A DNA stretch of 63,288 bases, counting the filler. It is 5 parts of 5 records of this genome, joined end to end, with 100 filler letters (N's around TTAATTAATTAA, not from the genome) between each part and the next. Parts side by side here need not be neighbours in the genome. Positions count along the whole stretch, not along the records: positions 21,991 to 29,451 come from SRR31156797_4252; 4 more parts are not named here. The stretch is one strand, 5' to 3'. The notes beneath the pieces are model-generated. The model was not told the origin of the DNA. It worked only from the letters and a program-made list of their open reading frames with translations, and searched no databases. The translations under genes were made by a program, and so were the position numbers. Below, piece after piece: positions 1-63,288 of the stretch; positions within the stretch are counted from its first letter, which is position 1; every line of letters starts with the position of its first letter.

Positions 1-2310
1 AAAGTTTTCGAGCCATTTGTGCATGGCGTACCAGGCAATCGGGCAACCAATTACAAAAGCAATTGTTACCCATTTAATGAAGTCTTTATTGAGCATGGTA
101 AGTATCTCCCGTACTTTGGCTCCATTTACTTTACGAACACCTATTTCTTTTGTACGCTGTCCTGCAATAAATACCGAAAGGGCAAACAAACCAATTACAG
201 CAATAAAAATGGCCAGGCCGGTAAACACCAGCACAAAAGTTTTCATACCAGCTTCGCGGTGATAAAGGGCTTCAAATTTTTTATCTAAAAATGTGTAACT
301 AAAAGGTGATTCGGGATATGCTGCTATCCAGCTTTTTTTGACAAAATCAATGGTTTGTGCTAAACCTTGCGGTTTTGTACGAACAACCAGGTAATTGTGA
401 AAATTTCGGAGTTGAATAGCAAAAGGACGAAGTTTTTTATGGTACGATTCGAAATGAATGTCTTTGACCACACCAATTATTTTAAGACGTGTAAGCTGTT
501 CGTTGTTCGATCGTACTTCGCTGTTGTAAATATATTTACCCACCGGATCATCTAAGCCCAATACTCTAACCGCCGTTTCATTTAAAATGATGTTGTTCTG
601 GTCGTCATAATTTCTTCCAAAATCACGCCCCTCCAAAACCTCAAAACCAAGCGTAGAAATAAAATCGTAACTTGCTTCGTATGGAATTACAACCTGATGC
701 GAACTTTCGCCCTGTTTTTTCAAATACAAGGGAAAATTAAAGTTGCCATCTCCCGGTACGGTATTAGCAGTTGATACCGAGACAATACCTGGATTGCTTT
801 CCAACGTGGCTTTAAAGTTTTCAAAGTTTTGACCTAAAGCAAAAACAGGAGCATCACAAACCAACACATGTTCTTGATCAAATCCCGGATCTTTACGAAT
901 TAAATAGTTCAACTGCCGCGAAACGCCAATAGACGAAACAATTAAAATAATGGCAATTACAAATTGTGAAACAGCTAGAACCCGACGAAACCCATTCCCA
1001 CTCTTATCTTTCTCAAACGTCGATTTTAACAGGTTTATATTTTTGCTGGCAATTATTTTAAGCGCAGGGTAGATACCACCAAGCACACCTGAAAACAAAA
1101 TGAGGAACAAAATTAGAAAATAAGTTAGTGGCTCGTTAAACGGCTTAAAATGACTGATCCCTGCCGATATTGGCTCCAGAAAATCTATCGCCAACAAACC
1201 GATAAGTAAAGACAAAACCATGGCAATTAAAACAAATACAACCGACTCAGTTATAAATCCCAGCAAAACATTCCTCCTTTGCATTCCTGAGATTTTCCTA
1301 ATCGCCATTTCTTTCGACCGCCTGAGCGTACCAAACGTGCACAAATTAATGTAGTTGAGTAAGGCAATAATTAAAATCATTAACGCAATACCAACAGCTA
1401 TTTTTATATTTCTTATGCTTCCGTTTGCTTGTAATTCCCGTTCATAATTGGAGTGAAGATGAATGCTGGTTATGGGTTGCAAAATATATTTCCAATAATC
1501 GGTTTCGGCTGTTTCGTTTAATGCAAATTGTTTACCATATCCCTGGTTAACATGTTTTTCAACGATGGATTCTAATTTTGACTCCACAAGTTTGGGATCC
1601 GATTTAGGTCCTAAAAGCGCATAGGTATAGTAGGTATTATTCAACCAATGGTTTGTATGACTATCAGGATCGCCGTTACTTGAAAATAAAATATCAAAAT
1701 TGAAATGCAATTGTTTTGGTGGATTCTCACAAATTCCCATAATTTGGTAAGGCCTGTACCTCCCAAATATTTTTAGGTCCAGGCTTTCGCCCATTACCTC
1801 CCCCTCTGCATAAGCTTCTTCTCCAAAATATTTTAGCGCAGTTTCTTCGGTAATAACTATTGCATATCTGTCTTTTAAACATGTTTTTGGATCTCCTTGT
1901 AGAAGTTCGAAATTAAAAACTTCAAAGAAGTTGGAGTCGGCTTCGGTAACATATTTCTCATTGTAAGTAATGGATTCACCTTCCTTATTTACTCTTTTTA
2001 CCGAAAGCATCCACTGCCATAAACGAGTGGCTTTCTCTACTTCCGGAACTTCACGAACCAGGGTCTTTGCCAAAGGAGGTGCAGCCATCGAAGAACTAAA
2101 ATCAGTTCCTCCCAATCTAACTTTGGAAGCTACTCGGTATAATTGTTCATGTTGAGAAAAGTGTTTATCGTATTTGAATTCGTTTTGCACATAGGAATAA
2201 ATAAGCAGACAGGAAGTAAAAGCAATTACCAGGCTCAGCACATTTATTCCCGAAATTGTCCTGTTTTTTAGCAGGTTCCGAACGAACTGGTTTATAAAGG
2301 TCTTGGTCAT
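1..2310 (-). CDS. FtsX/MacB-like ABC transporter permease, 3'-truncated by window edge
   Basis: ATG at 2310 reads MTKTFINQFVRNLLKNRTISGINVLSLVIAF..; not in ORF track because no stop inside window; same N-terminal architecture as neighbouring permeases. Confidence 0.85.
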   Translation of the reverse strand, partial: MTKTFINQFVRNLLKNRTISGINVLSLVIAFTSCLLIYSYVQNEFKYDKHFSQHEQLYRVASKVRLGGTDFSSSMAAPPLAKTLVREVPEVEKATRLWQWMLSVKRVNKEGESITYNEKYVTEADSNFFEVFNFELLQGDPKTCLKDRYAIVITEETALKYFGEEAYAEGEVMGESLDLKIFGRYRPYQIMGICENPPKQLHFNFDILFSSNGDPDSHTNHWLNNTYYTYALLGPKSDPKLVESKLESIVEKHVNQGYGKQFALNETAETDYWKYILQPITSIHLHSNYERELQANGSIRNIKIAVGIALMILIIALLNYINLCTFGTLRRSKEMAIRKISGMQRRNVLLGFITESVVFVLIAMVLSLLIGLLAIDFLEPISAGISHFKPFNEPLTYFLILFLILFSGVLGGIYPALKIIASKNINLLKSTFEKDKSGNGFRRVLAVSQFVIAIILIVSSIGVSRQLNYLIRKDPGFDQEHVLVCDAPVFALGQNFENFKATLESNPGIVSVSTANTVPGDGNFNFPLYLKKQGESSHQVVIPYEASYDFISTLGFEVLEGRDFGRNYDDQNNIILNETAVRVLGLDDPVGKYIYNSEVRSNNEQLTRLKIIGVVKDIHFESYHKKLRPFAIQLRNFHNYLVVRTKPQGLAQTIDFVKKSWIAAYPESPFSYTFLDKKFEALYHREAGMKTFVLVFTGLAIFIAVIGLFALSVFIAGQRTKEIGVRKVNGAKVREILTMLNKDFIKWVTIAFVIGCPIAWYAMHKWLENF

Positions 2311-2557
2311 TTTTTTAGGTTTTATATGGTTCTGGTTTTTTATATTATTACTTATAAATCAATGCTTCTTACCCAACTGTGTGGTTGTGATTTCGAGCTG
2401 CCGATCTTCATCTTTTATTCACCCTTACCTGCCCGACTTATTGGGATCTTCGATTGGAGTATTTTCTATTTCATAAATTAAACCTCTCATTCTTCTTATT
2501 CCCTTTTCTCACAGCTCACTCCCTAAGCCCCTTTTAGAAGTTTCGGGAAAACAAACG

Positions 2558-4906
2558 TTATTCGTACCTTAACGCCTTCACCGGATTCTGTATAGCCGCT
2601 TTATATGCCAGGAATCCGCTTGAGACAATAATAATCAGAATAGATCCAATTGCAACGAATAAAATATCCCAAACAGTAGCCTGGTATTTATAGGCACCGG
2701 GTGTTGATCTTTGTAGTATTGGGAAAACCGGCACAACATTTATAATCGCAATTAAAATAAGTACGATTAACTTTTTGATGGGCAATATAAACATTTGAGT
2801 TGTTTTTGCACCATGCACTTTCCGAATGCCTATTTCTTTTATCTTTTGTTGTGTGGTGAAAACAACCAATCCAAATATTCCTACAAGGGCAATTATAATT
2901 GCTAAAACAGTAAAAAATCCGGATGTATTTCTAACGTTGGTCCATATATCAAGTTCTTTTCTATCTCTGTCTTCATCAAATTCATAAATATTGAAAATCG
3001 AGTTTGGGAAAAATCCGGCAAGCTTATTTTTTACTTCTTTTTTTGCCTGATAGATTTTTTCGGAATTCACTAAGAAGGTAAAACAAGTTGATTGATCCAG
3101 GTTACCGTCATGCAATAATAAAAAGTACGGCTCTATTAAATGATGCAAATCATTCTGATTGAAATCTTTCATAACGCCAATTACCTCATATCTTTTACCT
3201 CCATCTTCAATCCACTTACCAATAGCATTTTTCCATCCAAATTTTTTAACCGCTATTTCATTAACAATGCATTTGTTTACATCAGTTGAGTATTCTTGAG
3301 AAAAGTTACGCCCCTCAAGAAGAGTAAAATTATAGGTGTTTATAAAATCGTAACAGGCTTTGTTATAATGAACACTGGTTAGTTCATCTTTTGGACCTCC
3401 TTCGTAAAAAATATCTGTTCCCCAATTGTGATGTAACGGTGTATTACCCGATAAACTTAAGTTTTTTATATCCGGATTGCTAAGGATTTCGTTACGCAAA
3501 ACATTGTAAGAAACGTGGCTGTTATTAGATGGTATCCGGGTGTGTAATAGATATTCTTTATTAAAACCTACATCTTTATTTTCCAGGAAATTGACTTGTT
3601 TGTAGATCCAAATACTTGATCCGAATAAAATGGTTGAAAGTATAAATTGAACATATACCATAACCATCATGCCCGAAGATTTTCTTTTTATACCGGAAAA
3701 ATTGGTTTGTCCTTTTAGCATTTTTATCGGATTGTATCCCGAAGCAACATAGGCGGGGTATATTCCGGCTAAAAAGCCGGCAATAATTATAATTCCAAGC
3801 ATAAAAAAAATCAGTCCCGCGTCATTAAAAACCGACAAGGTAATTTCCCGCTTTACCACAGTCCTGAAAAACGGCATACAAACAAATGTTAGTAAAAGAG
3901 CTATAAAAAAAGCGAATACTGATATAATTATCGATTCGGATAAAAATTGCCAACGAATTTTTCCTCTGCTGCTTCCGTTTGTTTTTCTAATAGCAATTTC
4001 TTTTGAACGTTTGGTTGACATAGAAGTGGAAAGGTTCATAAAATTTACTTTGGCCAAAAGTAAAATCAGAATGCCCATTAAAGAATAGAAAAACACTCCA
4101 CTTTTTGCATCTCTTGATTCGTCGGGATCAAGATGAAGCTTTTGCAGGGGATGGAGATACAGATAAGATTTATTTAAAGAGAGATGATCTTCGTAGATAT
4201 TTCTAATTTGATGATCAACAAAAGAAACTGATGAACCGGGTTTTAGCAACACATAGGTCATATAGGAGGCACTGCTCCATTCATTGAAGTGTTTACTACT
4301 TGCCTCTTTTATGGAACGAATATAACCAGCCCGAATATGGGAATTTGCCGGAATATCTTCCATTATTCCTGTAACCAATAATTCGTTTTTTTCTTTATCA
4401 TAAATTATCTCACCAACAGGGTTTTGATCTGGAAAGTATTTTTGGGCCATTGTTTGCGATAAAACAATAGCATTGGGCTGGTCTAGAACATTTTCCTTAT
4501 TACCTTGAATTAATTTGAAAGAAAATATGTCAAATATATCACTGGGTGCAGATGCTCCAAATTGCTCAACAAATGTTAATTCCGGTGTCGATGAAAAAAT
4601 CTTGTTCTTTTCTGTATCTATTGAAATCGCTTCTTCTACTTCCGGGATATTGTTTTTTAAATGGTTAGCAACAGGAAAAGATGTTAGGGTATTAACATCC
4701 AGTCTATCTCCTTTTTTATAGCCTTGTACCCTGTAAATCCTGTCGAAATTCGTATTGAAAGTATCCCAGCTTTTTTCGTATTGTGTATATTTTGCAATAA
4801 GAATAAACGCTGTAATACCTAAGGATAACCCAACAATCTGGATAGAAGAAAGCAATCTGTTTCTTTTAATATTTCGAATTGCTATGTTTATAAAATGTTT
4901 AATCAT
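2558..4906 (-). CDS. FtsX/MacB-like ABC transporter permease
   Basis: 782 aa; two KEI(A/G)IRKxxG motifs; C-terminus NPVKALRYE. Confidence 0.92.
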   Translation of the reverse strand: MIKHFINIAIRNIKRNRLLSSIQIVGLSLGITAFILIAKYTQYEKSWDTFNTNFDRIYRVQGYKKGDRLDVNTLTSFPVANHLKNNIPEVEEAISIDTEKNKIFSSTPELTFVEQFGASAPSDIFDIFSFKLIQGNKENVLDQPNAIVLSQTMAQKYFPDQNPVGEIIYDKEKNELLVTGIMEDIPANSHIRAGYIRSIKEASSKHFNEWSSASYMTYVLLKPGSSVSFVDHQIRNIYEDHLSLNKSYLYLHPLQKLHLDPDESRDAKSGVFFYSLMGILILLLAKVNFMNLSTSMSTKRSKEIAIRKTNGSSRGKIRWQFLSESIIISVFAFFIALLLTFVCMPFFRTVVKREITLSVFNDAGLIFFMLGIIIIAGFLAGIYPAYVASGYNPIKMLKGQTNFSGIKRKSSGMMVMVYVQFILSTILFGSSIWIYKQVNFLENKDVGFNKEYLLHTRIPSNNSHVSYNVLRNEILSNPDIKNLSLSGNTPLHHNWGTDIFYEGGPKDELTSVHYNKACYDFINTYNFTLLEGRNFSQEYSTDVNKCIVNEIAVKKFGWKNAIGKWIEDGGKRYEVIGVMKDFNQNDLHHLIEPYFLLLHDGNLDQSTCFTFLVNSEKIYQAKKEVKNKLAGFFPNSIFNIYEFDEDRDRKELDIWTNVRNTSGFFTVLAIIIALVGIFGLVVFTTQQKIKEIGIRKVHGAKTTQMFILPIKKLIVLILIAIINVVPVFPILQRSTPGAYKYQATVWDILFVAIGSILIIIVSSGFLAYKAAIQNPVKALRYE

Positions 4907-4942
4907 AATCTTTTAAAGTTTCTGTTTTAATCGAAAAGGAAA

Positions 4943-7357
4943 TCACTCGTATCTCAAGGCTTCTACCGGATTTCTTGTAGCCGTTTTCCAACTCTGCCAG
5001 CTTACTGTTAATAACGCAATACCTGTTGTTAAAGCAGCTGCCAGTGCAAATATCCACCAGCTCAATGTAGTTTTGTATGCAAAATTATTGAGCCATTGTA
5101 GCATAACCCCCAGACAAACTGGAATTGAGATTGCTACCGATAATAATACCAAAAGCATATATTTACTCACAATCAACCACCAGATTGTAGCTTCGGAAGC
5201 GCCATTTATTTTTCGAATTGCTAACTCTTTTACTTTTGTTTTTATTGAGAAAAACAAAATGGCATACAGCCCGATACAGGCAACAAGAATAGACAATACC
5301 GCTAGAACCAGCATCAGTTTTTTTGCCTGTCGGTCTTTGTAATATTTTTGTGCCAGTGCATCATCAAGAAACTCGTAATATAACGGTCTTTTTATTTGGT
5401 ATTCGCCCCAAAGAGATGACAATGCCGTTAAAGCTTCTGTTATTTGATTGTTGTTGATTTTCATCGCAACATTTCCAATGTATTTGCCCCGAAATATTAC
5501 TAAGGGCTCAATTTTATGGTGTAGCGATCTATAATTGTAATTTTTTACCACGCCTATAATTTTATAGGTTTCATCGCCAACAATATATTGATCGAGAATA
5601 TCGCCTTTGCCCTTAAACTCATGTGCTGCTGTTTCGTTTAAAATAACACTGTTGTTATCGGCATTGAGTTTTTCACTAAAACCACGTCCTTTTACGAGTT
5701 GTAGTCCGTAAGTGTTAAAATAATCGCCATCAATCAAAAAATGATTGGCAGCAAGCTGATTGTCGGCATCTCCCGTGCGATTGAAATAAACCGACGTTAA
5801 TTCGGGATCATCACCAATAAAATTACTAACAAGGCAAACATCCTCCACCGATGTATATGTTTTTAGTTTTTCCATAAAGTGAAGGCGATTGGGACGATTT
5901 AGGTCGTACAAACGAAACATTACAATGTTCTTTTCGCCGTAATCCCTGTTTTTAGAATTCAGGAAACTTAATTGTTTTTGTACAATAAGCGTACTCAGAA
6001 TAATCATTACCGACAAGGCAAATTGTACAATGATAAGCGTATTCTTTAAGCCACCCAGAGAACCCGACTTCGAACTTTTTGAATTGAGTAAGGATAAAAC
6101 ATTTAGCCTTGAATAATAAGAAATCGGAATCATATTTATCAGAATGCTACAAACAATAATTCCAAGAAAGCTAAACGATAAAATTTTAATTAAATCGTTA
6201 TGAGCAAGAGAAATAACGATATCCAAGTGTTTTACCAACATATTTTTTGTGGCGACATAAATAACGATGCCTAACGCAAAACCCATTGCCCAGTACAAAA
6301 TAGTTTCGATTAGTAACATTTGGGTTAGTTGCATTTTGAATGCTCCGTTTGTTTTTCGCACGCCGATTTCTTTTATCCGAAGCGAAAGAGAAGCTAATGT
6401 CAGGTTTACAAAGTTTATCCCCGATATCAGAAAAATAATAAAAGCAATTGCCCCGACACCGTACAAATAAATTTTATTCGATGTTTTTGCTGAATCGAAA
6501 GCGTGATTCGACAAATGAATTTTTGTCAAAACTTCGGAGTGATATTTTATCGGGATATCCTCCGATTTAGTTAAATTTTTGTAACTGTTTCCGGGTGTTT
6601 TTTTAATGATACCATCGCCGTCGATATCAGTTTGTCCATAGATTAGTTTTGTAATTTTAAAATCTAACGCATTGACTTTGCCGGTGTTGGCAGTTTTAAT
6701 GTAGGTCGTAACATTTTTATCTTTCCAACTCTGCATTGTCGGATCAATAGTATTATTGATGTTTACGATAACATTCGCTTCTAAATGTGAATTTTGGGGC
6801 AAATTGCAAAATACCGACGATACAACATACGATTCGTATTGTTTGCCGTGTTTGATTTTTAATTCGTGTCCAAGTGGATTTTCATTGCCAAAGTATATTG
6901 AGGCAATTTTTTCGGAAATAGCAATGCTTTTTTTATCGGGCAATGCCGATGACAAATTCTTTTTGTAAGAAATACCAAAAAAATCAAGAAAATTTGGATC
7001 TGCAAAAATCACTCCCGTAACATTACTGATTTTATTATTCACCTCAATAAAAGCATTCCCCTGATTCTGAATCCGGAGCGATTTTTCTATCTCAGGAATT
7101 TCTTTTACATATTCAGCCAACAGCGACGATGTTGCCACTGAATTAATACTTTGTCCGACGAGTTCGCCCTGTCGGTAAACCCGATATATGTTGTCTTTAT
7201 CGGGTACATAATTATCGAAACTAAGTTCGGAATAAATATATACAGCAGTTAAGATGACTACCGCAAACGATATTCCCAAACCAATAAGTTTGGCAAACGA
7301 TAAAGTTCGATTTTTAAGTAACTGTCTGAATGTGATTTTAATGTAGTTGCTATTCAC
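4943..7357 (-). CDS. FtsX/MacB-like ABC transporter permease
   Basis: 804 aa; KEIGVRKTNGA and KELAIRKINGA motifs; ends RNPVEALRYE; GTG start. Confidence 0.92.
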   Translation of the reverse strand: MNSNYIKITFRQLLKNRTLSFAKLIGLGISFAVVILTAVYIYSELSFDNYVPDKDNIYRVYRQGELVGQSINSVATSSLLAEYVKEIPEIEKSLRIQNQGNAFIEVNNKISNVTGVIFADPNFLDFFGISYKKNLSSALPDKKSIAISEKIASIYFGNENPLGHELKIKHGKQYESYVVSSVFCNLPQNSHLEANVIVNINNTIDPTMQSWKDKNVTTYIKTANTGKVNALDFKITKLIYGQTDIDGDGIIKKTPGNSYKNLTKSEDIPIKYHSEVLTKIHLSNHAFDSAKTSNKIYLYGVGAIAFIIFLISGINFVNLTLASLSLRIKEIGVRKTNGAFKMQLTQMLLIETILYWAMGFALGIVIYVATKNMLVKHLDIVISLAHNDLIKILSFSFLGIIVCSILINMIPISYYSRLNVLSLLNSKSSKSGSLGGLKNTLIIVQFALSVMIILSTLIVQKQLSFLNSKNRDYGEKNIVMFRLYDLNRPNRLHFMEKLKTYTSVEDVCLVSNFIGDDPELTSVYFNRTGDADNQLAANHFLIDGDYFNTYGLQLVKGRGFSEKLNADNNSVILNETAAHEFKGKGDILDQYIVGDETYKIIGVVKNYNYRSLHHKIEPLVIFRGKYIGNVAMKINNNQITEALTALSSLWGEYQIKRPLYYEFLDDALAQKYYKDRQAKKLMLVLAVLSILVACIGLYAILFFSIKTKVKELAIRKINGASEATIWWLIVSKYMLLVLLSVAISIPVCLGVMLQWLNNFAYKTTLSWWIFALAAALTTGIALLTVSWQSWKTATRNPVEALRYE

Positions 7358-7427
7358 TTTAAAGCTGTTAATATTTGTTGTTCCATTTCATTTATTATTC
7401 TCTTTTCAATTTTACAGCATCCCAATT

Positions 7428-7455
7428 CTCCCCCTTCGGGGGAGTTAGAGGGGGC
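7428..7455. repeat. REP-like GC-rich palindrome
   Basis: CTCCCCC-TTC-GGGGGAG hairpin followed by TTAGAGGGGGC immediately after a stop codon in AT-rich DNA. Confidence 0.55.
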
Positions 7456-7457
7456 TT

Positions 7458-7554
7458 CTATTCATACCTCAAAGCTTCCACCGGATTTCGAGTCGCAGCC
7501 TTCCACGATTGGAAAGAAACAGTCAACAATGCAATGCCCAATGCCAACACTCCT
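7458..7554 (-). CDS. C-terminal fragment of a fourth FtsX-like permease
   Basis: Reverse strand reads ..GVLALGIALLTVSFQSWKAATRNPVEALRYE*; 5' part lost at gap. Confidence 0.85.
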
Positions 7555-7654
7555 NNNNNNNNNNNNNNNNNNNNNNNNNNNNNNNNNNNNNNNNNNNNTT
7601 AATTAATTAANNNNNNNNNNNNNNNNNNNNNNNNNNNNNNNNNNNNNNNNNNNN
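7555..7654. other. Artificial contig spacer
   Basis: N-run with TTAATTAATTAA (stops in six frames). Confidence 0.99.
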
Positions 7655-7655
7655 G

Positions 7656-10022
7656 GTTGGAATAATTGTCGGATTACTGGCTGCCCTTCAACTGGCGTTT
7701 CCTGTATTTAATTTCAATATGGAGTATACATCTTTTGGACGTGTTCGTCCGATTCACACCAACGCCATAATATTTGCTTTTGTAGGAAATGCCATTTTTG
7801 CCGGTGTTTATTATTCACTTCAGAAACTACTAAAAGCAAGGCTATTCAGCGATGTTTTAAGTAAAATACACTTTTGGGGCTGGCAGCTTATTATTGTTCT
7901 TGCAGCAGTAACTTTTGTTTTAGGAATTACAACATCGAAAGAATATGCAGAACTGGAATGGCCCATCGACATATTAATAGCCGTTGTTTGGGTTATTTTT
8001 GGCTGGAACATGATTGGTACCATAATAAAAAGGAGAGTTCAGCATATTTATGCCGCCATTTGGTGGTACCTGGCTACATTTCTGGGTGTTGCCATTTTAC
8101 ATGTAGTTAACTCGTTTGCATTACCCATTTCACTTACAAAAAGTTATTCCATTTACGCCGGAGCTCAGGATGCAGTGGTACAATGGTGGTACGGACACAA
8201 TGCCGTGGCATTTTTCCTGACAACTCCATTTCTTGGTTTAATGTATTACTATCTGCCAAAAGCTGCTAACCGTCCAATATATTCTTATAAATTATCAATT
8301 ATCCATTTCTGGTCGCTTATCTTTTTATATATGTGGGCAGGCCCGCACCATTTATTATATCAGGCATTGCCAGAATGGGCACAAGCGCTGGGTGTAACAT
8401 TCTCAATTATGTTGATTGCCCCGTCGTGGGGAGGAATGATAAACGGACTTTTAACATTACGCGGAGCCTGGGATAAAGTACGCGACAGTGCAGCACTCAA
8501 ATTTTTTGTTATTGCAATAACTGCCTACGGAATGTCGACATTTGAAGGGCCAATGATGTCGCTGAAAAGTGTAAATCAGATTACGCATTTCACCGACTGG
8601 ACCATTGCGCATACCCACATTGCAGGAATGGCCTGGAACGGAGGTATCGTTTTTGGTATTTTATACTGGCTCGTTCCTAAAATGTTTAAAACAAAATTAT
8701 TCTCCGAAAAACTGGCAAATACCCACTTTTGGTTAGCCACACTTTCCATTCTAATTTATGCAATTCCGCTTTACTGGGCAGCAGTTACACAATGGTTAAT
8801 GTTAAGAGAATATACAGAAGAGGGATATTTAGCTTATCCTAATTTCCTTGAAACACTTACACAAATATTACCCATGTATACCGTTCGGATAATAGGAGGT
8901 GCATTGTATCTCATGGGATTTTTGGTAATGGTTTACAACCTGTTTAAAACAATGGCAGCTGGACAAGTGGAAAGCAATGAAGCGGCTGAAGCTCCTGCGC
9001 TGGTATTACAAGGTGCCCGAAATCCTGTAAAAGAAACCATTCACCGCTGGATGGAAAGAAAAGCAGTCCGGTTTTCAATTTGGGTTTTTATTGCACTGGT
9101 AATTGGTGGTGCGGTAGAAATTATTCCAATGATTTTTATTAAATCAAATGTTCCAACTATAGATTCGGTAAAACCTTACACTCCTCTGGAACTAGAGGGT
9201 CGCGATATCTACATTTCTGAAGGATGTTACACCTGCCACTCACAAATGGTTCGTCCGTTCCGCTGGGAAACCGATCGGTACGGAGAGTACTCAAAAATTG
9301 GTGAATTTGTTTACGATCATCCATATCAGTGGGGTTCAAGAAGAACAGGACCAGACTTAGGAAGAGCTGGAGTAATTGGGGGACCAATGTATAAAAATGC
9401 TGCCTGGCATTACAACCATTTTATGGATCCTCAAAAAATGAATGAACAATCGATTATGCCAAATTATGCCTGGTTTGCTAAAAAAGATGTAGATCTGGAA
9501 ATGACTCCCGCAAAAATCAGAGCAATGCAAACACTGGGGGTTCCTTACGAAGATGGATACGACGAAAAAGCCGTTGACGATTATATGGCTCAGGCGCAAA
9601 TTATTGTCGACGATTTAAAAGCTTCGGGGATTGATATTGAACCTGCAAAACAAATGGTGGCAATGATTGCCTATATGCACAAATTAGGAAAAGACATTTC
9701 ACCACCACCAGTTTTGGTTGTTGAATCGGATGAACCACAAAAAGAAGAGATCGAACTTTTAACATCGCAGGAAGATTTGGATGCCGCAGAAAAAATGTAC
9801 CAAACAACCTGTACTGTTTGTCATGGTGCCCAAGGCCAAGGTTTTGCAACGTTCCCAAGTTTAATTGATGATGAATGGATTAACGGCAGTTCTCCTGCTC
9901 AAATCTATAACTCTATTGCAAATGGGAATGTAGCCAAAGGAATGATTGCGTATAAAAATCAATATTCCGAAAAGCAAATTACTCAATTAACCAGTTATAT
10001 ACTTGAAACATTAAACAAATGA
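7656..10022 (+). CDS. ccoN: cbb3-type cytochrome c oxidase subunit I/II fusion (CcoN-CcoO) with extra C-terminal cytochrome c domain; 5'-truncated
   Basis: RPIHTNA, QWWYGHNAV, WAGPHH, HTH motifs; CcoO EGCYTCHSQMVRP and WGSRRTGPDL; extra CTVCH; frame open from contig edge (VGIIVGLLAALQLAFP) upstream of 7719. Confidence 0.95.
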   Translation, partial: VGIIVGLLAALQLAFPVFNFNMEYTSFGRVRPIHTNAIIFAFVGNAIFAGVYYSLQKLLKARLFSDVLSKIHFWGWQLIIVLAAVTFVLGITTSKEYAELEWPIDILIAVVWVIFGWNMIGTIIKRRVQHIYAAIWWYLATFLGVAILHVVNSFALPISLTKSYSIYAGAQDAVVQWWYGHNAVAFFLTTPFLGLMYYYLPKAANRPIYSYKLSIIHFWSLIFLYMWAGPHHLLYQALPEWAQALGVTFSIMLIAPSWGGMINGLLTLRGAWDKVRDSAALKFFVIAITAYGMSTFEGPMMSLKSVNQITHFTDWTIAHTHIAGMAWNGGIVFGILYWLVPKMFKTKLFSEKLANTHFWLATLSILIYAIPLYWAAVTQWLMLREYTEEGYLAYPNFLETLTQILPMYTVRIIGGALYLMGFLVMVYNLFKTMAAGQVESNEAAEAPALVLQGARNPVKETIHRWMERKAVRFSIWVFIALVIGGAVEIIPMIFIKSNVPTIDSVKPYTPLELEGRDIYISEGCYTCHSQMVRPFRWETDRYGEYSKIGEFVYDHPYQWGSRRTGPDLGRAGVIGGPMYKNAAWHYNHFMDPQKMNEQSIMPNYAWFAKKDVDLEMTPAKIRAMQTLGVPYEDGYDEKAVDDYMAQAQIIVDDLKASGIDIEPAKQMVAMIAYMHKLGKDISPPPVLVVESDEPQKEEIELLTSQEDLDAAEKMYQTTCTVCHGAQGQGFATFPSLIDDEWINGSSPAQIYNSIANGNVAKGMIAYKNQYSEKQITQLTSYILETLNK

Positions 10023-10213
10023 AAATTGTAAGTAATTTATTGGAAAACATTGAAGGAATCCAAATATTTTATATTGTTGGATTATTAATTTTTGTGATTC
10101 TGTTTATTGTTATACTCATTCGGACTTTAAGAATGTCGGACAATGAAATGAATGAAATTAAAAATTCAATTTTGCAGGATTCTGACACAGAAAATAGTTT
10201 AACACCGAATTAA
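10019..10213 (+). CDS. ccoQ: cbb3 oxidase subunit CcoQ-like small membrane protein
   Basis: 64 aa with a single TM helix, located between ccoNO and ccoP. Confidence 0.75.
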   Translation: MKIVSNLLENIEGIQIFYIVGLLIFVILFIVILIRTLRMSDNEMNEIKNSILQDSDTENSLTPN

Positions 10214-10224
10214 AAATAAGCAAA

Positions 10225-10797
10225 ATGGCAACAGAAAATAAACCGGTCGATCAGCATGAAGAAAACATTACCGAGCATGAATATGATGGCATAAAAGAAT
10301 TGGATAATCCGCCACCACGTTGGATTATGGCCATTTTTTACATTACAATAGGCATTTCCATAATTTATGGAGCCTATTATTTCTGGCTTGGAGTAGGAGA
10401 TCATCAGGATGCAGAATATGTAAAAAAATCGGAAAGACACGATGCCAAATATCAAATGGTTAGTCTTTCTGCCGACGATTTGAGCTGGCTAACTGATGAA
10501 GCTTCAATTGCCGAGGGGAAAACCATTTATCAGGAAATGAACTGTTTTGCCTGCCACGGAATGAATGGTGAAGGAAATGCAATTGGCCCAAATATTACCG
10601 ATAATGCCTGGATTAACGGCTGCGATTTTCAAAGTGTTTTTAACATTATTAAAAACGGAAATCCGGCAAAAGGAATGACCGCTTTCAAAGGCCAGATTAG
10701 CGACGATAAAATTCAGAAAGTAAGCAGTTATATTCATACCCTGGTTGGTACTAATCCGGCAAATGCAAAAGAAGCACAGGGAGAAAAATGTGAATAA
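10225..10797 (+). CDS. ccoP: cbb3 oxidase subunit III (monohaem CcoP)
   Basis: HEYDGIKELDNPPPRW N-terminal motif; single CFACH. Confidence 0.93.
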   Translation: MATENKPVDQHEENITEHEYDGIKELDNPPPRWIMAIFYITIGISIIYGAYYFWLGVGDHQDAEYVKKSERHDAKYQMVSLSADDLSWLTDEASIAEGKTIYQEMNCFACHGMNGEGNAIGPNITDNAWINGCDFQSVFNIIKNGNPAKGMTAFKGQISDDKIQKVSSYIHTLVGTNPANAKEAQGEKCE

Positions 10798-10809
10798 AAA
10801 ATTAATATC

Positions 10810-10836
10810 AAAAAGGGAATAGTTTTCCCTTTTTTT
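10810..10836 (+). terminator. Hairpin plus T-tract between ccoP and ccoG
   Basis: AAAAGGGAA..TTCCCTTTT followed by T-run. Confidence 0.55.
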
Positions 10837-10853
10837 AATTTCAAATTGAACAT

Positions 10854-12218
10854 ATGTCGAATGAGGAATTATCCTTCAGAGATCGTCCGATAAACATCGA
10901 TGAAAAAGGAAGCCGGAAATGGGTTTATGCAAAAAAGCCCTCTGGAAAATGGTATACCCGCCGCACAATTTTCAGCTGGGGTGTTTTACTCTTTTTAATG
11001 GGTGCGCCATTTATACGAATACAAGGGAATCCATTTATATTACTGGATATTGCTCATCGGAAATTCATCATTTTCGGAGCCATTTTCTGGGCACAGGACA
11101 CTTTTATTTTAGCCCTTTTAATGCTTTCATTTGTTTTATTTATCGTTCTTTTTACGGTAACATTTGGCCGAATTTGGTGTGGCTGGGCATGCCCGCAAAC
11201 CATTTTTCTGGAAATGGTTTTTCGTAAAATCGAATACCTCATTGAAGGAGATTATAAAAAACGGCATAAACTCGATAACGGCCCCTGGACATCTGAAAAA
11301 ATCTTAAAAAAAGCTACAAAACATATCGCTTTTATAATCATTGCAATAGCCATGACCAATGTTTTTCTCATGTGGTTTATTGGCAACGAAAGATGGCTGG
11401 AACTCATACGTGAACCCATTCAGCAAAATATTTCAGGTTTTATTATTATGCTCATTATTTCCGGAATATTTTACTGGATCTACTCTTTTTTCAGGGAACA
11501 GATTTGTACGATGGTTTGTCCGTACGGAAGAATGCAGGGCGTTTTGCTCGACTCAAAATCGATAGTAGTTACTTACGATTACAAAAGAGGAGAACCGCGA
11601 GGTGCAAAAAACACCGGCGACTGTATCGACTGCCACCAGTGCGTTTCGGTTTGTCCGACCGGAATCGATATCAGAAACGGAACACAGCTGGAATGTATAA
11701 ATTGTACAGCTTGTATCGACCAGTGCAATAAAATAATGCATGTAACCAAAAAACCACCAGGTCTTATTCGTTACGATTCGGAATCAGGAATCAAAGCAGG
11801 ACATACCTCGGTATGGAATGCCAGAAACCGGGCATATTCAGTGGTCTTACTTATAATATTTTCCTTTTTTATTTACACACTTTTATCAAGGCCGGTAATT
11901 GAAACTACTATTTTACGCACACCCGGTCTTTTATTTCAGCAAAACGAGGATAACACAATTTCGAATGTATATAACATTAAAATTGTAAACAAAACACACA
12001 ACGAAATGCCCCTGGAAATTCGCTTGTTATCGCATAATGGCAATATTCAAATGGCAGGAAATTCAATGGTAATAAAAGATCAGGATCGGTTTGAATCAAC
12101 ATTTATTTTATTCATTCAAAAAGATGATTTAAAAAGCGATAAAACAGAAATTGAATTTGGAATTCTCAGCAATAACGAAATGATTGAAACTTATAAAGCT
12201 ACTTTTGTAGGACCGTAA
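10854..12218 (+). CDS. ccoG: Cytochrome c oxidase accessory protein CcoG/FixG
   Basis: GRIWCGWACPQT, CPYGRMQ, CIDCHQCVSVCPTGIDIR, CINCTACIDQC. Confidence 0.95.
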   Translation: MSNEELSFRDRPINIDEKGSRKWVYAKKPSGKWYTRRTIFSWGVLLFLMGAPFIRIQGNPFILLDIAHRKFIIFGAIFWAQDTFILALLMLSFVLFIVLFTVTFGRIWCGWACPQTIFLEMVFRKIEYLIEGDYKKRHKLDNGPWTSEKILKKATKHIAFIIIAIAMTNVFLMWFIGNERWLELIREPIQQNISGFIIMLIISGIFYWIYSFFREQICTMVCPYGRMQGVLLDSKSIVVTYDYKRGEPRGAKNTGDCIDCHQCVSVCPTGIDIRNGTQLECINCTACIDQCNKIMHVTKKPPGLIRYDSESGIKAGHTSVWNARNRAYSVVLLIIFSFFIYTLLSRPVIETTILRTPGLLFQQNEDNTISNVYNIKIVNKTHNEMPLEIRLLSHNGNIQMAGNSMVIKDQDRFESTFILFIQKDDLKSDKTEIEFGILSNNEMIETYKATFVGP

Positions 12219-12312
12219 AAAAAGCGAGTGTTGGAGAAAGAAAGTAAAAAAGGTGAAAAAGAGAGAAAAAAGATACATTTTATAAATTTGAACGGATAAA
12301 AAAGAACAGGTG

Positions 12313-12753
12313 ATGAAATTTAATTGGGGAACAGGAATTTTTACTTTTTTAGCTTTGTTTTTATTGGCAGCAACCGCGTTTATAATTTTTGCCGTTCGGC
12401 AAGATGTAAACTTAGTACACAAAGATTATTATGAAAAAGGAGTGGATTACACCGCACAAATGGATGTAGAAGCACGTTCAGTAAAATATAACAATGCGAT
12501 TATTATTGGATTGGAAGATTCGATTCTTCGCATAAAAATTGAAGAGTCGCTGGCAACAAAAATAGATTCAGGCAGTGTTTTAATGTACCGGCCATCGTCG
12601 AGCAAAAATGATATTACATTATCATTTGGTAAATCAGCACAAATAATCGATATCCCAAAAGAAAATCTCCTTCACGGAAGATATATTCTTAAATTATTCT
12701 GGTATTCAGAAGGACTAAAATATGAACTCGACCGGCCAGTAAATATTCAATAG
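12313..12753 (+). CDS. ccoH: FixH/CcoH family protein
   Basis: MKFNWGTGI..LVHKDYYEKG pattern; operon position. Confidence 0.85.
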   Translation: MKFNWGTGIFTFLALFLLAATAFIIFAVRQDVNLVHKDYYEKGVDYTAQMDVEARSVKYNNAIIIGLEDSILRIKIEESLATKIDSGSVLMYRPSSSKNDITLSFGKSAQIIDIPKENLLHGRYILKLFWYSEGLKYELDRPVNIQ

Positions 12754-12797
12754 AAAAATCAAAAATAACACAATAACCTTTAAATTACTTTAACGAT

Positions 12798-13559
12798 ATG
12801 ACCATATTAATTTCAGCATTTGTTTTGGGTCTGATGGGGAGTTTCCACTGCGCAGGAATGTGTGGACCTATTGCCATCGCACTCCCACTCCACGGAAATA
12901 CCGTTCCTCAGAAGATATTTGGCGGAGCTTTATATAATATTGGGAGAACTATAACCTACGGGTTAATGGGTGCCGTTTTTGGGTTACTCGGGCAAGGAAT
13001 TCAAATGATTGGATTTCAACAAAAAGTATCGGTAATAATGGGAGCATTAATGATTATTTCTGTTCTTTTTCCTGCCCTTTTTAAAAATCAGTACAGTATG
13101 GAAAAAAGCTGGTTCTCGCTGGTAGGAAAATTAAAAAAAACAATTGGGGGAATGTTCTCCATTCGTTCTTTTCAAAGTTTGTTTTTTATAGGAATGTTAA
13201 ACGGGCTGCTTCCCTGCGGACTGGTATACATGGCTATTGCCGGAGCAATAGGAACAGGAAATGTTACCGAAGGAACATTGTATATGGTACTTTTCGGGCT
13301 TGGAACAATTCCAATGCTACTGGCTATTTCGCTGGCCGGAAATATAATGAGCCTGGCTGTCAGAAAAAAAATAAATAAACTCATTCCGGTTCTGGTAGTT
13401 GTTGTTGGGATACTATTCATTTTACGTGGTTTAAGTTTGGGAATTCCGTATTTAAGTCCGCCAAAACAAAAAATTGAAATGAAATTTGAAAAAAGCCTTG
13501 AACAAAATACAACTGCATATTATTTGGAATCAAAAGGAGATTGCTGTTCAACAAAATGA
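12798..13559 (+). CDS. Sulfite exporter TauE/SafE (DsbD_2-like) membrane protein of the cbb3 cluster
   Basis: GSFHCAGMCGP, YNIGRTITY, NGLLPCGLVY, FGLGTIP. Confidence 0.9.
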   Translation: MTILISAFVLGLMGSFHCAGMCGPIAIALPLHGNTVPQKIFGGALYNIGRTITYGLMGAVFGLLGQGIQMIGFQQKVSVIMGALMIISVLFPALFKNQYSMEKSWFSLVGKLKKTIGGMFSIRSFQSLFFIGMLNGLLPCGLVYMAIAGAIGTGNVTEGTLYMVLFGLGTIPMLLAISLAGNIMSLAVRKKINKLIPVLVVVVGILFILRGLSLGIPYLSPPKQKIEMKFEKSLEQNTTAYYLESKGDCCSTK

Positions 13560-15946
13560 ATTCAGAAAAAAATAATAGTTGTGTACATTGTGGTGCCGAT
13601 TGCGGAAAAAATCCGGTAATTTGGAACGATAAGAAATTTTGTTGTAATGGATGCAAAACAGTTTATCAGTTACTTAACGAGAATAAACTTTACAATTATT
13701 ATAACCTCGAAGAATCGCCGGGAATAAAAGTTGAAACCACTGAATTTGGAAATAAATACGCCTTTCTTGATAATGACGATGTAAAAGAAAAACTAATTTC
13801 TTTTTCTGAAGGTGGAATATCGAAAGTAAAATTATTTATCCCTGTAATACATTGTGCTTCCTGCATTTGGTTACTCGAAAACCTAAAAACACTTCATCGC
13901 GGGATTAAATATTCATTTGTGAATTTCACCCGTAAAGAAGTAGATATAACATTTGATGAAACGAAACTTTCGTTGCGGCAGTTGGTTGAGTTACTAAGTT
14001 CTGTTCATTACATTCCCGACCTGTCGCAAAGCCTTTCTGATAAGGAAGAAGATAAACAATCCTATAAAAAACTTTTGTATAAAATAGGAGTTGCCGGTTT
14101 TGTATTTATTAATGTAATGACATATAGTTTGCCCGCCTATTTTAATGGTGAACCACTAAGTGGCGAACTACAATCGTTATTTAATATTCTAAGTTATATT
14201 CTGGTAATACCTGTCGCTTTTTACAGTGGCAGCGACTATTATATTTCGGCATTTAAAAACCTGCTTAAAAAAAATATCAGCATTGATTTGCCCATTGCAC
14301 TGGGAATAATTGTACTTTTTTTAGTTACCAGTTACGAAGTGTTTTTTATTGGCGGGCCCGGTTACTGCGACAGTCTTTCAGGTTTAATATTCTTTTTGCT
14401 GGTGGGGAAATGGTACCAAGGCAAAACATACGAAGCATTGTCGTTCGACCGAAATTACCGTTCCTATTTTCCGATTGCAGTAACAAAAATCAATAAACAA
14501 ATAGAAGAGAGTATTTTGCTTGAAAACATTGTTGTTGACGATGAACTGATTATCAGAAACAAAGAATTGATTCCTGCCGATTCGAAACTTTTGGAAGGAG
14601 AAGGACAAATCGATTACAGTTTTGTTACCGGCGAATCGAGCCCGGTGCTAAAAAACCATGGCGATTTTATTTATGCCGGGGGCCGGCAAATGGGAGGAAT
14701 CATTAAAATACGGGTTCAAAAAGAAGTTAACCAAAGCCATCTCACTAAACTTTGGAACCAGGATAAAACGTACGAAAAACCAGTCGATTCATTAAAATCG
14801 CTTTCCGATAAAATAAGTAAATATTTTACCCTCATAATTATTGCAATAGCCATTTTAGGGTTCATTTACTGGGTTATTCAGGGAGATACACACACAGCTA
14901 TTTTTGTATTTACAGCTGTTTTAATTGTGGCCTGCCCATGCGCACTTGCCCTTTCAATTCCATTTACTTTTGGGAATACCATGCGTATTTTTGGGAAATC
15001 GGGGTTGTACATTAAAAACACAGAAGTAATCGAAAAACTTTCACATATTTCAACTTTGGTTTTCGATAAAACAGGCACGCTCACCCGCCCCAACGAAAAT
15101 AAAATTGTTTTTTCAGGGAAATCACTCTCCAAAAAAGAAACCGATGCTGTTTTTTCTTTGGCCAAACAATCTACTCATCCGTTAAGCAGCGCCATTTCCG
15201 GATTTTATAATTCGGCAAAATATATTGCTCCCGAACATTTTGTTGAAGTTGCAGGACGCGGAATATTTGGAAAAGTTAACAATCTGGAAATAAAAATTGG
15301 GTCGAAAGAATATGTGACCAATCAACCGGAAACAAATAACCGGAAATCGTCGGTAGTATATCTGGCAATAAATAACGTTGAGACAGGATTTTATACCATT
15401 AGCAATATGTACCGCGAAGGATTTGAAAGTGTTTTAAACAGGCTGAAAAATAACTTCAAATTGTTCTTAGTATCGGGAGACAATAATGCAGAACAACAAA
15501 ATCTGGCATCTTTTTTTGAAAATGAAAATATGCTTTTCAATCAAAAACCTGCCGACAAAGCCGTATTTATTCAGCAACTGCAAAAAAACGGCGAAACAGT
15601 TTTAATGACCGGCGATGGACTTAACGATGCCGGGGCATTAATGCAAAGCGATGTTGCGCTAACCATCGCCGATAAAGTTTACCATTTTGCTCCTGCCAGC
15701 GATGCCGTTCTCGAAGCCGATAAGTTTCAGAAACTTGCAAAGTTCATTCGTTTCACTAAAACATCGTTAAACATTGTAAAACTAAGTTTTGCCATCTCTT
15801 TTTTATATAATATTATTGGGATTGCTTTTGCAATTACAGGAAATCTTTCGCCAATTGTGGCAGCCATTTTAATGCCAATAAGTTCGGTTTCGGTTGTCGC
15901 ATTTGCCACTTTTGCCACCCGAATTGCAGGCAAAATGAAGCTATAA
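13556..15946 (+). CDS. ccoI: Heavy-metal P1B-type ATPase CcoI/FixI
   Basis: FCCNGC, CASC, TGES, CPC, DKTGT, GDGLND; ATG 13556 overlaps upstream stop (ATGA). Confidence 0.92.
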   Translation: MNSEKNNSCVHCGADCGKNPVIWNDKKFCCNGCKTVYQLLNENKLYNYYNLEESPGIKVETTEFGNKYAFLDNDDVKEKLISFSEGGISKVKLFIPVIHCASCIWLLENLKTLHRGIKYSFVNFTRKEVDITFDETKLSLRQLVELLSSVHYIPDLSQSLSDKEEDKQSYKKLLYKIGVAGFVFINVMTYSLPAYFNGEPLSGELQSLFNILSYILVIPVAFYSGSDYYISAFKNLLKKNISIDLPIALGIIVLFLVTSYEVFFIGGPGYCDSLSGLIFFLLVGKWYQGKTYEALSFDRNYRSYFPIAVTKINKQIEESILLENIVVDDELIIRNKELIPADSKLLEGEGQIDYSFVTGESSPVLKNHGDFIYAGGRQMGGIIKIRVQKEVNQSHLTKLWNQDKTYEKPVDSLKSLSDKISKYFTLIIIAIAILGFIYWVIQGDTHTAIFVFTAVLIVACPCALALSIPFTFGNTMRIFGKSGLYIKNTEVIEKLSHISTLVFDKTGTLTRPNENKIVFSGKSLSKKETDAVFSLAKQSTHPLSSAISGFYNSAKYIAPEHFVEVAGRGIFGKVNNLEIKIGSKEYVTNQPETNNRKSSVVYLAINNVETGFYTISNMYREGFESVLNRLKNNFKLFLVSGDNNAEQQNLASFFENENMLFNQKPADKAVFIQQLQKNGETVLMTGDGLNDAGALMQSDVALTIADKVYHFAPASDAVLEADKFQKLAKFIRFTKTSLNIVKLSFAISFLYNIIGIAFAITGNLSPIVAAILMPISSVSVVAFATFATRIAGKMKL

Positions 15947-16067
15947 ATTCTGTTGCTACTCATGAATAACATTTCAATAATATTATTTCATTTTTATCAT
16001 AAGAAATTTGAATTCGAGCCTACATATTTCAATTTCTTACTATTTTTACGCATCAAAAATCAATAAA

Positions 16068-16811
16068 ATGATTCACGACAAAAAAGTAGTAGTTGTTCTG
16101 CCCGCATATAACGCATCGAAAACACTTGAAATTACATATAAAGAAATCGACTTTTCCATAGTCGACGAAGTTATTCTTGTTGATGATTTAAGCAAAGACG
16201 ACACGGTTGAAGTGGGCAAAAACCTTGGAATTAAACACATTGTTGTTCACGAGCAAAACAAAGGTTATGGAGGCAACCAAAAGTCGTGTTACAACAAAGC
16301 GCTCGAAATTGGTGCCGACATTGTTATTATGCTTCACCCCGATTATCAGTACACGCCAAAACTAATTCCGGCAATGGCGAATTTACTGGCCAGCGATTTA
16401 TATCACGTGGTTTTAGGCTCACGAATTCTGGGAACAGGAGCGTTAAAAGGTGGAATGCCCATGATTAAATACATTGCCAACCGCGGATTAACTTTTTTTC
16501 AAAATCTGCTCATGAACGCTAAACTTTCGGAATACCACACCGGTTACCGGGCTTTTACCCGCGAAGTTTTGGAGAAAGTTGATTTTAATGCCAACTCCGA
16601 TAATTTTGTTTTCGACAACCAGATGCTGGCTCAAATTTGGTACGCCGGTTACGAAATTGCAGAAATTACCTGCCCCACCAAATATTTCGACGATGCTTCG
16701 AGTATCAGTCTGAAAAACAGCAGCATTTATGGAATTGGGGTTTTGAAAACTTCGTTACAATTTCGGTTACGAAAATGGGGACTGGCAAAATATAAGTATT
16801 TGAAAAAGTAA
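16068..16811 (+). CDS. GT2 glycosyltransferase (polyprenol-phosphate glycosyltransferase-like)
   Basis: VVLPAYNA, LVDDLSKD, NKGYGGNQK, HPDYQY; ATG 16068 preferred. Confidence 0.9.
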   Translation: MIHDKKVVVVLPAYNASKTLEITYKEIDFSIVDEVILVDDLSKDDTVEVGKNLGIKHIVVHEQNKGYGGNQKSCYNKALEIGADIVIMLHPDYQYTPKLIPAMANLLASDLYHVVLGSRILGTGALKGGMPMIKYIANRGLTFFQNLLMNAKLSEYHTGYRAFTREVLEKVDFNANSDNFVFDNQMLAQIWYAGYEIAEITCPTKYFDDASSISLKNSSIYGIGVLKTSLQFRLRKWGLAKYKYLKK

Positions 16812-16946
16812 AATTTGATCTCTTTCTCTGGTTCAATTCTATTTTAAAAATCGTTACATTACAAAACAATAAAATGCTGCCATTTTTCGAAAAACAGATA
16901 ATTCTATGTACTTTCGAAACCTGTTATTTATAAATCCTTTCCTTTT

Positions 16947-18218
16947 ATGAATAAGATTCTTAAAACACTTTCTTTGCTCATAATTTCATTATTTATACTT
17001 TCACTTTTCGGATGGATGGTAAATCATATTTCGCAAGGCGATAAGAAGTTTGGAGCATTCGGCAATATAATTAAACACATGTATTCTTTCCCCGATCTTT
17101 TTTCACAGTCGGTTGAAGAAGTAAAAACACTACCCAAGACTTTTATTCCAACTCCTCAGAATTTTAAAGCTGTAAATAACCTGGAATCGGATGTTAAAAT
17201 TCTAAGTACATATTCTGACAAGGGAGATCGTACAATTGTTTTAATGAACCTCAGAAACGACTCTGTTATTTACAAATGGAACATTAAAAATCCATACGCA
17301 GAGCACACCAGAATCCTGAATCCAATTTTACTTCCCAAAAAATCTTTAATATTTGGATTTGACGGTTTCTCAGGATTAATAAAAATTGATTCACTAACAA
17401 ATGTTATTTGGACGCAGGATAGTATTCAGGTTCATCATTCAATGAACCTCGACAGTAATGGTGATGTTTGGGTTTGCACATTTCAACCATCGCCATACAA
17501 ACCGGCAACATACAAATTAAATGGGCGAACCATTTATTATAAAGACAATTACATTACTAAAATTGATTCTGAAACGGGAAAAATCCTTTTTCATCAATCG
17601 CTGACTAATATTTTAACCGAAAACAATTTATCGGGATACCTTTTAAAATCGCAGGTTATAAAAGATCCCATTCATTTAAACGATATTGAACCAGCTTTAA
17701 ATACGTCCACAAATTTCAACAGGGAAGATGTTTTTATAAGTATGCGAAATATTTCTTTGGTTCTTCAATACCGCCCCTCACAAAATAAAATTGTAAAAGT
17801 AATTGAAGGCTCGTTTTCTACTCAGCACGATGTAGATATACTTAATGACAATACCCTGGCTATTTTCAACAATAACAATTACCAAATATCATCTTCAGAA
17901 AGTAAGGCCGCTCCAAATGATTTAACTAATCTGGAAATTGCAGGAGACTTTTATTCCAATATTGTAAACTATAATCTGGAAAATAATAAAACAACATTTA
18001 TTGGCGATTCTGTTTTTAGAGCAAATAAAATTTTTACCGGCACAGAAGGACTGGTTGATTTTATAAACCTGGATACTTATTTTATTGAAGAACAAAATTC
18101 TGGAGTAATCTGGGTTATTGAAAAGAATAAAGTTATTTACAAGAACGTTTTAAAATCACAACACGAAGGTTATCATCATTTAACAAACTGGATTAGAATA
18201 ATTAAAGATTATGATTAA
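16947..18218 (+). CDS. Arylsulfotransferase (ASST)-like membrane-anchored protein
   Basis: N-terminal TM; VHHS, DPIHLNDI, QHDVD motifs. Confidence 0.7.
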   Translation: MNKILKTLSLLIISLFILSLFGWMVNHISQGDKKFGAFGNIIKHMYSFPDLFSQSVEEVKTLPKTFIPTPQNFKAVNNLESDVKILSTYSDKGDRTIVLMNLRNDSVIYKWNIKNPYAEHTRILNPILLPKKSLIFGFDGFSGLIKIDSLTNVIWTQDSIQVHHSMNLDSNGDVWVCTFQPSPYKPATYKLNGRTIYYKDNYITKIDSETGKILFHQSLTNILTENNLSGYLLKSQVIKDPIHLNDIEPALNTSTNFNREDVFISMRNISLVLQYRPSQNKIVKVIEGSFSTQHDVDILNDNTLAIFNNNNYQISSSESKAAPNDLTNLEIAGDFYSNIVNYNLENNKTTFIGDSVFRANKIFTGTEGLVDFINLDTYFIEEQNSGVIWVIEKNKVIYKNVLKSQHEGYHHLTNWIRIIKDYD

Positions 18219-18357
18219 TTTATTGTATATCGGCCCGGGGCTGGGTATTGGAACCATTATACTCATTTTTATAATTGGAGGAATTGTTCTGTTTGCATTT
18301 TTCTATATTTTCTGGCTTAAAATCAAAAGTTTCTTTAAAAAGAAAAACAAGAAATAA
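18211..18357 (+). CDS. 48-aa single-TM protein with YIGPG motif
   Basis: MINLLYIGPGLGIGTIILIFIIGGIVLFAFFYIFWLKIKSFFKKKNKK*; overlaps upstream gene end and downstream start (TAATG). Confidence 0.75.
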   Translation: MINLLYIGPGLGIGTIILIFIIGGIVLFAFFYIFWLKIKSFFKKKNKK

Positions 18358-19736
18358 TGGTTTACTATTTCATCTTATTTGTTAGTTTACTTACGATAAT
18401 ATTTATTTTAAAAAAATATCGATATACTTTCTATTCGATTGCTGAGAATAGCGTTGAACTAATCGACATTCTTATTACTAACATTGATGAAAACACTAAA
18501 ATTAAGCTTGTAAAAAAGAGTAATAATAAGCTTCTGGCTTCGCTTCTGAAAATATTTTTAATTGGTAGTCTGGCAATTATCTTAGGCAGTATCCCAATTC
18601 TTTTGTATTTGTTAATTTCAAAAGAAACATTCAACAATCTTGAATTTACAACGTTAAATGCGCTGATTGCAATTTCACTGGGAGCAACAATTCCTTTTCT
18701 ATTACCTCAAAAAACTAAAGATTCAGATTATTCGGAGTTATCGCAATTGCTACACAGAATAGCATTGAATAATTACCAAATTTCAAATAAATTATTCAAA
18801 AAGGAATCAAAAAAAATTAAACTGGAGAAATTAGAACTACAAACTTCTTTTGTAATTGTTTCAGGCCTGGCAAGAGCAGGCACAACCAGTTTAATGAACG
18901 ATCTTGCTAAAATAAACAAATTTGTTTCACTCAATTATGCCAACATGCCCTTCTTGTTATGTCCAAATTTCTGGGCAAAAGTGTACAAGCCCAAAACAGA
19001 AAAAACAAAAGAAAGGAGCCATAAAGATGGGATTAAAATTGGTGTAAATTCGAACGAAGCACTTGAAGAATATTTCTTTAAAGTAAAAGCAAACGATTCG
19101 TACATTACTGATGAATATTTAAAAGAGTACAAAATTTCGGAAGACGTTTATAAGGATTATCTAACTTATCAAAGCATTATTAAACGAAATAATCAAAAAA
19201 CATATCTAGCAAAAAATAACAATTTTATACTCCGTTATAAATCAGTTCGTGAATTCAACAACGATTTTATTATGGTTGTATTATTTCGGGATCCATTTAT
19301 GCATGCATCATCGTTAATGGAAAAACATCGCGATTATCTGGACTTACAGCAAAAAGATCCTTTTGTTTTGGAATATATGAATTGGCTGGGGCATCATGAG
19401 TTTGGGCTAGATCAAAAACCTTTTTATTTCAACAAATCCGACAACAACCATTTTAAAGATAAGAAGACACTCGATTATTGGTTGTATTCCTGGATAAACT
19501 ATTATACGTATGCGCTATCGTTTCGCCATTCAAATACTATTTTTATTAATTACGATGAATACTGTATGAATCCAAAATCAACGGTTAAAAAAATAATTTC
19601 AAAAACAAACCTGAAAACGGACATCCCGGAATTTAAGCCATTTATCAACAAAAGAAAAAACACCGATACTTATTCCGACAACCTAAAGGAAACTGCCGAC
19701 AAATTATTTCAGGAACTAAAATTAGCAACTACCTAA
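18357..19736 (+). CDS. Membrane-anchored sulfotransferase family protein
   Basis: N-terminal TMs; SGLARAGTT PAPS-binding loop; LFRDP..S motif. Confidence 0.8.
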   Translation: MVYYFILFVSLLTIIFILKKYRYTFYSIAENSVELIDILITNIDENTKIKLVKKSNNKLLASLLKIFLIGSLAIILGSIPILLYLLISKETFNNLEFTTLNALIAISLGATIPFLLPQKTKDSDYSELSQLLHRIALNNYQISNKLFKKESKKIKLEKLELQTSFVIVSGLARAGTTSLMNDLAKINKFVSLNYANMPFLLCPNFWAKVYKPKTEKTKERSHKDGIKIGVNSNEALEEYFFKVKANDSYITDEYLKEYKISEDVYKDYLTYQSIIKRNNQKTYLAKNNNFILRYKSVREFNNDFIMVVLFRDPFMHASSLMEKHRDYLDLQQKDPFVLEYMNWLGHHEFGLDQKPFYFNKSDNNHFKDKKTLDYWLYSWINYYTYALSFRHSNTIFINYDEYCMNPKSTVKKIISKTNLKTDIPEFKPFINKRKNTDTYSDNLKETADKLFQELKLATT

Positions 19737-19765
19737 ACATTTAATATGTATTTCAAAAAAATCAG

Positions 19766-21223
19766 GTGAAAAATTATATGTTAACAAATCGTATTAAATT
19801 AATACTTATTCTCTTTTTAATTCTTTCGGGAATTGCAATAGTAGCTTTTGTGAGTTATAAAGCAACCGTTACCTCATTTACCCACGACGAAAGTTTTACT
19901 TACCTCAATTACGTTCATCAATCGTTTTTCGATATTATTATTTTTAAAACACCCTACACTAACAACCACATATTAAATACGTTGCTAATAAAATACTCAG
20001 AAAATATATTTGGTTCATCGGAACTTGCTCTTAGGTTACCAAATATTATAGCACTGGCTATTTATTTAGTATATTCTACACTGATTTTTGCAAAGCATAA
20101 AATAGAATTATGGATCCCTGTATTTATAATAATGTCTTTCAATCCATTTCTCCTCGATTTTTTTGGCTTAGCAAGAGGTTACGGATTATCGATAGGGTTA
20201 ATGATTTTTAGCACATTTTATTTGATAAACCATTTTGAAACCAAAAAACAATCCGATTTAATTCTTTTTAATGCAGGAGCCATTCTTGCAGTATTTGCAA
20301 ATTTTACATTGTTGAATTTTTATGTTGCCGGACTAATTACTTTCAATATAATTCTTCTTTCTGATTTCAGATTTAAAACCGGAATTATTAATTCAGTTAA
20401 AAGTCTAATGCGAGAAAACAAAATAAACTTTTATTCAATAATTATTGCATTAATTACTCTTTTTGAGCCAGTTAGAAGAATGGCTCAACATAACATTTTA
20501 GATTACGGAGGGAAAAACGGACTTCGCGACACATTTGCATCGCAGGTTTATAATACTTTTTACAATACTCCAATAAAAGGAAGTTTAAGAGATGCGCTTT
20601 CAGAAATTATAGTCATAATTATAGTCGTAAATTTTATTATTTTTCTTACCAACTTTATTCTGAGAAACAGATCCTTTTTCACCCGTTTCAAGGGTCTAAT
20701 TATTTCGAACTTGATTATTCTATTAATTTTAACAGCAACAGTAGTTCAACATTTTCTTTTTGGTTACGATTTTTTAAAAGATCGATTTGCCTTGTTCCTT
20801 TATCCTTTAATAATGTTAAATACAGGTTTTCTGATATATTATTTGGCTTCATTTAAATTAAAATATTTTGTTATTCCGGTCGCGTATATTCTTGTTCCTT
20901 TTTTTAGCTATAATCTTATCGGAAATCTAAATACACGAAGTTATAAAGACTGGAAGTTCGACATGGACACAAAAGAAATGCTCGAGGTTCTTGCCAATGA
21001 AAAAGGCACACAAAAACAAATTAAACTTGGTATTAACTGGCTTTTTGAGCCAACTACAAACTACTATCGGATTACTAAAAACTACGAATGGTTGGTTCCG
21101 ACAAACCGCGAAGGAATATCAGAAATGGACGATTTTATATATGTTATGAAAAAAGACTCAGTTAAAAACAAGGAGATAAAATTTGTTACTCACGAAGGAA
21201 GAGCAATTTTATATAAGAATTAA
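19766..21223 (+). CDS. GT-C fold integral membrane glycosyltransferase-like protein
   Basis: THDESFT, NNHILNT, LALRLPN, ARGYGL; multi-TM; start may be ATG 19778. Confidence 0.65.
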   Translation: MKNYMLTNRIKLILILFLILSGIAIVAFVSYKATVTSFTHDESFTYLNYVHQSFFDIIIFKTPYTNNHILNTLLIKYSENIFGSSELALRLPNIIALAIYLVYSTLIFAKHKIELWIPVFIIMSFNPFLLDFFGLARGYGLSIGLMIFSTFYLINHFETKKQSDLILFNAGAILAVFANFTLLNFYVAGLITFNIILLSDFRFKTGIINSVKSLMRENKINFYSIIIALITLFEPVRRMAQHNILDYGGKNGLRDTFASQVYNTFYNTPIKGSLRDALSEIIVIIIVVNFIIFLTNFILRNRSFFTRFKGLIISNLIILLILTATVVQHFLFGYDFLKDRFALFLYPLIMLNTGFLIYYLASFKLKYFVIPVAYILVPFFSYNLIGNLNTRSYKDWKFDMDTKEMLEVLANEKGTQKQIKLGINWLFEPTTNYYRITKNYEWLVPTNREGISEMDDFIYVMKKDSVKNKEIKFVTHEGRAILYKN

Positions 21224-21295
21224 AAAAAACAAATTTATATGTTTGATTTCCTTTAAGAATCGTTTATTTTATTTTGGAATTAACTTACCAAGACT

Positions 21296-21890
21296 ATGAA
21301 AAAAAACTTACTCGCCATAATTGCTTCACTACTTTTTACTACTGTTTTGTTCTTTTTTCTGTTTAAACCGGTTATTCAGCACCCAAACAGTTATTTGTAT
21401 TCAAAATCGGGCGATGCACAAAAGAGCTATTTCAATTTTTCGTATTACCTGAAGTACGATCAGGGAATTAAACACGATGGGATTAATTATCCGTACGGCG
21501 ACCATTTACAGTATATTAACTCACATCCTTTGTATGTTCAGGTGTTAAAATTTGTGGATAAAAATATATATCCGGTTGCCAATTACGGTGTAGCCATTTT
21601 AAACCTTTCAATGATAATTTCGTTGCTGCTGGCCATCCCGTTTCTATTTCTGATTCTTCGGCATTATTCGCTTCCGCGCTGGTATGCAGCTGTTTTATCG
21701 GTTATATTATTGTTGCTTACTCCACAGTTCGATCGTATTCACGGGCACTTCGAAATGGTGTATGCCTTTTTTCTGCCCATGTACTGGTATTTACTAATTC
21801 GCTGGCGGCAAGGAAATAAACGCCTTTTGTGGAGCTCCCTTTTAATAATTGCCGGATTAGTTGGCGGATTTACCAGTGCCTATTTCGCTT
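21296..21890 (+). CDS. Multi-TM membrane protein (possibly GT-C type), 3'-truncated
   Basis: Open to gap; NYPYGDH motif and several hydrophobic segments. Confidence 0.6.
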
Positions 21891-21990
21891 NNNNNNNNNN
21901 NNNNNNNNNNNNNNNNNNNNNNNNNNNNNNNNNNTTAATTAATTAANNNNNNNNNNNNNNNNNNNNNNNNNNNNNNNNNNNNNNNNNNNN
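21891..21990. other. Artificial contig spacer
   Basis: N-run with TTAATTAATTAA. Confidence 0.99.
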
Positions 21991-22127
21991 ATTGTATTTT
22001 AATAATTTAGAAATTTTGCATAGGTATCTTACAACCTACCTTACACACAAAAACTCCAAAACACAAATTGTTCACAAAGTAGTTAAGGGTTCATTGAGAA
22101 TTCCAAATGCTTCGATGATCTTAAGCT

Positions 22128-23063
22128 TTATATACTTCCTCTGGTGTTGAGCCATCCAAACATTTTATCAAAGGCATTTTCCCGTGCCGGTTTACCAGAC
22201 AGGAAAACATCATGCACTGCATTTTCAATTTCCACCATCTTTACATCCGGACCCAGCTGCGGTGATATCCTTTTGATATCCTCAACATTTAAGATCACAT
22301 CACTGGTTTGTGCAACCTTTTTATATTTAAATATCCGGGCAGATCTGTTTGAATGCAATACCAGCACCGGGACCTGTATATTTGATGAACGCAATGACCG
22401 TTGCGCCCGAAAAACAGCACTTATCCAAACAAACCAGGTTTGAAACCCATCGATAGGTTTCCATTTGAGGCTATAATCCCATTCACCAAAATGATCCTTG
22501 TGCAGCGACATACCATATGCTGGTGGGATGGTCTTTTTGATAGCTGCACCTGGTGCAATCTTTGCCATTAAGTTTGCAGCAATTCTTGAGAGCGGCCTCA
22601 ACATCGGGGGTTGATTAAAATCGAGAAACGGCGCATTTAAAATCAGGACATCAACCAGGTTTCTGGAGTTACCCTTGTTCATATATATCGCAGAGATCAA
22701 CCCTCCGGTGGAATGTCCAAGAAGGATTAACCTGTTGGGATTGATTGTCTTTATCTTGTCGGTAGCCAGATCGATTTCCTCGAAATAATCCGTGAGATTT
22801 TTACAAAAGTTGGGCCGCTGATGTGGCAAAAGTGAGCGGCCGTGCCTGCGCAGATCAAGCGCATAAAAATCATAACCTTCCCTGTTAAACCGCTCAGCCA
22901 TGTGATCCTGAAAAAAGTAGTCCACATAGCCGTGGATATACAGTACACTTTTTCGGTTTTGGGTATTATTTTTTGATGCGATGAGAGTAGCTTCCACTTC
23001 ACCATCAATGTCATCTTGTAATGAGAGTGTCTCTATTGAATATTTCCGGAGCATTTCGGCCAT
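22128..23063 (-). CDS. Alpha/beta hydrolase (lysophospholipase-like)
   Basis: LYIHGYVDYF, GHSTGG nucleophile elbow, C-terminal HDV. Confidence 0.9.
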   Translation of the reverse strand: MAEMLRKYSIETLSLQDDIDGEVEATLIASKNNTQNRKSVLYIHGYVDYFFQDHMAERFNREGYDFYALDLRRHGRSLLPHQRPNFCKNLTDYFEEIDLATDKIKTINPNRLILLGHSTGGLISAIYMNKGNSRNLVDVLILNAPFLDFNQPPMLRPLSRIAANLMAKIAPGAAIKKTIPPAYGMSLHKDHFGEWDYSLKWKPIDGFQTWFVWISAVFRAQRSLRSSNIQVPVLVLHSNRSARIFKYKKVAQTSDVILNVEDIKRISPQLGPDVKMVEIENAVHDVFLSGKPARENAFDKMFGWLNTRGSI

Positions 23064-23064
23064 G

Positions 23065-24678
23065 TTACTTCATCATAAAATTCATCTCCTGCTTCTTGTA
23101 TTCCCGCATTTGTTTTACAGGCTCTATGATTGTATAACCATCCCACAACTGATCGTCAAACTGGTCAACAAAAATGACTTCCATTTTTTTCTTTTCCTTA
23201 AAATCCGCGAATGCCTCGCCGGAGATTTCGGTGTTATCCAAAACAAGGTATTCCACCGATTCTTTCATCGACATGGCTAAGCGAAACCGCACCTTTACCT
23301 CCATCAATGTTTTATCAAAAAGGAACCGTTTTCTTTTTTTTATCAATGCTATTTTCCGGTTGATACTGGCATTTGAAGCACTGTTATAGGAAAAATATTT
23401 GAGTGCATAAGTGCTGTTCTGCTTCTCAAAATAAATAGAACCGCTAAACTGTGTTTCCGCGTAGCCAACGCCCAATAGTTGAATTTCCAATCCCAGCTTA
23501 CCTGGAGCATAGGCATAATCGGCACGCACCAACGCATAGGTTTTGGTGGCAATGAACAGGCGTCCCTCGTACAGCCCTTTCGCCCTGGGCCTGAAATCAA
23601 TAATATATACTTCCTCGCCATTTACACGGGTTCCACCGGCAAGTGAATATTTATAACGCGCGGTTTTATGCAAAAACTCCCATTGATCTTTATCTTCGAG
23701 GTTTGTGTACCGCTCCTTGCGCACAATACCCCATCTTTGATATTTTACCCATCGCTCATTTCCTTTCAGGGTATCTTCCTGTGGTTCAGCAACTATTGTG
23801 TCAAACTGCGAATTAAATTCCAGTGAATCGCTAACCACGGAATCTTGATCGTTTTCTTCTTCCATATCAAGCTTACCACCAAAAATGCCGCTTCTCGCCT
23901 TCCAGTATTCATCCTCATCTGTGTTGGCAAAGGCATTTTCAAAAATGGCTTCAAGCTGCTTAAGATCGGCAACGTCTTTTTCCATTAATGATACGGTTCT
24001 GATAGGATCAATTTTGAAGGTTACGGAATCCTCCGGATTTTTGTTGTAATACAGATCGCCCAAAAAATCAGTGAAAGAGGTAAAATTGTCCGGGAATTTT
24101 TCTTCCACCAGATCAATCATATCCCTGTCCAGTTGCGGAACCGAGCTTTTTTTATATTTCAACTCAAACCCGGTAATGTCCTGATTATCGCGGTCGCGGA
24201 TAAAAACCTGTCGCCTGCTTGTGGTTAGCTTATAGTTTTTGCTTTTGTTTTCGAGCACCTTTTTTACAATCTCCCTGGGATTTGGGCTGCCCCCGAAAAC
24301 CAGTATTTCGCTGAGGTTGATGATATCCTCTTCCATCAACACATCAGGCGAATGCTTTAACTGTTCGATGGTGCGTTTAACTGTTTTGTAACCCATATAC
24401 TGGAAACGTACAGTATCAGCAAAACCAAGTCCTGAAATATCCATGGCATACTGTCCGTGTTCATTACTCACGGCACCGGTATGCTTGCTCAGCACATAAA
24501 TGTGGGTGTAAGGCAACGGAGCCTTGCTTTTATGATCGAGCACCAGGCCGTGAATTACCAGCGAAGAATCCCCGGAAGGGCTGATTTCCGTTTCGATCTC
24601 CGGGGGGAACAATGTTGCAAATCCTGCCGTGGAAAGCAAAAGCAATAAACCGATGAATGGTATGCACTTCCTGATCAT
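23065..24678 (-). CDS. Carboxypeptidase-regulatory-like domain exported protein
   Basis: Signal peptide; GLVLDHKSKAPLPY..GAVSNEHGQY..YMGYKT pattern. Confidence 0.75.
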   Translation of the reverse strand: MIRKCIPFIGLLLLLSTAGFATLFPPEIETEISPSGDSSLVIHGLVLDHKSKAPLPYTHIYVLSKHTGAVSNEHGQYAMDISGLGFADTVRFQYMGYKTVKRTIEQLKHSPDVLMEEDIINLSEILVFGGSPNPREIVKKVLENKSKNYKLTTSRRQVFIRDRDNQDITGFELKYKKSSVPQLDRDMIDLVEEKFPDNFTSFTDFLGDLYYNKNPEDSVTFKIDPIRTVSLMEKDVADLKQLEAIFENAFANTDEDEYWKARSGIFGGKLDMEEENDQDSVVSDSLEFNSQFDTIVAEPQEDTLKGNERWVKYQRWGIVRKERYTNLEDKDQWEFLHKTARYKYSLAGGTRVNGEEVYIIDFRPRAKGLYEGRLFIATKTYALVRADYAYAPGKLGLEIQLLGVGYAETQFSGSIYFEKQNSTYALKYFSYNSASNASINRKIALIKKRKRFLFDKTLMEVKVRFRLAMSMKESVEYLVLDNTEISGEAFADFKEKKKMEVIFVDQFDDQLWDGYTIIEPVKQMREYKKQEMNFMMK

Positions 24679-25111
24679 TTGGTTGAAATATTAACGGTTA
24701 CAATATACAAACATTTGCGGTTCCTGACAAACCCGGAAAATCCATAAAAGACGACTTTTCTTGCCATGTCATTCAGGATGTGTTAATGCTAAACTGATGA
24801 TTTAGTGAATGATGCCGGCTTAACCAATCACCGCATTAAACAATTATCCGCAAGACGATCAGGACGTGATTTTGTTACATCCCGAATACCCTGCAATAAA
24901 CAAATCCTTGCAGTGTTGATATTCAAACCATCTCCGGTTTTATGGCGGCTCCTGGAAATATTTTATTTTAGCAGGTGAATTATCAAAACCTGTGAACATG
25001 AAAAATTTTACCATAATCCGTGTGAACCTTAAGCCCCCTGTTTCGGGTTGTCATTTCAACTGAGCAGAAAGCGGGTTTTGGATGTGATTTTGATAAAAAT
25101 ACACAAACCTG

Positions 25112-25174
25112 AACATATCTGCAGTATGATGTTGGATATGTTTGGAAAAGTGGAATATATTATGAGTTAGTAGC
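25112..25174 (+). mobile_element. attI-like primary recombination site of cassette array
   Basis: Core GTTAGTAGC (25166-25174) is the reverse complement of GCTACTAAC at the end of the first gene; no attC-type left arm upstream; 8-bp inverted repeat AACATATC/GATATGTT at 25112-25142. Confidence 0.6.
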
Positions 25175-25202
25175 AACTTTTAAAAAGACAAAAATTTACA
25201 AA

Positions 25203-26588
25203 TTGAAAAGACATTTAATCATACTAAGTTTTCTTCTAATTGCAATTTCTTCATTTTCTGATTATCGATTAACTCGGGGACCCAACATTGGAGAGGTATA
25301 TTATATTGGACCAACTTACAGTGGATTGGGCATTTACCACTCGACTGATTTTGGGAATACTGCAGTTTGTGTTGATAGTACAACTAATGCAACAGGAGTT
25401 GTTGCAGACTTATCAGAAGGAGTGCTTTATTACAGAAACATGGGAGAGGCATTATATATTTCTTATAATCACGGTCAACAAGGAACATGGCAACTTCAAA
25501 ATGGTGGGATTTACCCTGGATTCGCAAGCGGCAGAATAGAAGGAGAAATTTACAACATTATCGTTTCTCATAGTGATAATTATGGCGAAACTTTTAATCC
25601 ACATAGTTACAATGGCTTTTTTGGCAACTACTTTGAAAGCGAAATAGACAACCAACCAGATATTGGATACCTGCTTACCTACAAATCAAGTGTTGCAGAT
25701 TCTGTATACTTATTGAAATCAATTGACAATTATGAAAATTTAGAATTAAATCGGGTTTTTAACTTCCATTGGAACGATGCAATTACTCTGACCAGAGGAA
25801 CAAATAGTGGAGAGTTATATTTATTGAATAGCACCAATCGTGAACTATGGTTTACTAATGACTTTTCAGAAAGCTGGATTAAAGTGGACAACATTAATTT
25901 TGGTAGCAGCCCTTATGGAGCTACAATAGTCGGAGGAAGACAAAATGGAGAAGTCTATATTAAATATGACTTTGTTAATTTAATGTGGCAAAATGCCCAT
26001 ACTTACATTTTCCACTCAACTGACTATGGGAAAACCTTTGAAGTTTTCCATCCTTTTGGAAAAGGAAATGAACCTGTTTTAGCAAATTTCTCTACAACAG
26101 AAAATGAGGTTTTATTGACAACCCCTGTTGCATTTTCAAACTTTTCAATAGGCAATATTTTGGAATATCAATGGGACTTTGAAAACGATGGAGTAATTGA
26201 CTCTTATGATGAATTTCCAACTCACACTTATCAAGATACGGGTTATTATTCTGTGAAACTTTCAGTGGTAGGAGCAGACAGCACAAATACCTTCATTAAA
26301 GAAAATTACATTCATGTCATTGACACCATAACAAGTAGTCCTGACTTAAATTATCAGGCAGTTAGTGTCTCGCCAAATCCTTTCAATAAAAGAATTTCAA
26401 TTGAATTAAGACAAGATTTTGAAATGATTGAAATTCTTGACTTAAATGGAAAAAGTCATTTTTCAAAAAAAATATACCCGGAAAACAAGATTGAAATCCT
26501 TGACTTGAAACAATTGAAGAAGGGAATATTCATCTTGAAAATTAGGACTAAAGGAAAAGACATTACGAAGAAAATAATAAAGAATTAA
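25203..26588 (+). CDS. Cassette 1: secreted protein with BNR-like motifs, PKD domain and T9SS type-A C-terminal domain
   Basis: Signal peptide; STDFG/STDYG; YQWDFENDG..PTHTYQDTGYYSVKL; SPNPF..KGIFILKI..TKKIIKN; TTG start. Confidence 0.85.
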   Translation: MKRHLIILSFLLIAISSFSDYRLTRGPNIGEVYYIGPTYSGLGIYHSTDFGNTAVCVDSTTNATGVVADLSEGVLYYRNMGEALYISYNHGQQGTWQLQNGGIYPGFASGRIEGEIYNIIVSHSDNYGETFNPHSYNGFFGNYFESEIDNQPDIGYLLTYKSSVADSVYLLKSIDNYENLELNRVFNFHWNDAITLTRGTNSGELYLLNSTNRELWFTNDFSESWIKVDNINFGSSPYGATIVGGRQNGEVYIKYDFVNLMWQNAHTYIFHSTDYGKTFEVFHPFGKGNEPVLANFSTTENEVLLTTPVAFSNFSIGNILEYQWDFENDGVIDSYDEFPTHTYQDTGYYSVKLSVVGADSTNTFIKENYIHVIDTITSSPDLNYQAVSVSPNPFNKRISIELRQDFEMIEILDLNGKSHFSKKIYPENKIEILDLKQLKKGIFILKIRTKGKDITKKIIKN

Positions 26589-26597
26589 GAAAAAGCA

Positions 26598-26736
26598 GCT
26601 ACTAACAGCCCATGATAGCCCATAGCCGGCTTACGGATCATCAAGAAAAAGAATTGTAAATTTGAGCATATGTAACATCAACGAACATCAGAGTAAAGAA
26701 ACGGCTACGGGCCATATGGGCAAAACGTTGGCAACC
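26598..26736 (+). mobile_element. attC-like site 1
   Basis: GCTACTAAC-A-GCCCATgATAGCCCATAGCCG..CGGCTACGGGCCATATGGGC-AAAAC-GTTGGCAACC imperfect palindrome. Confidence 0.85.
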
Positions 26737-26755
26737 ATATAAGCATGTATGTAAA

Positions 26756-27541
26756 ATGAAAAATATCATACTATTAATATTAGCAACACTTCTTTCGAAT
26801 CTAAACATCTTCGGACAAACTCGAGTTATTTCTGGGAGAGTGATAACTGAGTATTTAGAACCATTACCTATGTTAGACATTCAAAATTCTGATGCAAAAA
26901 TCCTAGGTAAAACAGATATGGATGGGAGGTTTAAATTTAGCATTCCTCAAGAAACGGACAGTTTGCTGTTTCGCTATATCGGCTTGGAGCGGACTGATAT
27001 AAAATTAAAGCACGATTGCGACACAATAGAAGTTATCATGTTTTATAGTGGATCCTCTCATTGGTCCTTTAATAAAATAGATAGAATTCGCAAGAAAAGA
27101 TTTGATGAATTACCCAACATACATACTATTGCAGTAAAAGAAGGGCTATTTACGACTAATTCTAATTGCTATGAAAGAGAATTTAAACCTGATAAACCAG
27201 AACTGAAAGTGATTAGTAAGTATTTAAAAGAATTAAGGAAAGCTAACAAAAATGATTTTAAAGAATTAAAAATCGGTGACATTGTAAAAATACCATTTGG
27301 AGTAAACAGCTCGGAAAAAAGTATTAGTAGTACTTATTCACTTTGCGAGAATTGTACTGAGGAAGATTATGATTACGTAATTACTGGAAAGATTATTAAT
27401 AAATACAGAAGAAATTTTACTCTTAAAATTGAGATTACAGAAATGCAACAATATGACTCCTTAGAATATAGAGGGAAGACTTTAAAAATCGGCAATGATT
27501 TTAAATATGAGATGAGAATTTTTAAAGTGATAATAAATTAA
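26756..27541 (+). CDS. Cassette 2: exported hypothetical protein with carboxypeptidase-regulatory-like N-terminal domain
   Basis: Signal peptide; ISGRVI..EPLP..TDMDGRF..FRYIG. Confidence 0.75.
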   Translation: MKNIILLILATLLSNLNIFGQTRVISGRVITEYLEPLPMLDIQNSDAKILGKTDMDGRFKFSIPQETDSLLFRYIGLERTDIKLKHDCDTIEVIMFYSGSSHWSFNKIDRIRKKRFDELPNIHTIAVKEGLFTTNSNCYEREFKPDKPELKVISKYLKELRKANKNDFKELKIGDIVKIPFGVNSSEKSISSTYSLCENCTEEDYDYVITGKIINKYRRNFTLKIEITEMQQYDSLEYRGKTLKIGNDFKYEMRIFKVIIN

Positions 27542-27544
27542 AAC

Positions 27545-27670
27545 GGTTGCCAACAAAAGCTAAACACCATAAGGGTTTTGGCGCATTAGAAATGAATAAG
27601 AATACGTAAAAAAAATAAAACAAAATAGGGAAAAGCTCCTTACAGTGCTTAGCCCCGACCGTTGTGGGTA
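27545..27670 (+). mobile_element. attC-like site 2
   Basis: GGTTGCCAAC-AAAA-GCTAAACACCATAAGG..CCTTACAGTGCTTAGC-CCCGACC-GTTGTGGGTA. Confidence 0.85.
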
Positions 27671-27706
27671 ATGCAACCAAAGACATAGACGTAAGATGAA
27701 TTAAAT

Positions 27707-28363
27707 ATGAAATACACAGAAGACATAGTAAAAAAAGCAGCGAAGGATGCATATTTGAATGGTGATGTAAAATTTGAGATTTTAACTGAAAATTGTGCGT
27801 TGATTGTGATTGACATGCAAGATGAATTCGTAAAGCCAGAGTGGACATCCTCTTGGATTCCTGAAGCGACAAAACAAGTAACAAAAATAAAAATCCTAAT
27901 AGATTTCTGTAGACAAAAAAAAATCCCAGTAATTTATACAGCATTCAAGGATACTCATTTGTACAAAGACAGACCAAAAACAGGAGATTTGATGCCGAAT
28001 AGATATCCTGAATTAGGAGAAGACTCAACTTGGTTTAAGCAAGGGAAGATATGGCATGAATTAGAACCTAATGAACATGATATTGTGATTTACAAGCCAT
28101 CTTATGGTGCTTTCTATGATACTCCATTAGAGACAATTCTAAAAAACTTAGAAAAGGATACGATTATAATTTGCGGTACACTGACGAATTATTGCTGTGG
28201 AACAACTGCGAGACAGGGATATGAGCGAGGTTTTAAAGTACTTTTTGGGAGTGATGTGACTTCAACCGATGATCCAGAGATGCAAGAACCTGAATTAAAA
28301 GTATTAAGAAAAGGATTTGCAAAGGTTATGACTTTAAACGACATACAAAATCACATAGGATAA
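27707..28363 (+). CDS. Cassette 3: isochorismatase-family cysteine hydrolase
   Basis: ALIVIDMQDEF, KPSYGAFYDT, GTLTNYCCGTTARQG (D-K-C triad). Confidence 0.92.
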   Translation: MKYTEDIVKKAAKDAYLNGDVKFEILTENCALIVIDMQDEFVKPEWTSSWIPEATKQVTKIKILIDFCRQKKIPVIYTAFKDTHLYKDRPKTGDLMPNRYPELGEDSTWFKQGKIWHELEPNEHDIVIYKPSYGAFYDTPLETILKNLEKDTIIICGTLTNYCCGTTARQGYERGFKVLFGSDVTSTDDPEMQEPELKVLRKGFAKVMTLNDIQNHIG

Positions 28364-28369
28364 TGCACA

Positions 28370-28506
28370 TACCCACAACAGCCAATATAGAAAATAGCTG
28401 GGCAGTAGGTTTTCGAACTTCGGTAGCCCGCATCAGGCTTTTATCTCGGTAGATAGGAACGTAGCCCGTATTCCGCTAATTTCCATATTGGCAACACGTT
28501 AGCTGC
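28370..28506 (+). mobile_element. attC-like site 3
   Basis: TACCCACAAC-A-GCCAATATAGAAAATAGC..GCTAATTTCCATATTGGC-AACAC-GTTAGCTGC. Confidence 0.85.
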
Positions 28507-28514
28507 AAGGCAAA

Positions 28515-29426
28515 ATGACAGACATGAGAGATATTTACTCAAAAAGAAATAAAAGTGTTCCTGATAAACTTGTCTATAACCAAATTGACGAGAAACTACG
28601 TGTTCAAATTATCAGGACATGGTGGAAGTTTTTTAATCAGTATGATGAAGAAACATCTGAAAAACTATGGTTCAAAATCAATAGTATAATCTGTGACGAA
28701 CACGGAAAACATACTCTCCTTGCAGATGACCTAAGAAGATGGAAGGAGAGTTACAGGTGCCAATATTACTTTGAGAACTTGGAATCTTTAGACGAATCTT
28801 TTGATGTCATTGAAATTGTATTCAGAGCTATATCTAAAATTCCCGAAGTCATTCATCTAAGAATATCTCCAAGACCAGATGAAGTAATAGCTGAGCTAAA
28901 CGAGAGATTTCGAGAAAACGACTTTGGTTATGAATTTACTAAAGGCATGATAGTTAGGGTGGACAATAAACTGCTTCATAAGGACATAGTAAATCAAGTA
29001 ATCCAATTAACTAATGACAGTTTTTTTTCAAATGCAAATGAAGAGTTTCTGTCTGCTTTGAATCATTTGAGACATGGGCGTAATAAAGAAGCCTTAAACG
29101 ATAGCCTAAAGTCATTTGAATCCACTATGAAAATAATAATCCACGACATGGGTTGGGATTATAATGAAAATGACACCGCAAGTAAATTGATTCAAAAATG
29201 CCTTGACAATGAACTGATTCCGAAATCCCTTCAAAGTCAATTTTCTGCACTAAGAACAACTCTTGAAGCAGGTATACCGACCATTCGAAATAAGAATAGC
29301 GGACATGGACAAGGTCCTAAGAAAATCGTAGTTCCTGACAGCTTAGCGACCTATTCAATTTACATGACCGGGACGTGCATTAATTATCTAATCGAATTGT
29401 ACAAAGAAAAAAAGCCCAGCAGCTAA
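28515..29426 (+). CDS. Cassette 4: STM4504/CBY_0614-like protein with abortive-infection-like C-terminal domain
   Basis: IYSKRN..LRVQII N-terminus; ELNERFRE..GYEF; KSFESTMK; PTIRNKNSGHGQG (RxxxxxH); stop codon lies within inverse core. Confidence 0.7.
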   Translation: MTDMRDIYSKRNKSVPDKLVYNQIDEKLRVQIIRTWWKFFNQYDEETSEKLWFKINSIICDEHGKHTLLADDLRRWKESYRCQYYFENLESLDESFDVIEIVFRAISKIPEVIHLRISPRPDEVIAELNERFRENDFGYEFTKGMIVRVDNKLLHKDIVNQVIQLTNDSFFSNANEEFLSALNHLRHGRNKEALNDSLKSFESTMKIIIHDMGWDYNENDTASKLIQKCLDNELIPKSLQSQFSALRTTLEAGIPTIRNKNSGHGQGPKKIVVPDSLATYSIYMTGTCINYLIELYKEKKPSS

Positions 29427-29451
29427 TCGAGTAGACGGCCCCGGCCATGAA
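29426..29451 (-). mobile_element. 3' end of putative group IIC intron inserted in attC-like site 4
   Basis: Reverse strand ..GGCCGGGGCCGTCTACTCGAT|TAGCTGC; replaces the hairpin arm expected after GCAGCTAA. Confidence 0.65.
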
Positions 29452-29551
29452 NNNNNNNNNNNNNNNNNNNNNNNNNNNNNNNNNNNNNNNNNNNNTTAAT
29501 TAATTAANNNNNNNNNNNNNNNNNNNNNNNNNNNNNNNNNNNNNNNNNNNN
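29452..29551. other. Artificial contig spacer
   Basis: N-run with TTAATTAATTAA. Confidence 0.99.
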
Positions 29552-30193
29552 TTCAAATGCAGTACCAGCATCTAAACCTTTGCCTAAAACAGTTTGTGAA
29601 ATCAAATCAGGATTTTCCAGTACTTCATTATGAGATACTGATGAACCAACTGTTGTAACAATACCTTCACCAACACGGGCGATAATTGTTTCTTCTCCTG
29701 CACCACCAACTAATCTCTCTATATTAGCACGTACTGTAACTCTTGCTTTAGCACGGAGCTCAATACCATTCTTTGCAATTGCTGCAACGATTGGTGTTTC
29801 AATGATTTTTGGTTGAACGCTCATTTTGACCGCTGTCAAAACATCTCGACCAGCTAGGTCAATAGCACATGCTCTCTCAAAACCTAGGTCAATGCCTGCA
29901 CGCTGTGACGCGATAAGTGCAGATACTACTCTGTCTACTCTACCGCCTGCTAATAGATGAGCTTCCAGCTTATCTATTGATAAACTAAGTCCTGCTTTTA
30001 CTGCCATAATCATCGGATTGATTACTCTTGTTGGCGATACTCTTCTCAGACGCATACCAATCAATTGGATAATGCTGACCTTTACTCCTGAAGCTGATGC
30101 TGTAATCCATAATCTTACTGGAATAAAAGAGAATACGATTGCTAGAAATACAAAAACAATTATTATAATTGCAATAACTAAACCTTGACCCAT
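29552..30193 (-). CDS. floA: Flotillin-like protein FloA (YqfA), 3'-truncated
   Basis: [44 protein letters not shown]. Confidence 0.93.
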
Positions 30194-30225
30194 TTTTAAT
30201 ACCTGCCTTTTTTATTATTTTGTTA

Positions 30226-30741
30226 TTAATTTTCCTTTATTACAACAATGCGATATCCTTCAACTTTTTCTATTTTCACATCGCTGCCTTTGTCGATAAA
30301 AACTCCATCCGTTACTACTGCCAGTCTGACTCCGTCGAAGTCACATGTACCCGCTGGTCTTAAGTGAGTCAATGCTACACCTCTTTTGCCAACGAAATAC
30401 TTCATATCATTATGACTTATGTATCCTTGTTCGCTGGTTTCAGCATTTTTATTCACTAGTTTCGATTTATATATTGCTCCCTTGCTTGCACTTCTCATTA
30501 TTATTATTGCCAATATAGTCAGTATCATCAGAATAATCAAAAAGATTACTAATCCTTCATAAAAATTACCTGCACTTAATACAATTCCCATTAATAATAG
30601 GATTAATCCAGTTATTCCCGGAAAGGCAAATCCTGGCGTAAACATTTCAATTACTATAAATATAAAACCAACAATATAGCATAGCGTTGCAATCCAAGTT
30701 AAATCCCCGAAAAAAGCCATTATATTTTCCCACGCTCCCAT
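30226..30741 (-). CDS. NfeD-like membrane protein
   Basis: EMFTPGF TMs; ALTHLRPAG..VEGYRIVV OB-fold; directly upstream of floA. Confidence 0.88.
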   Translation of the reverse strand: MGAWENIMAFFGDLTWIATLCYIVGFIFIVIEMFTPGFAFPGITGLILLLMGIVLSAGNFYEGLVIFLIILMILTILAIIIMRSASKGAIYKSKLVNKNAETSEQGYISHNDMKYFVGKRGVALTHLRPAGTCDFDGVRLAVVTDGVFIDKGSDVKIEKVEGYRIVVIKEN

Positions 30742-30862
30742 AGTGTTACCTCCTGTCTAATTAGTCAATAATTCCTATAACTAATTTATATATCTATAAT
30801 ACAATTCTTTATGTGAAATTTCATAGTAATTTACTACACAATACATATAACTGTTCAAAATG

Positions 30863-31747
30863 TCAGCTTTCGCTATTAATATTTGCCTGAGGAATATATC
30901 CGTAAAATCTAGTAAGTCCCTTACCCGTTGATATCTGAATTCTGCCTTTATACTTTTCAACAGTCTCTTTTATAATAAACAAGCCCATGCCAGTCCCTTT
31001 ATCGCCTTTTGTTGTAAAACCTGGTTCAAATATTTTCCCGAGAATTTCATCTGATATATTTCCATCGTTTTCAACTGAAAAATAGACAGATTTTATATCC
31101 TCGCGAAGACTTATGTGTATTTCACCATTATGTTCTTTAGCTGCATATATTGCATTATCTATTAAATTAGAAAGTATTCTACAAAACTCCCATCCCTCTA
31201 TCTGAAGTGAATCAAGTCGTGCTGTAATGTGAAGATGTATAGGTACATTTTCCTCGTTAGCACGTTGTTGTTTTGCTGCAAGTAGTCCGTTTACAGCAGG
31301 ATTGTTGGTCTTTAGCAATTCACCAACCTGCCTAATGTCCTCATAAATCTGAGCTATATAGTTAGCTGCTTCATCATACTCCTTTAGCTGTATTAATGAG
31401 TGAACAACCTGTAAATGATTGATAAAATCATGTCTTTGTACTCTTAATTTTGTGTTTAGGGCCTCTGTACTCTCGATGGTCTGAATCATTTCAATATATT
31501 GTGCTCTTGACTTTAGTATATTCCAAGCATTATTCATAAGAAGTCCATTGCCCAATACAATCACTGGTATCATAACCAAAATCATTGCAGCGGTTGATGT
31601 TGTACTTCCGCTAAAATAAAGTACTGCCAACACAATGCTCGCAATAATCTGCAGCCAACTTCCAATCATAACTAAAAAGGCTGTTTTCCTTGGATTTACT
31701 TTCACATTAAAAACATTTGATGCAATATTTTTTGTCTTTTCAAGCAT
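30863..31747 (-). CDS. Sensor histidine kinase (Spo0B-like/GHKL)
   Basis: RVQRHDFINHLQV, SNLIDNA, IFEPGFTTKG, GMGL. Confidence 0.9.
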   Translation of the reverse strand: MLEKTKNIASNVFNVKVNPRKTAFLVMIGSWLQIIASIVLAVLYFSGSTTSTAAMILVMIPVIVLGNGLLMNNAWNILKSRAQYIEMIQTIESTEALNTKLRVQRHDFINHLQVVHSLIQLKEYDEAANYIAQIYEDIRQVGELLKTNNPAVNGLLAAKQQRANEENVPIHLHITARLDSLQIEGWEFCRILSNLIDNAIYAAKEHNGEIHISLREDIKSVYFSVENDGNISDEILGKIFEPGFTTKGDKGTGMGLFIIKETVEKYKGRIQISTGKGLTRFYGYIPQANINSES

Positions 31748-31826
31748 AGTATCATTTTATCAAAAAAAATCTTATTTAGCAATGAGATTACTTTTTATTA
31801 TAAGTATAATATACATATATTCCTAA

Positions 31827-33041
31827 TTATTCGTAATAGGTGTCCATAAAATCCATTAATTTTGATTTATCAAAGTGTTTTTTGTGATATTGAAGTGCTT
31901 TCTCGCGCCAGTTATCTAAATCTTCATTATTCTCAATAATGTTTACTAAAGCTTTTGCAATATCCTCTGTCTCTCCATGCTTAAAGCATAATCCACAGTC
32001 AGCTTCTTTAATAAGATTGTGCGTTTCTCCCTCAGCAATAGCAATAATAGGCATTCCGCATGCTAAATAGGACTGTATTTTTGCCGGTATGGTCATATTA
32101 GATATTGAATCATTCTTTAGACTTAGATATGCAATGTCACATGCTCCCATGTAATCTGGTATATCTGTTGCAGGCTTTCTCTCTATGAAATTAAACATAT
32201 ATTCCAAATTATTTTTTGCAACATATCCTATAAGTTCTGATTTATTTCTACCGTCACCAATAATATTTATACGTATATTATTCCCATATTCCAATTTCTC
32301 TACTTGTTTACCGATATCAGCTAATATGTGCAGTTGTTGAAATTCTCCGATATTACCTGCATATACAAGGTTGAGTTTATCATCAATTGGTATTTCTTTA
32401 ACATTAATTTCTGATTTACTTTTGGGTTTATAAAAGTCCTCTGCATACTGAGGCCAAAATTCAATTTTTTCTTCTGGTACTCCCCTATTCATTATAGCTT
32501 TTACAAAGCTATTGGAGGTAACAAAAATTTTATCACAGTGTTTATAAATGAAATCCACCATTTTACCGATTGAATTGAGAATAAATTTATTTGAAACCCC
32601 AGTCATAAGCTGTACATTCTCAGGCCATAAATCCTGAACATACAGATAACAAGGGATATTCTTCCTTTTTTTATACCATACTCCAAGCAGTGCCTGAGAC
32701 ATGGGTGATACTTCAAACATAAATATATAGTCTGTTTTAATATTCGTAAAGAGTTTCCAGAAAAAACCTGACACTACAAATGAAAGATAATTAAGTGAAA
32801 GCATAATTGAACTACTGCCTCTAGGAATTATTGGCAGTCTTACTATTTTCATGCCATTGTATTCTTCATTTCTCTTTTTGAAGAGTCCATAACCATCAAA
32901 GAATTTTCCAATCGGATAGTTTGGAATTCCTGTTACAACTACTACTTCATATCCTCTTTTTACCCATTCAGATGCAATGTCATTTATTCTAAACTGTTCA
33001 GGATAAAAATACTGCGAAATAACCAGTATACGTTTCTTCAC
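31827..33041 (-). CDS. GT4 glycosyltransferase
   Basis: SQYFYPE, VQDLWPE, YAGNIG, PAKIQSYLACGMPI. Confidence 0.9.
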   Translation of the reverse strand: MKKRILVISQYFYPEQFRINDIASEWVKRGYEVVVVTGIPNYPIGKFFDGYGLFKKRNEEYNGMKIVRLPIIPRGSSSIMLSLNYLSFVVSGFFWKLFTNIKTDYIFMFEVSPMSQALLGVWYKKRKNIPCYLYVQDLWPENVQLMTGVSNKFILNSIGKMVDFIYKHCDKIFVTSNSFVKAIMNRGVPEEKIEFWPQYAEDFYKPKSKSEINVKEIPIDDKLNLVYAGNIGEFQQLHILADIGKQVEKLEYGNNIRINIIGDGRNKSELIGYVAKNNLEYMFNFIERKPATDIPDYMGACDIAYLSLKNDSISNMTIPAKIQSYLACGMPIIAIAEGETHNLIKEADCGLCFKHGETEDIAKALVNIIENNEDLDNWREKALQYHKKHFDKSKLMDFMDTYYE

Positions 33042-33916
33042 TGCTTATCCTCGCAATCAGCGGTAACACTTAGTTTAATTGATTCTTCCAGACTTCTTAT
33101 TTGATAATTGTATTTATATTCACTTAAATCTTTATCATACATTAGATTACCAAAGACTTTTTTAAGTATATTTACTCTTTCTATTAATAATTTGATAGCC
33201 CAATTGAATACTTTGGTGAGCTTAATATCTTTTCCGGATTCTCTACTGATTAATTTGACTAGATAGCTGGTATTTACATACTCTGCATTTTGTGGATAAA
33301 AGATTCCGCTGTCATTATTATCAATAACAAGTTTAATAAATTCACAAAGATTATCTACATGCAGCATTGATCTTTTATTATCGTAATCAGGGAAAAAAGG
33401 CATTTTCTCAGCAAATCTCACTAAACGAGGAAAATTGCCCTTTGAATTATTACCATATATCATGGGCGGACGTAATATCGCAATTTTAAACGAATCATCT
33501 TCTAATCCCAGAATCCCATATTCTGCCATGATTTTACTGTTGCCATAGAAATTATCACATTTGGGAATTGTATTGCAAGTTATTAAGCCATTCTCCATAT
33601 TACTATTGGTATATATAATAATACTGCTCATGAATATAAACAGACCAACTCCAGCTTCTTTTGCTTTCTTTGCTGTAGATACAGTTAAATCCCGGTTAAT
33701 TTTGTAATACAAGTCTTTCTCTTTTAAATCAGAAGATACGTGAGCGATACCCGCTACATGAAAAACCACATCATAATTTAAGAAGTCAAAATCTTCCCAT
33801 TTTTCATCCTTCATATCCAAAGTATCTACTTTATACTTTGGTTCATACCCGCATATATGATTTTCAAAGCTAGTACCTATATAGCTGTTAGCTCCTGTTA
33901 TCAATATTTTCTTCAT
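33038..33916 (-). CDS. NAD-dependent epimerase/dehydratase
   Basis: ITGANSYIG, HVAGIAH, YGNSK, RPPMIYG. Confidence 0.9.
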   Translation of the reverse strand: MKKILITGANSYIGTSFENHICGYEPKYKVDTLDMKDEKWEDFDFLNYDVVFHVAGIAHVSSDLKEKDLYYKINRDLTVSTAKKAKEAGVGLFIFMSSIIIYTNSNMENGLITCNTIPKCDNFYGNSKIMAEYGILGLEDDSFKIAILRPPMIYGNNSKGNFPRLVRFAEKMPFFPDYDNKRSMLHVDNLCEFIKLVIDNNDSGIFYPQNAEYVNTSYLVKLISRESGKDIKLTKVFNWAIKLLIERVNILKKVFGNLMYDKDLSEYKYNYQIRSLEESIKLSVTADCEDKQ

Positions 33917-34789
33917 TTATTTCTCCGCAAAATTTGTATTTTTGCTTTTATTTCCTTTATCGCTAAATCCCATAGTAATTGCATTATGAGGGCAAATATC
34001 TACACAATCACCGCACCTTATACATTCTGCACTATTAGGATTATTCATTGCATCTACATGCATCTTGCATACATTGGTACATGCTCTGCATCTTGTGCAC
34101 TTATCAGCATCAATGCTAATATTATAAAACGAATACTTATTAAATAATGAGTATATTGCACCTAATGGACACAAGTACTTACAGAATACTCTATAGATAA
34201 GTATTGAAAACAATATTATACCAATTAATAAGAATAATTTCCACAAAAACAATGAACCTACTAAATTTCGTAAGCTTTCGTTGCCAATAAGCAACGGAAT
34301 ACCACCCTCTAATGTACCAGCTGGACATATATATTTACAAAAATAAGGTGCTCTTACACCATATTTGTCTACAAGCATCATTGGCAGTAGTATCACAAAT
34401 ACTACAAGTACTACATACTTTAAGTATTTTAGCACATTATGTATTTTTTTATTAGTCTTAATTTTCCTAATTGGTATTTTATAAAGCAATTCTTGTATAA
34501 ATCCGAAAGGACACAAGAAGCCACATACCATTCTGCCAAAAGCAATAGAAAAAGCTAATAGCATACCCGAAACATAGAGGGAAAACTTAAATTCCCTATT
34601 GTTTAGCACTCCCTGTAAAGACCCAACAGGACATGCCCCAAGAGCACCAGGACAGGAATAACAGTTGAGTCCGGGTATACATACTGACTTAGTTTTGCCT
34701 TGATAAATTGTTGAAGTAAGAAAGCCTTGAATATATACATTTGATGTAATTGTAACAATAAGCTGTATAATCCATCTTTTTATTCTCAT
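33917..34789 (-). CDS. 4Fe-4S binding membrane protein
   Basis: PGLNCYSCPGA, CGFLCPFG, CKYICPAG, two CxxCxxCxxxC motifs; ATG 34789 coupled to upstream stop. Confidence 0.9.
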   Translation of the reverse strand: MRIKRWIIQLIVTITSNVYIQGFLTSTIYQGKTKSVCIPGLNCYSCPGALGACPVGSLQGVLNNREFKFSLYVSGMLLAFSIAFGRMVCGFLCPFGFIQELLYKIPIRKIKTNKKIHNVLKYLKYVVLVVFVILLPMMLVDKYGVRAPYFCKYICPAGTLEGGIPLLIGNESLRNLVGSLFLWKLFLLIGIILFSILIYRVFCKYLCPLGAIYSLFNKYSFYNISIDADKCTRCRACTNVCKMHVDAMNNPNSAECIRCGDCVDICPHNAITMGFSDKGNKSKNTNFAEK

Positions 34790-34923
34790 CAGCCGACTCC
34801 AATACACTCCAGACAGATTCTAGTTGCCTTATTAATTACTACTTCTATTTCTCCAACATATATCCCGGCTATTATCATAATGATAGCAATAGTTAGAATA
34901 ATATATTTAATATATGATTTCAT
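34789..34923 (-). CDS. CD1871A-family small CXXC membrane protein (44 aa)
   Basis: MKSYIKYIILTIAIIMIIAGIYVGEIEVVINKATRICLECIGVG*; TGATG overlap with the 4Fe-4S gene. Confidence 0.85.
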   Translation of the reverse strand: MKSYIKYIILTIAIIMIIAGIYVGEIEVVINKATRICLECIGVG

Positions 34924-35163
34924 TTTATACCGCCCAAAGAAATTCTTTATAATTATAGCACTTTATCATAATCGATACAATTTATTTGAATGTGGTTTTA
35001 TTCTTTTAGTACAAAAATTTACAATAATTAATGATAAAACAATAATAGCTGCTATTTATGTACAAAATGTATCAAAATCGTTCATATTGCATAACAATGA
35101 TTATTGATATAAATAATAACATATGATATACTTTATCAAATTATACTTTATGTGAAAGGTACT

Positions 35164-36246
35164 ATGATGAAATCACAATACAGAGTTGGTATTATTGGAG
35201 CGACAGGCATGGTGGGACAAAGATTTGTAACACTGCTGCAGAATCATCCTTTCTTTAGCATTACTTTGCTGGCTGCAAGCAAAAGATCAGCAGGTAAGAA
35301 ATATTCAGACGTCATGGCTGACAGATGGATTATGGCTGAAAATTATAAAAAAAATATTGGCGAAATGATAGTTTATGACGCTGAAGACATAGAAGAAATC
35401 AGCAAACATGTTGATTTAGTTTTCTGTGCAATATCTCTTGATAAAAAGGCTACTAAAGATTTGGAAGAACGTTATGCTAAAGCAGAAATACCTGTTGTTT
35501 CAAATAATAGTGCAAACAGGGGAATAAATGATGTACCAATGTTAATTCCAGAAATTAATGATGCCCATCTTGAAATAATTGAGACTCAAAAGAAGCGGTT
35601 AGGAACAAAGCGTGGTTTCATCACTGTTAAACCAAACTGTTCTATACAATCTTATGTTCCTGTTTTAGAGCCATTAAAGGAATTCGGCATAAAGCGAGTA
35701 TTAGTATGTACATATCAGGCAATATCTGGTGCAGGAAAGAACTTTGATACATGGCCTGAAATGGTAGACAATGTAATTCCATACATAGGCGGCGAAGAGG
35801 AAAAAAGTGAAAATGAACCTCTTAAAATATGGGGTGAAGTAGTAGATGGTGTTGTAATAAATGCTGAATCACCTTCTATCACATCTCAATGCATAAGAGT
35901 ACCAGCCATTGATGGTCACTTAGCAGCATGCTTCGTAGATTTTGAAAAAAAGCCTACTATGGATGAAATGAAAAAGAAATGGTCAGAATTTAAGGGAGAA
36001 CCTCAAAATCTTGACCTGCCAAACGCTCCAAAACAGTTTATAACCTACTTTGAAGAACCTGACAGACCACAAACACGTCTTGACAGAAACCTGGAAAAAG
36101 GTATGGGTATATCTGTTGGGAGGCTTCGCCCTGATAAGCAGTATGATTACAAATTTGTTGCACTTAGCCATAATACCCTGCGAGGTGCAGCAGGCGGTGC
36201 AGTGCTAATGGCTGAATTATTAGCTGCAAAGGGATATTTAGACTAG
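35164..36246 (+). CDS. asd: Aspartate-semialdehyde dehydrogenase
   Basis: IIGATGMVGQRF, KPNCS, TYQAISGAG, SHNTLRGAAGG. Confidence 0.95.
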   Translation: MMKSQYRVGIIGATGMVGQRFVTLLQNHPFFSITLLAASKRSAGKKYSDVMADRWIMAENYKKNIGEMIVYDAEDIEEISKHVDLVFCAISLDKKATKDLEERYAKAEIPVVSNNSANRGINDVPMLIPEINDAHLEIIETQKKRLGTKRGFITVKPNCSIQSYVPVLEPLKEFGIKRVLVCTYQAISGAGKNFDTWPEMVDNVIPYIGGEEEKSENEPLKIWGEVVDGVVINAESPSITSQCIRVPAIDGHLAACFVDFEKKPTMDEMKKKWSEFKGEPQNLDLPNAPKQFITYFEEPDRPQTRLDRNLEKGMGISVGRLRPDKQYDYKFVALSHNTLRGAAGGAVLMAELLAAKGYLD

Positions 36247-36253
36247 ACCTTAA

Positions 36254-36329
36254 GCCAATGTAGCTCAGTCGGCAGAGCAGCAGTTTCGTAAACTGCAGGT
36301 CAGGGGTTCAATTCCCCTCATTGGCTCCA
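36254..36329 (+). tRNA. tRNA-Thr(CGT)
   Basis: 76 nt cloverleaf; acceptor GCCAATG/CATTGGC; anticodon arm GCAGT-TTCGTAA-ACTGC; GGTTCAATT T-loop; CCA end. Confidence 0.95.
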
Positions 36330-36336
36330 AAATAAT

Positions 36337-36816
36337 ATGATTGATTCAAAGCATATATATTATATTAATGAGACTATAAAGCTTGCCAAAAATGCAGCAA
36401 GCCATCTTGATGTGCCTGTAGGTGCATTAGTAGTTAAAGACCATATAATAATTGGACGGGGTGAAAACAGAAGGATTATTGATAACGACGCATCAGCCCA
36501 TGCAGAGATAGTCGCAATACGTGAAGCCTGCCAAACAGTTAATAGCTGGAATCTATCAGGTTCTAGCATATATGTCAGCCTTGAGCCATGTGCTATGTGT
36601 GCAGGTGCAATTGTTAATTCCCGAATCACCAGCCTATACTTCGGTGCTTATGACGGATCAAATGGATGCTGCGGCAGTGTATATAACATAGTAAAGGATG
36701 ATAGGCTAAATCATAAAGTAAATGTATATGGCGGTTTGCTCCATGAAGAATGTGCTGAAATATTGAAGAACTTCTTTCGAGACAAGCGTGATACAATAAA
36801 TAAAAAGATATATTAA
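36337..36816 (+). CDS. tadA: tRNA adenosine(34) deaminase
   Basis: VPVGA, HAE, EPCAMCAGA. Confidence 0.88.
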   Translation: MIDSKHIYYINETIKLAKNAASHLDVPVGALVVKDHIIIGRGENRRIIDNDASAHAEIVAIREACQTVNSWNLSGSSIYVSLEPCAMCAGAIVNSRITSLYFGAYDGSNGCCGSVYNIVKDDRLNHKVNVYGGLLHEECAEILKNFFRDKRDTINKKIY

Positions 36817-36825
36817 GGAGATGCT

Positions 36826-38193
36826 ATGAATAAGGTACTAGATAAATCAATCACAAAATTTCTTGAGGCTAATAAAGATAAATTTATCGCAGATATACGT
36901 GGATTATTACAGTTCAATTCTGTAAAAGGTGAAAAAAAAGGAGACATGCTCTTTGGTGAAGAGAATGGTAAATGTCTTGACTTTATGATGAATTTATGCG
37001 AAAGCTATGGATTTGTCACAATGAATTATGATTACTATTGCATGGATGCAATATTTGGCAAAGGGGAGAAATCAATTGGTTCCTTATCCCATCTGGATAT
37101 AGTGCCTGCTGGTGAAGGTTGGCAGCATAACCCTTTCGCAGGTGAAATCGTTGATAATGTAATGTATGGACGTGGAGTAATTGACGACAAAGGACCTTCA
37201 ATAGCTGCACTTTACGGATTATTAGCCCTTATGGATTATGGGTTCACTCCTAAGAAGACTATTAAATTGATTTTTGGCTGTGATGAAGAAACAGGTATGG
37301 GAGATATCGAGTATTATTTAAGTAAGGCAGACGCTCCTGATTTAGCATTTTCCCCAGATGCTGATTTTCCTGTGGTATATGCTGAGAAAAATATCTTTCA
37401 AGGGGAATACGAATGCAAGCTACTAGGCAAAACTAATATCATTAGCTTAGATGGCGGTACAGCAGTTAATGCTGTTCCAAGCAATGCTTCTGCTACAATA
37501 AGTTATGATAAGAAACCCGAAGATACTGAAAATATTAAGTATTCATTTAAAAACGGTGAGCTAACAATCAAAGCAAAAGGTATAACCACTCACGCATCTA
37601 CGCCGCAAGAAGGGGACAATGCAATTATTAAACTTATTAAAGCAATACTGCCTCTCCTATCTGACGATGATACTGCAAAGAAATCTCTTCATACATTACT
37701 TGATACATTAACTGATATTAATGGTAAAGGTCTTGACATATACTGCGAAGATGAACCTACTGGCAAATCTACACTCAATTTTGGTATTATTTCTTTCGAT
37801 AACAATACCATTAAAATATCAATTGATGTACGCCATCCTGTGACATGTGATACAGAAATACTTTTAAAAAAGCTGAACACTGGAATACCTGAATTCAGTA
37901 AAACTTCTGATCATTTCTTAGAGGGATTATATAAGCCTAAGGATAGTCAATTGGTCTCTACCCTACAAAGCGTATACCATGATATAACAGGTGACTATGA
38001 TGCAGAGCCTGTATCTATGGGTGGCGGTACATATGCTAGGACTCTGCCAAATGCAGTAGCTTTTGGACCTCATTTTCCTGGTGGTAACGCAGGAGGAGCA
38101 CACATTGTTGATGAGCACTGCGATATTGATGAACTACTAAAAGCAGCTAGAATCTATGCACATTGTTTCTATGAATTGGCAAAGGATGAGTAA
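36826..38193 (+). CDS. M20 family PepV/Sapep-like dipeptidase
   Basis: SHLDIVP, GRGVIDDKGP, GCDEETG, GGGTYAR, AHIVDE. Confidence 0.9.
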   Translation: MNKVLDKSITKFLEANKDKFIADIRGLLQFNSVKGEKKGDMLFGEENGKCLDFMMNLCESYGFVTMNYDYYCMDAIFGKGEKSIGSLSHLDIVPAGEGWQHNPFAGEIVDNVMYGRGVIDDKGPSIAALYGLLALMDYGFTPKKTIKLIFGCDEETGMGDIEYYLSKADAPDLAFSPDADFPVVYAEKNIFQGEYECKLLGKTNIISLDGGTAVNAVPSNASATISYDKKPEDTENIKYSFKNGELTIKAKGITTHASTPQEGDNAIIKLIKAILPLLSDDDTAKKSLHTLLDTLTDINGKGLDIYCEDEPTGKSTLNFGIISFDNNTIKISIDVRHPVTCDTEILLKKLNTGIPEFSKTSDHFLEGLYKPKDSQLVSTLQSVYHDITGDYDAEPVSMGGGTYARTLPNAVAFGPHFPGGNAGGAHIVDEHCDIDELLKAARIYAHCFYELAKDE

Positions 38194-38199
38194 TCTCTT

Positions 38200-39279
38200 A
38201 TGTTTAAACCACATATATATACAGAACCAAATTTTAATGAGATAACAAATTCTAAAGAAGCACAATACGCTTTAGCTCCAGAAGACGGTGTAGCCCCAGA
38301 TAATTTTCACGCTACAAGTATTTATCCTGAGTACTACTTAATTAACGGTAACTGGATTCTCCCAGAAAAAGCAAGAATGGACTGCGTACCTGTGCTTGTA
38401 GACAATAATAAAATTCGTATTGTTGAATTCCGCAACCTGAAAAAGAATGATAAAGTAATTTTAGGCAGAACTGAAGATGGCAGTGAAGGAATATATCTCC
38501 ATGATAAAGGTTTTGTAAGTGGCTCAAATGATAAGGATGTTTTTGGTTTCCGTCAAAGCCGCTCCAGAGAGACTGCATATTCAAAGGATTATGATGAGCT
38601 TTATAAGCTGCTGAATTATGAAAAAGATTCGGGTAGTGTTGTCTGGGTACTAGGTCCTGCTGTAGCATTTGACTACGATTCAAGAAATGCTTTTGTACAT
38701 CTGATAAATAATGGATATGTTAATGCGGTACTTGCAGGTAATGCACTTGCAACTCACGATTTAGAGGGTGACTTGTTCAGGACAGCTCTTGGTCAGGATA
38801 TTTACACACAGCAATACATGAAAAACGGACATTATAACCATTTGGAGTTAATAAATAATGTTCGCAAAGCAGGCTCAATAAAGAAATACTGTGAAAACAC
38901 ATCATCAGGTATAATTGATTCATGTGTAAAAAAGAATGTTCCCTTTGTACTAGCTGGCTCAATAAGGGATGATGGTCCTCTGCCGGAAGTCTATGGCAAT
39001 TGTTACGAAGCACAGGATGCCATGAGAAAAGTATTAAAGAATGCAACTACTGTGATCTGTCTTGCAACACAGCTTCACACAATTGCAAGCGGTAATATGA
39101 CTCCTTCATACACTGTTGTAGATGGTCAGGTCCGCCCAGTTTATATCTATAGTATTGATGTAGCAGAATTTGCAGTAAATAAGTTAAAGGACAGAGGTTC
39201 ACTATCAGTTACAACCATAGTAACAAATGTACAGGATTTTTTAAGCCATCTAGTAAAAGAACTTATTGGGAATTATTAA
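38200..39279 (+). CDS. LOR/SDH-conserved-domain protein (ArgZ/AgrE C-terminal-like, possible ornithine cyclodeaminase)
   Basis: APEDGVAPDNFHATS, AGNALATHDLE, LAGSIRDDGPLP, KLKDRGS. Confidence 0.7.
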   Translation: MFKPHIYTEPNFNEITNSKEAQYALAPEDGVAPDNFHATSIYPEYYLINGNWILPEKARMDCVPVLVDNNKIRIVEFRNLKKNDKVILGRTEDGSEGIYLHDKGFVSGSNDKDVFGFRQSRSRETAYSKDYDELYKLLNYEKDSGSVVWVLGPAVAFDYDSRNAFVHLINNGYVNAVLAGNALATHDLEGDLFRTALGQDIYTQQYMKNGHYNHLELINNVRKAGSIKKYCENTSSGIIDSCVKKNVPFVLAGSIRDDGPLPEVYGNCYEAQDAMRKVLKNATTVICLATQLHTIASGNMTPSYTVVDGQVRPVYIYSIDVAEFAVNKLKDRGSLSVTTIVTNVQDFLSHLVKELIGNY

Positions 39280-39291
39280 TCCACGCTATTT

Positions 39292-39322
39292 AAGCTGGTA
39301 ACAAAAGTTACTGGCTTTTTTT
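39292..39322 (+). terminator. Intrinsic terminator
   Basis: AAGCTGGTAAC-AAAA-GTTACTGGCTT plus T-run. Confidence 0.7.
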
Positions 39323-39358
39323 ATACACATTTTATTTGCACTATTACATTTAAGTTTA

Positions 39359-39406
39359 TTGACAAAAATAACAGCAATGTTATAATTGTAGAGTGCTCGT
39401 GCACGA
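39359..39406 (+). promoter_or_regulatory. SigA promoter with candidate LacI-type operator
   Basis: TTGACA-16nt-TATAAT with extended TG; GTGCTCGTGCACGA near-palindrome just downstream. Confidence 0.75.
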
Positions 39407-39421
39407 ATAATAGGAGTAATA

Positions 39422-40444
39422 ATGTCAATTACTATAAAAGAAATCGCTACTTTAGCCGGAGTTTCCAGAGGAACCGTTGACAGAGCATTAAACGGTCGAG
39501 GAGGAGTAAGCAAAGAAGTAGAAAAGCGCATATTAGAAATTGCCGAGACAAAGGGTTATAAGCCTAACTTAGCTGCGAAATCATTGGCTTTAAAGTCACA
39601 GAAGTTAACTATCGGTGTAATAATGTATTCAATTGGTAATGAATTCTTTGACGATGTCTTAGACGGAATTTACACTGCAGCAAATGAGATAAAGGAATTT
39701 GCTGTAAATGTAATTATCAAGGAACTGGAAGGCTATAAAATAGAGGAACAAATATCAGCAATTGATGAATTCTTAAACATGGGAGTCAACGCAATAGCTA
39801 TCACTCCACTTAATGCTAAAGTACTAAGAGACAAATTAGATTCAATAAAAAATATACCTATAATTGCACTCAACGTAAATATAGAAGGTAAGCATAATAT
39901 TGATTATATTGGATGCGATTATTACAAATCTGGTCAGACTGCAGGTGCAATGATGGGATTATATGCAAAAGGTAAAGGCAATATTCTCGTTGTAACAGGT
40001 AATAAAAATGTATATGGTCACGCCAGAAGGACTAAAGGTTTTGTTGATGTTATTACAAATGAAAACAAAAATATAAATATAGTAGATATAGTTGAGAATT
40101 TTGATAGTAATGAAATTGCTTACGATTTAATTAAAAATTTATTAAAAATACATCCCGAAATTGATGGAATATTCTTTGGAGCCGGCGGTGCAGATGGTGG
40201 TATAAATGCTATACTTGAAGCTAATCTTGACCAGAAACTAACTATCATAGCAAATGATGTTACAAAGACACGTATTGAGTTCTTAAAGCAAGATGTAATA
40301 AATGCAATTATATGCCAACAGCCGTTTGAACAAGGATATAACACTATAAAGAGGTTATTTGACTGTATCATGAACAATGAAACGACTAGTGGAGAAAAAA
40401 TCTATACTATTATTGGAATCAAATTAAAGTACAATTTTGATTAG
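39422..40444 (+). CDS. LacI family transcriptional regulator
   Basis: ITIKEIATLAGVSRGTVDRALN HTH plus periplasmic-binding fold. Confidence 0.93.
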   Translation: MSITIKEIATLAGVSRGTVDRALNGRGGVSKEVEKRILEIAETKGYKPNLAAKSLALKSQKLTIGVIMYSIGNEFFDDVLDGIYTAANEIKEFAVNVIIKELEGYKIEEQISAIDEFLNMGVNAIAITPLNAKVLRDKLDSIKNIPIIALNVNIEGKHNIDYIGCDYYKSGQTAGAMMGLYAKGKGNILVVTGNKNVYGHARRTKGFVDVITNENKNINIVDIVENFDSNEIAYDLIKNLLKIHPEIDGIFFGAGGADGGINAILEANLDQKLTIIANDVTKTRIEFLKQDVINAIICQQPFEQGYNTIKRLFDCIMNNETTSGEKIYTIIGIKLKYNFD

Positions 40445-40456
40445 GAGGAGTTATCT

Positions 40457-41953
40457 ATGAAGTATGTAGCAGGTATCGATGTTGGAACATCAGGTGTAAA
40501 GTGTATTATCATTGACGAAAACGGCAAAGTAATATCGTCAGCAACAGAAAATTATGATTTAATAATTCCACAAGCAGGCTGGTCTGAACAAGACCCGGAA
40601 AGCTGGTGGGAAGGAACTAAAGTCGCAATGAAAAAAGCGATTACTGACAGTAAAGTTGACAATAAAGATATTATTGGCTTAGGTTTTTCTGGACAGATGC
40701 ATGGGCTGGTTGCCATGGATGATAATAACCAAGTAATTCGAAATGCCATACTTTGGAATGACCAAAGGACGCAAGCTGAATGTGATGAAATAATAGAAAA
40801 AGCAGGTGGGCTTGACAAGTTGACATCCTATACAAATAATACAATGCTTACCGGTTTTACTGGCGGTAAAATATTGTGGTTGAAGAAGAATGAACCTGAT
40901 AATTATAAGAAAATGAAGTATTTCTTCATGCCAAAAGACTATATAAGATATAAATTCACAAATGAAATCTATACAGAAGTATCAGATGCTTCAGGTACAG
41001 GACTATTTGATGTTGAGAAAAGAACATGGAATTTTGATATAATCGAAAAAATCGGCTTAAACAGTGATGCTTTTGTCAAATCCGTCGAATCTGATGAAGT
41101 AGCAGGATTTGTTACAGAACAAGCTGGAGATGATACCGGTCTTGCTGTAGGTACTAAAGTATTTGCAGGCGGCGGTGATGCAGTTATCCAGTCTACAGGC
41201 ATGGGAATTGTAAGGGAAGGTGTTGTTGGACTTATTATAGGTACCTCAGGTATTGTATCCATGGCTTTAGATGGATTTGGCGAAAACAAAAACGGTGCAT
41301 TACAATTCTTCTGTAATAACTCAGCTGATAAATGGTCTGCATTTGGATGTCAATTGTCTTCTGGCGGTTCACTAGAATGGTATAAGAATACATTCTTCGA
41401 TAATTACGAAGACCCATTCAAAGAGATTAATGAAGGCGTTGCTAATTCTTCCGTAGGCTCAAATGGAGTAATCTTCCTCCCCTATCTCTCAGGCGAAAGA
41501 TGTCCTCATGCTAATCCAGATGCCCGTGGTGTATTCTATGGTCTGTCTCTCCAAAATACAAAAGGCGATATGACCAGAAGCGTTATGGAGGGAGTAACAT
41601 TTGGTTTAAAGGAAATATACGACTTAATAAAAGTCGCGAAACCAGATATGCAACCAAAGGAAATAATATCTTCCGGAGGTGGCAGCAAAAGCGCAGCATG
41701 GAGACAAATACAAGCTGATATATTCAACCTACCTGTAAAAACATTGACTGGTGCTGGAGAAGGCGGTGCTTATGGTGCAGCTATTGTTGCAGGTGTGGGA
41801 TTAGGAATATGGCCTTCATTAGAAGAAGCATCAAATGTATTGGCTATGGAAACACTTACTTTGCCTATTTCCAAAAATGTAGAAGAATACAAAGCAGTAT
41901 TTGCTAAGTATCAGCAATTATATAAAGATTTGGAAGAGTCCTTTAGCAGATAA
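40457..41953 (+). CDS. xylB: Xylulokinase (FGGY kinase)
   Basis: GIDVGTSG, SGQMHG, ILWNDQRT, SDASGT, LPYLSGER. Confidence 0.85.
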   Translation: MKYVAGIDVGTSGVKCIIIDENGKVISSATENYDLIIPQAGWSEQDPESWWEGTKVAMKKAITDSKVDNKDIIGLGFSGQMHGLVAMDDNNQVIRNAILWNDQRTQAECDEIIEKAGGLDKLTSYTNNTMLTGFTGGKILWLKKNEPDNYKKMKYFFMPKDYIRYKFTNEIYTEVSDASGTGLFDVEKRTWNFDIIEKIGLNSDAFVKSVESDEVAGFVTEQAGDDTGLAVGTKVFAGGGDAVIQSTGMGIVREGVVGLIIGTSGIVSMALDGFGENKNGALQFFCNNSADKWSAFGCQLSSGGSLEWYKNTFFDNYEDPFKEINEGVANSSVGSNGVIFLPYLSGERCPHANPDARGVFYGLSLQNTKGDMTRSVMEGVTFGLKEIYDLIKVAKPDMQPKEIISSGGGSKSAAWRQIQADIFNLPVKTLTGAGEGGAYGAAIVAGVGLGIWPSLEEASNVLAMETLTLPISKNVEEYKAVFAKYQQLYKDLEESFSR

Positions 41954-41973
41954 TTTCATTTTGCATATATAAT

Positions 41974-41999
41974 AAGAGAGCTGTCAAAAGCTCTCTTTT
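41974..41999. terminator. Terminator between convergent genes
   Basis: AAGAGAGCT-GTCAAA-AGCTCTCTTTT. Confidence 0.75.
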
Positions 42000-42023
42000 A
42001 TAATATTCATATTTATAATGCTT

Positions 42024-42707
42024 TTATTTTTGAGACATAATATATTTCTCAGCGATATCAATATCAATTGGTTCATTAATATCAATGCCTTCAATTTCAT
42101 CAATTACAAATCCTGTTGGATTCTTTCCTAATATAAAATTTGTTTCTATTAGAGAATCAATCTGGGTGATATATATTGCAGAATCTTCAATATACAATGG
42201 CTCTCTCTCTTGTCGTCTCCTAGGTGCATTGGGATACAGCCTTGAGAAATTATTCTCAGCATCTTTAACCCAATGGTCATTATATGTTGCATGAAGAGAA
42301 AGCATAGCATCATGGGTATCCGAAACCGATAAATATTCTTCATAGCACTTTTTCACAGTTTCTGCTTTCCTCAATGGGCTGGTCGCAGGAAGAGTCATAA
42401 TATGTTCATACTCAATGCCTAATTCTTCCTTGCAATATTTAATAGCGTGAATTAAAGCACTTTCTGTGCTGGCTGTATCATGAGATATAGATTCAGGTCG
42501 CTTGATAATTATTACTTCTTTATACCTTCTAGCAACTTCCGTTATTTTCTCACTATCAGTACTAACTACAATATCACATTCAATACTAGAATTTATTGCA
42601 CATTCAATAGCATATTCCAGCAGCGGCTTGCCGCAGACTGGATAAATATTTTTTAGAGGTATACCCTTTGATCCACCTCTGGCAGGAATAACAATTAATA
42701 ATTTCAA
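42024..42707 (-). CDS. neuA: Acylneuraminate cytidylyltransferase (NeuA-like)
   Basis: IPARGGSKGIPLKN, TSPLR, IDINEPID; TTG start at 42707 after AGAGGT RBS. Confidence 0.85.
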   Translation of the reverse strand: MKLLIVIPARGGSKGIPLKNIYPVCGKPLLEYAIECAINSSIECDIVVSTDSEKITEVARRYKEVIIIKRPESISHDTASTESALIHAIKYCKEELGIEYEHIMTLPATSPLRKAETVKKCYEEYLSVSDTHDAMLSLHATYNDHWVKDAENNFSRLYPNAPRRRQEREPLYIEDSAIYITQIDSLIETNFILGKNPTGFVIDEIEGIDINEPIDIDIAEKYIMSQK

Positions 42708-42708
42708 A

Positions 42709-43065
42709 TTATACCTCTTTTGTTTCCAGATACTCAAAAATATCGTCCAGAGTAATAATATCAATCAGTTTGAAGTCATTACTGATTATTGGTATCAAAG
42801 TAATTCTCTTTTTAAATATTTTATATGCCTTTTCCATATCTTTGTTTTTAAGATATATGAAATTTGTATTTTGTACATGCTTACATTGGGAATGAAGTTC
42901 TACTCCGTCAAGAATACCTCTGATAATATCGCCCTGACTAATAACACCGACTAATTTCCCATCATTGTTAACAGTAAAGATATTCCTGTTTCGATTTTTT
43001 TGAATTATATCTACTGCGGTGATAATCGTTTCACTTTCGTTAATATAGAAATCCTGTAAATTCAT
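42709..43065 (-). CDS. Stand-alone CBS-domain protein
   Basis: GKLVGVISQGDI CBS pair; ATG 43065 with AAGGAG RBS. Confidence 0.8.
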   Translation of the reverse strand: MNLQDFYINESETIITAVDIIQKNRNRNIFTVNNDGKLVGVISQGDIIRGILDGVELHSQCKHVQNTNFIYLKNKDMEKAYKIFKKRITLIPIISNDFKLIDIITLDDIFEYLETKEV

Positions 43066-43228
43066 TTTAACTCCTTGTATAATATACATAGTCAGAAATT
43101 AACTTTATTGTACATATCCGATTATGTATGTGCTTAGTCAATGGATTTAAATAAATAAGAGACTAGCAACACAATCACTATGTAGTTCATCTTCTAGCTA
43201 TAATTTCGCCTTTATTTCATAAAAGCTC

Positions 43229-44368
43229 TTAATAGGTTAATTTCTTGATTAACAGTTTGTTGTCAACTTTCGTATTCAGTAGTATGTCCAGTATTCTCTT
43301 GGTTGATTTACCGTCACCATATGGATTTACACATTCTTTATTCAAATAATCTCTGAATTCAGCAGATATCGCCTTGTTAACTGCATCAATAATCTCTTTC
43401 TCGTCAAAATCAATATCAATTACGTTTATCCCACGGAACCTCATATCCTGCCGTCTGCCGATGTTTACTGCGGGAATCTTGAAAGTTGGTGCTTCAAGAA
43501 GTCCAGAACTGGAGTTGCCTACAATTGCCTGACAATTCTTTAGTAATCCCAAATAATCCTGCCTTTGCAGATTAGCATACATGTGGTACTCGCCTTCTTT
43601 GTATTGATTTATTGCCTTGGAAATTTCAGACGAACCTGCATCATTATTTGGCATAATCATAATCTTTTTTAGATTTATCTTGTTAAGTGCCTTTATCAAG
43701 ATTTCTGCCTGAGAAGATGCATACATATATTCTTCTGTTACAGGATGAATAACTGTTAATAGATAACCACCAGACAAATCAACAATAAGTTTATCTTCTA
43801 GTTCCTCTATCTCAGTATATTCGCTGTTGACCATTTCATCTATCTGTGGCGCACCTACGTTATGTACTCTAAATGGCTGCTCTCCCAAATTTATCAATCT
43901 GTCAGCTGCATCCTGGTTTGCTGCTAAGTGTACATGAGTATATTTACCGATAGAATGTCTCGTCATTCCGTCAATATTGCCTGAAAGTTCCCCAGCCTGA
44001 ATATGGGCTACTGGTGTGTAAGTAAACCCCCCTACAATAGCACCGACTAATTGCTCTCCTCTGTCTCCTGCTAATAGTATCCAGTCTGGTTTTTCATTTT
44101 CAACAATATCAGGAAGTGAGGTCAAGAATATTCCTAGTGACTTTGCCTGTGTATAGTGATTATATCCATCCAGAGACATATTTACCTTGTAATGTATCTT
44201 AAATCCATCGTTTTCAATCTCTTTATAAGAGCTGCCAAATGCCTTTAATAAATGCATATTTGTAACAATTAAGCAGTACTCTACCCCATCTGTAGCATCT
44301 ATTTGCTTTAACAAAGGTCTGATATAGCCCCATTCGCCTCTAGACCCTGTTATTATCATTATTTTCAT
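43229..44368 (-). CDS. neuC: Hydrolysing UDP-GlcNAc 2-epimerase (NeuC-like)
   Basis: TGSRGEWG, AGDRGE, VGNSSSGLLEAP, NPYGDG. Confidence 0.9.
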   Translation of the reverse strand: MKIMIITGSRGEWGYIRPLLKQIDATDGVEYCLIVTNMHLLKAFGSSYKEIENDGFKIHYKVNMSLDGYNHYTQAKSLGIFLTSLPDIVENEKPDWILLAGDRGEQLVGAIVGGFTYTPVAHIQAGELSGNIDGMTRHSIGKYTHVHLAANQDAADRLINLGEQPFRVHNVGAPQIDEMVNSEYTEIEELEDKLIVDLSGGYLLTVIHPVTEEYMYASSQAEILIKALNKINLKKIMIMPNNDAGSSEISKAINQYKEGEYHMYANLQRQDYLGLLKNCQAIVGNSSSGLLEAPTFKIPAVNIGRRQDMRFRGINVIDIDFDEKEIIDAVNKAISAEFRDYLNKECVNPYGDGKSTKRILDILLNTKVDNKLLIKKLTY

Positions 44369-44403
44369 CGTATGTTAATCCACACCTTTCAATATATAAA
44401 TAA

Positions 44404-45429
44404 CTACTTAATATCTTCTTTTAGAATTAAGCTGTTAGCTTTTATATCTCTTTTTGCAATCTTGCCCAGTACTTCACTCATTTTATATGAAGGAATACCA
44501 TTTCCGGGTCTCTTTGACCAAATCATTTCCTGAGTAATAACATCACCCTTTTTAATATCCTTTATAGATACAATCGAACGGAATGCCCATTCACGTATTG
44601 CTTTTTCCTTTTCGTGAACTTCTTTCTTATCACCGCTTGCTAATTTCACTTTTTTTACGCCATCGATCAAATTTTTTAAATCATTAAAATCAATTGAAAC
44701 AGATTGGTCAGGACCTTTTGTCAGCTTATCAATAATTACATGCTTTTCAATAATAGCAGCTCCTAATCCAACTGCTGCATAACAAGTATACAAATCCGGT
44801 GTATGATCCGAATGCCCGATTACTGCTTTATCATATCGTTTAATCATCTTTGGAATTACATTAAGGTTTATATCCTCGTAAACAGGCGGATATTCAGATA
44901 CACAATTGGTAAAAGCTAAAGGAATATCATACTTTATTAAAGCGTTATATGTTCTGTCTATTTCCGCAAATGTACACATGCCAGTAGAAATAATCATAGG
45001 CTTTCCCAGCTTGGCAATAGCTTCTAAGCTAGGAATATCTGTCATTTCACCTGAACCTATCTTGAATGCATCTACACCAATTTTATTAATCTCTTGAGCT
45101 GCTTTTAAGGAAAATGGTGTGCACAGATACCGTATTCCAATACTCTTGCAATAATCCATCAGCTGTTTATGCTCATCCAAGGTCAACGCATATAGTTTCA
45201 AAAAATCATACAACGGAATATCAAAATTGTCAGACATGGGAACATCTTTTAGCATTTCTTCATCTGGTAAATGATGCTGAAATTTAATAGCATCACTGCC
45301 AGCTAGTTTAGCCAAACGGGCCATTTCCTTAGCTGTTTCAAGAGAACCCATGTGATTGTCACAACCCTCTGCTATAACATATACACTCTCTTTATACCCT
45401 ATCTTCCTATCACCAATTACAAAGTCCAT
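44404..45429 (-). CDS. neuB: N-acetylneuraminate synthase family protein (NeuB-like)
   Basis: IAEGCDNHMG, KIGSGE, STGM, GHSDHT, IEKH, KRPGNGI. Confidence 0.92.
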   Translation of the reverse strand: MDFVIGDRKIGYKESVYVIAEGCDNHMGSLETAKEMARLAKLAGSDAIKFQHHLPDEEMLKDVPMSDNFDIPLYDFLKLYALTLDEHKQLMDYCKSIGIRYLCTPFSLKAAQEINKIGVDAFKIGSGEMTDIPSLEAIAKLGKPMIISTGMCTFAEIDRTYNALIKYDIPLAFTNCVSEYPPVYEDINLNVIPKMIKRYDKAVIGHSDHTPDLYTCYAAVGLGAAIIEKHVIIDKLTKGPDQSVSIDFNDLKNLIDGVKKVKLASGDKKEVHEKEKAIREWAFRSIVSIKDIKKGDVITQEMIWSKRPGNGIPSYKMSEVLGKIAKRDIKANSLILKEDIK

Positions 45430-45639
45430 ATCGTTACTCCTAGATAATTTAACTTATTATATATTACCACAAAATCATTTATTTTGGTATATTATTAGAA
45501 ATAAAAAATATTTATAAATTATTACATTTAACTTATATATCTACACGGATTATCGTTAGGTTAAATATTTATAAATTATGAAATAATTTTAATATTGTGT
45601 GCTATTATATTTTAAACTTTTACAGGAGTTATATTTATT

Positions 45640-46726
45640 ATGATGATAAATTCAATGATTAAATGGATTGTAATTACTTTAAAAGGATTATTATCTATCA
45701 TGTTATTAACTATTCCATTATTCAAATTGATAAATGCCAGTAGAACCAAGATTAATACTGACAGCAGAATACAAGAAAATCTTTATATTGAAATTGGCGG
45801 AATAAATCAGTATTTACAGATACGAGGAAATGATAAAGATAATCCAGTTATTCTATTTCTCCATGGCGGCCCTGGTTTCCCCCTGTCCTATTTATCAACT
45901 TATTATCAGACAGACTAGAGGATGATTATACATTTATATGCTGGGATTAGCGTGGCTGCGGCACAACATATTACGCAAATGCAGACAGCGGTGAGCTATC
46001 AATTGATAATTTAATTAATGATATTAGTGAAATAATAGCATACATAAAGGCTAATATTAATGATGATAAGGTTATCATAATGGGTCAGTCATGGGGTGCA
46101 GTATCTATGCTCAGTAATGCCCTCAGAATGTACAATCATTTATTGGCATTGGTCAGGTAATTGATTTTGATAAAGGTAAAGTATATTTTGGAGAAAAAGC
46201 TCTGGAAATTGCGAATACTAATGGAGATGCAAAAAATGCAAATAAGCTTAAAACATCAATTTCTGAATTTAAGAAAACCACTGATATAGTTAATATCAAT
46301 ATTGAAAACTTAGAAAATCTGATAATTAGATTAATGGAGTACCTAAAAGGCAGTGAAGAGATTACTGGTTTACAACAAATGTGGGCAGGTATTACTTCAC
46401 CAAATATGAATTTTAATGATATTAAATGGTTTTTTAATGCATCGAGTACTGAAAAAATCATAAATCTTGAAATGTAATTAATAAACTATATGTATAATGA
46501 ATTCAATATATATGAGATAGATAGCAAGTATCAGGTTCCGGTATTCTATATACAGGGTACAAATGATTACATAACACCTACTGACATGGTTATTGAATAT
46601 TATGAAACTATTAGTGCACCAAGAAAAAATTTATATACGATACAAGACTGCGGACATACACCATTTCTCGATAACCCAGAAGTATTTGCGAAATATGTAA
46701 AGGAAGCTCTTGATTCAATATGTTAG
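45640..46726 (+). pseudogene. Disrupted alpha/beta hydrolase (proline iminopeptidase-like)
   Basis: LHGGPG; frameshift near 45916; WD*RG (TAG 45948-45950); GQSWG; further frameshift and stops; C-terminal QGTNDYITP..GHTP. Confidence 0.85.
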
Positions 46727-47129
46727 GATGTATTATAGGTTATATTATATGTATAATAATATCTTTCAATATAAGCTTATTGTATAATTAAATTCGACCT
46801 ATTTCTTATCTATAGTAACATATAGTAACAATTACTATACATTCTTCAATTCCTCTCAATATCAGATAATTTATCAGTCATTTCCCGGATTTTCAACCAT
46901 CAGTAAAAGTTATTATATTACTGCCATGTTATGACAAAACGATCAACCCCATACACTATAATGAAATAAGACAAAACCCCTAAACATACTGCTTAGGGAT
47001 TTTTGCTCTTATTACCGAAGGCTCTGATTATAAAAAGGTTATACCAGATATAGAACCCCTTAAAGTGCACCTTAAAAGAATAGAATAAGCGGTACAAACC
47101 GCAGAGCAATCACGTAATAGTAAAGCAAA

Positions 47130-47155
47130 AGACGTATCCTTTGTGGAATACGTCT
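47130..47155 (-). terminator. Terminator downstream of tRNA
   Basis: AGACGTAT..ATACGTCT hairpin with short T-tract on minus strand. Confidence 0.6.
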
Positions 47156-47156
47156 C

Positions 47157-47186
47157 TGGTGCCGAAGGCCGGACTCGAACCGGCAC
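47157..47186 (-). tRNA. tRNA 3' fragment (probably Leu), truncated by gap
   Basis: Reverse strand GTGCCGGTTCGAGTCCGGCCTTCGGCACCA: T-arm plus ACCA; anticodon not visible. Confidence 0.75.
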
Positions 47187-47286
47187 NNNNNNNNNNNNNN
47201 NNNNNNNNNNNNNNNNNNNNNNNNNNNNNNTTAATTAATTAANNNNNNNNNNNNNNNNNNNNNNNNNNNNNNNNNNNNNNNNNNNN
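47187..47286. other. Artificial contig spacer
   Basis: N-run with TTAATTAATTAA. Confidence 0.99.
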
Positions 47287-47592
<306 letters not shown>

Positions 47593-47768
47593 CTAGCTCC
47601 TGAATTACTTAAAGTAAGCTTTGTGAAAAATCTATCCCTACTCACAATGCGTAAATAGGGACGCAAAATTCTATGCACCAGTGGGAGGTGTGTCAAGAAA
47701 TATACAGATCTTTTTTTAGCCCGTTTTTGGGCAAGAAGTGGTACTGAATACAAATGAGAAGAGTAAAG

Positions 47769-48044
47769 TCACCAAGATATTGATTTATCGTGATTTATAG
47801 TGAGTTCGACAAAATCAAACCTATTGATGATTTGAATTGTTGTCGCACACTTTTTTAGCCAGCCACGAGCTTGCAGATCCTCTTGCAAAACATAGATGCC
47901 ATTAACCTTTCTAATGTGAGCAAAATACTCCGTATTTTCAGCTACAGCATAGACAGCATTTTCCGTTAACAACAAAATGTCTGAAGGTTGTAGGTAACGT
48001 TGAACAAGCTTTAGCTTTTCTAGCGATTTAACAATATGTAACAA
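47769..48044 (-). CDS. tusB: Sulfur relay protein TusB
   Basis: MLHIVKS..LLTENAVY..EDLQARG..SISW; operon position. Confidence 0.9.
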   Translation of the reverse strand: MLHIVKSLEKLKLVQRYLQPSDILLLTENAVYAVAENTEYFAHIRKVNGIYVLQEDLQARGWLKKCATTIQIINRFDFVELTINHDKSISW

Positions 48045-48054
48045 GCCAAATACC

Positions 48055-48411
48055 TCAGAAAGTCAGCAACTGATCAAACTTATCCCATTCGACAGCCATC
48101 TCTTGTGGTGAGAGAAGTTGTCCGTCGATGATAAGATCATTTTCATCTACGCCCCAATCCTGCATGCTTTGCTCACAGATAAAGCGTTGTTCAATGTCAT
48201 AAAGGTCCAGCAACTTAAAGGCACTGATATAATCTCGACTGAGGACTTGCGCAGGATCTTGTTCCTTCAACAACTGCAAAACACCTTCGCCGACAAAGAA
48301 AATAGCGAGTTCTTCTGAATACGCAGAAGCGGCCAATAATGCATCGAGCCCTTCTCTCCCTGATGAGATTGCATGCGGAGCGGAATGAAATATAAAAGCG
48401 ACTTTCTTCAA
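48055..48411 (-). CDS. tusC: Sulfur relay protein TusC
   Basis: [18 protein letters not shown]. Confidence 0.93.
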
Positions 48412-48815
48412 AATTGCACCACTCTGTCTTGGCTAAGTAACGCCTCTGCCAGACTACCTAAACCCGACTGTTCAAACTGTTCAGCTAAGTTATTGGATGA
48501 CAACTGATGCTGGTTCGCTTCCGCCTCACCAATCACACCTCGGCGCAATGCTGCAGCAACGCAGGTTTCTAAACGCACCTGATGCTTTACTGCTAATGTT
48601 TGCCAGGCTTTGACCAGGTCAAATTCATCATTGGCAGGCACGGTTAAAGCCGAACCATTAAACACACCATCTTGATAGAAAAAGACACTTTTCAACTGGT
48701 GACCTTTTTCTATCAGAGCTTGTGCAAACAGGTAGGCATTACGTGCCGATTGGGTTCCATAGACAGAGCCGTTAACCAATAAAGTGTAGGTTAACGAGAC
48801 TTCGCCAGAACTCAC
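48408..48815 (-). CDS. tusD: Sulfurtransferase TusD
   Basis: [26 protein letters not shown]. Confidence 0.95.
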
Positions 48816-49537
48816 GCTTCATCATCCTCAGTTTTACGCTGACGGATATAAAGATACACAGTGTGCTTAGAAATATTTAAGCGGTCAGCAACACGGTTAA
48901 TCGCATCTTTGATATCGAAGATACCTTTATCGAACAGAGCCATCACTATCTGGCGGTTCTTGGTGTTGTTTGATACGGTCTTGTCGGTATTGATCTCTTC
49001 AATCGTACGCTCAACCGTTTGGTCCACCAGCTCTTCAACATCACTAGCAAAGTTCACTGACGACGCGGCATCTTTGGCTTCTTGAGTTGGCATAAATGAC
49101 TGAAGCACTTGCGAGAATGGTGCGTCTAAGTTGACGTTGATACACAGCAAGCCAATCACTCGATTTTCTCCATTACGAATTGCGACCGTAATGGACTTCA
49201 TCAAAACGCCACCTTTAGCGCGGGTAAAGTACGAGCGCGAGAAGTTACGTTCGGAGCCTTCTATGTCACGCAGCATCTTTAATGCTAAATCGGTGATAGG
49301 AGAACCAACCTGGCGACCTGTATTTTCACCGTTGGCAATTTTAATCGCAGAGGTATTCAAATCTTCCAATGAGTGCAAAACAATTTCACAGAAAGGGCCG
49401 ATCAAGCTGGCGATGCCGTCTACAACGGCTTCATAAGAACGCAAAATGACTTTGTCATGTTCGCTGAATGGCTTCACATGGACAGATTCCATTTCTAGCA
49501 GCATGTCAGCATTGTTAAAAGTTTCTGTTGTTGTCAC
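48812..49537 (-). CDS. yheO: YheO-like PAS/HTH transcriptional regulator
   Basis: [35 protein letters not shown]. Confidence 0.9.
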
Positions 49538-49716
49538 TGTACTTCGACCTTAAAAGTAAAAATCAACAAATTGGTGTAAGTTTATCAGAAAATTTGACTC
49601 GGTTAGTTAGCTATATCACTTACAACTGATTTGAAACAAAATATGTGTTCAATCTCACTTATATAACCAGTTGAAAGCAAAGTGTAAGGATGAATATCCC
49701 TTTAGGCACCACAAAG

Positions 49717-49743
49717 AAAAGGCCTGAACGAATCAGGCCTTTT
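49717..49743 (-). terminator. fkpA terminator
   Basis: AAAAGGCCTGA-ACGAA-TCAGGCCTTTT. Confidence 0.8.
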
Positions 49744-49765
49744 GCAAAATCGACTGGTGAGTTAC

Positions 49766-50539
49766 TTATTGTGCAGCTTCTTCACCGTTATCAATTTTTA
49801 GCAACTCAACTTCAAATACGAGTGTTGAGTTCGCTGGAATGGTTGGTGTGTCTTGTTCGCCATACGCAAGTTCAGGCGGGATAACAAACTTAAACTTAGA
49901 ACCCACAGGCATTAACTGCACGCCTTCTGTCCAACCAGGGATAACACGGTTTAGAGGGAAGGTAGCGGGTTCACCACGATCGTATGAGCTATCAAACTGA
50001 GTACCATCCGTTAACGTACCTTTGTAATGAACTTGAACCGTATCAGTGTCTTTAGGCTGCTCACCTTCCGCTGGGGTGATCACTTGGTAAAGTAAACCAG
50101 ATTCTGTTTTCTTCACGCCTTCTTGTTTTTCAAACTCTGAACGGAATGTCTCACCTGCTTCTTTGTTTGCTGCCGCTTTTTCAGCTGCTTGAGCTTGCAT
50201 GGTTTCCGCTACGCGCTTATCCAATGCTTCTAATGCTACACGAGTCTCTTCTTCTGTTAGCTCTGCTTTGCCAGCAAAAACATGTTCGATACCTTGAAGA
50301 ACGATATCTTTGTTCAATTCAATACCGATCTCACGAGGCTTATCTAAACTCGTATTCAAGTAGTTTGCAAAAGAGACACCGATTGCGTATGCCGCTTTAT
50401 CATCGTCCGTTTTAAAAGTGACTGCTTGTTGCTCTTGTGCTGCCGGAGTTGCTTCCGCTTTCGGGGCTTCATCTTTTTGGCAACCGACTGCAAGCATTAC
50501 CGTTGCAGCTAGCAGTGACACTTTAAATAGTGATTTCAT
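49766..50539 (-). CDS. fkpA: FKBP-type peptidyl-prolyl isomerase FkpA
   Basis: Lipobox-like [36 protein letters not shown]. Confidence 0.95.
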
Positions 50540-50753
50540 TTAATTCTCCAATTTGTTGGCAAAGCTTTTGTTATTATGCACAAAATTTACGTTGTCGCTG
50601 GTGCATAACAAAAAGTTGTACCAATATAGCGGTATGTTTTGTGATTGTCTCTAAGGTCTTGTGACCTTTCGCAATTAAAACGGTTCTTAACTCGAACAAA
50701 GTTTAACCCCAAGAGGTTAATAGCCCTATTCACTGAGCGGATAATTAGACCTA

Positions 50754-51734
50754 ATGCGGATAATCTACCATCTGACACTCTATTTTATTGTCATTGTTAC
50801 GTTAAACGGCTGCTTTTTCACAGGAAAAGAACTTGAGCGCTGGAATCTCGAGCCCAACGGTTCAACCAGCTTTGGGTTAAGTAGAGACGGTCGCTTCGCT
50901 CTGATCTATTCCAAAGAGCATCAATTAGTGCTTTGGGACCTTAGCACTCGTGAAAAACTGGCTGATCTCGGTCCACAAGATCCACAACAAAATACCGTCT
51001 CCCGCATCCGTCTTTCAGACAATGGACAATTTGCTGTCACAGCCAGTCAAATCAACTTTGCCGTTTGGGATTTAGCTTGGTCACAAGCAAAAGGCTTATG
51101 GTCAATCTCTGACGGTTTAATTCGCGACATTGATATCAGTAGCGATGGTCAACAAGTCTTACTCGGTCTTTCCAATGGCAAAGCCATATACGTCGATTTA
51201 GTCAGCGGAAGACGGATGGAGTTCCTTGCTCACCAAGAAAAAGTCAATTCCGTCGCTCTTGCTCCAAATGGGCGCTACGCGCTTACTGGAGGCAACGACT
51301 ATAAAGCTTACTTTTGGGACACCAAAACTGGACAAATATTGCATACCTTTGAACACGAACAACGAGTCAACCGCGTTGCTCTACAACGGGACGGCGAACT
51401 CGCATTTACTTCCGATGGTGGAAATCAGGCATTTGTTTGGGAACTCCCTTCTGGTCTGAAAAAATCTCAACTAAGCAGTTTTTCACGTCAGCTTATCTTT
51501 TCCAGCGCTCGTTTTTCAGATTCTGGCGATAAACTCGTGACAGGCACACCATCAAGCAGAGTAGAAGTCTGGAACACAGAGAGTGGTAAAAAACAGTCTA
51601 CATTCGAAGCTGAACCGCTAAAAGATACTCGCCCACCTCGAGCAGTAGTGTATGATGCGGTTTTTGATTCTCAGAATAGAATAGTTTCAGGAAGCTCTGC
51701 TGGAATTGCTCAAGCATGGCAGCTTGATAACTGA
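50754..51734 (+). CDS. WD40-repeat lipoprotein
   Basis: LNGC lipobox; repeated WD/WE/WN blades. Confidence 0.85.
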   Translation: MRIIYHLTLYFIVIVTLNGCFFTGKELERWNLEPNGSTSFGLSRDGRFALIYSKEHQLVLWDLSTREKLADLGPQDPQQNTVSRIRLSDNGQFAVTASQINFAVWDLAWSQAKGLWSISDGLIRDIDISSDGQQVLLGLSNGKAIYVDLVSGRRMEFLAHQEKVNSVALAPNGRYALTGGNDYKAYFWDTKTGQILHTFEHEQRVNRVALQRDGELAFTSDGGNQAFVWELPSGLKKSQLSSFSRQLIFSSARFSDSGDKLVTGTPSSRVEVWNTESGKKQSTFEAEPLKDTRPPRAVVYDAVFDSQNRIVSGSSAGIAQAWQLDN

Positions 51735-51754
51735 AGCCTAGAATTGGTATTACG

Positions 51755-51970
51755 ATGACAGAACAACTTCAACAACGTATTGATGACCTCGAATGCAAAG
51801 TCGCATTTCAGGAGCAAACCATTGATGAACTGAACGAAGCGCTTGCGCAACAGCAGTTATTAATCAATAAAATGCAAGATCAAATGAAATATGTGGTTGG
51901 TAAAATGAAAAACATGGAAACGTCAAACATGGCAGATCCAAATAAAGAACCGCCACCACCGCACTACTAG
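51755..51970 (+). CDS. slyX: SlyX family protein
   Basis: LECKVAFQEQTIDELN..EPPPPHY. Confidence 0.93.
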   Translation: MTEQLQQRIDDLECKVAFQEQTIDELNEALAQQQLLINKMQDQMKYVVGKMKNMETSNMADPNKEPPPPHY

Positions 51971-51993
51971 TTAATGGTTTATAAATAATCGGA

Positions 51994-52179
51994 TTACGAG
52001 AAATAGTAAGCCATGACAGCGCCAGCAACGACTAGACAACCACCTATGCGGCGTAATTGATTGTCTGGCTGTTCACTAAGTTGAGCGACCATCTGGCGCC
52101 AACCGTTCGGCGCAATCAACGGTCCGAGTCCCTCAACGACGAGTACAAGACCTAGTGCCATCCACAATGAATTAGACAT
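51994..52179 (-). CDS. yjeT: DUF2065/YjeT membrane protein
   Basis: ALGLVLVVEGLGP..LRRIGG; ATG 52179. Confidence 0.88.
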   Translation of the reverse strand: MSNSLWMALGLVLVVEGLGPLIAPNGWRQMVAQLSEQPDNQLRRIGGCLVVAGAVMAYYFS

Positions 52180-52195
52180 ATCTGTTCCCATAAAG

Positions 52196-52223
52196 AAAGG
52201 CTCCATCATGTGGAGCCTTTTTT
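52196..52223. terminator. Hairpin/terminator after hflC
   Basis: AAAGGCTCCA-TCATG-TGGAGCCTTT. Confidence 0.7.
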
Positions 52224-52241
52224 ATTTGATTAATGACGCAA

Positions 52242-53222
52242 TTATTTTACTGACTCGCCTTTAGCATTATTCATGTATTGGAAGAAGTCACTCTTCGGAT
52301 CCAACACTAAAATATCGCCTTTCTGGCTAAACGACTTCTCGTACGCTTTCAACGAACGTAAGAAGCTATAAAACTCAGGGTCTTTGTTATACGCATCAGA
52401 GTAAATCTTGGCCGCTTTTGCATCAGCATCACCACGTGTTACACGTGCGGTTTTATCCGCTTCAGCCAAAATTGTAGCTACTTCAAGTTCCGCTTGTGCA
52501 CGGATAACTTCCGCTTTTTCACGACCTTGAGAGCGGTGCTTACGAGCAACTGACTCACGCTCTGCACGCATACGACGGTAGATGGACTCACTGATTTCAT
52601 CAGGTAAGTTGATTTTCTTCATACGGAAATCAACCACTTCGACACCTAAGTCCTTCATCGCACTTTGACGAGTATCGTTAAGCACGTTTTCCATGATTTG
52701 ATCACGCTGACCATCAATTTCCAGAGCTTGCTTAGCCGCTTCCGTCGTTACAACTTCGGCATCCGCACTTTCCGGTAATACATCTTTGTTACGAGGGCCA
52801 GAAACGATTTGTTTGATTTCGCGTGCACCAATTTCTGAGCGAAGCACGTCAGTGACTTTACGCTCTAAAAGCGCTTCAGCAGTCATCGCATTACCGCCAC
52901 CCGTTGCCAGGTAATATTGACCGAAATCTTTAATACGCCATTTAACGTAGGTATCAATGATTACGTCTTTTTTCTCAGCGGTGACGAAACGGTCTGCACG
53001 GCCATCCATGGTTTGAATACGTGCATCAAGTGATTTCACACGATCAAACAGTGGCATTTTGATATGTAGACCAGGCTCATATATTTTAGCGATATCGTTG
53101 TTATCTTTCATTACTCGACCAAAACGAATAACAAAGCCTTTCTCCCCTTCAGGGATAACAAACATCGACATCAGTAATAGAGCCAATACTACGACAACAA
53201 CAGGGATCATTAACTTACGCAT
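52242..53222 (-). CDS. hflC: FtsH modulator HflC
   Basis: SPFH domain; LDARIQTMD, RMRAERE. Confidence 0.97.
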   Translation of the reverse strand: MRKLMIPVVVVVLALLLMSMFVIPEGEKGFVIRFGRVMKDNNDIAKIYEPGLHIKMPLFDRVKSLDARIQTMDGRADRFVTAEKKDVIIDTYVKWRIKDFGQYYLATGGGNAMTAEALLERKVTDVLRSEIGAREIKQIVSGPRNKDVLPESADAEVVTTEAAKQALEIDGQRDQIMENVLNDTRQSAMKDLGVEVVDFRMKKINLPDEISESIYRRMRAERESVARKHRSQGREKAEVIRAQAELEVATILAEADKTARVTRGDADAKAAKIYSDAYNKDPEFYSFLRSLKAYEKSFSQKGDILVLDPKSDFFQYMNNAKGESVK

Positions 53223-53224
53223 TA

Positions 53225-54424
53225 TTAGTATCTCCCTTGACGTGAACTGGTTGAACGAGATTGAGCATCAGTATCAGTATTCGATGTCGAACGCTGAGAT
53301 TCTAGCTCAATATGGTCGTAAGCCGATGATGACTTCTCAGCACGCTTTGTAGTAGTCGATTGCTGATCTGCCAACTTATCAATCGGCAAATAAAGCAGGT
53401 TACCACTAGATTCAGAATCAATAAGTACTTTAGAAGTGTTGCTATACACCTCTTCCATCGTATCTAAGTACAAACGGTTACGTGTAACTTCAGGCGCCGA
53501 TTGGTACTCAGGTAGTAGCTTTTCAAACTGAGCCACTTGACCCAGAGATTCGTTAACAACACGCTCGTTGTAACCCAAAGCTTCTTTTTTCAGACGTTCA
53601 GCACGCCCTGTTGCCTTAGGAAGAATTTCATTTTTATAAGCTTCAGCTTCACGAATGAAACGCTCTTCATCCTCACGAGCCGCGATAGCATCATCAAACG
53701 CATCTTTCACTTGCTCAGGTGGACGAGCAGACTGGAAGTTCACGTCAACGATGATTAAACCCATATCGTAGCTATCAATAATTTGATTCAACGTTTCTTG
53801 AGTGCTTTGACGAATCTGTTGACGACCACTGGTTAGGATGCTGTCCATTAGTGAATCACCAATTACCGCACGTAACGCTGAATCCGTAGCTTGGCGTAAG
53901 CTATCGTCCGCATTCGTTACTCGGTATAGGTACTTGAACGGGTCTGCAACACGGTATTGAACATCCATTGCAACCGTCACAACGTTCTCATCTTTGGTCA
54001 GCATTAGACCCGATGCGCGCATTGAGCGGATTGCTTGAATATTTACCGGAGTAACTTCGTCGATAAAGCGAGGACGCCAGTTTAGACCAGGCTCGACAAT
54101 ACGATCGTACTTACCTAAACGCAGCACAACACCACGCTCGGCTTCGCCGATAGTATAGAAACCAGCAAAGACCCAGATAGCAATCGCAATCACTGCAATC
54201 ACACCAAAGCCAATTGCTCCGCCGCCGGAGAAAGAAGGGCCTTTACCGCCACCACCTTTCTTACCAAATTTTCCACCCAGTTTTTGACTCAGCTTGTTAA
54301 ACACTTCATCTAGATCTGGTGGACCTTGTTCACGGCCGCCTTTATCACCACGATTATTGTTACCCCATGGGTCATTATCGCGGCCATTATTGCCGTTATT
54401 ATTTCCGGGCTCATTCCACGCCAT
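53225..54424 (-). CDS. hflK: FtsH modulator HflK
   Basis: MAWNEPG, GPPDLDE, MLTKDENVV. Confidence 0.97.
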   Translation of the reverse strand: MAWNEPGNNNGNNGRDNDPWGNNNRGDKGGREQGPPDLDEVFNKLSQKLGGKFGKKGGGGKGPSFSGGGAIGFGVIAVIAIAIWVFAGFYTIGEAERGVVLRLGKYDRIVEPGLNWRPRFIDEVTPVNIQAIRSMRASGLMLTKDENVVTVAMDVQYRVADPFKYLYRVTNADDSLRQATDSALRAVIGDSLMDSILTSGRQQIRQSTQETLNQIIDSYDMGLIIVDVNFQSARPPEQVKDAFDDAIAAREDEERFIREAEAYKNEILPKATGRAERLKKEALGYNERVVNESLGQVAQFEKLLPEYQSAPEVTRNRLYLDTMEEVYSNTSKVLIDSESSGNLLYLPIDKLADQQSTTTKRAEKSSSAYDHIELESQRSTSNTDTDAQSRSTSSRQGRY

Positions 54425-54469
54425 TAGAAAGCTCCATCATTTGATATGACGTTATACTCTAGCAGTCCT

Positions 54470-55759
54470 TTAAGTAACTATAAAGTCACGTAAAACTGCC
54501 TCTTCTCTTTTCTCTAGTCTAGACCAATCTACCTGCTGCATACGAATTGATATCAGCAAATTGCCCTCTGAATCATAATCTTCGTCCTGAATACAGTTCA
54601 TTTGGAAGAAAGTACTGCGTATTCGGCCTTGATGCTGCGGCGGAACACACAACTTGTATTCAACGATTTGACTGGCTAAACGTTCAGTCAACGCCTGAAA
54701 CAGCAAATCAATGCCCAGGCCTTCCATTGCTGAGATCCAGACAGCTCTTGGCATTCCCTCGTCATCTCTTTCTATACGAGGCTCTTGCAGATCTAGATTG
54801 TCAATCTTGTTCATGACTAACAGGACTGGCACTTCATCGGCGTCAATTTCCTGTAACACATCATCAACAGCTTGGATATTCTCACGAAAACGGTCGTCAC
54901 TTGCATCAACAACATGTAACAAAATGTCAGCTTCTTGCGTTTCTTGCAGTGTTGCTTTAAACGCTGCCACCAAATCATGTGGCAAATGACGAATAAAACC
55001 AACTGTATCCGCTAAAACAGCCGGACCGACATCATCCAACTGAATTTTTCTTAACGTTGGATCCAATGTCGCAAACAATTGGTCAGCAGCGTATACCCCT
55101 GCTTCAGTAATTCGGTTAAACAGAGTCGACTTACCCGCGTTGGTATAACCAACGAGAGAGACTGTCGGTATTTCCGCTCTGTTTCTTGCACGTCTGCCTT
55201 GCTCACGCTGTTTAGCTACACGCTCTAAACGGCGCAAAATTGCTTTAATTCGTTCACGCAATAAACGTCGGTCGGTTTCTAACTGGGTTTCACCCGGACC
55301 ACGTAGGCCGATACCACCTTTCTGGCGTTCCAAGTGCGTCCAACCTCGAATCAATCGAGTTGAAAGATGACGTAACTGAGCTAGCTCGACTTGCAACTTA
55401 CCTTCATGGGTACGCGCTCGCTGAGCAAAGATATCAAGAATTAAACCAGTACGGTCAACAACACGACACTGACATAAGGCTTCTAGGTTACGTTCTTGGG
55501 CAGGAGAAAGGGAATGGTTGAAGATCACCACATCGGCTTCTGTAGCTTTAATCGCCTGTGCAATCTCTTGGGCTTTACCTTCACCAACATAATATTTAGG
55601 GTGAGGAGATTGACGACTTCCGGTGATCACCTGAAGTGTCTCAACTCCTGCGGAAGATACCAGCATTTCGCATTCGCTGAGATCTTCCCATTCACCCTGT
55701 TGCGTGAAGTTGATATGAACAAGTACGGCTCGCTCACCGGCTTCATAACGGTCAAACAA
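54470..55759 (-). CDS. hflX: Ribosome-splitting GTPase HflX
   Basis: GYTNAGKST, LFATLDPT, DTVGF, NKID. Confidence 0.98.
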   Translation of the reverse strand: MFDRYEAGERAVLVHINFTQQGEWEDLSECEMLVSSAGVETLQVITGSRQSPHPKYYVGEGKAQEIAQAIKATEADVVIFNHSLSPAQERNLEALCQCRVVDRTGLILDIFAQRARTHEGKLQVELAQLRHLSTRLIRGWTHLERQKGGIGLRGPGETQLETDRRLLRERIKAILRRLERVAKQREQGRRARNRAEIPTVSLVGYTNAGKSTLFNRITEAGVYAADQLFATLDPTLRKIQLDDVGPAVLADTVGFIRHLPHDLVAAFKATLQETQEADILLHVVDASDDRFRENIQAVDDVLQEIDADEVPVLLVMNKIDNLDLQEPRIERDDEGMPRAVWISAMEGLGIDLLFQALTERLASQIVEYKLCVPPQHQGRIRSTFFQMNCIQDEDYDSEGNLLISIRMQQVDWSRLEKREEAVLRDFIVT

Positions 55760-55801
55760 GCTATCAACTCCTTAATAAATATAGCTTTATATTTTTAATA
55801 A

Positions 55802-56104
<303 letters not shown>

Positions 56105-56259
56105 CTAGCGGTGCACTAAAAATCGGTGCAGACCTTGCCTATGAGCTAAACGAATAAAAACCCCGTTGTGAAATGATATGGTGATAAAAAAACCAAAAAC
56201 AAGTCACGATCCCTGACAGGGTAAATCACGCAAAAGCGATCACATTATACACAGTGAAA

Positions 56260-57192
56260 TCAATCTAATGCTATGGCATTTGAAACTGTTTCGAATGCAA
56301 GATCAATGTTTTCGCTATCTAACCAAGTTAGATCATCCCAGCTGCGCAACCAGGTGATCTGACGCTTGGCCAATTGGCGGGTTGCACAAACTCCACGAAA
56401 AATCGCTTCATCTAAACTGCAATTCCCATCCAAGTAGTCCCACATCTGTCGATAACCCACACAGCGAATCGAGGGTAAATCTGGATGAAGATCCTTTCGA
56501 GCATAGAGTGCTTTCATTTCATCTTCAAATCCATTTTCAACCATCTTTTCAAAGCGTAGCTCAATTCGACGATGGAGCTCTGCCCTTTCCTTGGGTGCTA
56601 TTGCGAACTGCTTAACTCGAAATGGAAGTGGTTCTCCTTTCGTTTTCGTCAGCTCAGTTAGAGTTTTACCTGAAATTCGATAAACTTCCAATGCCCGCGA
56701 CAATCTTTGTGGATCATTTGGGTGAATTCTCTCAGCAGAGACCGGATCTATCGCTTTAAGTTGGTCATGTAAAGCGTCCCAACCATTATCATTGGCTTCT
56801 TTTTCAATTTGCTGACGAATTTCAGGATCCGCCGCCGGTAAAGGAGATAACCCTTCAAGTAGCGCTTTGTAATACAGCATAGTGCCCCCCACCAGCAGTG
56901 GGATCTTGCCTTGAGCCGCTATCTCATGCATCTCATTTAACGCATCACGACGAAAATCCGCCGCAGAATACGATTCGCTCGGATCGAGAATATCGATCAA
57001 GCGATGCGGAGCCAATTGCTGCTCTCTAGCATCCGGTTTCGCCGTACCAATATCCATACCTTTATAGATTAACGCTGAATCAACACTGATGATTTCAACG
57101 AGGTACTTCTGACGTAAACGTATCGCCAGTTCGGTCTTTCCTGATGCGGTTGGCCCCATTAAAAATAGAGCCAAAGGTAAATCTTTGGTCAT
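56260..57192 (-). CDS. miaA: tRNA dimethylallyltransferase
   Basis: [32 protein letters not shown]. Confidence 0.98.
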
Positions 57193-57197
57193 GAGTT

Positions 57198-59129
57198 TTA
57201 TGCTTTTAGTGCTTCTATCGTTGCAGAAAAATCTACAGCTTTGACAAAATTGGTGTCATTTAAAGGCAAACTTCCTTGCCATAACTGCTCAAGTTCAGAA
57301 ATCAATTGAATAGCTTCAGATAGAGTGTAGCTTGGTTTTGTCACAGAGACTTGCCGACTTAACCACTGGGCTAAATTTTGACTATCTAATTCCTGCTGCG
57401 ATTGAGTCAGATTCGAAGCCGCGTAAGATAACAGATCTTGTACCAAGTTTTGTAAGTTTTGCTGACGTAGAGGTTGCGGAACCCCCATTAGCATCAAGCT
57501 TTGTGGAGAGCGACGCTGAATTTCAATACCAAACTGGTCAAATAGTAAGTGATAGTGTTCAACCGCAGACATCTCTTCAGCGGAAACCTTTAACGATAAC
57601 GGTACCAGCAGCGGCTGACTTTTCAGCTTACCCTGCTGAGTATTCAGTTGCCCTAACACTCTCAACCACTCAGCCTTAGCCAATGACAGCAAAACACACC
57701 CTTGAGGTGAATTCATAAGTAAGAACTGCTGTTCGATGACAGTGATGGCCTTACCTAGTTGTTCAATCACAACGGGTTCTGCAGACCGCTTCTCAACAGG
57801 CTGCTCATAGACATCTTCTTCGTGACGAGGGTTCTCTGGCTCAGGCGTCTTCATCAACTCCTGATACACACGAACTTCAGCTTTGCTCGGTGACTTATCT
57901 ATCACTCTTTCTTGTGCTGGTTTTTGTTTTGGACGAGCAGATTCAACCCATTCACTGCGTTGAGCGGTTTCGCGAACTTGATGTGTACCCTGAGATTCAG
58001 CTGTCGATTTTCTCGGATAGGCCGGCGAGTTTTCAACCGCCTGCATCACTCGATCAGAAACATCACTCGTTGGTACTGTTTCTTCTGGCGTATGGAATGC
58101 ACCTTCATTGATTTCAGGAGCCTGAATATGCTGGCTTTCAGCCAGAGCACTGCTCAAAGCCTGATAGATAAAATCATGGACTAAACGCGACTGATGAAAA
58201 CGCACCTCGTGCTTAGCCGGGTGGACGTTGACATCAACCTGATGAGGATCAATTTCAATGTACAGCACATAAGTGGCAAACTGATCCGCCCTTAAACTGC
58301 TTTCGTAACTTTGACGGATCGCATGGTTGATCAATTTGTCGCGCATCATACGGCCATTTACGTAGCAATATTGAATATCGCTCTGCTGACGGGCACCTTC
58401 CGGTGTGGTTATCCAACCATTAAGTTTTAATCCTTGGTGTTCCAATTCAATCTTCAGCATGGAACGCACAAAAGCACCACCGCAAACGGCTGCAATACGT
58501 TTCTCGGCTTGAATTTCTGTTTTTGCCGCGCGGTACTGACGTACCATTTTTCCGTTATGACGCAGATTAAACGTCACATCAAACCGGCTGAGAGCGATAC
58601 GTTTTAACAGCTCATCGATGTGAGTAAATTCCGTCTTTTCAGTACGCAAGAATTTACGGCGGGCTGGTGTATTAAAGAATAGGTCTAAGACTTCTACCGT
58701 GGAACCAATAGGATGCGCAGCAGGCTGAAGCTTGACTTCCATCTCACGTCCTTCGCTGTATGCTGACCAGGCTTCATCCTGAGTCGCAGGGCGAGAGGTC
58801 AATGTTAAGCGAGAAACAGAGCTAATACTGGCTAACGCTTCACCACGAAAGCCCAAACTGATGATAGCTTCGAGATCATCGAGAGTGTGGATTTTCGACG
58901 TAGCATGACGACTCAAAGCCAGACCTAGCTCATCCTTAGAGATACCACAGCCATTATCTCGGATTCGAATCAGCTTAGCGCCGCCTTTTTCGATATCGAT
59001 ATCGATACGTGTAGCACCGGAATCTAAGCTATTTTCTACCAACTCTTTTACGACAGAAGCGGGTCTTTCTACCACCTCACCTGCGGCAATTTGGTTGGCT
59101 AAACGAGCGGGTAATATCTGAATCGTCAT
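57198..59129 (-). CDS. mutL: DNA mismatch repair protein MutL
   Basis: [32 protein letters not shown]. Confidence 0.98.
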
Positions 59130-59143
59130 ATTAACTTTTTAGG

Positions 59144-60856
59144 TCACTTATTGGGGATAATCAGCACTTGTCCGACCGCTAACTGATCGGAACGTAAGCT
59201 GTTCGCTTTTCTGACACTAGAGACACTGACACCATACTTAGTAGCAATCTTACCTAAGTACTCACCTCTCCTCACCGTATGCTTACGTACAGGGCGGTCT
59301 TTGAGGCTCACTGTTATTTTTAGCTTTTGTCCCAGCTTTAAGGTATCTGACCTTAGGTTATTTTCACGCTTAATCGCGGCTACAGAAACTTTGTAAGTAC
59401 TCGCTAACTTACCTAGGTAATCACCTTTTTCGACGGTATGAGTAATGGTTTCTGTCTCGACAGGGTTACTAACCACCGGAACTTTAAGCGGTGTACTTCC
59501 ACCAGGAATCGTCAATACTTGACCAATGGCGAGGCTGTTACTTTTAAGTTTGTTGGTGCTTTTAATCGCTTCGATGCTGGTACCGTATTTATTGGCAATA
59601 ACCGATAGCGAATCACCACGTTGCACTTTGTATTTTTGCGTTTTATTGCGGTTCGCAATCAAAGTCCCTTCTGGCGGGTTCTCTTCAAAATACTGCGCAA
59701 TGGCTTTCGCTAATGCTCGCGCTAACTTATCCTGATGACTGCGTTGAAATAACAGTTTTTCTTCTGTCGGGTTAGAAATAAACCCGGTTTCGACTAATAC
59801 CGATGGAATGTCCGGTGATTTAAGCACTGCAAGACTGGCGTTTACTGGCTCTTTTTTATGCAGATGAGCAACTTTGCCCATTTCACTTAAGATGTTCTTG
59901 GCAACTTTATAGCCCTCTTTTTGAGAGTGGCTGAACTGCAAATCTAGAAGTGTTTGGCTAACGTTGCGGTCATTGTTGTTTTTTGCCAGAACCTGACCTG
60001 CCCCACCTAACAACTCTGATTGTTGTTCATGGTTCTCTACCCAGCGAGCAATTTCAGTATTCGCCCGACGAGTATTCAGTACAAACACCGAAGCTCCTCT
60101 AGGTTTAGGCGAACCAAAGGCATCCGCATGAATCGATACGAGTAAATGAGCCTTGTTCTTACGCGCAATATCAGAGCGCTTATTTAAGTTAACAAAGTAA
60201 TCACCGCGGCGAGTCAGAACGCCTTTCATACCAGGAATCGCGTCTAACTGATCAACCAACTTCTTAGAGATACTTAATGTTGCATTCTTTTCATACTTAC
60301 GAGTCGGTCCAATAGAACCTGGGTCTTCACCACCATGCCCGGCATCTACGGCAATAACGATGTTGTCAGTGCCATAGAACTGCGATGCATCTCGACTCAC
60401 TTTAGTTGGTGAGCTGCTTGTGGCGTTAGGTTGAGAGGCTTGCTCATGCGGTAAGTCAACCACTAACCGATGTCCATATTGCCCGCCAGGTGTGGGAGCT
60501 AAAGTGAATAACTTAGCTGAAGACTTCTTTTTCAGTTCAAATACCAAACGATAAGTCTGTTTGTTTGGTGGAGAGCTGGAGCGAATCTTAGTGAGGACTT
60601 CACTGTCCGTTACTTTGAGCGGTAACTTAGATTTAGAAGAGGTGTTTTTCAAGTCAATGACTAACCGCTCAGGGCTAGTCAAAGTAAAATAGGTAAAACT
60701 CACTTCAGACTGAACATCAATCACAACGCGTGTTTCGTCCGGGGATGGCCATACTCGCACCCCTTCAAGAACATTGGCGTTGGCTATTGGTGTAAAAAGT
60801 GTCGTCGCTAAGGCAACGAAAGCAATGAAAAAACGAAAGTAAGATCTGATCAACAT
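59144..60856 (-). CDS. amiB: N-acetylmuramoyl-L-alanine amidase AmiB (AMIN, Amidase_3, three LysM)
   Basis: [24 protein letters not shown]; three LysM repeats. Confidence 0.93.
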
Positions 60857-61314
60857 AGCTCCAACTGACTCAGTAACGTACGTCCATACTCGTTATTAGC
60901 GGTCAGCAATGCTTGACGTTGTTCACCATCGTAACGAATTTCGATATCAATATCCGAAGTAGGCAGTAACCCCTGCCCCTTTTCTGGCCACTCAACCAGA
61001 CAGATCGCATCATCAGTGAAATAATCTCGGATCCCCATAAATTCAAGCTCTTCGGGATCCGCTAAACGATATAAATCGAAATGATAAACCTGCCAGTCAG
61101 CAAGCTGATAAGGTTCAACCAAAGTATAAGTTGGGCTTTTTACATTTCCCTGATGCCCTAACGCACGGATAAAGCCTCGGCTAAATGTGGTTTTCCCAGC
61201 ACCAAGATCACCATGCAAATAGAGCGTTGTCTGTTGAGAACACAACTTTGATAGTTCTGTGCCAAGTTTCACGGTTGCCTGCTCATCTTTTAAAGTAAAC
61301 GTCTTAGTGCTCAT
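60850..61314 (-). CDS. tsaE: t6A biosynthesis ATPase TsaE
   Basis: [28 protein letters not shown]. Confidence 0.97.
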
Positions 61315-61533
61315 TTAATATTTCTCAACTTCGTCGTTGGCTTTGACATCCCAACGACTATATAAAAACCAATACAACCCGAATAGTAAACTGGGAAGGA
61401 ATTGTGAGACAAGCAATCTTCTGTAAGCAAACAGAAAAATCTATGATCATTTTCCTTGCAACATCTTCTGACGCTAGATCCGCAACTGGAGATCCGTTAA
61501 GATCCTCGCCCCATACTCTAAGCCTAACTCACC

Positions 61534-62646
61534 ATGGATTATCAACAGCTAGCCGATCAGATCAAACTCTGGGCGACCGAACTCGGTTTCGAGAAAGTCG
61601 GCATCAGTGATATTGATCTGCAAGAACATGAACCGGCTCTCCAGCAATGGCTCGAAGCTGGATACCATGGTGAAATGGATTGGATGGCTCGCCATGGGAT
61701 GATGCGTGCACGCCCCGCAGAGCTGCTGCCGGGAACGCTACGAGTAATCAGTGCTCGAATGAACTACCTTCCTCCGGAAGCTCAATTTGCCTCTAACCTA
61801 TCTAATCCGACCCAAGCTTATATCAGTCGTTATGCTCTTGGACGCGATTACCACAAATTAGTTCGTAATCAATTGAAAAAACTCGGGGAAAAAATCGCTA
61901 AAGAAGTGGAAACGCTAGGTTTTCGCCCTTTTGTCGATTCCGCGCCGATACTCGAACGCCCACTGGCACAAAAAGCCGGATTAGGTTGGACAGGCAAGCA
62001 TTCACTGATTTTGGACAAAGATGCGGGGTCATGGTTCTTTTTAGGGGAGCTGTTAGTCGACATTCCTCTCCCCGTCGATGCCCCATCAGAAAATCAATGT
62101 GGTAAATGTACGGCCTGCATCACTTCTTGCCCCACGGGAGCAATCGTTGAAGAAGGCGTCGTAGATTCGCGTCGTTGTATATCCTATCTCACTATTGAGT
62201 TTGATGGTGTTATCCCAGAAGAATTCCGTAAAGCAATGGGCAACCGAATTTATGGCTGTGATGACTGCCAACTCGTGTGTCCTTGGAACCGATTTTCTGA
62301 CCTAACTTCCAAGCAAGATTTTCATCGCCGACCAGCATTTCAATCTCCGGATCTCGTTACCTTATTCGAATGGGATGAGAACACCTTCCTCAAAAATATG
62401 GAAGGTTCTGCGATTCGACGAATTGGCCATCAGCAATGGCAACGAAATATTGCAGTTGCTATGGGTAACGCTCCCTACTCTGATAAGGTCATTGAAGCAC
62501 TACAAAATGCAAAAGGGCGTTCTGAACTCTTGGATATTCATATTCAATGGGCCCTTGAACAGCAATACGCTCAACAGCCAATACAAAGTACTAAGCAGCA
62601 ACGGTTAATTCGAATAATTCAGAAAGGACTTACTAGAGACGCATAG
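61534..62646 (+). CDS. queG: Epoxyqueuosine reductase
   Basis: SRYALGRDYH, VDSAPILER, CGKCTACITSCP, GCDDCQLVCPWN. Confidence 0.97.
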   Translation: MDYQQLADQIKLWATELGFEKVGISDIDLQEHEPALQQWLEAGYHGEMDWMARHGMMRARPAELLPGTLRVISARMNYLPPEAQFASNLSNPTQAYISRYALGRDYHKLVRNQLKKLGEKIAKEVETLGFRPFVDSAPILERPLAQKAGLGWTGKHSLILDKDAGSWFFLGELLVDIPLPVDAPSENQCGKCTACITSCPTGAIVEEGVVDSRRCISYLTIEFDGVIPEEFRKAMGNRIYGCDDCQLVCPWNRFSDLTSKQDFHRRPAFQSPDLVTLFEWDENTFLKNMEGSAIRRIGHQQWQRNIAVAMGNAPYSDKVIEALQNAKGRSELLDIHIQWALEQQYAQQPIQSTKQQRLIRIIQKGLTRDA

Positions 62647-62657
62647 ACATTGCACTT

Positions 62658-63003
62658 ATATACACAAAATTTATGCATGTACCTTGATATGCTTCTCAAA
62701 TCAGACCTATGTGGAAAAAAAATTATTGCAGTAAACTTTTCTATATTTGAGAAAAGTTAGTCACATCAGCAGGAAATGATTAGGATCAAGGAAAATACAG
62801 TTAATGATCGTTTTTTACTAATTATTAGCCATATAAAAATGAAAACAACCCATTAAAAAACAACAACTTAAGCAAAATTAGACCGATTATAGCAATCTCT
62901 ATTACCACAAAAGATCCTGATTCTTCATTGAGTTTACTAAACAAAAAACAAATTATTCACCGAGTTATCCACAATTATATTTTGTGGATAAGTCTGTGCA
63001 TGA
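62658..63003. promoter_or_regulatory. datA-like cluster of DnaA boxes and IHF-like sites
   Basis: TGTGGAAAA 62710, TTATCCACA 62965, TGTGGATAA 62983, degenerate boxes 62658/62953/62995; IHF-like AAACAANNNNTTA at 62843 and 62858; lies between queG and tRNA-Gly. Confidence 0.7.
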
Positions 63004-63225
63004 ACAGTATAAAGATATCCTGAACACTGAGTACAGATGGGATAAAGAGGCAATTGAAGAATTTGCTTTTATCGAAAGGAGCTCGACCTAAATTAGGTGA
63101 GTTTCAACTTAGAGGGCTTATGCTTCACAGCATTATAGAAAGAGCATTGGCAATATGCCAAGTTTTGCAGTGTCAAAAGCAAAAAAATCTGCGACAAGCG
63201 CAGTTTACTTTTAATATTTTGATTT

Positions 63226-63288
63226 TGGAGCGACACACGAGGTTCCCAGCTCTTAAATAAAAAGGCGTGACCTCAACCTTGGCAAGCT
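63226..63288 (-). pseudogene. Interrupted tRNA-Gly(GCC) copy, truncated by window edge
   Basis: Reverse strand CTTGCCAAGGTTGAGGTCACG-[20 nt]-GAACCTCGTGTGTCGCTCCA; part of the T-arm replaced. Confidence 0.7.

Follow-up and report, generated by a model that had tools for sequence, protein, structure and literature searches.

We were interested whether the cassette array on one contig of a Bacteroidota genome is cut, in its fourth att site, by a group IIC intron in antisense orientation, as had been proposed from the letters of the contig end, and how such an intron would relate to the IIC-attC introns of Proteobacteria. The window, i.e. the whole stretch of 63,288 nt that was analysed, consists of five contigs joined by N-linkers, of which the third (21991-29451) was studied. 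From about position 25166 this contig carries four single-gene units, all on the same strand. Units 1-3 begin with a word of 9-10 nt that is the exact reverse complement of their own 3' inverse core (9/9, 10/10 and 10/10 positions, respectively), as expected of integron cassettes. Cassette 1 starts at a core-type site at 25166..25174 (+; GTTAGTAGC, the exact complement of the attC1 inverse core GCTACTAAC at 26598, +), encodes a PKD/BNR protein with a T9SS sorting tail (25203..26588, +) and is followed by attC1 (26598..26735, +; GCTACTAAC to GTTGGCAAC), on the bottom strand of which CTGT/T starts 3 nt past the stem (here and below, the slash marks the position at which an intron would enter). 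Cassette 2, with the start word GTTGGCAACC at 26727 and the inverse core GGTTGCCAAC at 27545 (+), encodes a protein with a CarbopepD_reg_2 domain (26756..27541, +) and is followed by attC2 (27545..27669, +; GGTTGCCAAC to GTTGTGGGT; bottom strand TTGT/T past the stem). For cassette 3 the corresponding words are GTTGTGGGTA at 27661 and TACCCACAAC at 28370 (+), the ORF encodes an isochorismatase-family protein (27707..28363, +), and attC3 (28371..28506, +; ACCCACAAC to GTTAGCTGC) shows CTGT/T 3 nt past the stem of its bottom strand. Cassette 4, with the start word GTTAGCTGC at 28498 (+), encodes an AbiJ-like protein (28515..29426, +) with AbiJ_NTD4 and DUF7014, belonging to the NCBIfam STM4504/CBY_0614 family. 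The intact sites between the units are 124-138 nt long, start with ...AAC and end with GTT..., and folding of the bottom strands of attC1-3 led to a stem of ~20 bp with one extrahelical base and a long loop, at modest z-scores of -0.7 to -1.7.

Three intact attC sites and a split one, AAC...GTT cores, imperfect hairpins and a single orientation are features of an integron array, and an adjacent IntI gene and attI site were not found on the 7.5-kb contig. As seen, the array on this short contig is at best a CALIN. Upstream of cassette 1 the ORFs encode an alpha/beta hydrolase and a CarboxypepD_reg protein; an attC-like arm or an integrase gene could not be found upstream of 25166 on the same contig. 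A scan of 19 of the 38 window ORFs (>=230 aa) gave no integron integrase either, and in five related genomes (G001-G005) TIGR02249 gave sub-threshold matches only. These were not accepted as evidence of an integrase, as such matches were also present in all 14 control genomes. Likewise, 611-aa frames near introns of one related genome (G004) were rejected as integron integrase: TIGR02249 matched them in two pieces that are ~11 codons apart in the DNA, far fewer than correspond to the unmatched model stretch 182-233.

From the start word of cassette 4, attC4 would be expected to start with GCAGCTAAC. Observed was GCAGCTAA, with T where C is expected, followed by TCGAGTAGACGGCCCCGGCCATGAA and the end of the contig. 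Direct reading of the window letters (29410-29451, +: aaaagcccag cagctaatcg agtagacggc cccggccatg aa) showed only 26 nt beyond GCAGCTA before the N-linker, and both the switch from the expected attC4 start and the contig break 26 nt further on, from which the original prediction had set out, are thus present. GCAGCTA is the retained part of the attC4 inverse core (R''; 29419..29425, +) and corresponds on the bottom strand to the 3' exon TAGCTGC. On the minus strand the junction reads TTCATGGCCGGGGCCGTCTACTCGAT/TAGCTGC, and the bottom-strand reading given before, ..GGGGCCGTCTACTCGAT/TAGCTGC, proved correct. The last 26 nt (29426..29451, -) are best assigned to the end of a group IIC intron, comprising the domain VI 3' arm and the 3' splice site ...CGAT and cut by the contig end. 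The bottom strand of the window (...GCCGTCTACTCGAT) agrees with a domain VI in which a bulged branch-point A lies 7-8 nt from an ...AY end, the A being 7 nt from the intron 3' end. The TAA stop codon of cassette 4 (29424-29426) lies within the inverse core and spans the insertion point, and the last intron base restores it, which leaves the gene intact. The orientation of the intron is antisense to all four cassette ORFs.

The junction ...CTACTCGAT/TAGCTGC lies at the same GT/T position as in Kl.pn.I3, which on plasmid P378-IMP reads ...GCTTTGT/GTACGCCCAGCATGG...CTACCCGAT/TAGAAAT. The 3'-end motif given before for IIC introns was also found to be sound, with ...CTACCCGAT/TAGAAAT in Kl.pn.I3 and ...CTACTCGAT in an Azoarcus IIC intron, and the description of IIC-attC introns as inserting into the bottom strand at the inverse core, opposite to the cassette gene, agrees with excerpts of PMC7923331 and PMC3001079. 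A search of the letters of the window itself gave no intron match. Domain V, an ORF, the 5' end and the rest of attC4 are absent from all five contigs of the window, and neither blastn with two complete relatives nor a search for the 5'-end motif (3 mismatches) detected the remaining intron in them.

The 21-mer GGCCGGGGCCGTCTACTCGAT from the terminal sequence occurs once in the window and in 0/100 shuffles. Exact matches were found at 13 loci, namely five in a species-representative genome collection, all of them Saprospiraceae or other Bacteroidia MAGs, and eight in metagenomes, compared to a chance expectation of ~0.3 matches in 596 Gb (arithmetic estimate). Judged by their flanks, the 13 loci reflect nine distinct sites. 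The base after the 21-mer is T in 13/13 loci, and every match belongs to an intron end or remnant and none to an attC arm. The 26 nt of the window are identical to locus L002 in 26/26 positions, and the window end matches the intron ends of L010 and L011 in 24/24 and 25/26 positions, respectively. At L001 the same letters close a match to RF00029 (group II domain V-VI; 40.2 bits, gathering score 40), which stops exactly at ...CUACUCGAU, with UA bulged and the end ...GAU. The gathering score of RF00029 was reached in only one of the 13 loci carrying the 21-mer; in the other 12, truncation or an atypical loop of domain V was seen. Two of the nine sites are complete (L010, L011), two are cut by contig ends (L003, L009) and five are remnants: L001, which keeps a GIIM tail up to an interrupting Tn3-family transposase gene, L002 with ~170 nt kept and adjoining a restriction-modification locus, and L004, L005 and L007 with <=70 nt kept. 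With the 3' end abutting T/AGCTGC and the 26 nt equal to intron ends elsewhere, the antisense insertion at the fourth att site is upheld.

The complete introns of L011 (1995 nt) and L010 (1948 nt) both start with GTGTGCCC (5' GTGTG), match RF02001 with 116.7 and 113.5 bits, respectively, and have ORFs with RVT_1 and GIIM and no nuclease domain (Pfam). Their bodies are only 63-69% identical, compared to 94% identity over the last 51 nt, and the 26 nt of the window therefore carry a lineage signature. Three complete copies in G004 also begin with GTGTG and have an open IEP frame with a YADD motif; one of them (L022) matches both RF02001 and RF00029. The Rfam D1-D4 families were discarded as a class test, as RF02001 also matches the RmInt1-like outgroup and hence indicates 'group II', not 'IIC'.

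In L010 and L011 the 5' exon is the bottom strand of an attC that belongs to the same family as those of the window (AAC-GG-TTTGCA[A/T]ATATGG..., then a long stem and ...TGT/). Together with the three G004 copies and those of the Persicobacter, Adhaeribacter, Chryseobacterium and Chondrinema plasmids, these two make up nine complete clade introns. All nine have a 5' exon ending with TGT, a 3' exon starting with T, a long hairpin whose end lies 3-7 nt ahead of the insertion site and AAC-G just 5' of this hairpin, the latter read by eye (9/9 in each case), and in the annotated plasmids the clade intron is antisense to the abutting gene. Close IEP relatives were present in five of 401 sampled Bacteroidota genomes, including G004. 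Four further complete sites from this sample showed TGT/ in 4/4 and T as first exon base only in 2/4, which gives a 5' exon ending with TGT at 13/13 complete sites in total. Two complete copies in G224 have a common 3' flank starting with GTGTGC. The counts do not include loci L057, L059 and L060, where the pattern search found no pair of intron ends.

When plasmids were compared (704 plasmid records with a match), similarity through domain VI was found only in Bacteroidota (Chryseobacterium, Tenacibaculum, Adhaeribacter, Fulvitalea) and in a remnant at tet(X4); other class C introns on plasmids match in domain V only. Introns of Serratia IncC, Pseudomonas, Enterobacter and Azoarcus plasmids had been candidates for IIC-attC references and were rejected, as they lie outside integrons. 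The remnant at tet(X4) was observed on E. coli plasmids, where 180 nt of the clade lie 22 nt behind the stop codon. A cassette start for tet(X4)/estT, sought upstream as the complement of its R''-like end, was not found, and a literature search revealed no link of tet(X4) with a group II intron.

For the class and lineage of the intron, a maximum-likelihood tree was calculated from 24, then 25 IEPs, with an RmInt1-like intron as outgroup and leaving out L035 (broken, 9 stops) and chromosomal IIC-attC members (Geobacter, Nitrosomonas and others). The relatives fall into a class C clade of 23 rows (100/100), which also contains Kl.pn.I3, an intron from a Streptococcus agalactiae plasmid and that of Microscilla pSD15. 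Excerpts of PMC3001079 list S. agalactiae and the record of pSD15 as class C references, and Kl.pn.I3, which disrupts an attC site, is called IIC in PMC5027574. An Enterobacter plasmid intron (L019a) falls beside the outgroup, outside the 23-row clade. By the position of their IEPs in the class C clade, and by the lack of an endonuclease domain, the relatives are class C introns. Within class C, the nine attC-site introns of Bacteroidota group as a clade of their own (100/100). The class-1-integron introns Kl.pn.I3, L034, L036 and L037, all of which are antisense within annotated cassette arrays, form a separate 100/100 clade that is not its sister, and the Bacteroidota clade was recovered with Firmicutes class C introns in a 13-row set (95/97) without these four. 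Forcing both attC groups together changed the log-likelihood by -26.4 units and was rejected by the AU test (p = 0.0059), for which the groups were named as hypothesis but which was run after the first tree had been seen.

According to excerpts of PMC3001079, the IEPs of IIC-attC introns are monophyletic with 100% bootstrap. The intron behaves as an IIC-attC intron, with insertion into the bottom strand, antisense and at the R'' position, yet the IEPs of its relatives, as sampled, do not form one group with that lineage. A Bacteroidota-specific class C clade may thus be specialised for attC bottom strands, with the same (T)TGT/T site as proteobacterial IIC-attC introns and outside their clade, which would mean that attC homing has at least two origins or is older and wider in class C than 'monophyletic IIC-attC' implies; we regard this proposal as evenly balanced between right and wrong. 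A literature search of main texts found no attC-associated intron in Bacteroidetes/Bacteroidota, and an earlier description is possible.

Very probably, the insert in attC4 is a minus-strand class C (IIC) intron from the Bacteroidota-specific clade, either whole or truncated at its 5' end. The window shows 26 nt of domain VI only, and domain V, D1-D4, the ORF and the 5' end are present in the relatives; similarly, of the two exons the window shows the 3' exon T (IBS3) alone, the 5' exon falling past the contig end. In a full copy the domain VI 5' arm would read GTGAGAGGCGC..CCCCGGTC. That the insert is only a short 3' piece, between tens and a few hundred nt long, without the RT ORF and 5'-truncated or decayed through incomplete reverse transcription or later deletion, comes close to an even chance: five of the seven judgeable 21-mer sites are remnants (L001, L002, L004, L005, L007), which makes a dead fragment about as likely as a full intron, and the tet(X4) remnant shows that members of the same clade also persist as short pieces on E. 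coli plasmids. Complete copies in related genomes (three in G004, two in G224) argue against such a fragment, and so does, weakly, the observation that two assemblies break inside the element, at 26 and 43 nt, as would fit a repeat longer than the assembler word size; this evidence is weak because any second copy of domain VI would act alike.

The second of these assemblies was obtained when contigs of four sequencing runs were compared with 28300-29451. A Logan contig of run X1, which is source-like and based on the same reads, spans the junction at a depth of 334 and stops 17 nt past the window end, i.e. 43 nt into the element compared to 26 nt for the window contig. Run X18, from another study, contains cassette 4 with 22 differences in 925 nt, and after 29421 its contig reads on as CACAAC AAAGAAC..., in which the ...AAC core is uninterrupted and leads into an A+T-rich arm. 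This contig is in effect the empty-site allele of attC4, or a near-empty site. A second X18 contig (record 7) carries a different gene at the same junction, matches 29412-29443 with two differences and ends 8 nt later. Moreover, X18, X19 and X2 each show cassette 4 beside a different left neighbour, and the switch lies at 28497/28498, which is the G/TT crossover point of attC3, and in two other X1 contigs with an attC3-like site the neighbour changes at 28500/28502. These contigs are in favour of both a real junction and sites of attC nature.

An assembly chimera of the cassette contig and a read from an unrelated intron, joined through a short common word, is highly unlikely on this evidence. 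Such a join may be suspected from its place at a contig end, from the one base (A at 29426) that is common to the expected attC and the intron, and from the window being a bin of several contigs, one of them with deviant G+C, but the X1 re-assembly crosses the same join and extends it by 17 nt (same reads, and so not independent data), record 7 of X18 repeats the junction type over 29412-29443 in another study and behind a different gene, and the join falls exactly at the GT/T position used by all relatives. The least probable reading, hardly worth considering, is that the 26 nt are the L'' arm of an ordinary attC hairpin and resemble an intron by chance: they do stand where L'' would begin, and such arms vary among cassettes, but the C expected in AAC has given way to another base, intron ends elsewhere match all 26 nt without indels, each of the 13 loci with the 21-mer is an intron end or a remnant, the G+C content is 62% compared to 37% for the contig, the sequence is unlike all three L'' arms after AAC in attC1-3, and in the X18 allele an intact AAC is followed by another arm, which is A+T-rich.

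For the class C intron in attC4, full-length or truncated, the route of entry may be deduced from its family. The intron RNA-protein particle would recognise the folded bottom-strand attC hairpin, with EBS1 pairing with the 3-4 nt (T)TGT just past the stem and EBS3 with the next T, and the intron would reverse-splice into single-stranded DNA. Entry in the bottom strand at GT/TAGCTGC results in an orientation antisense to the cassette genes. As the RT/maturase of the family has no endonuclease domain, the intron would be copied with a replication-fork strand as primer, and the use of replication-fork primers by endonuclease-less introns is described in excerpts of PMC4424553. The insert splits attC4 from its R'' box, which should block excision of cassette 4 via its own site; parted from most of its attC, cassette 4 is probably frozen in place. 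Repeated intron sequence would also explain why the assembly stops, and the break is consistent with a multicopy intron as its reason.

An intron that needs a folded bottom strand at the exact R'' marks the repeats of this Bacteroidota genome independently as attC-type. Introns homing to attC have so far been described as one proteobacterial lineage, and with a second one in another phylum the target choice of class C introns (terminator or attC) could be tested by comparison. With the domain VI signature, cassette arrays of Bacteroidota could be traced by a simple sequence marker that, if the proposal of a specialised clade is true, would also point to former cassettes, among them the region 3' of tet(X4) on plasmids of enterobacteria.

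Known IIC-attC introns of Proteobacteria are S.ma.I2, E.c.I7, Kl.pn.I1 and Kl.pn.I3 (Leon, Quiroga, Centron, Roy; excerpts of PMC3001079 and PMC5027574), and in the excerpted texts of PMC3001079 and PMC7923331 such introns enter attC on its bottom strand at TTGT/T in R'' and run against cassette transcription. The window's intron and its relatives have this target in common with them, i.e. the attC bottom strand, the antisense orientation and (T)TGT/T of R''. The relatives are also similar in their length of ~1.9-2.0 kb and in an RT/maturase without endonuclease, the 5' start is near-identical (GTACGCCCAGCATGGGCATG in Kl.pn.I3 and GTGTGCCCAGCATGAGCATG in L010), and the 3' ends CTACCCGAT and CTACTCGAT are similar. 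Differences are the hosts, which are Bacteroidota and not the Proteobacteria/NC10 given in Table 3 of PMC3001079 as excerpted, the domain VI sequence of the window, which among the 704 plasmid records with a match is common only to Bacteroidota introns, and the separate clade of the relatives' IEPs, with the AU test against a joint clade as given above. Ordinary class C introns such as those of Microscilla sp. pSD15 and Azoarcus pAZKH are of the same ribozyme and IEP class and also agree in the 3' end ...CTACTCGAT, in a short IBS1 and in a hairpin that immediately precedes the site. However, ordinary class C introns (L053, L020) stand after a short G+C-rich hairpin with a T-run and are sense to the upstream gene, whereas the clade of the window's intron is found at long imperfect attC-type hairpins flanked by AAC...GTT and antisense to the adjoining gene. 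A third comparison is with the IIB introns of halophile integrons and CALINs, which according to excerpts of PMC7923331 also occur in arrays without a nearby integrase and include truncated copies; these belong to class CL1/E (IIB), with one of them in the top strand, whereas the intron of the window is most likely a class C intron in the bottom strand at R''.

The AbiJ-like cassette, the fourth of the array, was also found in three further runs that belong to other studies, with differing left neighbours. The observations concern positions 28497-28502 and 29412-29443, and the switch of left neighbour coincided with the G|TT point of attC3, the recombination site behind cassette 3. In the run that is probably the source of the window, attC3-like sites are followed by two other cassettes. 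Together, these observations are direct evidence for movement of the AbiJ-like cassette. At the left end of the array (24679-25174), cassette 1 starts with a GTTAGTAGC core at 25166. The ~490 nt upstream of this core contain no attC-like arm and no integrase gene, and the adjoining genes code for a CarboxypepD_reg protein and for an alpha/beta hydrolase on the other strand; this end may represent an attI-like site or an attC that has decayed. The fifth contig (47287-63288) has a G+C content of 43.8% compared to 34-37% in the other four contigs and encodes HflK, HflC, MiaA and QueG, which all match NCBIfam models strongly; the models for HflK (PRK10930) and HflC (PRK11029) are PRK-derived. The fifth contig and the cassette contig may come from different organisms.

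Several copies of the intron clade were detected in the complete Saprospiraceae chromosome G004, with three near-identical full introns and one broken copy in two regions (G004:C1 492-519 kb and 725-746 kb; loci L022, L025, L027, L048 and L052). Two of the full introns are spaced by 10 kb, and the two regions, both rich in tyrosine recombinases, look like inverted duplicates. Among these recombinases, 611-aa frames matched the integron-integrase model TIGR02249 in two pieces below the cut-off, with a gap of ~11 codons between the pieces compared to ~50 unmatched model positions. Genome G224 carries two identical intron copies (L054 and L058) with 5' exons that are attC-like but unlike each other, and with a common 3' flank starting with GTGTGCTGTGAGG instead of T. 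Apparently, either a downstream segment moves along with the intron or both copies inserted into a repeated element. In a Saprospiraceae MAG (L001, 2549-6060, minus strand), a Tn3-family transposase gene (1016 aa; DDE_Tnp_Tn3 and DUF4158) interrupts the intron at ~400 nt from the 3' end.

A remnant of the same Bacteroidota intron clade was observed in E. coli plasmids, where the tet(X4) stop codon is followed by 22 nt and then by ~180 nt of intron sequence. Both plasmid records examined showed this arrangement, with the remnant on the plus strand and antisense to tet(X4) (L016, 3900-4081; L017, 1184-1265), and the same match at 85.4% was found in 56 of the 60 top plasmid rows. A cassette start matching this site was not found upstream of estT, and a literature search revealed no publication that connects tet(X4) with a group II intron. 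The remnant comprises the C-terminus of the intron-encoded protein as well as domains V and VI and ends with ...GCCGTCTACTCGAT, its flank GGCACATAA| resembles a split inverse core, and its domain VI differs by one base from that of L056 in genome G268.
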